From: Eledone cirrhosa | Taxonomy: Eukaryota | Assembly (NCBI GenBank): GCA_964016885.1 | Contig: OZ024740.1 | Location: 402,690,001-402,754,000, forward strand | DNA: 64,000 nt | Reading direction: 5' to 3' | In this document: positions 1 to 64,000 of the stretch, one piece after another | Layout of the letters: every line of letters starts with the position of its first letter | Position numbering within the stretch: the stretch's first letter is position 1 | The notes under the pieces: generated by a model | What the model was told of the DNA's origin: nothing | Database searches by the model: none | Seen by the model: only the letters and a program-made list of their open reading frames with translations | Position numbers and translations under genes: made by a program

Positions 1-65
1 TTGGAAATCTTAACATAGAACGAAGGAATGGAGAATGTTTCCTATGATATGCATATATATATATC

Positions 66-441
<376 letters not shown>

Positions 442-672
442 GTGACCACATGGTCACGGGCAGAAAAGCTTTATCTTAGACTTATTTGATCAGGGCTAAG
501 CTGGTGTTAAAAAACAACAATGCGACATTGCAATTACTTGTATTCAAGTTAACCATAGGATGTGTAACATACATGTTGAAACAAGTGTCTTCAAATGTAC
601 TATGTCCTAATTATGTACAAATTAATTAGCATCATCTGCGTTCACAGAGACAGATGTTATCTGCGTGAACCA

Positions 673-811
673 ACAATTCCGCGCAGGACAACTCAGTGCC
701 GACAATTCAGCGCCGACAATTCAGCGCCGACAATTCAGTGCATGACAATTTAGCGCAACGACAATTCAGCGCATGAAAATTTAGCGCAAGGACAATTCAG
801 CGCAAGGACAA
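673..811. repeat. Minisatellite, ~14-16 bp unit (GACAATTCAGCGC(C/AT/AAG)) x ~9
   Basis: Directly visible tandem units. Resembles subterminal repeats of DNA transposons but no TIR partner was found. Confidence 0.85.
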
Positions 812-1490
812 TGCAAAACGATATATAATGTGTGTGTGTATATATATATATATATTTAAAAAAGGAAATAGAATGACTTCACTTGTGGTTCCAAATAATT
901 TATTTTCTTCAAAAATCCAAAGGTTTACAATTTGAAATTTTTAAAGAGAGCTTGTGATGAAATTCTTAAGCAAAGATTTTTCTTAAGAGAAATATGTGTA
1001 GAAGGTGTATTTCTGAGCAGCGCATTAGGGGGTACAATTTGTTTGGGTCACTTAAGCTTGGATTCTTTTGTTCAAAAGAATGTGTCCCTAGCAATTTTTA
1101 GTACCAAAATCGAATTTGTGTGTGTCTGCGTGTGTGCGTAGGTAGTTAGTTTCTCAGTAGGAAAACAGAATAAAGGATTTTCCACTCGCTATCTCAACTC
1201 ACTACTACCACCAACCGCTTTCAACACTCCCCCATTGCTACACATATTAAAACCCCACCCACTCACAAACACACCAAATCCATTTATATAGAACTACACA
1301 GCACATACAAATCAGTTTGAAGACCGCGATTCAGCGAGAAAGTTCTTCACACACACATTATTTGTGGTACTTCCTTTTTAGGAATCCGGTTGGTTACTGA
1401 GTATGGAAATCGAGCCGATAAGTTGGAGTACTTGCGCACTCTAAGTTACCAAATTGAACTACAGAAGTAAATTATTATTAATATTTCTTT

Positions 1491-1631
1491 AGGGTGGGGG
1501 ATTGGCAGTATCGGTAGAGAGTCGGACGCCCTGATTTCCAGCATAGTTACGTCTCTTTACAGTCTGAGTTCAAATCCCGCCGAGGTTTACTTTGCCTTTC
1601 ATCCTTACGGGATCGATAAAATAAAGTACCA
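1491..1631 (+). mobile_element. tRNA-derived SINE (family A), 3'-truncated by the HHR tandem array
   Basis: Head GGATTGGCAGTATCGG, B-box GAGTTCAAATCCC and central GCCTTTCATCCTTACGGGATCGATAAAATAAAGTACCA match the full copies at 30698 and 63170. Confidence 0.85.
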
Positions 1632-1746
1632 TATAAACGGCTGTTATTTCTAGCAGAACGAGTATGCGGCAACTAGAAACTGGAAAACCATGTGCGTTAA
1701 ACAGTCTTTTTAAAATATTTTGAAGTGAAACATACCAATTGTTCAG

Positions 1747-1874
1747 GGTACTTGCTGAGGAGAGCTGAACGGGGTATTTTTACACTTTTTCATTTCGAAA
1801 CTTATTTGGATTTTGAAGTTTAAACTTATCTACGGAACAGGTTTGATTTTGAAATTTAAATGGGTCCAAGTACC
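1747..1874 (+). ncRNA. Type I hammerhead ribozyme, monomer 1 (predicted cleavage after C1866)
   Basis: Stem I GGTACTTG(1747-54)/CAAGTACC(1867-74); CUGAGGA 1755-61; stem II GAG-TGAA.../...TTCA-TTC; GAAA 1797-1800; 27-bp stem III with a cUACGg loop; GUC 1864-66. Confidence 0.85.
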
Positions 1875-2281
1875 ACGGCCATTTGCCAATATCGTTTGTT
1901 TTTATTGATTTATTATTTTAAATCGAGACAGGCAAACTGTATTATTATAATTAGTATTTTTCAATCTAGCTAACTTAGTCATTTACAATACAAACACTTA
2001 TATGTTGGTATTTGTGTTTTATCATATATATTAATTTATATTAACTTGTATTACACGGCTCATAAATACTTCTTTCTTTGAGCTATTTCATTTTAAAGGA
2101 CTGCGTGAGTTTAGAACTCATTATTCTTAGTATCACTGCTCCTTATGTAGAGCTAACTTTAGCCCCATATAAACGGCTGTTATTTCTAGCAGAAAGAGTA
2201 TGCGGCAGCTAGAAACTGGAAAACCATGTGCGTTAAATTGTCTTTTTAAATATTTTGAAGTGAAACATACCAATTGTTCAG

Positions 2282-2405
2282 GGTACTTGCTGAGGAGAGC
2301 TGAACGGAGTATTTTTTCACTTTTTCATTTCGAAACTTGGATTTTGAAATTTATACTAATCTACGGAACAGGTTTGATTTTGAAATTTAAATGGGTCCAA
2401 GTACC
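2282..2405 (+). ncRNA. Type I hammerhead ribozyme, monomer 2 (cleavage after C2397)
   Basis: Same core as monomer 1, with a 4-nt deletion in the 5' strand of stem III. Confidence 0.8.
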
Positions 2406-2811
2406 ACGGCCATTTGACAATCTCGTTTGTTTTTATTGATTTATTATTTTAAATCGAGACAGGCAAACTGTATTATTATAATTAGAGTTCTTCAATCTAG
2501 CTAACTTAGTCATTTACAATACAAACACCTATATGTTGGTATTTGTGTTTTATCATATTATTAATTTATATTAACTTGTATTACACGGCTCAGAAATACT
2601 TCTTTCTTTGAGATATTTCATTGTAAAGGACTGCTTGAGTTTAGATCTCATTATTCTTCGTATCACTGCTCCTTATGTAGAGCTAACTTTAGCACCATAT
2701 AAACGGCTCTTATTTCTAGCAGAACGAGTATGCGGCAGCTAGAAACTGGAAAACCATGTGCGTTAAACAGTCTTTTTAAATATTTTGAAGTGAAACATAC
2801 CAATTGTTCAG

Positions 2812-2939
2812 GGTACTTGCTGAGGAGAGCTGAACGGAGTATTTTTTCACTTTTTCATTTCGAAACTTATTTGGATTTTGAAGTTTAAACTTATCTACAG
2901 AACAGGTTTGATTTTGAAATTTAAATTTGTCCAAGTACC
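2812..2939 (+). ncRNA. Type I hammerhead ribozyme, monomer 3 (cleavage after C2931)
   Basis: Same core; GG>TT change near the base of stem III, GUC retained. Confidence 0.75.
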
Positions 2940-3195
2940 ACGGCCATTTGCCAATATCGTTTGTTTTTATTGATTTATTATTTTAAATCGAGACAGGCAA
3001 ACGGTATTATTATAATTAGTATTTTTCAATCTAGCTAACTTAGTCATTTACAATACAAACACTTATATGTTGGTATTTGTGTTTTATCATATATATTAAT
3101 TTATATTAACTTGTATTACACGGCTCAGAAATACTTCTTTCTTTGACCTATTTCATTGTAAAGGACTGCTTGAGTTTAGAACTCATTATTCTTAG

Positions 3196-3259
<64 letters not shown>

Positions 3260-3407
3260 CATATATATATATATATTTTTTTTTTAATGTTTAAAGAAGG
3301 TTCAATGAATAAATCAAAGAATGAATTTTACAATAGATTGGAAGCACTCAACAATTTGACTGAATCTTAACCATCTACTAATTCAGGGTATGTTATGCAT
3401 CATCTTA

Positions 3408-3470
3408 TTTTATCTTATGAGGACGTACTGTTGAAGATAGCTCAGTACCTCTGAAATATGTATAATAAAA
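3408..3470 (+). ncRNA. Degenerate minimal type I hammerhead in a (TA)n-flanked Penelope-like 3' fragment (~3290-3520)
   Basis: TTTTAT-CTTATGA (G5>T)-stem II GTACTG/CAGTAC-GAA-ATATGTAT-A-ATAAAA. Same layout as the intact motif at 25426-25496. Confidence 0.55.
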
Positions 3471-4565
3471 AAATATACTTGATCACACGAATGTCTATTG
3501 TTGTTAATATTTTGAATTAATATATATATATACATCAAAAGAGATCGATATTAAATTTATAACGATCGTGTGGTTCAATGATTGCTCCATGAGAGAATCG
3601 AAGCTAAAAGTCCAACACCTCAACTCTCTTGCACACTTCCAATATCATAGAAATCTACATAACTAATATTTTGCAGAGAAACACAAAACATAGGGACAGA
3701 ATTATATATATTTTATACATGTATGTATGTGTGTGTGTGTGTGTGTTTTAGTCTGTGTTTTAGTCTGTGATTATTGCTAAGCTGTAATTCGACACCACCT
3801 ACAAACTATGAATCCATAATTATATCGAGATAAATCGCATATGTTTTATCGTTGAAGTCAATGTATCTACTTTACTCCTTTACTCAAGTGAATATTTCAA
3901 TACGTTCGTGTATTTCTTAATGCCCACTACTCATTGTTATGCTTTTTAAATATTCTTTGTTATTCAAATCACACACCTCCATTACTCGACTTCATAGTTG
4001 TCCTTCTGTATGTTATCGATCTCAAATGATCTCTGCTGAATGCTGAATACTGTATACCGTTTTCATTTTATCGTTGTAAGGCGGTTTATATTAAGTTATA
4101 TTTAAATATTATTTACAGTTCAGCAGCCACAATGTGAGTTGTTTGTGTATATGGGCGTTGAATCATGATAATGATCCTGGGAAGATGTCAACAACAGATA
4201 AACTTAGTGTAAGTATTAATGAGTTGAATAAAATAAATAAAATAGTACAGCATACATTTACAACAATTCCAAGTGATTCATTAGTTTAATCTCTTATGCA
4301 TCACTTCATAAGTCATAGTTATCACTACTCTAATATTTCTTAGACATTAATTTAATTTTGTTTTCATTAGAATGGATGTTTGTCGGGTTGTTGGTTTTAG
4401 TGTCTTCTTCAAATATAACGGCCAAAGAAGAATAAATATTAATATTCAATCACAAAAAGTTATGGAAGTCATTATCTAAAAATATACATACATACACACA
4501 TACATGCTTTTATGCTTACACGCACACACACACATACACGTATAATATATATTATATATATATAT

Positions 4566-5416
4566 ATCTCACACACATCGACACGGTCTGTACCTCTCTC
4601 GCTCATGAAATCCACCCAGATTATGCTGACCGGACAACCATGTTGCTTGTTTATTTTCCTATCTTCGATTTGCTTTTATCCTTCTATGTTGTTTACTTGT
4701 CCCCCTCGCTTTACGCGAATTCTGGTCCCAATAACATTTTTTAGTTATTGCTCGCACCAACCTGAGGTATCTGATTTTTAATGCGATGAAATACCAATGA
4801 TGGTTGGAAAATCACTGACGAAGGACTATTTTTTATCATATGTAACCCATGTGCAAACCACGCAGTATTCTTCTTCTCATGTTTTTTATATATATTTACC
4901 TCGGCTGCGTTTGTCTGTTTCTCTGTTACTGCTTCCCCGCTCTCTCTGTTTCTCTCACCTTCTTTCGCCCCCTCTGTCAGTTACACTTTCTCTCGACTGA
5001 CCTCTTCCTCACACTTCCACTCACTCACTCTCAGTTTCTCCCCTTCTCACTTCCTCCCGTTTGGCTTGTGTGGGTCTCTTCTTGCTTACATCTCACACAC
5101 ATCGACACGGTCTGTACCTATCGCGCTCATTAAATCCACCCAGCTTATGCTGACCGGACAACCATGTTGCTTGTTTATTTTCCTATCTTCGGTTTGCTTT
5201 TATCCTTCTATGTTGTTTACTTGTCTCCCTCGCTTTACGCGAATTACTGGTCCCAATAACTTGTTTTAGTTATTGCTCGCACCAACCTGAGGTATCTGAT
5301 TTTTAATGCGATGAAATACCAATGATGGTTGGAAAATCAATGACGAAGGACTATTTTTATCATATGTAACCCATGTGCAAACCACGCAGTATTCTTCTTT
5401 CTTCTCATGTTTTATA
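4566..5416 (+). repeat. Direct tandem duplication (~325 bp; 4566-4890 and 5090-5416; period 524 bp), Penelope pLTR-like
   Basis: Near-identical copies, each ending in a TA run. A 40-bp piece of the same family lies on the minus strand at ~12200-12240. Confidence 0.75.
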
Positions 5417-5546
5417 TATATATATATTTTTTTTTTTTTCTTTAGAACTGCTGGACTGGCAACCTGACAGATACCTCAGGCACTGATGATGATTATCGCT
5501 AAATACTGATGTTGGTTAGATTATCAATATTAGTATTATTGGGGCA

Positions 5547-5673
5547 CCCACTGATGAATTATAGGAGCCCACTTGAATATATATCTATTGATGGTATACA
5601 AGCTCCTACATAAATTGGTATAATTTAACCCAAATTGTAGGAATCCTATAATGAAACGAGACGTCCGTCTGGG
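5547..5673 (+). ncRNA. Type I hammerhead ribozyme with long stem II
   Basis: CCCA-CTGATGA(5551-57)-ATTATAGGA...TCCTATAAT-GAA-ACG-(AGACGTC)-CGT-C-TGGG. Lies in a ~400-bp segment ending in (TA)n. Confidence 0.8.
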
Positions 5674-6344
5674 AAGAGATATATTCGATACGCCTCATAT
5701 GAAATAATACAGCCAATTTTCCACGCAATACTTTTAGTTAGCACCCCGAACGCATAATGAGGAATATAATCACTTATTTCCTAATGTTTGTTGAGTGAGT
5801 TGGAATTTGGCCGGAGTATCGCTAAAAAGCTTTCTCCGATATATATATATATATATATATATAATGTCTGTGTATGTTTGTATGTGTTGGTATATATTAT
5901 ATGTCGAAATTATTTTAAAGATTTTCTTCTTTCAATCCATGAGGTAGAATAATTGTGGAGTACCACGTTAAAATTATTTCGACAATAGTACTTATTTTGT
6001 TGTCTGGTACATATTTATCGACCGGAAAGAATTAAACTCAACTGGTTTTGAACTCAAAGAACAGAAAGCCTCAATACATAAAACAACACCTTGTGTGTCC
6101 TCCAATGGTCTATGAATTCTCTTAATATATAAACCAGAAACGAAAGATCTATTTAACATATATTGTGAGGTGATATTTTAATACGCCCTAATGATTAGCT
6201 GGAACTTACCGTTACGTAATATTACAGAATAGAGGAAGCTTTTTTCCTGTTTACTAGTAAAATGTGAGTAACGATATAAGCATAAACTTATTTCCGAGTT
6301 AAAGTTATATATATATATATATTATAGTTCTATCACTTGATCCT

Positions 6345-6476
6345 AGCTATTGAAAGGCTGACGGCTGGCGCCGTTCGATTAATAGCAGCGGGGGACGACT
6401 GCCCCGTAGCATTTCCAGCTCTGACTAATGTGAGAACAGTGATTCCTTGTTCTTTGCTGGAACAGGTGAAAAATAT
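6345..6476 (+). repeat. Unclassified dispersed repeat (copies at ~43382-43540 and ~43720-43840)
   Basis: Shared TATTGAAAGGCTGACGGC ... TGGAAC ... CAGG(T/C)GAAAA(A)TATA. Confidence 0.6.
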
Positions 6477-6591
6477 ATATATATAATCCTTTCATTTCAG
6501 GGGTCTCTTGAGAAGCCGATAGCCTCACGGTCCTTAATACACTTTCGCTACGAAACAGCGCAGTTTTCTCTTCACATTTATAATTGATATA

Positions 6592-7722
6592 TCTGTATAT
6601 ATATAAAATTAAGTATGTCTGTGTGTCTGTGCATTACCTATAGGAGCCTACATCTTACGACCGATTTTCATGAAACTTTACGGGGAGTGTTTTCTATATA
6701 TCAGCGTATCGTTTCTTTATTCCGGGGTCATTCTGCAGATAAAAATCGATAGGGGGTCACCTTTTTTTAGGTATCGAAAAATAAGATTTTTGGCTCTAGC
6801 TCCCACATTTTACCACCGATTTCGTTTAAATTTTAAAGCAAAATAGAGTTTATCATTTTACATCCTGTAATGGCTTTCTATTTTGCAATTGTTGTTCAGG
6901 GACGGCGTGGCATCCGCTTAAATATTCAAAAGTACCACTTTTAGACTCAAATTTCCACTTTTTCGGCTCTAGCTCCCACATTAATCAAGGTTGTTCAAAT
7001 TTTGCACTACGCTAGATCTGATTATTTTACGTCTTAAAGTGGCTTTACAATTTGGATTTTTTGTTTAGGAAGGGCGTGGCAGCCGCTTAAATATTCGAAA
7101 ATACCACCTTTTCGCTCAAATTTCCGCCTATCGGCTCTAGCTCCCACATTTTTCAACCGTTTTCGTTCAAATTCGAAACTTCGGCTCCACCTCACACATA
7201 AATCAATTTATTTGGTTCAACTTTTATACTTCGATAGAACCTATCATTGCACATCTTATAGTAGCTTTACACTTTGCATTTTTTGTTCAGGGACGGCGAC
7301 CTATCATTAGCTCCCACATTTTTCAACCGATTTCGTTCAAATTAGAAACTTTGGCTCCATCTCACACATAAATCAATTTATTTGGTTCAACTTTTATACT
7401 ACGATAGAACCTATCATTGCACATCTTATAGATGGTCAAAGGCAAAACGTTGGCCACTGACGTCGTCTGAGCTTTTAGTTGTGTATTTGAGAATTCATCG
7501 GTTTCAATCAAGTAGCGTGAGGAAATTTAGCTTAATGTTAGAGGTCATTACCTCCCTCCCCCAGCATGCCCCTTCGTCAGTCACCCGCGTTTCTCAGTGA
7601 TAGAGGTCATCACCACCCTCCCCCGCATGGCCTGTGTGTGGCCATAGATTAGTCATCGAGAAGCAGTCGCTAAGATCAACACCTTTTCATCAAAGCAGAT
7701 ATTATTTTACCTACCCAGGCAA
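6592..7722 (+). mobile_element. Non-autonomous Helitron-like element with internal tandem repeats, 3' hairpin truncated
   Basis: 5' TCTGTATATATATAAAATT...GTCTGTGTGTCTGT and ACCGATTTTCATGAAACTTT typical of such elements (recalled). Repeated GGCTCTAGCTCCCACATT at ~6792, 6965, 7133 and partially at 7308. Ends CCCAGGCAA + (TA)n. Confidence 0.55.
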
Positions 7723-8380
7723 TATATATATATACATATATATAGATATATATAGATATATACATATATATATATATATGGATGTATGTATGCTTGCATG
7801 TATGTATGTGTGTATAATTATATATGTGTGTGTGTGTGTGTGTCTGTCTGTGTAGGTGTATGTGTGTGTGTATGTATTTATGTATGTATCGTTGTGAATA
7901 TATTAATAATCCTGTAAGATTATCAATGTTTGGTTTCGTTTCTGTTGTTTATAAATACATATTCGTTCGATTGTAAAATATGTTCCGTCTCTTGCCGCAT
8001 AATGGCGTAAAATGAAATATCACATATTCATTTGAGAAGCCTATGAATAGAATAATTAATTAGTTGTTAATTGCATTACAAAGAAATACCTGCATAAAAG
8101 AGGGAAAATAAACAATATTTGATTTCATCTGATTGATTGATCTAAATTTCGAAAGTATATAGCCAAGTTTCACATCTCCAGATGATAGTTTTTTAATCAC
8201 TATCGGGATTATGTAATGCACCAATAGTCTAACATATTCGTTGTGAAGCAAAAACTATCAGAAATAAATGATATTTAGTGACAGCTTATAGAAATATCTT
8301 GTTTAAAATATGTTTACCTTGATATGCTTACAGAAGATGAATATCATATTTATTGATATTGAATGTTTCGTCTGTTGTGA

Positions 8381-8495
8381 AGGCGCCTCGCTTATTGGTA
8401 TAAGAACTGGATTCGCAATCGTGAGATTGTCAGTTCGATTCCTGGACCGGGCGATGCCTTGTCCTTGAACAAGACGTTTTATTTCATGTTGCTCC
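8381..8495 (+). mobile_element. tRNA-derived SINE (family B), degenerate; related minus-strand copy ~20040-20200
   Basis: tRNA-like head with B-box AGTTCGATTCC followed by GTCCTTGAACAAGACG. Confidence 0.55.
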
Positions 8496-10036
8496 TTCTT
8501 CTACCTGGAGTTGCGACCGATAGATAGTACTAGCAATTGGAAAGACCAACGAAAACATTGTTTCCTCGGTCCGATTTGGCGAAAGTCGATCGACAATTTT
8601 TTTTTTTTTTAAGGTGAAAATCTCCTCTGTTTTTTCCTATTTTTAGGGTGAAAATCTCCTCTAATTTATTAATATCGAAATTATTTGTTAGAATAATGTT
8701 TTCAAGTTAATTTTATAGATACAATTATAATTATATATTTATGCTCTATTAAAGAAACAATAATGGTTTGTTTATTGCTTAATTTTAATGTTACAAATAT
8801 GTAAAACATCTTCACATAGGCATCAGATTCAGTTTGCTGCATTTAACGCCGTATTTCTATTCATATATATGATGAGAATCGCAGTGTTTTGACTCTTATG
8901 CACTTCCCAATTCGGTTAGTCATCAGTAGATTTGATTTGCTAGAAATATCATCATCGTACCTACTCACAAATAGGAAAAATATAGAAAATAAAAGAAGAG
9001 TAGCGTGATCGCCCTTTCTGCAGGAAATAGCTGACCAATCAGTTTCAAATAACAACCTAGCTTTTAAGAAAAAGCAAGATAGCTATAGGTGAAACGATAT
9101 TTATTATCGGTGTCCTCAGTAAATGGATTATATAGAGTAAACACAACAGTAATAAGAGTATTTGGTAGAGACCCATCTATTGCTTACTACTAATTCTTTA
9201 TAGTTAAACATTTTGAAGAGAACCACGGCAACCAAACACCAGGCTAAATGTGTTAAAGTATTTAGTTACACCATATACCACTTAGACTTTCATTACTTCA
9301 ACGTTGATGTAATAGATATCAGATATACACTGCGAGGTACGCAATCGAATATGTCCCTTCAACATTGAAAACAAAATTAAGTATGAAATCATTATTAATT
9401 GCTTTCGAGCTGATAAGTTTAATTATTTTTCTCAACTCAGGTTAGATATGAATCGCTCCTCTGTCAGTAACAATTTTGAAATGTTACTGGCTATTTAGTG
9501 AGATTTGATACATTTTCGTAAATCTGAAAGTTTATTTCCGCCAGAGGCGACTGATATTTAACTAACGGAATTACTTACACACCAAACATCTATTTGTCTA
9601 TAACTTGACACATTGAAATAAATTCATACGAACATTTTACGCACATTTACCTAAAAGCAAATGCACACTTATACATCGACGCTTAAACATACGCCCATAT
9701 CTATATAATCCATACGTTCTGCGATATAAGGCATTCTATTTCTTGTACTCTAGGTACCAAAGCTACAATTGTGGATCATTCATTCGGATATCCCCCCCCC
9801 CCAAGAACGAAGCTAAATGAGGCCCAAATATGTGTTTAGACAGATATCCTACAGAATCGTAAAAACGTCAGATACCATGCTGTATGGTATTCGGTCTGGT
9901 TCTCTGAGATCTCAGTTCGAATCACGCTGAGGTCAACGTTTATGCTTTTATCCTTTCGGCGTCTATATGTTAACTACCAGCACTGAGTCGCTTCATCTTT
10001 GTCTTTCTTACTCTTTTCTGTCACTTTCCCTTTCTT

Positions 10037-10108
<72 letters not shown>

Positions 10109-11083
10109 TCTCTCTCTCACTTACTCACTCACTCACTCACTCACTCACCCTCTCTCTCCCTCTCTTTTTCACACTTTGTCTCTCTCTCTCCCTCTCTTTC
10201 TGGAAGACGTCGTTTGTGAACTGACGTGTAAAATGTATCTATGCGTGTGTGAGTTGTGTATTCTTGCCAAATAGTATGTGTTATTGTTTATTTTTACATC
10301 AAAATTGTGGTGCAAGTTGTAATAGATTGGTTAATTTAGCTATTCTGGATTGAGGTATGTGTTTCGTCTGTGTATGCATGCGTATGTATGTCGAATGTTG
10401 TGTGTCTGTTTGTATGTAATTGTCTGTTAGATGCGTACGTGTGTTATTATGTCAGGAGTTACGTCTCTGCGCTTTTATGTTAAGTATTGCGTACTGAATT
10501 TTAATCTGTTGGTAATTTGTTGGCTAAGCCTAGCTAATATTAATCCTTCTTTGATTCTAGGGTTAGCTAAGTTCCTCCCCTGGCATTATAACTAATTGTT
10601 ATGTCTTTGTTGTTGTTTTTGCATTTGTCGAAATGCCTCTTGTGTGTGTGTGTAAGTAAAGAATGCATGTATTTACATACAAGCAAACAAAAGTACAACT
10701 GAGAAATGTTTTATATCCTACTTCTTAGTTTCTACTAGGGAAATGGCACTGACACATATATTTGAATGCGGTAACCTAATAGACCTTCTTGAAATACCGA
10801 ACACATCATACATATACTTTACTTGAAACATTACATTTTCTGTTAGCTAAAACCATATGCGCGTTTCGTTGTTTAAATTGATTTTTCGTTTTATATATCT
10901 TCGAATAAATAAAGGACATACATTTTAGTTCCTTACAGAGTTATTACCAGTCGTTATTTTTACATTTTATCGTAGAGGAAAAGAAATTGCTTAAGTTTCG
11001 AATAGTCAATCTATAAATTTGATTCGTGTGGAGCTACATTTTTTTTTCTTTATTTTGCTTTTATATATATATACATATATATC

Positions 11084-11153
<70 letters not shown>

Positions 11154-11171
11154 GAGAGAGTGAGAGAGAGA

Positions 11172-11268
<97 letters not shown>

Positions 11269-11271
11269 TCG

Positions 11272-11368
11272 AGACATATCTGAGGATCTTGCGATTTCAG
11301 AGTCAGGTTTGATCATTGCATCGATCGTGCCTCGAGCTGGTCGCCAGAAAAACGATTGTAATATGTCT
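11272..11368 (+). ncRNA. Type I hammerhead, G12>A variant (probably inactive)
   Basis: AGACATAT-CTGAGGA-TCTTGCGA...TCGCCAGA-AAA-ACGATTGT-A-ATATGTCT (8-bp stem I). Confidence 0.65.
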
Positions 11369-11411
11369 AATAAATCTTATTCGTAGCACCACTGACTCTC
11401 CGTTTCTTATG

Positions 11412-11481
<70 letters not shown>

Positions 11482-11524
11482 CATAAGAAACGGAGAATCA
11501 GTGGTGCTACGAATAAGATTTATT

Positions 11525-11626
11525 AGATATATTACAATCGTTTCTCTGGCGACCAGCTCGAGGCACGATCGATGCAATGATCAGATCAAACCTGACTCTG
11601 AAATCGCAAGATCTTCAGATATGTCT
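11525..11626 (-). ncRNA. Type I hammerhead, intact core
   Basis: Minus strand: AGACATAT-CTGAAGA-TCTTGCGA...TCGCCAGA-GAA-ACGATTGT-A-ATATATCT. Confidence 0.75.
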
Positions 11627-11987
11627 CGATTCCCACAAGTGCAGAGAGATCTCCAGATATAATGCAATGTCTGTGCCGTGAAGCTTTTATAGTGAGAAAA
11701 GGCACTGCACAAAGCCAGTCCCACTCTCTTAAACAAGATGATATTTACCAAAAAGAGAACAAGTCAACATCATTGGATACCATCAGGGTTGCAGGTGTTA
11801 TATCAGAGTTTTCCTTCTCCTAGAATTCTGCCTTGACAAAGGCTAAGGGGTCATCTCTCCCGGTGATGTATGTATATATATATACATACATACATATATG
11901 TATACATATATATATGTATGTATGTATGTATATGTATATGTATATATGTATATATATATGTATACATATATATATATATATATAGAC

Positions 11988-12048
<61 letters not shown>

Positions 12049-12089
12049 TGTATGTATATATATATGTATGTATATATATATATATAGAC

Positions 12090-12130
<41 letters not shown>

Positions 12131-12237
12131 TGTATGTATATATATATGTATGTATGTATATATATATATGTATACATATATTTATATATATATTTATATA
12201 TGAATAAAGTTAGTCCTTCATCAGTGATCTTCCAACC

Positions 12238-12287
<50 letters not shown>

Positions 12288-12342
12288 GTATATATAATTT
12301 GTGTATATATAATTTGTGTATATATAATTTGTGTATATATAT

Positions 12343-13184
12343 ATACAAATTTTAGTACAGCATTTACGAAGCTTTAGGCTGCGGCTAAGCTAACGAATGC
12401 AGATTCTGAATGTAGCTTTAGCACTCGATGGAGAATAATACCCCAGAGTTATAACAATACGTTTAGACAGCCTTTCAAATCAAATATAGCGACCGGCAGT
12501 CCAGCCACATTGCCATAGCAACGATAAAGACTGAACACAGGGAAAGATTTTGACTGACCAGGACCATCACGCGGAGATCGAATGCAACACAACGCATATC
12601 GTATAGCATACGATATACATCACATATAACATACAACATCCACGCTAGGTTTCTGTAAATCTGAGATCGACTAATTCCGCTTGCAGGAGTCTGCAAGTTA
12701 ATGGCCTTTGACGACAGAACAAAGGATTTACTTCGTCAACAAGTCTTGCGTTCTATAGCCTCAGCGGGTGTGTTTCTAGCAATAAATTTCGCTATAGACC
12801 CGTGGTTTTCTCAAAGGGAGGTAAACCCCCCACCCCCCCCCCACCCCCACCCCCACCCGTTTTGGCGGTGAATTCGAAATTTGGGACAAAGGAATGAAAT
12901 TCCCTTATGCAAACCGAATTAAGCACTCAACCAGAAGTTATCAAACAAACATAAATAATTAATCAATCAATAGAATTGTCTAATTAAATTAATCAGTTAA
13001 TCGTTAATTCTAGGAGTTAAAATACAAATTTTAGTACAGCATTAACGAAGCTTTAAGCTGCGGTTAAGCTAACGAATGCAGATTCGGGATGTAGCTTTAT
13101 AACAATACGTTTAGACAGCTTTGCAAATCAAATATAGCGACCGGCAGTCCAGCCGCATTGCCATAGCAACGAAAAAGACTGAAC
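12343..13184 (+). repeat. Direct duplication (12343-12536 and 13022-13184; second copy has an internal deletion of ~30 bp)
   Basis: Both copies run ATACAAATTTTAGTACAGC...AAAGACTGAAC. Confidence 0.9.
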
Positions 13185-13198
13185 TCAGATATGTCTCG

Positions 13199-13236
<38 letters not shown>

Positions 13237-13502
13237 CAAAATAAAGAAAAAAAAAGTAGCTTCACACGAATCAAATTTATAGATTGACTATTCGAAACAA
13301 AAGCAATTTCTTTTCCTCTATGATAAAATGTAAAAATACCGACTGGTAATAACTCTTTAAGGAACCAAAATGTATGTCCTTTATTTATTCGAAGATATAA
13401 AAACGAAAAATCGATTTAAACAACAAAACACGCATATGGTTCTAGCTAACAGAAAATGTAATGTTCCAAGTAAAGTATATGTATGATGTGTTCGGTATTT
13501 TG

Positions 13503-13581
<79 letters not shown>

Positions 13582-15289
13582 TTGTGTGTATAGATGTGTA
13601 AAATGTTTATATATACATTCCAGGTCTAGTCCATATTTCCTTTGAAGATTATATGGACCGAACATTTAAATTTTCTGAGTGCTACCTAGCCAAATATTAT
13701 TTAATGGGATGGTGCCTAAATACCAAATGAAATGATTCGCGAAGTCATCATCTCCACCGTCATTGATTCGACACCCTTCTTTTTCTTCTTATTCTTCGCC
13801 CAGTTAGCCAGAGCGGTGTAATATAGTCGTATTTAGCTTTCAATTATTAATTGTTCTACTGTTGACTGTATATAGTGATATCACTATTATAACTATATCG
13901 GATTTCAAGATTTCACATTTTCCCACTGAAAATATATTGTAGGTTATTCGCATGTCATGCTGAAGTCAGAAACATGTGAATTGTTCACATATCACAGCAT
14001 ACGATATGTGGTATCCATTTAAAACCATGAAGAAGATTACATGTATTTAAATGCCTTGTTTATAATGTTCCCTGTACAAGTAACCCCATGATGTGTATGT
14101 ATGCTGTGTGGGTGCAGGTATGTGTGTAAAGATGCGATAGTGTGCTCCTGGATGTGTATATCATTTAATAGTCGTAATATATATAGCCAGACATACACAT
14201 GTCTGATCTATTCCTCGTCTGTTTACATGTGAACATAGGCTGTATGAATTGTTTTTGTGCCAGTATATGTTTTATATATGTAAACATATACATGCACATT
14301 CTAATGAATGTATGTGTATGGTCTTGTACATACAAATATGCATTCGCATGCTTGCATATGCCTCTGAGTTTTAATGATCTTAAAGATTTGCTTTTCGTAT
14401 ATTTATTTGTTTATATACATATTTATGTCTTTGTTTGTTTATTTATTTATTACATCTAATATTTTTATTTATTTGTCAGGGTTTTTCGTTTTGCTTTTCT
14501 TGCTTCATTATTTTCCCACAGTGACTTCTATTCACAATGTTGCCCATCTCAACTCAGCCATCTTTAATCTTATCATTTCGAACTGGTTTCCTTTATCTCC
14601 CCTACCCTCTCCTCTCCTCTCTTTACTTTCATTAGTCTTTACGACAGGTCGATGTTAAATCATACCAACAAAGATTCATGACATTAAAGGCCAGCTTATA
14701 CAAAAGCTAGCTCGATTCTGATCTTGTTCTCATCATAACGGCATTGCCCAAGTGATAATCGAATGACTTGAAACCTAAGATGGTCTTCGAGTTGTGCTCT
14801 TCCTACCCACATCTAAGGCACAACATTGTCATTCTTTTCTTCTTCATTTTATTTGAGATCAATTTTTCTCTGAGGCCATTTAACTTCATCTCCCAGCCGA
14901 TTCATTACTCATTTGTCTATCCGTCTTTCTTTTTTATTACTTTTTCATTACATATATGTGTGAGTCTGTTTATGTATGCCTATCTGTCTTCCTGTTTCTA
15001 TCTTGTTATCTTTTCATTTTCTCTCACCTTCAATTTCTATCCGTTTCTTTATGTATGTGAATATATAACACACTCACTCTTTCTCTCTGATTGTCTCTTT
15101 TCCTCTCTTGCTACTCTCTCTATATAAGACTATCCTTCATCGTTCTGTATCTTTTATTACTTCTGTATAACCTTTGAATTTCCTTTTCTTCGCTTTGATA
15201 GTGTCACTCTCATTATTACTTTGTCACTCTGTATGTCTGTCTTCTCTTTTTCGCATTAAATATACATACCTTCAATTACGACTGCATAT

Positions 15290-17960
<2,671 letters not shown>

Positions 17961-18582
17961 CAGTATGTGTGAGTATATGTGTAGGAATGCGCGCGACTGT
18001 TTGTACGTTTGTAATGTTAAGTGTACTAATCTTTTGAAAAGTGTCATAATATACATCATTTCCTTTTAATCCGACAGTTTACATTTTGAATTAGATTTGA
18101 AGCTGCTTTATATGGTATCCAGAAGTATATATGTATGTGCATGTCCATGTTATATCGCAAAACACACACACTCACATATTAATATATATGAATATATATA
18201 TATATACATATATATATTATGTATATATGCATATATGTGGGAGGGAAGGAGAGCAGTGAAATAAAATACTCAATATATAATTAGACATGATGCCTCCAAA
18301 GGCAACACTTAAATTCATGTATTTTCAGTTGATTTAAAGAGAAAGAAACATTGCAAAACCTGCAGAAATTATTTCTATCTGAATTAATGAACACAACATC
18401 TTTCTGGACATAGGGTTACACGTGGCTATTCCGATACACACACAATCAGACAAACCCGTACATAAATATATACACACATGCACACAAAATAATCCCCCTA
18501 CAGATAATACAAAGTCACTAACATGCATGTGGAGACACATATGCACACAATCATCCGACATACACATGAAAATATACATACA

Positions 18583-18630
<48 letters not shown>

Positions 18631-18844
18631 AACGTACACACTCACATACATAGATGCAATAGAAAATGTCACATACATACACACGTGGAGTCACACATGC
18701 ACACAGATGCACACTCATGCGATCACATATGCACAAAAATCAAAGAACTCACAGACGTTCACACACACACCAGTCTGCACTCACCAACAATGTAAGACCC
18801 AAAGATACACACAAACTGTTCACACACACAAACTGAATCAATAA

Positions 18845-19128
18845 CCCACACCTACCGATTTCATCCCTTCGACACACACACACACTACCACACCCATGAC
18901 CCTCCATTCGGCCCCAACTACCGAATGCCGTACCTCACGCCTACCAACCCCAGTCTATCAATCTTTTCCACGCACTACTTTCAAGTACCTACCTCTTCTC
19001 TCCCTATCGGAACTTTTCTGACGAAGAACTTCGTTTGAAACGTAGAACCCTCCTCTACTTCCTCTAAGATTGAATCTTATAAGACTTTGTATTTTTGCAT
19101 CCTTGTGTTTTTGTTTGGTGTATTTGTC

Positions 19129-19132
<4 letters not shown>
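18845..19132 (+). mobile_element. Penelope-like 3' end/pLTR fragment with minimal hammerhead (19015-19047)
   Basis: C-rich leader, then TTT-CTGACGA-AGAAC-TTC-GTTT-GAA-ACGT-A-GAA (palindromic minimal stem III), then a T-rich tail running into (TA)n. Confidence 0.6.
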
Positions 19133-19216
<84 letters not shown>

Positions 19217-21130
19217 GTGTGTGTGTGTGTGCGTGCGTGTGTGTGTGTGTGTGTACAACGTTAAGTGCTTCCTGTGGATATAATATGATTACATATATAT
19301 ATATATATATATATGCACGTATATATATTTATGGCTATATAAACAAATATATACGTAAAAATAATTACACTGTTGAATGATTGTAAATCATTTTCAAGAC
19401 ATTCTTTCCGTTCACGCCATCTAATGGAAATTGTAGTTGAGTTATTGACAGTTAACATTTGGGAAATGCCATGGTGTATTTTGCGTGTGCTGCAACTGCT
19501 TGCCGGATTGGGGGTTGAATTCTTCTATTAGTATAACAATAACATCTACACTTATTCTTGGAATTTTTGTGGTAATCTATATGAAATAGTATTGCTGTCA
19601 ACCAAACTTTCTTCCATTTAAACTTATATTTAACTCCGTACCCTGTATTAAAAAATGTTTCAACGTTTTATTCGTGTGAATAAAAAATCAATCAATTATA
19701 AGTATAATCTTGGACATGCTGTATAAATATCTTATAATGGTTTCTAATTGAGACACAAAACAAATATTCTTGGGAAAACAAACAAATACACCACGAAATA
19801 CCATTAAATCCTTTCTTATGGCTTACACGACTGAGATCCTTAAAAGAACGCAAACTGTGTGCGTGTATGGTATGTATCTCTGTATTGAGCCTAAGTTCCG
19901 CCGAGTGTTTCATTTGTTCTAACAATGAAACTGTTTGCTCATGAAATTGACATAAAAGTGACTGAGCATTTCGCGTCAAATGTACCCTTTACATAATTCT
20001 AAGGGTAATTCAACCTGACAGAGTGAGTGGCAAAACTAGCCCATTGAATTAGGGGCACAATTTATTTTTGCCAGCTTTGTGGAACTAAACAACGTGAAAT
20101 ATAGTTTCTTGGCCAATGACACAACCTACTGCTGGAAAGCAAACACCCGCCGTTACGATTATGGGCTGAACACACTAACCACCTACCCACAAGCTCTCAC
20201 GTAAGCCAAGATATACACCTAAGGGAACCTGTATTAATTCACGACATTCAAAATGGTTTACCTGAACATACACCCCATCCTAAATGTAATCACATTAACT
20301 GTACTACTCATATAGACAGTCGATCTGCAAAATCGTTAGAGTCCCGGACAAAATGTCTTGGTGTGTTTAGTCACATCCATTTACGTTCTGAATTCAAATA
20401 TCGCCGAAGCAATCTCCGTGTCATACTTTCGAAGTCAATAAAATAAAGTATTACGCAAGTATTAGAGTCGATTTAATCGACTTTTCCTCTCTTTTAAATT
20501 TATGAACTTGTGCATAAATTAGAAATCATTATCTGTACCAGGTATGTTGATGAGATATTTATTGTGACAGCTACGGAAAGAGAGGTTGGTTGAAGCTACA
20601 ACAATAGCAGCAGAATGAACAATGGCTTCTAAATTATTATTAAGCAGAAATGATATCGGCAGACACGGAAAGATGTATGAGCTATCCATTACTATTTTGT
20701 GCCGTCCCTATTTGATCGGAGTTCAAATAATAAATAGGGAGCGACATAACTATTTCAATCAAGTCAGCATTTGTCACCTAAATTGAGACAGATATCAATT
20801 TAACTAAAATTTATTCAACACTAAATATCATATTGTTATTTACGGGAATGGAAGTATTGTTGCGGTTGATGGCCTCAATTCCATGATTGGATGGTTCCTC
20901 GATAAATATATAAACTCTAGAAACAGGGAATATATACAGAAAACCCAATATATACTGGGACAGCAATAGATGCATGAATTCTTAAATTCTTAAAACAAGT
21001 TTGTTGTATGAATAAATATTGTGAGTTATCCTGTCGTAACACCATGTTAATTATATAATGCATACCTTGTTTTCGAAACTTGTCACATTGATTCTCCGAA
21101 AAACACAATCACCGTTGTCTGACATGGTTA

Positions 21131-21316
21131 TAATTGTTTCTACTTTAGGCACAAGGCCAGCAATTACCCAGTGCATTACTGGTACTTTATTTTATCGACC
21201 CCGTAAGGATGAAAGTCAAAGTCAACCTCGGCGAGATTTGAACTCAGATCGTAAAGGGACGTAACTATGATGGAAAGCATGGCGTCCGACCCTCTACCGA
21301 TACTGCCAATCCACCG
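21131..21316 (-). mobile_element. tRNA-derived SINE family A, full length
   Basis: Reverse complement of the copy at 30698-30890. Confidence 0.9.
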
Positions 21317-21394
21317 AGAGAATTTATGTATATATTAATAAATATGGTTATAATAATAATAATTCTGGTGTGATTTTTTTCTAATTATATATGT

Positions 21395-21584
<190 letters not shown>

Positions 21585-23328
21585 GTGAGGGGGTGCAGAG
21601 TAGACTTAAACTGAAGTCATTCTAAGTCATTCTAATTACATATGAATTAGATATGGATAAATTAACGGGTATATTTGGAATATTGTAATGTGTTTAACAT
21701 TACAGTATATTGCCATGTTTTCATTTTCTAATAAACCGGCTCTACCCAGCGTTTACATTTAAAAATATGCTTATGTGGTGATAAATTAGTGTGAAAACTG
21801 TAGAAAATATGTACATTGCACTGTATGTTCTATAGGATGTGTGGCGTTTGGAGTGAGAGGGTAGTGGCGTGTGATATGATACCATATGTGACAGTATCAT
21901 AGCGTAAATTGAATGACTATGCAGTTGTCTAGCATGGTTATTCAACTTGTGAATGGAAGGCAGTGTGTAAATAGAAAGATGTGTATATACTAAGCTGTGG
22001 ATGGTAGAAGTGGAGATTGTTACAGCCATTTCACGGCCGGACGATTGCAGATTCAAATAATTCGCAGACGTCAAACGGTACACGCAAGATTTCTTTTCTT
22101 CGTGCGCACATTCATTCTCATTATCCAATCCAATTGTGTTTCTAATTCTACTGTGGAAAGTGTTTGTTGTTTCATTGTTTATTTTGTGTTTTGTTATTTT
22201 CTGGAAGCTTAATTTGAAATGTAAACGTAGAGATTGTTAGGGTGGTTTTAGTTGTATTTTTGTTGGTGTAAGTGTTGATAGGAGTCATCGGTGGTCATGA
22301 TAGTAGAGATGATCGTCCTGGTGGAAGTATTGCATGTTAATAACATAGCACTGAAGGTAGTGATGTAGTTATTATTAGTGGTAGTGCTCGTATTCATCAT
22401 GTTGACAGTGCTAAAAGTCGTGGCGATTATTATGTTGGTATTAGATTTGATAGCGTTGATAGTTTTGTTGTGGTGGCAGTGATAGGTATTAAATGGTGAT
22501 GATAATTATAATTATGATGATAGAACTTATAATGCTAACAGTTGTAACGTTAGTGGTGATGTAAGCAGTGACAATTGTAATAGTGTTAGTTTTGGTTTGT
22601 TATGTTTGTTATTATTGTTGTTATTATTGTTATATATATAGTTGCTATTGTTGCCATTTATATTGATGTTGCTTAAGTCCAGTTTAGCAATTCGTACGAA
22701 ACATCGTTCAGCCGCAATCAACTCATCTACTTGTGTATATATTTAAACATTGACGAATGTTTCATTCTTTTTATAAAACAGTAAGATTTAGAGGAGTTAG
22801 CTTCTATAGCGGGTGTAATTGTTATTGTTTAGCATGAACCAACTCGAACTGAATCAAGCTGTCCTATGATCATAGATTTTGCAGGTGTAACTATATAGGT
22901 TTTCCCCGAGCCAGCGTGTACCTTTTAAAAACATTAGGATGGAATTTGAGGAATATTTGTCTGCTATTTCTAGCAACTCGAGTAAATGCATAGTGGTGCC
23001 AGCAATTGTTCGAATTGGCTCTTTAAGCTAAGTTTCTCAGAATACAAGTAAGAATTATTCGACGGAAAATATGGTGATGATGTGATGACCCTGCAAATGC
23101 TGAGAGAGCCAATAGTTGCAGTTATCATATGCATAAATGCAACGCTAGAAGCAGACATGTCTGTGTAGTTACAAAGTCCGTTTACTAATCACGATGTCCC
23201 CTATTCATTCCAGCGCTGTGCCATTTCAGGAAGCTGTACCATAGTCTCCGATCAAACCAAGCATTTTGAGTGAAATTGGGTAGAGAGAAAGTACTTTGGA
23301 CATTGGTTCTTATTATTACAAGGTTTGC

Positions 23329-23517
23329 AGGCGGTGAATCGGCAGTATCGGTAGAGGGTTGGACGCCATGCTTTCCAGCATAGTTACGTCCCTTTACGGT
23401 CTGAGTTCAAATACCAGCAAGATTAACTTTGCCTTTCAACCTTAAAGGGTCGATAAATAAAGTACCAGTAATGTACTGGGTATTGCTGGCCTTCTGCCAA
23501 AAGTAGAAACAATTATT
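23329..23517 (+). mobile_element. tRNA-derived SINE family A, full length
   Basis: Head, B-box, central domain and GTAGAAACAATTATT tail all present. Confidence 0.9.
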
Positions 23518-24075
23518 ACAAAGCACAGCCATAAAATGTACTAAATACTGCTGATTGGCTAAGAATTACATGAAGCGTACATGTGTCTGTAGAATATCCT
23601 ACCACTTACACATTATTTCACGAGTCGGAATGTTCTGTTGATCGTAAGATTGAATGTTTTTTCCTCGAAATCGACGGAGGGCCAAACATTAAGGGTAGCA
23701 TAATACTTTGAAGTAAGTAATCGTGCAAATAACGTCAGCTATTATGTCTTTATTACGGAATAATTCGTATCAGTTTTCGAATATTCGATCCTCATTTTGA
23801 CACAGAACCATACATTGTAAAACAAAATATTGAATGTTGAGACGGTCATACATTCATCAAGTATGTATAATATTGATATGAAATAGGAGACCTAATAAAT
23901 ATATACGTATAAATAAATAACGTATAAATAAATAAATGTCAGAGGATAATCATAAAATGCGTAATGTATTTAGAATTAGTTGTATTGGTGTTTATATAAG
24001 TGTATACACTCGAAACTGATTTTAATCTTGTAAATATCATTCAAGAATCTAGTACCTCCAAAAATGTATATGGAA

Positions 24076-24167
<92 letters not shown>

Positions 24168-24235
24168 TGTGTGTACAAACACTCACTCACAAGGGCACAC
24201 AAACATACACACACAGATATATACACTCACACACA

Positions 24236-24270
<35 letters not shown>

Positions 24271-24438
24271 CTTGAGGCGGCACGTTGTAAATCAGTTGAT
24301 ATTTTCAAGTATTTTTTACATCATATATTTCTTATTAAAATTCCTCATACATAATATATTTCCCTTATTCTTACTTTCCTTCCCTACACACATATTAATG
24401 CATATACTATACACATGCACTCATGCACATACACTTAT

Positions 24439-24473
<35 letters not shown>

Positions 24474-24568
24474 CACACATACATACATACATACACACAC
24501 ACATATATATATATACACATACACACATAAACACACACATATATATATATATATATATATTTGTTTGT

Positions 24569-24611
<43 letters not shown>

Positions 24612-24620
24612 GATCATCAG

Positions 24621-24713
<93 letters not shown>

Positions 24714-25100
24714 CAGGCAGAAGTAGTTTGTGCGTTTAAGTTTACGTTTATATTTGTTTTAATCATAATAAATCTGAAAAATAGTCGGAGGTACTTAATT
24801 ATTTTAGTTTCTACACCAAAGTGCTACGGAAATTAATGAAGTGGATTTTACATTTATCATTTTACATATTAATAAATTCAAAATTTTATAAAACCCTTGG
24901 TTTCTATGCAAATCTCTAATTGAATATTGCTTCGTACTTGAGAAATATTTTCCACTGAGTTTTCGTTACATTCTTTTCAGCAAAATAGGTGCAGACATGG
25001 GTTTGCAGTGAAGGAGTTCACTTCATCAACATATGGTTCTGGTTCCAGTCTCACTGCTAGGGCAAGTGTCGCCGACTATACCACTAGGTGTACACCATTT

Positions 25101-25141
25101 CCGAGAAAAATTTGTTTCACCTCAACGGATCATCAGCTCGG
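25101..25141 (-). ncRNA. Minimal type I hammerhead-like motif with weakened stems II and III
   Basis: Minus strand: CCGAG-CTGATGA-TCC-GTTGA-GGT-GAA-ACAAATTTT-T-CTCGG; stem I is a perfect 5 bp. Confidence 0.5.
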
Positions 25142-25253
25142 TTTAAATGCGATGGACTGAGTGCTCTACTACTGCACATATAACCTACCAGTGTTTTGGC
25201 ATTATATATATATATATGATATAAGATCAAAATATGGTTAAAAGAGTTCCAAG

Positions 25254-25324
25254 TATTTTATTATGCGCATTTCAAAAACAAATATCATCATGGGATGATA
25301 TCTGCGTTTTAATCAGATAAAATA
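25254..25324 (-). ncRNA. Type I hammerhead, G8>T variant (CTGATTA)
   Basis: Reverse complement of 25426-25496 with one core substitution. Confidence 0.65.
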
Positions 25325-25425
25325 GGGATACATGATATGAAGCTTAAAAAACACTTGTGAATAGTGAAGTTTTAAATCAACATATGTTGATTTAAAACTT
25401 CACTAGGCTTCATATCATGTATCCC

Positions 25426-25496
25426 TATTTTATCTGATGAAAACGCAGATATCATCCCATGATGATATTTGTTTTTGAAATGCGCATAATAAAATA
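25426..25496 (+). ncRNA. Minimal type I hammerhead, intact
   Basis: TATTTTAT-CTGATGA-stem II (CAGATATCATC/GATGATATTTG)-GAA-ATGCGCAT-A-ATAAAATA; 8-bp stem I and loopless palindromic stem III. Confidence 0.85.
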
Positions 25497-25636
25497 CTTG
25501 GAACTCTTTTAACCATCTTTTGATCTTATATTATATATACTCAAGTCCTACAAACTGTAGAGTGGTACTTATCCGTACTTATTTGCATTGCTTTATTGTG
25601 CTACAAAAAAACTCACCTCCTACACACACCCACGCC

Positions 25637-25671
<35 letters not shown>

Positions 25672-25844
25672 CTTTGATAACTTTGATAACTTCGATAGGT
25701 TTCGGCCAGTATTAGATCAAGCCATGTTTAATTTGATAGCACCACCTGGCTAATCAGGGTTTGGACATCATGACCCACTCAATAGAGAGTTATATATATA
25801 TATATAAAGAGAGAGAAAGAGAGGGAGAGAGATAGAGAGAGAGA

Positions 25845-26480
25845 GCGTTTCCCCGGAGGGCGGTAAGGGAGACGTGCTGGAAAAGCCACTCCAACTCGCG
25901 GGCACACACCTGCGGCTGGCCAGCTCAGCGCCTATGGTGGTGAGTAAGGAGGTAGCCCTGGAGCTGAGGACACCAGAAGTCTCCACTGCCAGGGGTACGA
26001 CCGCAAAACTGTCAGGGAGCGACCGGTATTTGAGAAGTTTGGCCATCTGAGCCCGACGTGCAGCAGAACCTGGGTCAGACGCAGACTGCACCAGGTTGCG
26101 GCTGCAGAAAGTGTCGGTGCAAGTGGCATCCCAGACGAGGGGTTTGCCACCTCGGAACGGGAGGATGGTCATGCCATCAGGCCTTTTTTACCGTCCCCTC
26201 GGTCCAGCCTCACCGGCTTGAGCTGGGAAGGAAAGCCTGCAGCGTCCAAGCCTTGCTTAATGACCTTGTTTAGGGCAGCATGGCGTGGAATGCGGCCGGC
26301 ACTATGGCGACAGGAAAGCGGGTGGAGGCGGGTGGAACCGCAACGACATTGGTGTGGCTAGCAGATCCGGAGGCGAGCCTCAGGGAAATGCCGATTCGCA
26401 GGCTATGGTTGTCTAGCTGTGTGCCAGTTGAGAAGGAAGGCAGGGCATGGAGCCAGGCACCACTGTGGGGTTTGGGGGCT
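25845..26480 (-). mobile_element. CRE-clade non-LTR retrotransposon C-terminal fragment (restriction-like endonuclease), frameshifted
   Basis: Minus strand reads AWLHALPSSQLGTQLDNHSLRIGISLRL ... RIPRHAALNKVI ... RPDGMTILPFRGGKPLVWDATCTDT ... KLLKY ... VPLAVETSG. Confidence 0.8.
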
Positions 26481-26820
26481 GGTCCTGTAACTTAGCGTTT
26501 CAACAGAACCAATGCGGTAAATTATGTGCCAGATTTGAAATATACAGAGGTCAAGTAAAATGATTAAGTAAACCATGTTGATACACTAGCATGGCTAAAG
26601 TCTAATGACTTGAAATAAAATAATTAAAGCTATTGGGGCATTAAGTTCAATCCTATTGAATCTTCAAAACTTCTTAAAGCGACTAGGAATACCATAGAAG
26701 TTGCGTGTCATACAAAGTGTGACTTTGCTAGATATTGCCCACATTTTGAGGAAAATATTGCCCACATTTTTAGGAAAATATCCCGCTGCATTATCCATCT
26801 GCACTGCATGACAGCGATAA

Positions 26821-27016
26821 TAATTGTTTCTACTTTTTGGCACAAGGCCATCAATTACTCCAGTACATTACTGGTACTTTATTTTATCGACCCCGTAAAT
26901 ATGAAAGGGAAAGTTAACCTCGGCGGGATTTGAACTCAGGCCGTAAAGGGCCGTAACACCCTGTGCTGCAAAGCAGGGCGTCCGACCCTCTACTGATACT
27001 GCCAATCCACTGCCCT
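26821..27016 (-). mobile_element. tRNA-derived SINE family A, full length
   Basis: Reverse complement of the family consensus seen at 30698. Confidence 0.9.
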
Positions 27017-27039
27017 GACAGAGTGATAATAATAAAATT

Positions 27040-27075
<36 letters not shown>

Positions 27076-27483
27076 AAAATATTAATGTTTTATTCTTTGC
27101 AGCAAGAGTGACAGTTAAACAGAAATTAAAAACAACAGCAGCAAGAAAAATAACAACTTCAACAACAACATCATCAACAACAATATTACTGCGCTTCATT
27201 ACTATCATCATCATCATCAATATTATAATTACTATAATCTACTTATCATCATAAGAGCAATCATTGTTGTCATCATCTTAACGATCTTTCTCTATTTTCC
27301 TGATATGATTTCGTTCGGTTCACAAATCAAAAGATTTTTATGACAAACATAATTATACAAGGTAATTTGTTTTGCCTCTCTGATTCTTAATTTTATCCTA
27401 CATGCTCGTGTGTGTACGAAATCCTAGTATTTATGTGTGTATGTGTGTTTATATGTATGTGTATGTATATATATATGTGTGTG

Positions 27484-27586
<103 letters not shown>

Positions 27587-28084
27587 GTGTGTGTGTGTGT
27601 ATTTGTGTGTGTGTGCATCTGTGGGTATGTACGTTCGCATATGTTTATAACCATAAATCTTGTATGGTAGAGCTTAGTTAGCAATGTGAAGATATTTGTT
27701 GATGTCTATCTATAATATACATATACATATACATTCAAGTACGCATTGCTATACATACATTAATTTATATAAACATATTATTTCAAATATTTCCAAACAA
27801 TGCTTAAAATAATTAAAACAAAGTACTTTATTCGAAATTCTTGGTTAAATGATACCATCATCAGTACATATAAGATCTGTTTTGTCTTGGTTAATGGTAG
27901 AAGTTTGAAAAAACATAAACTTTCGTTGATTTAATTCTACAAGTTGTTGAATAGATCATACATTACAGGGTTTATAATTTGGATTATTATTTGGTTTATA
28001 GTTTTATTATAGGGTTTAGTATTGTCCTCCCCTAGGTCTAACATTTCAGAAACTCAAAGGTAGAGACAATGCATATTGAACAAG

Positions 28085-29252
28085 AAACAAATCGCCGGGC
28101 TTGTATGGTCAGCACTATGAGTTTTACGTAGGCATGACAGACTTCTTCTCCGATTTCCTCAAAACTGTCTGTAGCGACAACAGAACGAGGGAATGCCCAG
28201 TTCTGTGAAAGATCGAAGAAAAGAAAAAGATGGAAACAAGAAGGAGATTTTAGACAACTTCAGGGCCACAATTCTGCTAAAAACAGTTGAAGATTTTTTC
28301 AGGGTGCTACAACGATGTTGGCGCTTGTCCCCAGGAATATGTTAGGAGTGGCGCACATGTATAGCACACGTGTCCAATCCCAGGTCCATATACGACGACA
28401 TAACCTTATATGATACATCATAGAGAGGGTAAAGTGTAAACCTGGCTTCAGTGGTGTTCTGATCAATGTATGATAGATCAATCGAAAGCTTTCGAGAAGG
28501 TCCTCCATAAATACCTGGACGATGCCCTCAAGGCAACCGGCTTTGGTTCCATCTTCAAAACCTGAATCGCTGCAATGTACAGCGGCATCCACTCGGTGGT
28601 CAAAGTCACTGGCCACCTTTCGAAACCGTTCCAGATTAAGCGCTAGGTCCGTCAATGATGCCTTCTTTCCTCCCTTCTGTACATACTGACTCTCGAGCCT
28701 CTACTGTGGAAGTTGGAGCTGTTGCAGAGAATCATGCTCGAACCCCGATATGATCGTGATGGTGTCGAACACCCCGGAAATCGAGGTAGATGGCAATTTC
28801 ATAGAGGAATATGAAAGATTGACGAGAGCAAAGATCTAACGGAAAAGTTGTTGGATTTTCAGCTCGACAATTAGTGAGAAAATTCATTGCCGTTCAACAG
28901 CGTCGTGGAAAGTTAGACGAACGGATCGGTGAAGTTGCTCGGAGTATGGTTTGCGACAGACCTCCAGCTGGGTAAGAACTAAGACGAGATAACAAGTCGG
29001 GTGGCCACTCTCACCTAGAAATGGGCCGAGAGCAAGCTATCCCTGAAAGATCAGCAGAATGTGGTGAACAGAACAAGTATATCCCGTCCGTCATCTATTA
29101 CCACTTGACCGCTATGCCTTGCCTTGCTCTATTCACTCATTGCAAAATTGAACAACCTGCTCTTCAACTTCTTGTGGAAGAGACAGGGTTTATTAGTGAG
29201 GCGATCCATTTGCTGCCAGCACCCTCTACGCAAAGTGGCTGGGTATACCCTG
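28085..29252 (+). mobile_element. Old degenerate RT fragment of the same Tx1-like family as 30913-36905
   Basis: Collinear nucleotide similarity to ~34612-35790 (e.g. GAAATGGGCCGAGAG-AAGCTATCCCTGAAAG). Many stops; the catalytic YxDD segment is deleted. Confidence 0.85.
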
Positions 29253-29299
29253 ATGTTGATGTAAAACAAACAGCCCACAAGAATGGATACTACTTGATA

Positions 29300-29486
29300 C
29301 TCCGGTCTTTCAAACAACAATGTCATGCCAATCGTCATCGGGGCGCTAGGCAAGGTCCCTAGATGTGTTACCACTTTCACCAAAAGCCTTGGAATCCCTG
29401 ACTTTATAGGCTGTGCCCAAATTTTTACCATCACTAACACTGCCAGAATCCTGCATGACATCTTGAGCCTCTTAGTCAGGGACTGA
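29300..29486 (+). mobile_element. R4/Dong-clade LINE extreme C-terminus
   Basis: Translates VMPIVIGALGKVPRCVTTFTKSLGIPDFIGCAQIFTITNTARILHDILSL. Confidence 0.65.
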
Positions 29487-29899
29487 TCTGAGGCTTCACA
29501 TTGCCATCAATTTCTAGAGTTTTGAAAACGAAAAATTTATTTGAATGTTTGAACTTTGTTTTGTGTTTGTACGAACTAACTCCAAGTCTCATCTTGAGAC
29601 CTCAAAAGATAGCACGTTATAAGTTCTAGTGGTCATTATGGTTAACATGGTTGATAATTGCCATATTTTATGGGGAAAATTTAGTTCGGTGATAGGGATT
29701 CCTGTTTTAATTATGTGCCTTGGATTCATAAGAAGTATTGTTCTAGAAAATATCTGACAAGGCATAAGAAAATTATAAGCCCGTTTAAAAGTAGGTTCTT
29801 TTGGTGCTAAAATGATTAAATGATAATAAATTAACGATAAAGTTATTTGCTATTATTTACTTTAATTAGTGGTTTTGATAATATACGAAAAAAAATTGC

Positions 29900-30530
29900 T
29901 ACATAGGTCTTTTTATAAGATATGACCAGTCCCCATGAATACTGTTTTCTGAATTTCTTCCAGTTTTAGATTTCTAGGGATTCGAGATAGCTCATAATCA
30001 TCTCATTTTGCTTTCATTCTTATGGTACCTACAACTCGTGTATTGTTCTTGTCGTGAGTTTTCACATTTTAGCAATTTTTTCTTCAAGATCTTATACTTG
30101 CTCAAATGTTGGTAGGTCTTGACAGATACATTTACATCGATCGGAACAGTCATCTTGATAAGGTTAGATGTTTTTGTCTGAAATCCTTCAATATATTATC
30201 TGTCCTATATATTTCTGTTAGTGTGAAGAGAAACATTTCATGGAACAGATGTGGTTTGTGTTCCACCAAGTTTTATAATGTGGCATGTCCAGATCTTTGT
30301 AAATTATGGAAAAAATGTGATCGATGGTTACAAGTTTACATAGTCAAAATATTGGGCTGCTGCAAGATGTTGGCTGGATAGTTTTTTTATAAGTAAGCAT
30401 TGATCTTATACTGCCAGGATAAACCCCCTGTCTCTGATTTGAAGCCAGATTAAGCTAACCACTTATAGTTAAGAGTTTTCTCAATATTAGCATTCTTAGC
30501 TCTCTCTTGGTATTTACTATGAAGTGTTTA
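29900..30530 (-). mobile_element. Degenerate R4/Dong-clade LINE C-terminal region
   Basis: Frameshifted translation: LHSKY...KWLA*SGFKSETGG..ILAV*DQ..NY; TIDHI; LIKMTVPIDVNV; LSKY.DLE; EEIQKTVFMGTGHIL. Confidence 0.7.
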
Positions 30531-30615
30531 ATGTTGCAATTTGACGGGAAGATTATTTAAACCTGCATTTTTAGTAAAGGTTTTCAGTTTTCAGCTTTTT
30601 TCTGCACTGCTGCTG

Positions 30616-30675
<60 letters not shown>

Positions 30676-30697
30676 ATTATTATTATTATTATTATTT

Positions 30698-30890
30698 AGG
30701 GCGGTGGATTAGCAGTATCGGTAGAGGGTCGGACGCCATGCTTTGACGCATAGAGTTACGGCCCTTGCCATTCTGAGTTCAAATCCCGCCGAGGTTAACT
30801 TTCTCTTTCATCCTTACGGGGTCGATAAAATAAAGTACCAGTAATGCACTGGGTAATTGCTGCCCTTGTGCCAAAAGTAGAAACAATTAT
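30698..30890 (+). mobile_element. tRNA-derived SINE family A with (ATT)n tail
   Basis: A-box-like head, B-box GAGTTCAAATCCC, central CTTTCATCCTTACGGGGTCGATAAAATAAAGTACCAG, tail running into (ATT)n. Confidence 0.9.
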
Positions 30891-31311
30891 TATTATTATT
30901 ATTATTATTATTGAATGCCATGGTTGACGGAGGCTCGGCTCTGTAAGGTATTGTAAATTTTGACCGCTATAACAATTGTGAATTGTTTAAAACTTTAACC
31001 AAATTGCAGACAAAAACACCCTCCTCCTCGTGAGAGGGATCTTTCTGCCCGTTAGTTGGCCCTTCGGGGTTAAATAACCGCTTATTGGGGTTTTGTGCCC
31101 AATATTTATTTTAAACCCCAAAAAACATGGCTATGAAAAAGAATTTTCACAAGTCACTCCCACTCATTCCGTCTTCTTCTTCTTCAATCGTCACTACAGC
31201 AGAGAGAAGATTGTCTCTCTCCCTCCCTTCTCTAAATGTGTCTCTCTCCTCCCTTCTCTTTCGCAAGCGACGCCAATAAAGAAAAATAGCTTCCAAAATC
31301 ACGTGCAAAGC

Positions 31312-33269
31312 ATGGAACATTTCTCCACGACGACGACAACGACGAAAAAGGTGTGCGGTAAATACGAAAACCCATTTCATTCGTCTGACGTCATGAATAA
31401 TAGCAGTAGCAGCCGTAATAACAGCATCAGCAGCAGCAACAGTGACAAGGAAAACAACAGTAGCAGCCGCAACAGCATCAGCAGCACCATAAGCAACAAC
31501 AGCATTAGCAGCAACAGCAACAACAACAGCAGCAGCAGCAACAACAACAACAACCACAGCAACAGCGGCGGCGGCAGTAGTCGTAGTACCTGCAGCAACA
31601 ACAAAAGTAACAGCAGCTCTGACGACAACAACAACTGCAGCAAAGAAAAACCAATCTCGTTTGCAGGTATCGCAAAGAACCTGGAAACCATCCTCATAAC
31701 AAATGAGGAATTACAAGAAGCGAAGATGGTGACAAAAACCGGACACCGAGCAATCTGCAAGGTAGCCGAAAATTTTTTAGAAACCCAACAGTGTACGGTC
31801 ACGTACCGCACAGTAAGCACAAAATCCCGTAGGGTTGAAAGAGCCACAGAGGCTCAAATACAAAAAGCCTTAGGGTCTGTGTGGCAGCGGAAAACGCACA
31901 TCACCCGAGGCAAGAAATATGCCACCGTAGACTTGCTTTTTTCCACACCCCAGGAGGCAAAGGCTCAATCCTTAGTGACCCTAAGGAGCGAGGAAATGGT
32001 GTTGGTGCCCTCCTACTGCGGGCAAAAAATTGTGAGGCTCAAACTGACCCACGTCCCCCGTCCCCCACGATGGCCCCTTCTTGGCTGGCCGCGTCATTCC
32101 TCGTCGGAATCGAGGACAAAACAACTGTACTGCAAGTACAGAAAAAAGTAAGAGAAGATTGGGTTGGCACCTCTATTGAGATGTTAATCCAAACCAACCA
32201 GGAGTGCATCGAAGCTATCCCGGATGTGATAGACTTCGATAACGGCACTCAACTGCCCATAAGTGTTGAGGGAAAACGCCCGAAATGCTTTCGCTGTGGA
32301 TCGAAGACTCACCTCAGGGCCTTCTGCAACGAGAAGACCCTGAGAAAGGAGAAAACCCCCCTCCTTTCTAAACCGGCTCCACTGTTACCAGCAACAGGAC
32401 AAGCGGTAACCAAGAACGATAGGTCCGTGGCACCCATACCCACGCCACGGAATTCAAGAACAGCAGCAGCAGTGGAAGTATTAACAACAACAACAGTAAT
32501 ACCAACTGCAGCTGCAACAGAGACTCGACTGCAAACATCACCAACAACAACAAGTGAAAGAGTGGAGCTGGTACCCCTCCCCGACCTCACAGAATCAGAC
32601 ATGGAGTGTGAGGTGGGAGAGGGATGGCAAAAGGTCGCAAGAAGGCACAAAAGCAGAAGCAGCGCATCGTCGCCTTCGAAAAGGGAGGAAAGAAATAAAA
32701 AAAGGGTAAAGGCTACTGCAAAGAGACTCACAGCAGCAACACCACCAACACCATCACCACCTACACTAGCACCACCATCACCACCGGCGAAAACCCCACC
32801 GGCAACAATAACAACACCTTCAACACCACCACCACAAGCACCAACATCGCAAATACAACAACAAAACACACACACCCAGCAACAACGACAAGAAAATAGC
32901 AGAACCACACCCCACCCCCAGAAAAACAAATGCACGGCAATAAATACACACAAGAAACTAATGACTTACATAATTGAACACACAGACATTTCACAGCACG
33001 ACTACATAATACCAGCAGCAATCAAAACGCCAACGAACATAAGACTGGTAAAAATAGCACAGAAACAATACACAAACATTAAAAATAAATTCCCAAACGG
33101 AGTTGGTGATTTCAGAGACCTAGGAGGGACTCTCAACCGGAGAGTATATTCGGACATAATCATAGAAGAGCCGACGACCAGCCGAAGGGACGATTCAACG
33201 GTCCCTTCACCAGACGATCAAGTGAATGGGGATGGAGAAACCATCCTTCCTCTACGAAAAGTACGGTAA
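31312..33269 (+). pseudogene. Tx1-like ORF1 (gag-like), one frameshift at ~32060
   Basis: ORFs 31093-32151 and 31881-33269 join. Contains SFAGIAK, CFRCGSKTHLRAFC, GWQKV, an S/N-rich N-terminus and a P/T-rich region. Start ATG 31312 is inferred. Confidence 0.8.
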
Positions 33270-33303
33270 GTGGTCTTTCCCATCTTTTCCATTCCATTTC
33301 AAC

Positions 33304-36300
33304 ATGATCTCACTCAGAATAGGCAGCATAAATGCGCGTGGCTTGGGGTCGTCATGGAAGCAGAGCCACCCACCTGCTCAACTGCCTCAGGTCACTAAAC
33401 ATAGATGTAGTGGCTATCAGTGAGACCAGAATCTCCGAAGCACGGGCCTTCGCACCGATCTTCAGCTGCTACGATGTGTACGCATCTCCCAGCCGTCCTC
33501 GATCTGGGGGAGGTATCGCTGTGCTTTTTCGGAGAGGTTTGGATCTCGCCATACGGGCCATCTTCCTGGACCCAGAAGGTAAGTTGGTGGTGCTGGACGT
33601 GACCAGCGGAGACGGGCAAGCTTTCAGGCTAGTGGCCGTCTATGCCCCGACAGGAGCAGGTTGGCCTGATTTCTTCCGGCGTCTAGAGACCTTTTTTGGA
33701 ACGTCCCGCTCTTTAGTGTTAGTGGGCGACTCGAACGGGATATTAGATGCACGCTAGGACTTGTGGGATTAGCGGATAGGGGAGGAAGGTGCAAGATCCT
33801 CACCAACCTGCTCAGGCGTTTTGAACTGTCTGACAGGTACCGATTGGATTTCCCGAATGTGCCAATGTGGACTTGGACAAATCGCATAGGGTCATCCAGA
33901 TCATATCTAGATAGAGTATTTTGTAGGGAAATAGATAGGTCTAGCATAGGCTGTCCACAAGTCAAGATAGTCAGCTACACGGACCACAAATTCGTGATCT
34001 GTGTGCTTGAATTAGATAGGCTTCATAGACGAGGGCCCGGCTACTGGAAACTAAACGCGTCCTTACCAGCGCGCAAGGCCTACAGAGACCGGATTAGCGA
34101 ACTAGTTAAGCGGTCGTTGACGGGGGCCATCGTCAACAACAAGTGGTGGTTTGCTCTGAAAAGAGCAATTAGAATAGAGTCCATTAGGCTTAGTAAGGCT
34201 TTAGCAATAGAGAAAAATAGAGCAGAGGGAGAACTAGTTAGAAAATTAGACGAGGCGCTGAGCAAAGCACGAAGGCTGCGTTGTCAGAGCTAGGGTGCGT
34301 GCTCTCAGACACGAGGGGGCGAAAGCCGTTCAATGGGCCCGAGTGGCAGAGGCGCGTCGTGGCAACAAAGCCACGATCCGGTCTTTGGTGGACCACGACG
34401 GGCGCATGCTACTCGATCACGGGAAAATGTGTGAAGCTTTTCAGCGACACTTCGCTTTGCTGTTCGTGGGCAGCGGTGGGCCGGGTCGAGGGATTGACTT
34501 TATTGTCTACCTCGACGGACAGCCGTGGCTCTCGGCCACTGAGGCGGAGTGTTGCGAAAAGCCGATAACAGCCGCCGAAGTACGGGAGGCAATGACTGGC
34601 TGCACAAGGGGTAAATCGCCTGGTTTGGATGGTCTGCCCTATGAACTTTACGTACAGATGCCAGACTTGTTCGGAGGCCTCTTAGCGGACGTCTACTGCA
34701 ACTGGCAACAGAACGGCAGAATTCCCAGCTATGTTAGCCGAGGAGCGGTGGCACTGCTGAGAAAGGATCCTAACAAGGCCGATATCATAGATAATTTCAG
34801 GCCATAACTCTGCTAAACACAGAGTTCAAGATTTTGGCCAAGGTGCTAGCAAAGAGGTTGGCGCTTGTCGTTGTTGGTCTGGTGGGAGATGCGCAGACAT
34901 GCGTCATTCCCGACAGATCCATCCACGACTACCTCCACCTCATGCCATACATCGTAGAGAGGGTAGCTAGGGAACCTGGCACGGGTGGGTCCTTGATCAA
35001 TTTAGATCAGTTGAAAGCTTTCGGTAGGGTCGCCCATCGTTACCTAGTGGCAGTCCTGAGGGCGGCTGGCTTTGGGCCCGTCTTCAGAGCCTGGATCGGT
35101 GCCATGCACAGTGACATCTGCTCTGTGGTGAGAGTGAACGCTCACCTTTCGGAACCGTTCAACATCATGCGCTCGATCGGCCAAGGATGTCCCCTCTCGT
35201 CCCTCTTGTACGTATTGACTCTGGAGCCATTGCTTCACAAACTGGAGACGTTTAGGGGCGTCCCGCGCGAACTAGGATGCGGAAGATCCGTGTCAGCATA
35301 TACGGACGATGTCACCGTAGTGGTGTCGAACGCCAAACACATCGAGGCGATCGGCACTACACTAAGAGAATACGAAGCGGTGACAGGAGCAATGATCAAC
35401 CAGAAAAAGTCAGTGGGTCTGCAGCTCGGTACCTGGAGAGGCAGGTCCATGCCGTCCAACAGCATCGTCGGACGCTGGACGGACGGACCGGTTAAATTGT
35501 TAGGGGTCTGGTTCGGTCCGGACCTCCAGACAGACAAAAACTGGGACGAGGTGACGAGAAGGGTGGCTTCTCTCACCCAGAAATGGGCCGAGAGGAAGCT
35601 ATCCCTGAAAGGTCGAGCGGAGGTGGCTAACGCGTACATCGCGTCTGTCATCTGCTACCGCCTGACCGCCTGCTACCGCCTGACTGCGCTGGAACGTTTG
35701 CTCTTTCGCTTTTTGTGGAAGGGACGCGCTCCGATTGTCAGGCGGCCCATCTGTTGTCAACACCAGCTACGTGGAGGGCTGGGCATGCCGTGGCTGATGA
35801 TGCGCAGACACGCGATCAGGCTACGACATCGCCACCTCTTCCTCGACGGTGATCAGGTGTGGTCGCCATTTGCTAGACACGTATTTCCCCAGCTCGTTTC
35901 CTTGAGGGAGCTGCAGTCCTGGGTCAAGCGAAGACCGAGAGGGAGCGCCTGGAGACTGGAATGTCTTCAGGCGCTCACAGCCCTCGACCAATCGGGCAAT
36001 CTGATCGGTGGAAACTCCATCTCGGCGTTCTATAGAGGATTAGTGGAGGAGAAGAGCGACGACGTACTTGGGGAAACTCTAGGCGTCGACGAAAATCAAC
36101 TAGCCAATCTCTTCAGAAGAACTTTCGGGCCAGGGCCTATGGACAACTTCCATAAATCTCTGGCCTGGCAGTGTTACCGAGGAGCCTTTCCAGTTCGGGA
36201 TAAACTCTACAGGCATGGAGGTGCCGTCAGCCGGGCATGTCCGAGATGCGCGCAGGGCGACGAAACCGTCCTGCACACACTCGTCCAGTGCCCGAAAATT

Positions 36301-36654
36301 GCTGACTTGTGGGTTTATGTCGAACACATGCTGTTGCGTGTAGGACGGATCCGGCTATCATCTGAGTCCTTCGTGAGGATTTCCCCGCCCTCTTCCTTTA
36401 GCCGGGAAGGGCAGGCAGTTTTTATCTGTATGGTGGCCATTGCGAAAGTGATAGTATGGTGGACACGTTTGAAAGGGCTGAAGACGAGCACTTACATCTT
36501 CGGTGATGCCCTGATTGACATTTTCAAATTTCATTTGAAAAGGAAAATCAGAGTAGAGAGGGAAGTGCTCGCTTCCCAGCATTTTGTTGAAAGATGGGTG
36601 AGAGAAGCAAGAATGGCCCGAGTGAATGGGCCTACTCTGAGTACGTATCTGTAA
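33304..36654 (+). pseudogene. Tx1-like ORF2 (APE endonuclease + reverse transcriptase + C-terminal zinc finger), disrupted
   Basis: Motifs SINARGL, ISET, VYAP, LVGDSN, YLDR, TDH, YWKLN, KSPGLDG, NFRP, QGCPLS, YTDD and CPRC...HTLVQC, spread over several frames. Stop at 33755 and an apparent deletion near 34265. Confidence 0.9.
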
Positions 36655-36903
36655 ATTAAAGGTGGAAAACTGGGAGAGGGCACTTGCCCTGGTGGTCAGG
36701 ATCACTGTGGCCTTTTACTGGGCTTTCTCCACAAATGTCCCTCCGAAGTCTCCACCCTATTGGGGAATTTTTCATTGTTATTATTTTGTTACATCCTCTG
36801 TTTTTGTTTTTTACACGCAGAAATGCCCATTTGTACCGTCCTGTATTGTCCTGCACTTTTCTTAATGTCTACTTTATGTAAACCCTTGTGGTTAATAAAG
36901 AAA

Positions 36904-36950
<47 letters not shown>

Positions 36951-36959
36951 TATTTTTTT

Positions 36960-37286
36960 TTGAAAGATGGGTGAGAGAGGCAAGAATGGCCCGAGTAAAT
37001 GGGCTTACTCTGAGTATATGCCTGTAAATTGAAGGTGGAAAACTGGGAGAGGGCACTTGCCCTGGTGGTCAGGGTCATCGTGGGTTTTTTAATGGGCTTT
37101 CTCCACGATGGCCTTCGGAAGTCTCCCCCCCCCCCCCCTATTGGAGAATTTTTCATCCTTCTTTTTTCGTTACATCCTCTGTTTTGTTTTTATTACACGC
37201 AGAAATGCCCATTTGCACCGTCCTGTATTGTCTGTACTGTCCTTAATGTCTACTTTGTGTAAACCCTTGTGGTTAATAAAGAAAGC
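36960..37286 (+). mobile_element. Second, 5'-truncated copy of the Tx1-like 3' end, in tandem
   Basis: Diverged repeat of ~36588-36905, also ending AATAAAGAAAGC + (ATT)n. Confidence 0.9.
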
Positions 37287-37866
37287 ATTATTATTATTAT
37301 TATTATTCCTCTTCTTCTTTTCTTCTTCGTCTTCTTCTTCTCTTTCTTCTTCTTCTTCTTCTTCTTCTTCTTCTTCTTCTTCTTCTCTACTATTGTTATT
37401 ATTATTACTGTTGTTATTACTATTATTAACATTATTATATCATAATTATTAAATATACGGTTGATTCGTTTCATGGCTTATTTTGCTTGGTGATTTGACC
37501 ATTGCTTGTCGTCATGTTCCGTTTGTTCTTGTTAGTTTTAACCATCCTCATTGCTATAATAATATCATTACAATAGACCGCTATAACATTTGTTCACTAA
37601 TAAAAGGAACCGTCAAACAAGGCGACGTCACAAATGACATGGTGGTTTTTATCTGCAGGGCTTGTACGACTGAGAGAGAGAGAGTAGGAGGGAAGCAATA
37701 ATTTGATTAGTGAATGTGAAGGGGGAAGTGGCATGGAGCTTCGAATATGTAGTGAAAGAGATATTCAGTCGGGAAAGAAAGATTCATAGTGAGAGGAGAA
37801 TTGCGCGTGAGTGTTTAATTTAAATGTGTGTATATATATATACATACACACATTTCAACACTCACG

Positions 37867-37941
<75 letters not shown>

Positions 37942-37986
37942 ATATATGTATATATATATATATATATTTATGTATATATAAAAAAG

Positions 37987-38023
<37 letters not shown>

Positions 38024-38240
38024 AATATATATGTATATATATGGGGGGCGTGTGTGTGCGTGTGTGGATGTGGTATATAGAGGTATAGAGAGAAAAGGTA
38101 GAGCATTATCACGTAGCATGTGTAATCGGGTTTTATTCACGGATTGTTTTCAATAGGAAAAGAATGAGAGAACTTGTGAAGTAACCTTAGAGGGAGTGAC
38201 AGAGAGAGAGGCAGAGAGAGAGAGAGGGGCAGACAGAGAG

Positions 38241-38302
<62 letters not shown>

Positions 38303-38898
38303 TAATACACTAAGAAAAGGCAGGGTGATAGAGAGAGAGTGAAAGCGATGAACTGGGTGGTTCAATTGCATTGGTTGTTAAGACACTAACAGTATATCAA
38401 AAGACTCTTTGGCATTAAACTTCTTCAACTATTGTTGTGAATAGAATGGAGGTCGCCACTTGAAAATTATCAAGAATCGCACGATCATAGCAAGGCCAAC
38501 GAATTCTTTGATCTTTAAATTGTAGGAGGTAGTTACGGATGGCAATTACAACTGCTTAATATGTTCTTCGCTCCTGCACGCAGGTACACACACAAACACA
38601 AATACATAGAAACACAAATCCATAAACACACACACTCATACACACACATGCACACATGTATATATGAATGTTTGTATCTATACACATATATATATATATG
38701 CATGCGTATCTATGTGTGTTCACGTGTACAGTTGTATTTATGTATGTAAATGTGTCTTTTGATACAACGTACAAACAAACGCCTGTATATGTGTACGGTC
38801 CATTTGCGTACACATACTCTGACACAAGCAGATGGAAGTGTATTATTGGCTCATATATTTATATGCTTAGATATGCTCACAATCACAGACAAATGCAC

Positions 38899-38938
<40 letters not shown>

Positions 38939-38971
38939 CGATATATATATATATATATATATGTATGTAGG

Positions 38972-39046
<75 letters not shown>

Positions 39047-39116
39047 GGTAACAAGTTATCGTTATGGGTAATCCAGTTAGAGGGTACTCTTCATTATTTC
39101 ACTATATATATGTATG

Positions 39117-39195
<79 letters not shown>

Positions 39196-39303
39196 GTATA
39201 TATATATATACATATATATACAGTGAGAGAGGGGGATAGAGCGAGAGAGAGATAGAGTTTAGTATTTTACCACTATAGTCAATCGGGCCCCGATTCTATA
39301 ATA

Positions 39304-39339
<36 letters not shown>

Positions 39340-39341
<2 letters not shown>

Positions 39342-40177
39342 TAAATTATACAATTATCAAAGTTGTGTTCAAATCATTTAATAGCCGACAATCGTTTCTT
39401 CCAAACTCTCGTTTGGCGTCATCGGAGCATTATCAATGTTTGCACATATTCGGAAATTAACGATTGAAAATTTAACGGTTGATCAAATAAAGTCTATGAA
39501 TAGGAATTCATTAAGACTAATTTACAATCCATTACTCTAACTAACTTAAAACATTCAATATAAACATTAACTAAAACTTAATTCAACATATGTGATGGAA
39601 AAGTCTGCAAAAACTGTATGTTTCTCAACACACATTAATTCGAACACCATCAACTTTCAACACCCACAATAGACTCTAATACATTAACATATTTGCTTAA
39701 AGTGCAGTATTTATTCATCTATATGTGCATAATAGCTTTGCTTGTCTCCTTCTCTTGTATATGACTTACGCAGTCGCACTATCAACACGCCTGCATATGA
39801 ATATTTATTGCACTCTTCCTTTCTCAAAACTACTTCCTCAATGCCTCTTTAATATTTGGACTATTCCTTTGTTTTAACGGTCGCATGTATTCCACTCCGT
39901 GCTTTTGATTTTGATTTTAAATTAATTTGAATTTGAACTTGAATTTGAGCTTGAATGCTTGTACAATTATTGTACAATTCTTGTAAAATATATGTCTCAT
40001 CCATTCCACCCTGTAAACTGTTGCTCACAACATCAACTTATATGTATTATTGTTCAGGAGGTTAATTATATGTGCAAACATTGATAATGCTCCAATGACC
40101 TCAAATGAGAGTTTGGAAGAAACGATTGTCAGCTACTAAATGATTTGAACACAACTTTGATAATTGTATAATTTATT
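39340..40177. mobile_element. Head-to-head inverted pair (39340-39449 / 40068-40177) with decayed hammerheads
   Basis: Minus arm reads GCT-CCGATGA-(CG)CCAAAC-GAGA-GTTTGG-AA-GAA-ACGATTGT-C-GGC (39384-39428); plus arm (40089-40133) is similar with a CCAATGA core. Confidence 0.75.
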
Positions 40178-40669
40178 TATTTTCCTGCTCTGTAAAACAA
40201 CTGATGTTCATACATTGAGCTTTTCTCTTACTGGTAATAAGGTAATTAAGAAATTACTGACCTTCCTTTTTATAGTTATTTATACTATATACATAACTAT
40301 AAATAGTATTATTATTATTATTATTATATATATATATATAGGGTTGGTAAAATTCCCGCGATCCATAGATGAGTTCTGTCCAGCATATATATAATCATGG
40401 TTTCTGATTTAGGCAAAAGGCCAGGAATTACCCCAGTGCATTACTCGTGCTTTATTTTATCGACCCCATAAGGATGAAAACGCACGGACATATGGGGATT
40501 TCCCACGTTCGTAAGCTGATATATGATAATAATGAAAATATTGTGTACAGTGCTCAGGTGCACTACAACTGTGTATATATAGTACATAGGGTAATGTACA
40601 AACGTCAGGAAAATGAACAGTGCATGAGTCATGATATACAAATGTGTGCATGTGTATAGAAGGGGTACA

Positions 40670-40898
40670 TCAGGTGTAGTTTTGGCGAATCCATGCCCAG
40701 GGAAGCAAGGCGTTCAGAGTATGGTAGGTGTCTGATGGAGGGTATGCGCTTGGTTGCACGTCTCTGAACAGTTTCAAGGAGGTCAATGTTCTGAGCAAGA
40801 TGCGAATTCCAAGTGTGGCCGTACCATAGCTGTATACAGCTTTACATAGATGGCTGGAGACGGCTAACAAAGGTCTTGCGGAGGGATGCCAACACACC
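40670..40898 (-). mobile_element. CR1/L2-group LINE RT C-terminal fragment
   Basis: Minus strand reads LYTAMVRPHLEF ... NIDLLETVQRRATKRIPSIRHLPYSERLASLGM. Confidence 0.8.
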
Positions 40899-40917
40899 AT
40901 ATAATATATATATATAT

Positions 40918-40996
40918 AATTCTATTTATAGCACCTGTATATTCTGGCGTATCTTTAAAAAAGCAACCAATTTCAGACACACACACACAGACAGGT

Positions 40997-41038
<42 letters not shown>

Positions 41039-41189
41039 CTGTGTGCATTATGTGTGAGTGTGTGTATGTGTGTGTGTGTGAACGTGTGTGTGTATGTATA
41101 TGTGTATACCTGCCTCTGTGTGTGTGCGTCTGAAATTGGTTGCTTTTTTTAAAGATACGTCAGAATATACAAGTACTACAAATAGAATT
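40918..41189. repeat. Inverted repeat, ~85-bp arms around a CA/TA/TG microsatellite loop
   Basis: 40918-41003 vs 41101-41189 are reverse complements. Confidence 0.85.
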
Positions 41190-42036
41190 AGTCGGGTAAA
41201 ATACTCCGTGAGAAGGGGAAAGGTGAGCAGAACAGCGTGTAGGTATCAAAACTAGCAGATGTAGCATACCGAGGCATCGCGTTTAATTATTGCACTAAAG
41301 TGGCTCCGGATAGAAGTGGAAACCTTGCTCGGTTTTTGAAACGCATTGTGGTAGCTTTTCAAAAGGGAAAATATATTTTCAAATTTACATGAATGAAAAA
41401 CAGAGCAACGTTGACTCGAGAAGGAGTTATTGTTTCTGACGGAAATATGTCTGTGTGTAGGTGGTCTATATGGAATTTCGTGAATGGATTTGTCCATTGA
41501 ATTTTAAGAGAACTTTTTTCTGACTTGATTCTTTCCCTCTGATATTAAAGAAAAGTGAAACATTTATGTGGTCATTTAGTGATGTGATGCGAGCTCAATT
41601 TTTGTTGGGGATGGCTGGCATGGGGAACCAAGCCATAATGGAATTTTACATTTCATGTTAACAGCATTTGTGAAGCATTTATTTTTCATAAATACTGTTT
41701 ACTTGAAAGAGGAGTATTATTATGACGGGCATTTTTGAAGCGTATTGGAGGAAACCTAAGTTCAAGTTTCATTGTACCAAATTTAACAGCAAAACTTAAT
41801 TTTTCGTAAACTGAATTGCAAATGGAATTATTAATATGCGACAAAGGTTATCAGTCTCAATACCAGAATACACGATCATATAATACACGATCATATAAAT
41901 TTAATATAAAAAAAAAGGCACAGGCGATAGATAAAATATATATATGTTGGGAACATAAAATCTCACCGCTGTCATCACCACTGTACGTCTATCCTCTTTT
42001 CTGAATTGCCTTTTATTTACTTCATCCACCCTCAAT

Positions 42037-42116
<80 letters not shown>

Positions 42117-42139
42117 TGCAGCAGCAGCAGCAGTAGTAA

Positions 42140-42205
<66 letters not shown>

Positions 42206-43329
42206 AACAAAAATCATATGATGTTTCAAGACAGAGTAGGTGGGTTATTCGAACTATTTTGTCTATTTAATAAATGATGTAGGTCAGATATCGCATGCCA
42301 GAATGTAAGTCATTGTCTGAAAGGAATACTGGAGATTAACATTAAAGAGTGAACTCAATGTTTAAAAGTAATGGCAATGATAAGGATCCAAACAGCTTAC
42401 ACACAATTGATAAACACACATGAAAGAACCAAACGAATATTCAGAAAAATAGAGGGAAAGATTGACAATATATATATTACATCACTCAAAACACATTTTC
42501 AATGTTACGCAAAATGGTGGAAAAGATCTTAGAGAACGAGAGAAAGTAAAATAATAATATGACATTTGAAATTCGCTTTAAGTTCCATAATCGCAAAAGA
42601 TAAAATCCTCAAGGTATAGTAGAATGTAAAGTAGTGAAGAGGAAATGTTAGTGGTAGAAGTATTATTAATTTTAGTATCAATAGCATCAGTAACAGCATT
42701 ATTATTATCACTGATACCCTTACAGTCTCCATTATTCAAGATATTGATACTCTTGTTAGTCTTTATTTTTTATACTAGCTTTGTTATTTGTGTTTCTTTA
42801 TAACAATGTCTCTTCCCTTTCGGTTCTCATTAAATGCTGTCAACATTTCAATTTAAAACACATCTGTATATTTATCTCAATATTTCTACACCGTTGTCTT
42901 ATTTATTATTATTTTTTTTATTGTATTGCATTCATCAAGTTCTCTTAAAACGTTGTAAGTTGCTCACGCACAGAAAATGTATACGACGATATCCGATATG
43001 TATGGAAAACTTCTAAGACAGATCAAGTACTTTTGAAGCCATTTCTTGTTGAAAAACAAGAGTAAAAGTTAATATACAGACAGACACATATATCCTGACA
43101 GAACCATAGTCACATTGACACATAAAAACATACGCATTCACACAAAACCCACAAGTAAACTTACATATATACATACATATTTATATATATATATATATAT
43201 ATATACATTTATCTGTGTGTGCATGTGAGTGTGTGTGTGTGTGTGTGCGTGTGTGTGTGTGTGCGTGTGTGTGTATGTGTGTATGTATGTGTGTGTATGA
43301 GTGTGTGTGCGTGTGTGTGTCTGTGTATT

Positions 43330-43845
43330 TCGTATATCTAAAGACGTACGGTATGTTTAATAAATAAAGATTTTGAAAGTCCAGCTATGGATATTGAAAG
43401 GCTGACGGCCAGCGCTGTCTTGCAGATTCCAGCAGATGCAGCGAAGGTCAACTGTCTATACGATTTCGAGCTACTGTCTTTCACCAGAACTGTGCTTCCC
43501 TGCTCACTGTTGGAACTTGAAAACAGGCGAAAATATATAGTATCTTCACCTGTGTAGTTGGGCTGATTATCTTCATTTGCATACGAAGCAGTATAAGTTG
43601 GCTCAACTTAAAAGTAGAATTAAAATTTAGCTTGGGTATAGCTGTTTACATATATGTATGTGAATGTCGTATATCTAAACATATACGGTATGTTTAACAA
43701 ATAAATATTTTAAAAGCGCAGCTATGAATATTACTGGCGAATAGTAGCAGAAGCAGCAAGGGAGAACAATATATGTCTATTTAAAGCTACTGGTTCTCAT
43801 CAGGACACTGCTGGAACTTGAAAGCAGGCGAAAATATACTATCAT
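43330..43845 (+). repeat. Diverged tandem duplication (period ~337 bp)
   Basis: TCGTATATCTAAA...ACGGTATGTTTAA...CAGCTATG at ~43330 and ~43667. Confidence 0.7.
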
Positions 43846-44657
43846 TGGCTGTGGCTTACCTCCATATTTGTTATGTTCATACAGCTATGATGTGATTTTA
43901 GTGTGATTTGACTGTTACTTCAATCTTGTAAACGTTGGTGAATCAGGGTAATCTAATATTCTTAATTATTTCACAACTACTGTTCATGTTTTTCGTATTC
44001 TTTTTTCATATTTTCCTCTCCTGCTTTCTTCTTCGCCAACCTAATCTATTGGAACTAATGTATCGATATAGTCAAACATTGATATGATTATCAAAATAAC
44101 ATCACTGAAATAGGGTTTACTTTAAGATCAGAAGATATTAGAACTGGCCATATGTAATGTGCAAACATATAGGCCGGTGTTGCTGTGGCATAAATTTGCT
44201 ATAACAACGAAGTTCACAGCTGCATTGTTCAATTTATTTTCATCTTTTATCACTACTACAAAGTCCTTTGCCTTTCATCCTTATGGGGTCGATAAAATAA
44301 AGTACCAGCCACGCACTACGGTAGATTGAATCAACTTTCCTCTTCCCCAAAATTGCTGGCCTTGTGCCTATATAAGAAACCATCATTACTACAAAGTCCT
44401 CCATGTTCTCTGAAGTTACATTCTCCACCTATCCTTACAAATCTAATTGTTAAGCATACCTCCGTCTCCTTAACTGTGTTTCACAACCTATATCTTGCAC
44501 TAAATCCAGTCACACAATCCTTCTTCCACTAAAATACCACCTTGTGTAATTTCTACTACCGTTGTTCCCTACCAGCATAGACGTACGCATTTTTAAGTGG
44601 ACCCTCAGCATCATAAATTGCACCAGTCGGTATCATCTGAAGTGGTTTTACTATCGG

Positions 44658-44871
44658 TTACTGATTTGGGCACAAGGTGATCAATTTTGAGGGGGGGGGG
44701 GATAATCAAATCAATACCAGTACATTACTGGTACTTTATTTTATCGACCCCGTGAGGCTGAAAGGCAAAGATAACCTCGGCAAGATTTGAACTCAGAACG
44801 TAAAGAGCCGTAACTAAATACTGCAATGCATTTTGTCCGACGCTCTATCCATTCTTCCAGCCCACCGCCCT
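44658..44871 (-). mobile_element. tRNA-derived SINE related to family A (further partial or degenerate copies ~9840-9990, 20330-20530, 40400-40480, 44265-44385, 45825-46047, 46185-46332, 58797-58945)
   Basis: Contains CTGGTACTTTATTTTATCGACCCCG and GATTTGAACTCAG. Confidence 0.8.
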
Positions 44872-46429
44872 TAAAGTGGTTTTAATAATAGCAACGATTA
44901 TACTTGGGTATCGTACATTAAAAACAAATTAATTTAACTTTCATCAGCATGTTTTTTATTGAGAGTTTGGGTGGGGAATCTTATACCGCCTTCAACTTAC
45001 ACATTCTTATATATTCCACATGCAATCTTTCAAATTACTTGCCTCCTTAATCTTTAATTTTTTATCACTTCCGTTCATCTTTTTTGTTTTATTTTGTCAT
45101 TGTCAATTGACTCCTCTCTCCTTATCTTACAACTTAAAGGGATAAATATATAGAAAAAAGAGCAGACACGTGTGTATATAATATTTTTGATTTTAATTTT
45201 TGAATATTACATACACACATTTTTCCGATACCACCTGCCGTTTATATCTGAGATAGTCATGTTTTACACATATTGCACCTTGTAAGATATTCCGAAGTTT
45301 GTGTTGTAGTTCCTGTACTTTTCGTATCTAAGAAGAAAAAAACAAAAGAAACACGGAGTTACGATCATCAAGAATAAGAGTACAAATGTATCGAGAAAGA
45401 AGATGGAAGACAAAAATAAAAACAGAAAAGATCTGTTGAATATGATAATGATTATTATGATAGAAATAACGATGATAATGATAATAATAAGAATTGATGA
45501 TTGTATTGAGAATTGTATGGTGAAGAACTAAGGTGGAGGAGAGACACTTCATTGCGTATAAGATTGAAAGAGGAATGTTTTTAATGGGACGAAAAATAGT
45601 GAAATCGATTTGGGAAAATAATGAAGTAAACTAAACATAGAAAAAGAGGGAGAAAAAATTGACAGCAATATTTCAAATGTAAAATAATAATAGAAGCAAT
45701 ATACATCTCAACAGTGAAATATGATGTGCAACATTTCTTATGAATTTTGCTTGTTACATATAAAACAATTTTGCATATAAAATATATTTAAAATGTACAC
45801 ATACTTATAATAACGTTTATAATATTGATTTCTAATCTAGATAAAAACCTGCTATTCGTTGGGAGGGGGAGCAGATTATGTCGAAGTCGGTATTTCAATG
45901 GTTCTTATTTTATCGAGTCGGTAGAATGAAAGGCATTGCTGACTTCGGCGGGATTTGAACTCAGGATGTAAAGAACCTGCACAATTACCGCAAAGTGTTT
46001 TAGCCAACTTTCTGACGTTTCTGACGATTCTGCCAATCCACCACCCTAACAATATTGATAATATTAAAGTGATAATAATGACGATGTTAAAAATGAAAAT
46101 TATGATAATGCTGCTGCTGTTATAAGGAAGTCAAAACGGATGATATTGCTGCCGATGATTATCATTATTATTTATTCTTTCATCACAGTTTGAGTTCATC
46201 TCCCACCGAGGTTAGTTTTGCCTTTCATCCTTACGGGGTCGATAAAATAAAGTACCAGTCACGCACTGGGGTCGATCTAATCAATCTCCCCATTCCCTAA
46301 AATTGCTGGCCTTGTGTCTATATAAGAAACCATTCTTTCATCACAGTTTTATTTTTCAACTCCTGGATACTTGCCTGAGAAGAGAGCTTACTACCAGCAG
46401 CCTACGGTACACTGCAATTACTTCTCTGC

Positions 46430-46985
46430 AGCTATTTATTACTTGCCGTGCAAAGAAGCAAACGTTTTGCACCAATGGACACATTATTCTAATTTGTTTA
46501 TATTCATCTCAATATCTATTGGTGCTGTCCTCAAAGTCCCCAAAACAGTCGGCAATATATTCCTCCTTTTTCATTTTCCCCAGTCGGATTATTGTACACG
46601 TCTACTTTCTCACCCTCCTTCTTAAATATCCGTTAGCCAAATGGGCCTGAAACGTCGATTGCTACACATATGATTTTGTCCAGTTTGTTGTGTGCAGGGA
46701 ACTGGTCCGTTTGGGAAATCCCACTGGAGTTTGAAAGTCTCCGACTCAGTAACTCTATGTGGTTTGTGGTCGTACCATGTCTTACCTCCCTCAAATCTCA
46801 AATTTGTCAACGGCTTCCAATACAGACCTTTTATCACCTTATCGTGTCTTCACAACTTACCCTGGTTTTGGACAAGTCTAGGACAGTCTGTTACAATATG
46901 GGTAATACTCAGCACAGCGGAGACAGCTGCTCACTTCTAAGATTGAGCCTCCATTTTGTGACCAAAGCTTGGCTGCATTGCAAGT
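46430..46985 (-). mobile_element. Degenerate R4/Dong-clade LINE zinc knuckle + restriction-like endonuclease fragment
   Basis: SITHIVTDCPRL...RHDKVIKGLYWK...WYDHKP..V.ESE..KLQWDF...AIDVSGP...KEGEKV...PTVLGTL. Confidence 0.75.
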
Positions 46986-47173
46986 TATATTGCTGATAGT
47001 TTCCTTTTTTATTTCTCCTTTCTTCATCAGTTTCACTTATGGTCAGTTGACATCATGTCATATATACATGCATACGTACATATACATATGTATGCATACA
47101 TATATACATAAATATATATGTATATATATACACATATATATATATAAATACATATATATATATATATATATAT

Positions 47174-47448
<275 letters not shown>

Positions 47449-47664
47449 TAGTAAGTAAGTTAATTTTTTAAAATTTTCTTATTTTACGTCTTTTATATTA
47501 TTGTTCTGCTTCCTCCTGCATTGAACTACCTAGGTACTATGACATAACCTGTGTATTTGCTAGCATTAGCGTACATCTGTACGCATATGTTAGTAGATAT
47601 ACTAAATTCTCTATATTTATCTCCAAATTACTTATTTGTCGAGCAAACCTGCCAAAACCACTAC

Positions 47665-47717
47665 TGGGTAATAGGAACGAGTAGGACCCCGACGGCTGAG
47701 CTCAAGCCGTTTCAACG
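47665..47717 (-). mobile_element. Fragment of the half-hammerhead family (CGTC-GAAACGGCTTGAGCTCAGCCGTC-GGGG)
   Basis: Reverse complement of ~61579-61631. Confidence 0.8.
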
Positions 47718-47932
47718 AGATCACGGCGATAATGATGACAACGATGACGGTGATCGCCACCACAACAACACTAATATCAACACGAACAACAAACCTACAA
47801 GAACCTAGCCACACCAGTCACCGTCTTATATACATACAGATGCATTTTCTTTCTCTCACATACACGTATATATATATATATTGTTGGTGGTGGTGATCAC
47901 GTCATCGTTGTCATCATTATCGCCGTGGTCTC
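47717..47932. repeat. Inverted repeat, ~52-bp arms (47717-47768 / 47881-47932)
   Basis: GAGATCACGGCGATAATGATGACAACGATGACG vs CGTCATCGTTGTCATCATTATCGCCGTGGTCTC. Confidence 0.85.
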
Positions 47933-48180
47933 TTCGTGATGTGGATAATAATGCTGATGAACCCTTATTCCCTCTACTTCCTCACAACTGGATATAAAAA
48001 ATACACAAATATAAATATCAATAATAACACTCAAAGATAGTAATAAATAAAATAAACGAAACGTCATTCTATGAAAATATAGCAGAAAATCTTTGCCATG
48101 AATATCTAAATAGGGCTCATTGGACGTTGTCAGACAGATGACTGGCAACTGATGTCAAATGATAGCAGTTAAAGATGTCC

Positions 48181-48221
48181 TCTCGCGAGATTTGATTACA
48201 GGCCTACCTCCGGAAATGACG
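48181..48221. promoter_or_regulatory. Possible housekeeping-type promoter motifs
   Basis: Perfect TCTCGCGAGA (48181-90) and an ETS-CRE-like CCGGAAATGACG (48210-21) within 40 bp; no linked gene seen. Confidence 0.3.
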
Positions 48222-48412
48222 CCTGGGCAGTACTGAAATGTAAATATACCTAATCTGGCGGCTAGTGAATAGAATAACGTGATGTCAGTAGCAGCAACCA
48301 TTGCTACAACCACAGCAGAAGCAGCAGCATTAAACTAGCAAGCAAGCATGTGTCTTCAATGATTGCATCACCAATTATAGTATAACGACAAAAGTAGACG
48401 ATGAAGAGTATA

Positions 48413-48491
<79 letters not shown>

Positions 48492-48770
48492 TATATATAT
48501 ATATATATATTTCACTAAATTCTGTGGATGAATTTAAATCCTGATTCTCTTTTGAGATGAGTTTGAATTATTTTTCATACATCTTACGTTAACTATTTTT
48601 CCCATTTTGGCGCTATAGTCGCATATATATTATGGAATAATGTTAGCTTCTCGCTACAACAATTTCTATATCTTTAAATTATATATATATATATATATAT
48701 AATCAAGGTTTAGCAAATAAGAAAAAGGTTAAAAATAAATTTCAAAAAATTCACTGTACTTACTATGGTT

Positions 48771-48857
48771 ACCTTTACCGAATCGGTTTCGAGTCTCAAA
48801 AATAAATGGAAAGTCCTTACGGGCTTCCATTGAAAAGATAAACTCTCGTCAGAAGGT
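48771..48857 (-). ncRNA. Type I hammerhead ribozyme, intact
   Basis: Minus strand: ACCTT-CTGACGA-GAGTTT...AATGGAAG/CTTTCCATT...AGACTC-GAA-ACCG-ATT-CGGT-A-AAGGT; in a ~190-bp segment between TA runs. Confidence 0.85.
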
Positions 48858-49125
48858 TCTTTTCACTCGGAGAATATAAAATTCCCGAGTTCATATATAT
48901 ATATGTATATATATACATTTCGTTTCTGAATTTGTTTAGCAAGATTATTTACCTGAAAACGTGTGTTGAAATCGATATTGTTATGCTTTGGGAGGGTCAT
49001 GTTGCCAATAAGAAACACACGCACCAGTAGCTTTCACTCCAATTTATTATAAATTAAATTTATTATAAGTTAAATTTATATATATATATGTATATAATGT
49101 ATGTGTATATATACATACACATATA

Positions 49126-49209
49126 TAACGAAGGAAATGTGGTAAGGAACCAGGTGGACTAATTCGCCGTCGAAACGGCTTGAGCTCAGCCGTCGGGGTC
49201 TTACTTGTT

Positions 49210-49213
<4 letters not shown>
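49126..49213. mobile_element. Half-hammerhead family, rearranged: minus-strand 3' terminus (49126-49159) joined to an inverted upstream piece (49166-49213)
   Basis: The two pieces match ~61671-61704 (reverse) and 61577-61624 (forward). Confidence 0.8.
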
Positions 49214-49261
<48 letters not shown>

Positions 49262-49275
49262 CGCATATATATTAC

Positions 49276-49435
<160 letters not shown>

Positions 49436-49659
49436 CAAAGGTATATATTCAGTTAGAAACTCAAAATAGTTACTTACAATTAAATATAAAAGAGAGATAA
49501 ACACAGATATAAACATATATGTGTTCAAATCGTAAGGGACCTTATTCGCTGGGGTGAAAATATACTAACTCTTAACAATATGGTTTGCCAGACTTAATTT
49601 AAAATAATAAATCAAGAAAAAGGAATAGAATACAAACCTATAATCGACAACTGCTTGAA

Positions 49660-49734
49660 CACCCAGACAACTTTGATTGGCTATTTCGCAATTTTAGCGA
49701 AGGGAATTACCAATTCTTTGCTCATCAGTGGGTG
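49660..49734 (-). ncRNA. Type I hammerhead ribozyme, intact core
   Basis: Minus strand: CACCCA-CTGATGA-GCAA...TTGC-GAA-ATAGC-CAATCAAA-GTTGT-C-TGGGTG. Confidence 0.85.
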
Positions 49735-49983
49735 GAGAATTAGTAATCCCTTCACTTCTAAGTACCTCAAATGACTGAATAGTGTGCGAATAGAAAATAA
49801 CGCACATGGTATCAGAACCTAGCGTGTCTCATAAACGTATGCTACTAAAAATAGCCGCCAGTTTACACGACATTTAAATTAGCTGAACATAATTTGAAGG
49901 AGCCGAATATATCAAAGGTGTATATTGAGTTAACATCTTATATTCAATTTTATATATATATATATGTATATATATAAATATAT

Positions 49984-50197
49984 AATGAATAAAAATAACC
50001 AGGATTAGATCACATTGAATTATTTAATTGATATATTTTGTGTTACGGACGTTTCACTCAATTCAACAGGAAATATATTTCTGCTGAATTTATTTTGAAC
50101 GCTATAAGTAAAAATTATTTACCGACCACTTGTCCGAACATCTCGTAACTCAATTGAATAACTTAATGTGATTTAATCCTAGTTATTTTTAGTCATT
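49984..50197. repeat. Diverged fold-back next to (TA)n with remnant GAAACGTC
   Basis: 49984-50031 vs 50150-50197 are reverse complements; internal hairpin AATTCAACAG/CTGCTGAATT. Confidence 0.6.
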
Positions 50198-51037
50198 TTA
50201 TATATGCTCATTGATATTGTATAACTATTGTAATTGGAAATTTACTGATTGGATTAAACTCTGAACTGTCTTTTACCTATCTTGGTGTGATCTATAAAAT
50301 CACCTTTGAGCTTTGAATTAGTATTTGCCTATATATGGCTGTGACATCAACTCATCTAAACTATAATATATATGTGTGTGTGTGCGTGTATGTGTGTGTG
50401 TGTGCGTTTGTTTGTGTGTGTGCTTGTATGCATGTGTTTGTGCATAAATCTGAAACAATGTAATTTATGTTGGGTAGTATACACAGATCTCTTCTACAAA
50501 TAATATATTCACTCTGCTGTACCCACTCTGCTGTTCTATTCTGTCTCGCACATTATTGCTGCTTTTCTTTTTCTTACTTTAATGACTTGGATAGAGAGTG
50601 AAAAGAGGCGCCTATGATTATTTTCATCGCCTGACTGGCAGAAGAAAAGAGAATTATTTTCAGATTTGGAGAGTATGGTTTTAATAAATCTGCGTCATTA
50701 AAGGCGATCGAGGTTCTAGTGGGCGTTTTAAGTGATGTGACGGATTATGTCTACAACTCCCTAACGGGAACTCTTTCTATAACCCTTTCCATACAATCGT
50801 CAGGCTACCAAATTTCACTGGCAAAATGTTGGTTAACAATAAGTTATGGTAGAATACTATGTACAGGAGCTTCTTTTACTGGGATCGTAACTGAAGCTAA
50901 ATTGTTTTGTAGCATATGTTTAAACCCAACGACCTAATCTTTACTTCTAATCCGTTTCTACCCAGAAAATATTGTCTCTCACTCATTCTTAAGATTCCCC
51001 AAAGGGGACTCATATTAATACACCTTCTCTACAATTA

Positions 51038-51075
<38 letters not shown>

Positions 51076-51939
51076 CATAAGTGCGCGTTATTAGAAAACA
51101 TCTAGTAGGATATAACATAAGCAGGAAATGTCGAGAATACATGAGGAAAATAAAGTGAAAAGACTTTCAGTCACCTGTGAGATCATTTGTTTTAACGAAG
51201 TGAAAATTATAAATTAATGAGGATCAATACCATAAGAAATACGATATTGCCAGCCGATGGCAAGGAAATGTTTACACTACAAGATTCAACATCATACAGC
51301 GTGTTACACCTCGAATATAAGAAAGAAAATTTTAAAAAGAAATATCACTGATGTATTGTACTGTCATTTAAAACAGATCTAAAAAGATGTTAGAGTCTCA
51401 AGCTAGAAGCCAAATAAATGAGAATATTTAGAAAAGCAATTATTGCATTTCGTAAGCGAAAGCATACCGAACAAGATTAAATCTATCACAAATATGGGAA
51501 GCAAGACATTTTCTGACATTGTAGAACCATTTTTAAATATAGAAAACTTGATCATGTGACATTGTTTTGGTTGGTTGTTGTAGCACTTGTATGTGCGCAT
51601 GCGTAGAACAGCTTGCGAAATGTTTATCTTTTCGCGTATAACATGTTACGAAGAGAAGTAAGCAGAGGTAGTCTACATATCATTTAATAGACAGAGATAC
51701 AGTATTTAATTTATGAAAAAAGAATAATTTTAAATTGTTCTCCTTTTTATATATGTGTATTCCAGTGTGCTGATAAAAGTGTATATCTTCCATTTTGAAA
51801 TGTATTATTCACCATAATTACCTCTTCTGAGGAACAGAAGGCATACATAAGGCAACATCCACTTCTCAAATATCCATATATTCTTTGTTATCATCAAAAT
51901 AGTAGAAAAGTTTGAATCTGGTGGATCAGGACCTGACAG

Positions 51940-52042
<103 letters not shown>

Positions 52043-52105
52043 CCTCCCTCTCTCTCTCTCTCTCTCTCTCGCTCTTACTCTCTCACTCTCTCTCTCTCTC
52101 CATCT

Positions 52106-52179
<74 letters not shown>

Positions 52180-52570
52180 TGGAATATTGGCATGTACTGT
52201 GGAAGAGGTACTCTGGTAAATCAAAAGAGAACTAATATGTGTGTAACTAAGCGCAATATCACATACAAAAAGGTCCCGCCTGCTAATGTGAATTATATAT
52301 CAAAACCTCACCTAAAACAGGTAAGAATATTAGGTATGTCATATTTTAACAAAATGATGCAAAGCCACAATTCGCAAATGCCATGACAGAATACATGTTT
52401 AGTTACAAAATAAATAGCTCACAAGTTTACATGACTAACGCCTCTGCATTGAATAATTATAGTTGAAAGTCGTTCTTTACTCATAATAAACAATATATGA
52501 ACTTATATATACATGTATACGCAAACACACATACACATACATGCATACATATGTATGTATGTGTATGTTA

Positions 52571-52755
52571 AAGACCCCGACGGCAGAGCTCAAGCCGTTT
52601 CGACGGGTATTTCAGTCCAGAAATGGCCGTCGAAACGGCTTGAGCTCTGCCGTCGGGGTCTTGAACATGTTCCTATAACCCACTCTACTACCCTAAGTAT
52701 TGAGTACTCTGGTGCGTTATGGTCCATCTGGTTCCTTACCACATTTCCTTCGTTA
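52571..52755 (+). mobile_element. Half-hammerhead family copy with 5' fold-back (palindrome 52571-52662)
   Basis: Arms AAGACCCCGACGGCAGAGCTCAAGCCGTTTCGACGG and its reverse complement; the 3' tail ends CCTTCGTTA(TA)n. Confidence 0.85.
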
Positions 52756-53292
52756 TATATATATATATCTATATATATATATATATATTGGTAAACGGAA
52801 TAGAAAATGCTGACAAATTGTTCACAGTTGAAAAATGGTTTAATTAGGAATAAAAGAGTATTAGTGATTGTATGGGTTAGTATTCAGTTGTGGTTTTAAG
52901 TTTTTAAGTTTTTACCGGTTGCGCATTTCTAAATGCTTTTCAAAAATAATTTTGAGATAGAGTGTCCGTGCTGTTTGCTCTGATCTGATTAGTTTTGGGA
53001 ATTCTACCTGTTTTTATGTTAAAAAAGTGGCTCCAGCGTTATTTTTGTGTTGCAAAAATGCTTGTGGTCAAAACAATTTTTATTGGTCGGTAGAGGTCAT
53101 GTGAATGTAAAAAGTTGATTTTGCGCCAAGACTGTTTTTATGTTAAAAAAGTGGGTCCAGCAAAAATTCTTGGTCAAAACAATTTTGATTGGTCGGTAGA
53201 GGTCATGTGGATAAAAAATTGGTTTTGCGCCAAGATTGAGAAATGACTCTTTCACAACAAATATGTGTGTGTGTGTGTGTGTGTGAGTGTGT

Positions 53293-53358
<66 letters not shown>

Positions 53359-53441
53359 AGTAGTAGTAGTAAGGTGTTCGATGCTGCGACAATGGCCAGC
53401 AGCGATGTGTGTCAAATGGCTATTAAGATAAGTGTGTGTGT

Positions 53442-53491
<50 letters not shown>

Positions 53492-54009
53492 CAGAGTAAT
53501 TCGATGGTCAGTAAGAATGTGTCTGAAAGCAATGGGGGTATTTTAGCATGTCAAAAGATATTTTTCAGCTTTTGTCTTATACGGAGAAGTGCGTGTGTGT
53601 GTGTGTGTGTGTGTATAAGTCTCTTTGTATGTTGATGTACGCGTGTGTATGTGTTTGTGTATATATGTGTGTGTGTGTGTGTGTGTATGTGTGTGGGTGG
53701 ACCAGTATTTTTTTCCCCCTGGTAAAATGGTGTACATTATTCGATTTTTTCAGTAAAATCGGTTCTCTTAATAGAACATCAAAAATCTTAACAATAAAAG
53801 GTGTGAAATGATATTCACTATATATATATACACATACATATATTCACTACATATATATATACATATATATATACATATATATGCACATATATTTTTTTGT
53901 ATTGCACCATAGAGCATGTGTGTTTACGTGTGTCATTGTGTTTATATGTGGGTAGAGATGTGTGCTGATGTAGGTATGTATGTTGATGTGTGTATGTTGT
54001 GGGTTCGTC

Positions 54010-54746
54010 TTAGGGAGAAATGTTTAGACGGGGTCCGTATTTGTTAATGAAGTAAGATTCCTTGCTGATGCGCTGGGTGTGGGTGGCATTATCTTTAAAT
54101 TTGTAGAGGGGAAAGATTCTGAAGTTGGGATGATTTGGGGCGGCACAGGTATCAATGTGTTCACTCAGTGGTATTTTCCTGTATTCCCGTATTTTAATTT
54201 GGGATCTATGGACAGTCATGCGTTGGCGGAGGCTGTTTTTGGTCTGGCCTATGTATTGTTCTCGACAACCTGAACAAGTTAATACATATATTAGATTTTC
54301 CGATGCACATGTGAAATTGTGTTTACTATAAAACGTTGTCCATCTTTGAAATAGAATTCCGAACCCTCTATGAGGTTGATGCAAATGCCACAGTTGGGTC
54401 TATCGCATTTTTTTACTGTGGGTTTCGTTGTTGTGGTTGGCAGTACTTTGGCATGTGTTAAGATGTTTTTCATTGACTTGGATTGTCTTTTGCTCTTTAT
54501 GATATCGTGTGTTCGTAGAATTTGGTTCATTCTATGGTCCTTTTTCAATACAGGGATGTTCCGGAGGATGATGTCAAAGGCCTCATTGTTGAGGGGGTTG
54601 TGTGTGGAGATGTATGGAATAGCTTTTAGTTTTGGTTGATTTACTTTAGGGTGTCTAAGGTCCTGGGTACTGAGTTTTAGGGCACGTTGGATTCCATTCT
54701 CGATTAGTGATGCAGGGTAGTCCCTGCCTATGAGTGTGTCCTTTAG
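54010..54746 (-). pseudogene. Penelope-like linker + GIY-YIG endonuclease, left arm, 1-bp frameshift near 54325
   Basis: ORFs 54291-55004 and 54010-54384 together mirror 55073-55810. Confidence 0.88.
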
Positions 54747-54791
54747 ATCTTGTAGCCGTAGTCCCTGCCTATGAGTGTGTCCTTTAGTTCT

Positions 54792-55072
54792 TGGCACGAA
54801 AACATAGAAAAACTTAAAGAATTTCACACCCTTATAAATGGGCTCAACACAAATATTAACTTCACGATAGAATACAGCCATCAATAACTCCCCTTCCTCG
54901 ACATCCTCATTAAGATCCATAACAAAAAAATAGAAACAGACATATACTACAAGCCCACAGACTCCAAGCAATATCTCCCCTTCAACGCTTGCCACCCTAG
55001 ACACGTTAAAATTAATATTCCCTACAACTTAGCCAAGAGAATCTGTACTATAGTCTCCAATAAAAACATCTG
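54792..55072 (+). pseudogene. Penelope-like reverse transcriptase C-terminal/thumb fragment
   Basis: Translates WHENIEKLKEFHTLINGLNTNINFTIEYSHQ*LPFLDILI...ETDIYYKPTDSKQYLPFNACHPRHVKINIPYNLAKRICTIVSN. Confidence 0.85.
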
Positions 55073-55810
55073 CTAAAGGACACACTCATAGGCAGGGACT
55101 ACCCTGCATCACTAATTGACAATGGAATCCAACGTGCCCTAAAGCTCAGTACCCAGGACCTTAGACACCCTAAAGTAAATCAACCAAAACTAAAAGCTCT
55201 TCCATACATCTCCACACACAACCCCCTCAACAATGAGGCCTTTGACATCATCCTCCAGAACATCCCTGTATTGAAAAAGGACCATAGAATGAACCAAATT
55301 CTACGAACACACGATATCATAAAGAGCAAAAGACAATCCAAGTCAATGAAAAACATCTTAACACATGCCAAAGTACTGCCAACCACAACAACGAAACCCA
55401 CAGTAAAAAAATGCGATAGACCCAACTGTGGCATTTGCATCAACCTAATAGAGGGTTCGGAATTCTATTTCAAAGATGGACAACGTTTTATAGTAAAACA
55501 CAATTTCACATGTGCATCGGAAAATCTAATATATGTATTAACTTGTTCAGGTTGTCGAGAACAATACATAGGCCAGACCAAAAACAGCCTCCGCCAACGC
55601 ATGACTGTCCATAGATCCCAAATTAAAATACGGGAATACAGGAAAATACCACTGAGTGAACACATTGATACCTGTGCCGCCCAAAATCATCCCAACTTCA
55701 GAATCTTTCCCCTCTACAAATTTAAAGATAATGCCACCCACACCCAGCGCATCAGCAAGGAATCTTACTTCATTAACAAATACGGACCCCGTCTAAACAC
55801 TTCTCCCTAA
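55073..55810 (+). CDS. Penelope-like Cys-rich linker + GIY-YIG endonuclease (open 245-codon frame, N-terminally truncated)
   Basis: CDRPNCGIC linker; LIYVLTCSGCREQYIGQT; LRQRMTVH; HIDTC; RISKESYFI..GPRLN. Confidence 0.85.
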   Translation, partial: LKDTLIGRDYPASLIDNGIQRALKLSTQDLRHPKVNQPKLKALPYISTHNPLNNEAFDIILQNIPVLKKDHRMNQILRTHDIIKSKRQSKSMKNILTHAKVLPTTTTKPTVKKCDRPNCGICINLIEGSEFYFKDGQRFIVKHNFTCASENLIYVLTCSGCREQYIGQTKNSLRQRMTVHRSQIKIREYRKIPLSEHIDTCAAQNHPNFRIFPLYKFKDNATHTQRISKESYFINKYGPRLNTSP

Positions 55811-56119
55811 GACGAACCCACAACATACACACATCAACATACATACCTACATCAGCACACATCTCTACCCACATATAAACACAATGACACACGTAAACAC
55901 ACATGCTCTATGGTGCAATACAAAAAAATATATGTGCATATATATGTATGTATATATGTATATATATATGTAGTGAATATATGTATGTGTATATATATAT
56001 AGTGAATATCATTTCACACCTTTTATTGTTAAGATTTTTGATGTTCTATTAAGAGAACCGATTTTACTGAAAAAATCGAATAATGTACACCATTTTACCA
56101 GGGGGAAAAAAATACTGGT

Positions 56120-56156
<37 letters not shown>

Positions 56157-56328
56157 CACAAACACATACACACGCGTACATCAACATACAAAGAGACTTA
56201 TACACACACACACACACACACGCGCGCACTTCTCCGTATAAGACAAAAGCTGAAAAATATCTTTTGACATGCCAAAATACCCCCCATTGCTTTCAGACAC
56301 ATTCTTACTGACCATCGAATTACTCTGC

Positions 56329-56401
<73 letters not shown>

Positions 56402-56472
56402 ATCTTAATAGCCATTTGACACACATCGCTGCTGGCCATTGTCGCAGCATCGAACACCTTACTAATACTACT

Positions 56473-56550
<78 letters not shown>

Positions 56551-57074
56551 ACCCACACACACATATTTGTTGTGAAAGAGTCATTTCTCAATCTTGGCGC
56601 AAAACCAATTTTTTATCCACATGACCTCTACCGACCAATCAAAATTGTTTTGACCAAGAATTTTTGCTGGACCCACTTTTTTAACATAAAAACAGTCTTG
56701 GCGCAAAATCAACTTTTTACATTCACATGACCTCTACCGACCAATCAAAATTGTTTTGACCACAAGCATTTTTGCAACACAAAAATAACGCTGGAGCCAC
56801 TTTTTTAACATAAAAACAGGTAGAATTCCCAAAACTAATCAGATCAGAGCAAACAGCACGGACACTCTATCTCAAAATTATTTTTGAAAAGCATTTAGAA
56901 ATGCGCAACCGGTAAAAACTTAAAAACTTAAAACCACAACTGAATACTAACCCATACAATCACTAATACTCTTTTATTCCTAATTAAACCATTTTTCAAC
57001 TGTGAACAATTTGTCAGCATTTTCTATTCCGTTTACCAATATATAATAACTTGTGTGTTACACCTCTATTCTTT

Positions 57075-57217
<143 letters not shown>

Positions 57218-57324
57218 ATGTCCATAGAATCATTTGATAATATATATATTGATAATACATCGTATATACTCTTTTACCTGTTTCAGCCATCCGGCTGAGG
57301 CCATGCTGGGGCACCGCATATATC

Positions 57325-57953
57325 CGATGACCCTGGATTTCTGTGTCTTTTCTTTGTATTTTTATTTTCAAAAGATAATTTGTTAATGTTTCCCCTTAAA
57401 ACAATTGTTTTTCGTTTTGCCTTGTTTTCATTCATTGTCTTGTCCTTTCTTTGCTGATTTTCATAATTTTATCATTACTAACCTGCGACGAACTCGTTCC
57501 CCCCCCCCCTCCTCATCAATTTCAATGGCTGACATATTTTAACACGATACCTTGCTTTCGCCTCTTGCCATTTTTTCCTTCTCTTTCTTTTTTCTTTTCT
57601 TTCTTTTCACTCACGAGAGTTCCGTTCTATGAGGCACAATACCTTTTCTTTATCCTCCGGTGAAGTTCTGTGTACTTGTCATAGCTTAATAGCTATAAGT
57701 TGCTGTTTTGTCTCGTCTCTTAGTCCATTAGTCAGATTCTGTGAACCCGTGTTGTCCAACAGTACCATTGGTAGGGGTTGAAACCACCAAAGTGCATCTC
57801 AACGGTCGATCAACCTGGAGTTCAGTATCTTTCGTTTGTAATTTTATTTTGAAAAAATAATTTTTTAAGGTTTGCCCTTAAAAAAATTGTTTTTCGTTTT
57901 ACTTTGTTTTCGTCGATCGTTTTGTCCTCTCTTTCTTGATTTTCTTAATTGTA
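57325..57953 (+). mobile_element. Old element with ~145-bp direct repeats (57325-57470 / 57807-57953) and a decayed hammerhead (57735-57811)
   Basis: GATT-CTG(-)TGA-ACCC...GGGT-T-GAA-ACC...GGT-C-GATC; ends in (TA)n. Confidence 0.65.
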
Positions 57954-58569
57954 TATATATATATATATATATATATAACGAAATTATGAAATTTGACGTG
58001 TACTATGCCAGCTGATAAATATCTTGCACAGAATACAGGCAAGCTATTACAAGTAGTTCTAAGCTAGAATAAAGGAAACATGAGACTATTCTATTTTTCT
58101 GTTTGTTTGTGTTTTCTTTTTGTTTTCTTTTGTTTTAAGAAGTTGACATACATAACAATAAAATCTGAGGTACCACACAGCTGTGAGGAAGATGGAGAAA
58201 CAACCAGCATTTTTTTTTTTATTTGTTGAAAATTGGATTTCAAAATGTCACGCGACGACATTTGCAAACATAGTATTTACATAACCAATACTGGATAGGA
58301 TTGATCAAATCGAAAGTGAATAAACCAAACCTGACGAAAATATATAACGATGCAGAATATAAAAATTTAAATGCAGTTTATTTGAAGGCTATGAAACAAA
58401 CATCATTCATATTATAAGACTATCTCCTTCGTATTTATAAACTAGTGTTACTCGTCATGTGGCTTGAAATTTTGTAATCATATGTTTGCCACCATGAGTA
58501 ACAGTACGTAAATAAATAATAATGTCTAAATATATAAACACACACAGACACAAACATACAGATACGAAG

Positions 58570-58653
<84 letters not shown>

Positions 58654-60096
58654 TAACTACGCCTGCAATTCAAAACTACAAAATATAGTAATGAAAGAAA
58701 GTGCCAATTTGAGAAAAAAGAACGAAAGCTGGAAAAATAACCTACATTTCGTTAAAACTTTCTCCAGACGATATTTTTGTATATATATGCATATATGTGA
58801 GGCGGAGTCATTAGAACGTCGAATAGAACACTTTTCGGTTTTCCTTTTTTCTCTCTGCTCACTTAGTTCAAATCGCGCTGAGGTCAACATTGCTTTTCAT
58901 TCATTCGCATTGATAAAACGTATCAGTGAGGTACTGAGGTCGATTTCCCCATATATCTCTTTCTAACTTACTCTATCTCACTTTCTCCCCATCTCTGGCT
59001 GGAACAAATCTACTCTATTCAGACCTGGCCCTAGAAACGCCGTCAATACGGTGTTCCAACAACTCCATCAGGAGTTACGAGACCATACATAAATGGATAT
59101 ATGTATTTTTCTCTCTGAGTGTGTGTGTGTTCGTGTTTACGCGCACGTACTAAGACTTCGGCTTTCCTTCGCTACTCAGCCTTCGCCTGCCACTTCACTA
59201 ATTATGTATACTCTTCCGTTAACCCATATGTTAATTCCCTCAGTATCTATCTTTTACTTAATTCCTCATGCTCTTTATGTTATGAAACGTGACATTGGGC
59301 AAATAAAAACACCAGGTATTTTGTATTCAAGATTAGAGATACAGTGTAATATCATAGATACTTGAGTGCTATTTTTAGCTTAGGAAGAAGGACGATGCGG
59401 AGGAGGAGGGGGCGAGACGAATGAGAAGAAGAAGAAGAAGAAGAAGAAGAAGAAGAAGAAGAAGAAGAAGAAGAAGAAGAAAAGAGGACATATATATATG
59501 AACTCTACGTAGACAGAGGTCACAAATTTTAAACCTTTATCTTTTAATTGTCAAAGAGTATCAGCGACACCTTGCGAGAAAAATTTCTCACACCCTTCAG
59601 CGATTAGTAAATATGTTATAAGATCGTTTCACCATTAAATGTGTCAACGAGCAGGTGGGATGGAAGGGTAAGTAATAACGAAACACAAAAACAAAAAAAA
59701 ACAAACATTGTCTAGTCACAATGAAAGAGAAGGAATACTAAATGATCTGACCAAAGGCGGTATAGACAGATTCTGACCTTTTGTTACTCCGATCTCTTTT
59801 ATTTTTGTTTCTTCTACGATGACATTACTTTCTGGGTTTTATTTGATGAATGGAAACGATGCTTGCACACCTCAGCCAATCGTATTTGCTGCTAATCATA
59901 TGCCGTTCTAATGAAGTTCTGTGCCTGCAACATATACCATCTGCTTGTTTAGCTGTAAGATTGCTATTATTGAGAAATATAGTGAACATACACAGACATA
60001 TGTGCAGGAGTCACCACATGCTCTCAAAATGACAAGCACATTTAGTACTTATATGCAAACATAGAAAAGACATGCACATATATACACGCAGGCACA

Positions 60097-60134
<38 letters not shown>

Positions 60135-60241
60135 ACACACACACACACATACACAGACACACACACACACACACACACACACATATGAGTGTGTCCCTGT
60201 GTGTGTGTGGTGTGTATAATATATATATACATATGAATATG

Positions 60242-60301
<60 letters not shown>

Positions 60302-60378
60302 TTATTCCGTGTTGAATCGGAGGTAACCCCAGTAAGGTACTCATTACATAACAGAGTATAAATGTTTTAATATAGAAG

Positions 60379-60429
60379 AGCTTCTACAGGACTAGAACTG
60401 TTTCATTCGTGAGAAATCATCAGGGAACT
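60379..60429 (-). ncRNA. Type I hammerhead, intact core
   Basis: AGTTCC-CTGATGA-TTTC-TCAC-GAAT-GAA-ACAG-TTCTAGTC-CTGT-A-GAAGCT. Confidence 0.75.
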
Positions 60430-60585
60430 GGTTGTCCAAGTAAGTAGTGGTATTTATATCTTTTCTTTTCTGGTGGTAGGAGAGGGTGAGGATTGGGATT
60501 GGTGGAGGTCATTGGTTTAAGGATTTAAAGAAAAGGGAGTTCATTAAAAGAAAAGATATAAATACCACTACATACTTGGACAGCC

Positions 60586-60636
60586 AGCTCCCTGATGATT
60601 TCTCACGAATGAAACAGTTCTAGTCCTGTAGAAGCT
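60586..60636 (+). ncRNA. Type I hammerhead, intact core
   Basis: AGCTCC-CTGATGA-TTTC-TCAC-GAAT-GAA-ACAG-TTCTAGTC-CTGT-A-GAAGCT. Confidence 0.75.
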
Positions 60637-60640
60637 CTTC

Positions 60641-60776
<136 letters not shown>

Positions 60777-61063
60777 AAGATTGATAGATAGAGATAAATA
60801 TTGATATAGATATATTAATAGGAATTCGAATGAATAGTAAATATTACAAAAATAGTTTTTCGTGTAATCGTTTAGCAGGAGACGCGATGAAATATATAGT
60901 ATTCAAATTTTGGAACAATAATATATAAATATATTAAATATGTTTCTACTTTTCGCACAAGGTCAGCAATTTGAAAGGAAGGGGAAAGTCAAATATATCG
61001 ATCTCAATGCCTTACTAAATATCGTAAACATCAATATGCGAAAAATAAATCAAAGCAAATATA

Positions 61064-61097
<34 letters not shown>

Positions 61098-61134
61098 TGG
61101 ATTATGTCGATCGATTGGTTATTGATTAGGCGAT

Positions 61135-61219
61135 ACCCGCTGATGAAGCCCGGGAACCTTATAGGCACCCGTTTTACGTGTGTTGCGTTGAGGCAAATAA
61201 CTATATGTATAATCTGGTA
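61135..61219 (+). ncRNA. Decayed hammerhead-like motif in a TA-flanked segment (61095-61300)
   Basis: ACCCG-CTGATGA-AGCC...GGC-AAA (G12 missing)...ATC-TGGT. Confidence 0.4.
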
Positions 61220-61331
61220 ATGTATATTACATTGCCCATTGAGTGCGCTGAGATACAACCGGTACTGGCATTAATAAATATGCTGGGTCCGTCAACCCTT
61301 ATTATATATATATATATATATGGGAAAAGTG

Positions 61332-61575
<244 letters not shown>

Positions 61576-61576
61576 A

Positions 61577-61702
61577 GCCGTCGAAACGGCTTGGGCTCAG
61601 CCGTCGGGGTCCTACTCGTTCCTATTACCCACTCTACTACCGTAAGTATTGAGTACTTTGGTGCGTTATGGTCCACCTGGTTCCTTACCTCATTTCCTTC
61701 GT

Positions 61703-61704
<2 letters not shown>
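61577..61704 (+). mobile_element. Half-hammerhead family copy
   Basis: GCCGTC-GAA-ACG-GCTTGGGCTCAGC-CGT-C-GGGG ... CCTTCGTTA(TA)n. Confidence 0.85.
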
Positions 61705-61755
<51 letters not shown>

Positions 61756-61764
61756 ATATTTATA

Positions 61765-61840
61765 CAGGGTTCCCCTCAAAATGTACATACATATTTATTA
61801 GAAAGCTGTTGAAGTGTGCATACATTATTGGAACACCCTG
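61765..61840. mobile_element. Tc1/mariner-type MITE (76 bp)
   Basis: TIRs CAGGGT...ACCCTG with TA on both sides; internal sequence matches 63378-63489 in reverse. Confidence 0.7.
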
Positions 61841-63169
61841 TATATATATATATATATATATATATACTGCTATACTTAGGGAGGGTCATATTGATGTAAT
61901 AATATTGCCAGAAATAATAACAGAATACACTCACTATTTGGCTGGTTTTTGCTTCTGTATATTTTATATTTCCATAGTTAATTTATTTGGCAATCAATGT
62001 ATATCATTGATTGACCAACGGTTAAAAGTACAGATATAAATATATATATAGTCTATCAAATTTCTTTCGTTGCACATCTGCGACATCATCTTGTCTCCTT
62101 ATATGGATATGTCCCTGTTTTAAGATGTTTATATTTTAATGTAAGTACCTTACTGTATTTTTCATGTATATTCTATTGAAGCTATTTCTATATATTTATA
62201 AATTAGTGGTGTGACATTTGCCCTATTTCAATATAATTTAGCCCTTCGTATAAATCCTCTAACCAGAAATTTTGTTGCCATTTGTAAGAAACATTTGTTC
62301 ATTTTACTGAAATTATTATAACAGGCTTCTGCATTTAATTATTCATGAATGATTCTTAGAGTTAACCAATTTCAAATGTATAGATCTTAGAAAGAGTAAA
62401 GTGATATTTGAATGTTCGACTGGTCCTAATGGATTGCCGTGGTTTTACAAATTGTGGAGACGTGTATAAACCCATAACACTTTCAAACTACTCCCTCTAT
62501 TATCTGCTGCCGAAAGCGTATATATAATTTTATATAATTCAGTTCCACTTATAATAAGTATGCCGAGCCAACTAAAGGACATATAGAATGTCTATGTTAT
62601 CTTAACATTTGTATCTTTACTGTTTTTTAAATGTCATTCTATATAAGCTATATGGACACATATATGCATGCTTATATAGATACACATATACATTTATAAA
62701 TGTTTTCATGTTTGCATATGTGTGTTTGTGTTTGCATATGTGTGTTTGTGTTTGTATGTTTGCATGTTGAATGACAGTCCATTCAGTTGTGTATACCACT
62801 GGTAACATGTAATCCCGTACAACATGTTAAATTGTCGAGACATTGAAATCTAAACTGGTACTCTCACCAGGCTAGCCTGGAGAGGATCGTTGCTAGAAAC
62901 CCAACACAATATAAAAACAAGAGCTGTGACACGAATGTAGTTAACAGAGTGTCAATTACTATTGAGCAATGTTTAAGGCACCCGCGTAAATCCTTGAAAT
63001 TATGGCAGAAGAAAAAGTCATAGGAAGATGCCACCTACTCGTATACCCTACATTAGAAACGCCGAAGTAAATCTGTTTAAAAGTGTCAGAGGTAGTTTGA
63101 TGTTTCAGTTTGCTGTTATATATGCTACCAATCCACGTAGGTATATGTTTGGTATTATTAAATAAACCA

Positions 63170-63360
63170 AGGGCAGTGGATTGGCAGTATCGGTAGAGGG
63201 TCGGACGCCTTGCTTTGCAGCAAAGAGTTACGTCCCTTTATGGTCTGAGTTCGAATCCCGCCGAGGTTAACTTTGCCTTTCATCCTTACAGGGTCGATAA
63301 AATAAAGTACCAGTAATGTACTGGGTAATTGCTGGCCTTGTGCCAAAAGTAGAAACAATT
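63170..63360 (+). mobile_element. tRNA-derived SINE family A, full length
   Basis: B-box GAGTTCGAATCCC, central domain and tail as in the other copies. Confidence 0.9.
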
Positions 63361-63377
63361 GTTAGATAAACCATATA

Positions 63378-63489
63378 CAGGGTGTGTGTGTGTGTGCCCC
63401 CCCCCCCCCAATATATATACACTTCAGCAGTATTTTAATAAATGCCTATACAGGGAATCATAGTGTGTATATATTTTTGGGACACTCTG
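63378..63489. mobile_element. Tc1/mariner-type MITE, same family as 61765-61840
   Basis: TA-CAGGGTGT...GGGACACTCTG-TA; left TIR expanded by (GT)n and poly-C. Confidence 0.65.
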
Positions 63490-64000
63490 TATATATCCAT
63501 GGTTCAAAATAAAATTAATAATTATATTAAACTTATTGGTGGAATATGTTCACCGCCAGTACGAAGATATATTTTAAATTTTCGGATAGTAAATACAAGT
63601 TGTTTATCATACATTTCAGGGAGGTGTGTCGGCTACATCAATCTGACTACACTAAATATTTTGTATCACTAAATGTCAAGGTAATCTTGGGCACTGGATA
63701 ATATTATTAAATATTATGCCACAGTTGTTAAATAATTTGTTCTTGTATTATGAGATCATTGTACAGCTTCCATCGTTAACCTCTACGTTAATTCAAAGCC
63801 AACATGTGTATTGGACTTCCGTCGGTTTCGGCGATGCTTGTTCCGGTTTTTTTTATCAATGGAATAGTGATAAAGCGCGCTAGTGAATTTAACATATAAT
63901 GCTTGAGCATGTCACAACATACTTACCATTAAAGTAGTGTTAAACGAGTCACATGGATGTTCATTTCAATTGTCGGTACAAATAATTTCTTCCAGTTGAA

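What the first reader, a model, noticed from the sequence alone, without database searches (positions are those of the whole stretch)
1629..3199. Candidate retrozyme: head-to-tail ~533-nt non-coding monomers, each with an intact hammerhead ribozyme core
Seen: what looks like a plain satellite has a complete type I HHR in all three units (8-bp stem I GGTACTTG/CAAGTACC, CUGAGGA, stem II, GAAA, long stem III, GUC). Predicted cuts after 1866, 2397 and 2931 would release monomers of 531 and 534 nt. There is no credible protein ORF. The 3' end runs into (TATC)n(TA)n and the 5' end joins a SINE through a short (A)CCA microhomology. Established: metazoan non-LTR retrozymes (newt satellite 2, schistosome SM-alpha, cricket pDo500 and relatives) are tandem HHR monomers that yield linear and circular RNAs and are proposed to use Penelope-like RTs. 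Inference: this is a retrozyme family of a probable cephalopod with a monomer at the long end of those I recall and a non-minimal HHR that should cleave as a monomer. I do not know of a description of this family but cannot search.
Basis: partly seen in the sequence, partly recalled or inferred. Interest (0 to 1): 0.88.

Follow-up and report, generated by a model that had tools for sequence, protein, structure and literature searches.

The report
Hammerhead retrozyme sharing Hydra-Penelope start hairpins
This is one copy of a widely scattered, protein-free jumping repeat carrying a predicted self-cutting RNA motif (a known kind, the animal retrozyme); its copies end at two fixed points followed by the same small hairpin as in Hydra-type Penelope retrotransposons, which likely supply the copying enzyme.

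Summary
Observation confirmed: three head-to-tail 531-534-nt units at 1629-3199, each with a type I hammerhead core. Only unit 1 folds as a hammerhead by minimum energy. It is not a local duplication: two 20-22-mers occur 1,015 and 1,563 times in the 3.0-Gb genome, and stem I keeps pairing through compensatory changes across subfamilies. Copies carry a Penelope footprint: 86 of 97 3' ends fall at two sites (+185 and +267 from the cut site), they run into (TA)n, and over half the insertions have an inverted arm. None is the terminal repeat of an ORF. Both end sites lie just before a GCTC...GAGC hairpin. Three Hydra-clade Penelope families of this genome have the same hairpin (or a variant) behind their own two ends, one checked as a held-out prediction; three non-Hydra ends lack it. 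Most cDNAs cross the cut site (54 of 64) and a small excess stops just after it. Best reading: a non-autonomous retrozyme copied by Hydra-type RT from internal start sites, probably on a circle. Cleavage, expression and circles are untested. The scan noted similar retrozymes and this hairpin before, on other DNA. New member of a known kind, with a testable helper.

The parts
1629..3199 (+). One 5'-truncated retrozyme insertion, about three units, no inverted arm; ends at start site 2
1747..1874 (+). Type I hammerhead 1, predicted cut after 1866; minimum-energy fold is the hammerhead; private GG at base of stem III
2282..2405 (+). Hammerhead 2, predicted cut after 2397; 4-nt deletion in stem III
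2812..2939 (+). Hammerhead 3, predicted cut after 2931; family-typical U-U pairs at base of stem III
2049..2083 (+). End site 1 (monomer +185; inferred RT start 1) followed by long GCTC...GAGC hairpin at 2058-2083; the GAGC arm is changed in units 2 and 3
2131..2153 (+). End site 2 (monomer +267; inferred RT start 2) followed by short GCTC...GAGC hairpin at 2138-2153 (second copy 2668-2683)
3196..3276 (+). (TATC)n(TA)n at the 3' junction: the microsatellite target
1500..1631 (+).

Best explanation
This is a dispersed non-coding hammerhead-monomer family (a retrozyme) whose copies end at two fixed sites in (TA)n, and it is likely copied into DNA by the RT-endonuclease of Hydra-clade Penelope-like elements, which would start internally just before a GCTC...GAGC hairpin, probably on a circular monomer RNA. 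Steps: (1) read-through transcription of a tandem copy (inferred); (2) hammerhead cuts release a ~533-nt monomer, which a host ligase closes (inferred from coral, mussel and axolotl retrozymes, PMC7229834); (3) the Hydra protein binds a hairpin, nicks a TA run and primes at +185 or +267 (end sites and target shown; protein identity inferred); (4) RT passes the cut site and can go round more than once, giving partial tandems (crossing shown; circle inferred); (5) the second strand of the break often primes too, giving the inverted arm (structure shown).
For: Copy number and dispersal. Covariation: stem I 100% paired with 4 of 8 pairs changed on both sides in 23 variants; slid controls at most 46% paired. 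Ends: 86 of 97 at two sites, 84 of 86 into (TA)n, 35 of 62 windows two-armed; 36 of 58 two-armed in a second sample. Hairpin 1 keeps both arms in 145 of 159 read-through copies, with a changed but still pairing inner stem in subfamily B. Hydra-1 has two ends about 85 nt apart (35 and 32 ends), each followed by the hairpin. Hydra-2 has it after end 1 and GCTC with an imperfect partner after end 2. Held-out Hydra-4 has a near-identical short hairpin after end 2 and an ACTC...GAGT version after end 1. Absent after end 1 of a Neptune-type family and after both ends of another TA-targeting non-Hydra family. Background 0-0.004 per position. Hydra-1 is young, with many 713-codon open frames. 54 of 64 arms cross the cut site. 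Tandem units of one locus are closer than the outside median in 49 of 49 pairs in A and 22 of 24 in B. Two internal RT start sites are shown in vitro for a Poseidon element (PMC11167929).
Against: No cleavage, RNA or protein-RNA data. The monomer does not align with Hydra terminal repeats beyond the motif (33, 40 and 159 of 200 shuffles score as well). Only three non-Hydra ends could be read as controls. Chimeric junctions do not separate helpers: three with Hydra (L021, L233, L313) against two with non-Hydra elements (L220, L293). Circular-fold stability is modest (z -2.6 and -0.8). In this window the middle unit has far more private changes (about 5-6, 14-16 and 4-5; p 0.006-0.06), and units 1-2 share a variant that unit 3 lacks, which one RNA copied three times does not explain. 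In PMC11167929 the ribozyme was not needed for insertion in vitro and uncut RNA was the main template.
Confidence: 0.66

Rival explanations
1. Same family and same Hydra helper, but the template is mostly uncut linear multimer RNA (or linear monomers joined by RT jumping), not a circle.
For: Poseidon RT used unprocessed RNA in vitro and no reads ended at its cut site (PMC11167929). The window's units are unevenly diverged. Stem II is weak. Hydra-1 itself carries an altered core (CAGA in place of CUGA) yet is young and abundant.
Against: Start site 2 needs a hairpin that lies beyond the 3' end of a copy, so linear read-through templates would give daughters shorter than their parents, yet arms up to about three units occur (inference). 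Compensatory changes show that the ribozyme fold is kept. An excess of 5' ends at +1 to +20 suggests that cutting happens.
Confidence: 0.2
2. A retrozyme moved by another Penelope clade (Neptune-type or Naiad), which also targets (TA)n; the hairpin likeness is ancestry or chance.
For: GIY-YIG-type Penelope elements are abundant here (10,596 candidates); some end in TA with two ends. L220 joins a retrozyme to a Neptune-type RT fragment.
Against: The hairpin follows the ends of all three Hydra families read (two of six ends imperfect or variant) and none of three non-Hydra ends.
Confidence: 0.08
3. The monomer is the pseudo-LTR of an autonomous Penelope element that I did not sample; the copies are its truncated ends.
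For: Only about 120 windows of more than a thousand copies were read, all from the first half of contig C1 or the best-scoring hits. Not every Hydra family was fetched.
Against: Arms running up to 930 nt past the cut site continue as monomer. Of 49 one-armed insertions none has an ORF ending upstream as a pLTR would need. Terminal repeats of Hydra-1 and -2 do not align with it, and those of the other families read showed no such layout.
Confidence: 0.04
4. A satellite spread by DNA-level duplication, with a fossil hammerhead.
For: Tandem layout; bioRxiv 10.64898/2026.07.22.740005 discusses local amplification by unequal crossover.
Against: Fixed 3' ends, random 5' truncation, inverted arms, TA targeting and short dispersed arrays.
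Confidence: 0.02

Closest known systems
Metazoan non-LTR retrozymes (Cervera and de la Pena 2020, PMC7229834: coral, mussel, axolotl; read passages and parts 2-4 of 6; supplement could not be read)
   Same: Low-GC non-coding tandem monomers with a type I hammerhead, dispersed in thousands, co-existing with Penelope elements; circle and RT model.
   Different: Monomer 490-600 nt against 150-450 there; stem III is about 62 nt long; insertion ends, TA target and a named helper clade are not given in the parts read; no RNA evidence here.
Vertebrate non-LTR retrozymes as non-autonomous Penelope derivatives (bioRxiv 10.64898/2026.07.22.740005; read parts 1-3 of 5)
   Same: Link to Penelope elements; family lengths 51-972 bp; mostly short arrays.
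   Different: Their link is co-occurrence and pLTR sequence homology. Here there is no alignable pLTR; the link is the insertion footprint and a shared start hairpin. No cephalopod is named among the sampled groups in the parts read.
Hydra clade of Penelope-like elements (Craig et al. 2021, PMC8557442; read passages, section 11, supplement rows; lists Hydra-1_Obim, target (TA)n)
   Same: (TA)n target, partial tandems, inverted 5' arm, hammerhead near the 3' end, optional tail.
   Different: Hydra elements encode RT and endonuclease; this unit encodes nothing. No hairpin behind the ends is described in what I read; the tail here is 82 nt, not 30-40.
Poseidon element of Anolis, in vitro (Frangieh et al. 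2024, PMC11167929; read parts 1-2 of 4)
   Same: Two internal RT start sites downstream of a hammerhead, matching two genomic ends; both strands nicked and extended.
   Different: Autonomous; starts in an AC-rich stem-loop without homology to the target, whereas here both starts are at a TAT that matches the TA target and precede a GCTC...GAGC hairpin.

Membership tests
Metazoan non-LTR retrozyme | Type I hammerhead in each tandem unit | tested here: met
   (Rfam models do not score it)
Metazoan non-LTR retrozyme | No protein coding | tested here: met
   longest stop-to-stop frame 88 aa
Metazoan non-LTR retrozyme | Many dispersed copies as monomers to multimers, low GC | tested here: met
   GC 31%
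Metazoan non-LTR retrozyme | No LTR layout | tested here: met
   fixed 3' ends with random 5' truncation; PBS and PPT not searched
Metazoan non-LTR retrozyme | Monomer size | tested here: inconclusive
   493-596 nt in 33 complete monomers: above the 150-450 of PMC7229834, inside the 51-972 of the 2026 preprint
Metazoan non-LTR retrozyme | Target-site duplication longer than 4 bp when present | tested here: inconclusive
   flanks are TA runs or unrelated DNA; none seen in this window
Metazoan non-LTR retrozyme | Self-cleavage | not testable with these tools
   only predicted; stem II weak
Metazoan non-LTR retrozyme | Expressed as linear and circular monomer RNA | not testable with these tools
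   no RNA run available to lay; circular fold z -2.6 and -0.8
Autonomous Penelope element (pLTR of one) | RT and GIY-YIG ORF directly upstream of the terminal repeat | tested here: not met
   0 of 49 one-armed insertions; long arms continue as monomer
Penelope-type insertion footprint | Two 3' ends (tail), 5' truncation, inverted 5' arm, microsatellite target | tested here: met
Hydra clade (proposed helper families) | RWK-like, DKT, CxCx5C linker, CxxC and CxH in C-terminal endonuclease, (TA)n target | tested here: met
   motif search in Hydra-1 and -2, in part Hydra-4, against PMC8557442 section 11; no tree built; Pfam gave no hit for two of them
Hydra clade (proposed helper families) | Its protein actually copies this RNA | not testable with these tools
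   indirect only

The most novel reading that the evidence does not exclude
A short GCTC...GAGC hairpin a few bases past the start site is the cis handle by which Hydra-clade Penelope RTs choose where to begin, much as telomerase uses a stem beside its template. Retrozymes keep two such hairpins inside a ribozyme-cut circle and so hijack a named RT without any other sequence homology. The 5' ends of genomic copies record both circular and cut-linear templates.
Probability: 0.5. Interest if true: 0.75.

Novelty: new member of a known kind. Interest (0 to 1): 0.55.

Why it matters
Which enzyme moves animal retrozymes, and how it recognises them, has been proposed from co-occurrence and pLTR homology (PMC7229834; the 2026 preprint) but is not shown in the papers I read. 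This family gives a named candidate (young Hydra-clade elements with open frames), exact start positions, and a small RNA signal with natural compensatory variants. The question becomes one in-vitro experiment of the kind already done for Poseidon. A portable signal for internal, target-primed copying of circular RNA would also be of biotechnological interest.

Tried and rejected
Rfam at gathering score (whole window) and at E<=10 (1600-3250): no hammerhead model hit. Sequencing runs: no RNA holder listed. The three runs laid are contigs of one sample of unrecorded type; they cover SINE and monomer with many variants but say nothing on expression. Search for an autonomous parent: terminal repeats of several Hydra, Neptune-type and one Poseidon-like family read, none matching the monomer. 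A pattern meant to find read-through copies of the Neptune-type family's second end gave 0 matches, so that control is missing; a probe for another Neptune-type end failed in the script. Chimeric junctions as proof of the helper: first 2 Hydra against 0 Neptune, finally 3 against 2 non-Hydra, so dropped as evidence. The Hydra-Nfam rows and L222 come from foreign DNA in my library entry. I first took the control family for a Naiad; its endonuclease is C-terminal, so no true Naiad was tested. The crossing count (60 of 62) is forced by the probe and not used. The chi-square used a miscount and was replaced. One search had a wrong pattern length (redone). In one search two measures were not above shuffles (pairs changed on both sides 162 of 500; further pair types 500 of 500). 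Not-in-print searches: retrozyme/hammerhead/octopus, hammerhead ribozyme + cephalopod (44), + octopus (45), retrozyme + Penelope + target-primed + non-autonomous since 2021 (75, none), Hydra + Penelope-like + pLTR + stem-loop (80, none). No listing described a cephalopod retrozyme or this hairpin. Repbase and Dfam, the PMC7229834 supplement and the preprint's supplements were not seen and could hold the family.

Full report
Observation. The window holds three head-to-tail units at 1629-3199 (mean column identity 96%). Each has an 8-bp stem I, CUGAGGA, stem II, GAAA, a stem III of about 62 nt and GUC, with C17 at 1866, 2397 and 2931. Unit 1 folds as a complete hammerhead (z -3.3; 0 of 200 shuffles). 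In units 2 and 3 the minimum-energy fold pairs the core elsewhere (z -0.9 and -2.0). The perfect base of stem III in units 1-2 is private (GG in 2 of 197 ends held; TT 136, GT 55), and unit 2 has a 4-nt deletion. No frame exceeds 88 aa. Rfam scores nothing here. The 5' junction cuts a very abundant SINE-like repeat at 1631 with a 3-4-nt overlap; the 3' end runs into (TATC)n(TA)n.

Family. The window lies in a 3.0-Gb assembly. One monomer gave 2,655 candidates, of which 40 were scored, on many contigs. Exact 20- and 22-mers occur 1,015 and 1,563 times, reversed controls 0. Thirty-three complete monomers span 493-596 nt and fall into subfamilies, here A (about 534 nt) and B (about 518 nt); a more distant family D lies in the same window. 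Among 138 distinct hammerheads found by a pattern that demands 6 of 8 stem I pairs, 108 have an intact core, and the core varies mainly at the free seventh position. I aligned 23 of the 35 variant types listed. Stem I is 100% paired with four pairs changed on both sides; cells with double changes exceed all 500 shuffles; slid structures pair at most 46%; two other measures were not above shuffles. These are related sequences, so the changes count as a handful of events. Stem II is the weak part (closing-pair probability 0-0.49), so monomer cleavage is not assured.

Insertion anatomy. I read copies in genome order rather than by score. In the first sample (70 loci, 8 overlapping or already seen dropped; 62 windows, 61 insertions) 86 of 97 outward 3' ends lie at two sites, 45 and 41. 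These are +185 and +267 from the cut site in A, about +177 and +245 in B. Of those 86, 84 run into TA repeats, and 35 windows have an inverted arm. A second sample (70 loci, 12 overlaps dropped) has 36 of 58 two-armed. This is the layout described for Penelope elements (PMC8557442). The two ends match the two internal RT start sites shown in vitro for Poseidon (PMC11167929). No sampled copy is the terminal repeat of an ORF: long arms continue as monomer for up to 930 nt past the cut site. Upstream of 49 one-armed insertions the only same-strand Penelope hits were a Neptune-type RT joined in mid-frame (L220) and a 29-codon piece 130 nt away (L253).

Helper. The genome holds several Penelope groups. 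One young family (130 scored copies 96-98% identical to the query protein, many 713-codon frames) and two relatives carry the Hydra motifs of PMC8557442; I built no tree. Hydra-1 also ends at two sites, about 85 nt apart (35 and 32 ends). In read-through copies both are followed within 6-7 nt by GCTC and then a GAGC partner. So are both ends of A and B (GCTC 7-10 nt past the end). In D both ends have GCTC; the partner was changed in the one copy read for end 1. Hydra-2 has the hairpin after end 1 and GCTC with an imperfect partner after end 2. I noted the idea, then fetched Hydra-4 as a test: end 2 is followed by a hairpin almost identical to a subfamily-A variant, end 1 by an ACTC...GAGT version. 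Three non-Hydra ends that could be read lack it. Chance rate is 0-0.004 per position. Hairpin 1 keeps both arms in 145 of 159 copies, and its inner stem differs between A and B while still pairing. Against: the monomer does not otherwise align with Hydra repeats, controls are few, and direct junctions with other elements are uninformative (three Hydra, two of them TA-bounded composite insertions, against two non-Hydra).

Template. In the second sample, chosen by a probe downstream of the cut site, 85 of 94 arms could be scored. Of 64 arms that reach +20, 54 cross the cut site, so the main template is a circle or uncut multimer. Ten stop at +1 to +20 against 2.5 expected (p 2e-4; eight independent insertions, p 0.004). 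That fits a minority of cut linear templates. RT stalling at stem I fits too, and a seven-stop bump at +101 to +120 shows that other places also make bumps. Tandem units within a locus differ by a median 2.0% against 4.6% to outside copies (49 of 49 pairs lower in A, 22 of 24 in B; pairs not independent), as expected if one RNA gives all units. This window is an exception: by hand count its units have about 5-6, 14-16 and 4-5 private changes (p 0.006-0.06), and units 1-2 share a variant that unit 3 lacks, so template switching or later conversion is likely here. An argument for the circle, by inference: the hairpin for start 2 lies beyond the 3' end of any copy, so linear templates would shorten the family each round, whereas a ribozyme-cut monomer holds both hairpins in its middle. 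The circle model for Penelope was already proposed in PMC4209133 (passages read). Predicted circular folds are only modestly stable (z -2.6 and -0.8, 30 shuffles each).

Standing. It works like, and meets every testable feature of, a metazoan non-LTR retrozyme; cleavage and RNA could not be tested. My paper searches listed no description of a cephalopod retrozyme or of this hairpin. Repeat databases and two sets of supplements were not seen. Earlier AI notes describe other hammerhead arrays in this and other genomes and reach the same hairpin idea. I saw them after forming and partly testing it, and they are not independent evidence. Verdict: new member of a known kind. Its value is a named, testable helper and signal. 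Interest 0.55.

Noticed in passing
window 49340-49900, minus strand: Related monomer family (D) with a short-stem-III hammerhead near 49728, about 74% like the monomer downstream of the cut site, ending in TA; 2,932 candidates genome-wide. Its ends are also followed by the GCTC hairpin.
   Followed up: partly
window about 25200-25680 (second piece near 38750): Two-armed non-coding element (family C) with a minimal palindromic hammerhead at 25434. The sequence after its first end is an ACTC...GAGT hairpin resembling that of Hydra-4 end 1.
   Followed up: partly
L095-L124 and L189-L192, 3' repeat: The young, very abundant Hydra-1 family has a hammerhead-like motif whose core reads CAGA in place of CUGA in all 28 copies printed, and it does not fold as a hammerhead by minimum energy: an active Penelope with a possibly dead ribozyme.
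   Followed up: no
window 54013-56500: Two-armed fragment of a Neptune-like Penelope element with C-terminal GIY-YIG frames on both strands.
   Followed up: partly
window 4563-5400: Two-copy 524-nt partial repeat, 96-100% alike; my descriptor found no hammerhead; a relative lies in L090.
   Followed up: no
window 31078-36651: Fragmented non-LTR retrotransposon frames (endonuclease-like and RT-like; labels from recall).
   Followed up: no
L299, 596-nt monomer: Internal duplication of exactly end site 1 plus its hairpin, about 47 nt.
   Followed up: no
L233:2043-2823 and L313:1694-2127: Single TA-bounded insertions built from a Hydra-1 end on one arm and a retrozyme on the other.
   Followed up: partly
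window 673-812: 14/31-nt minisatellite.
   Followed up: no
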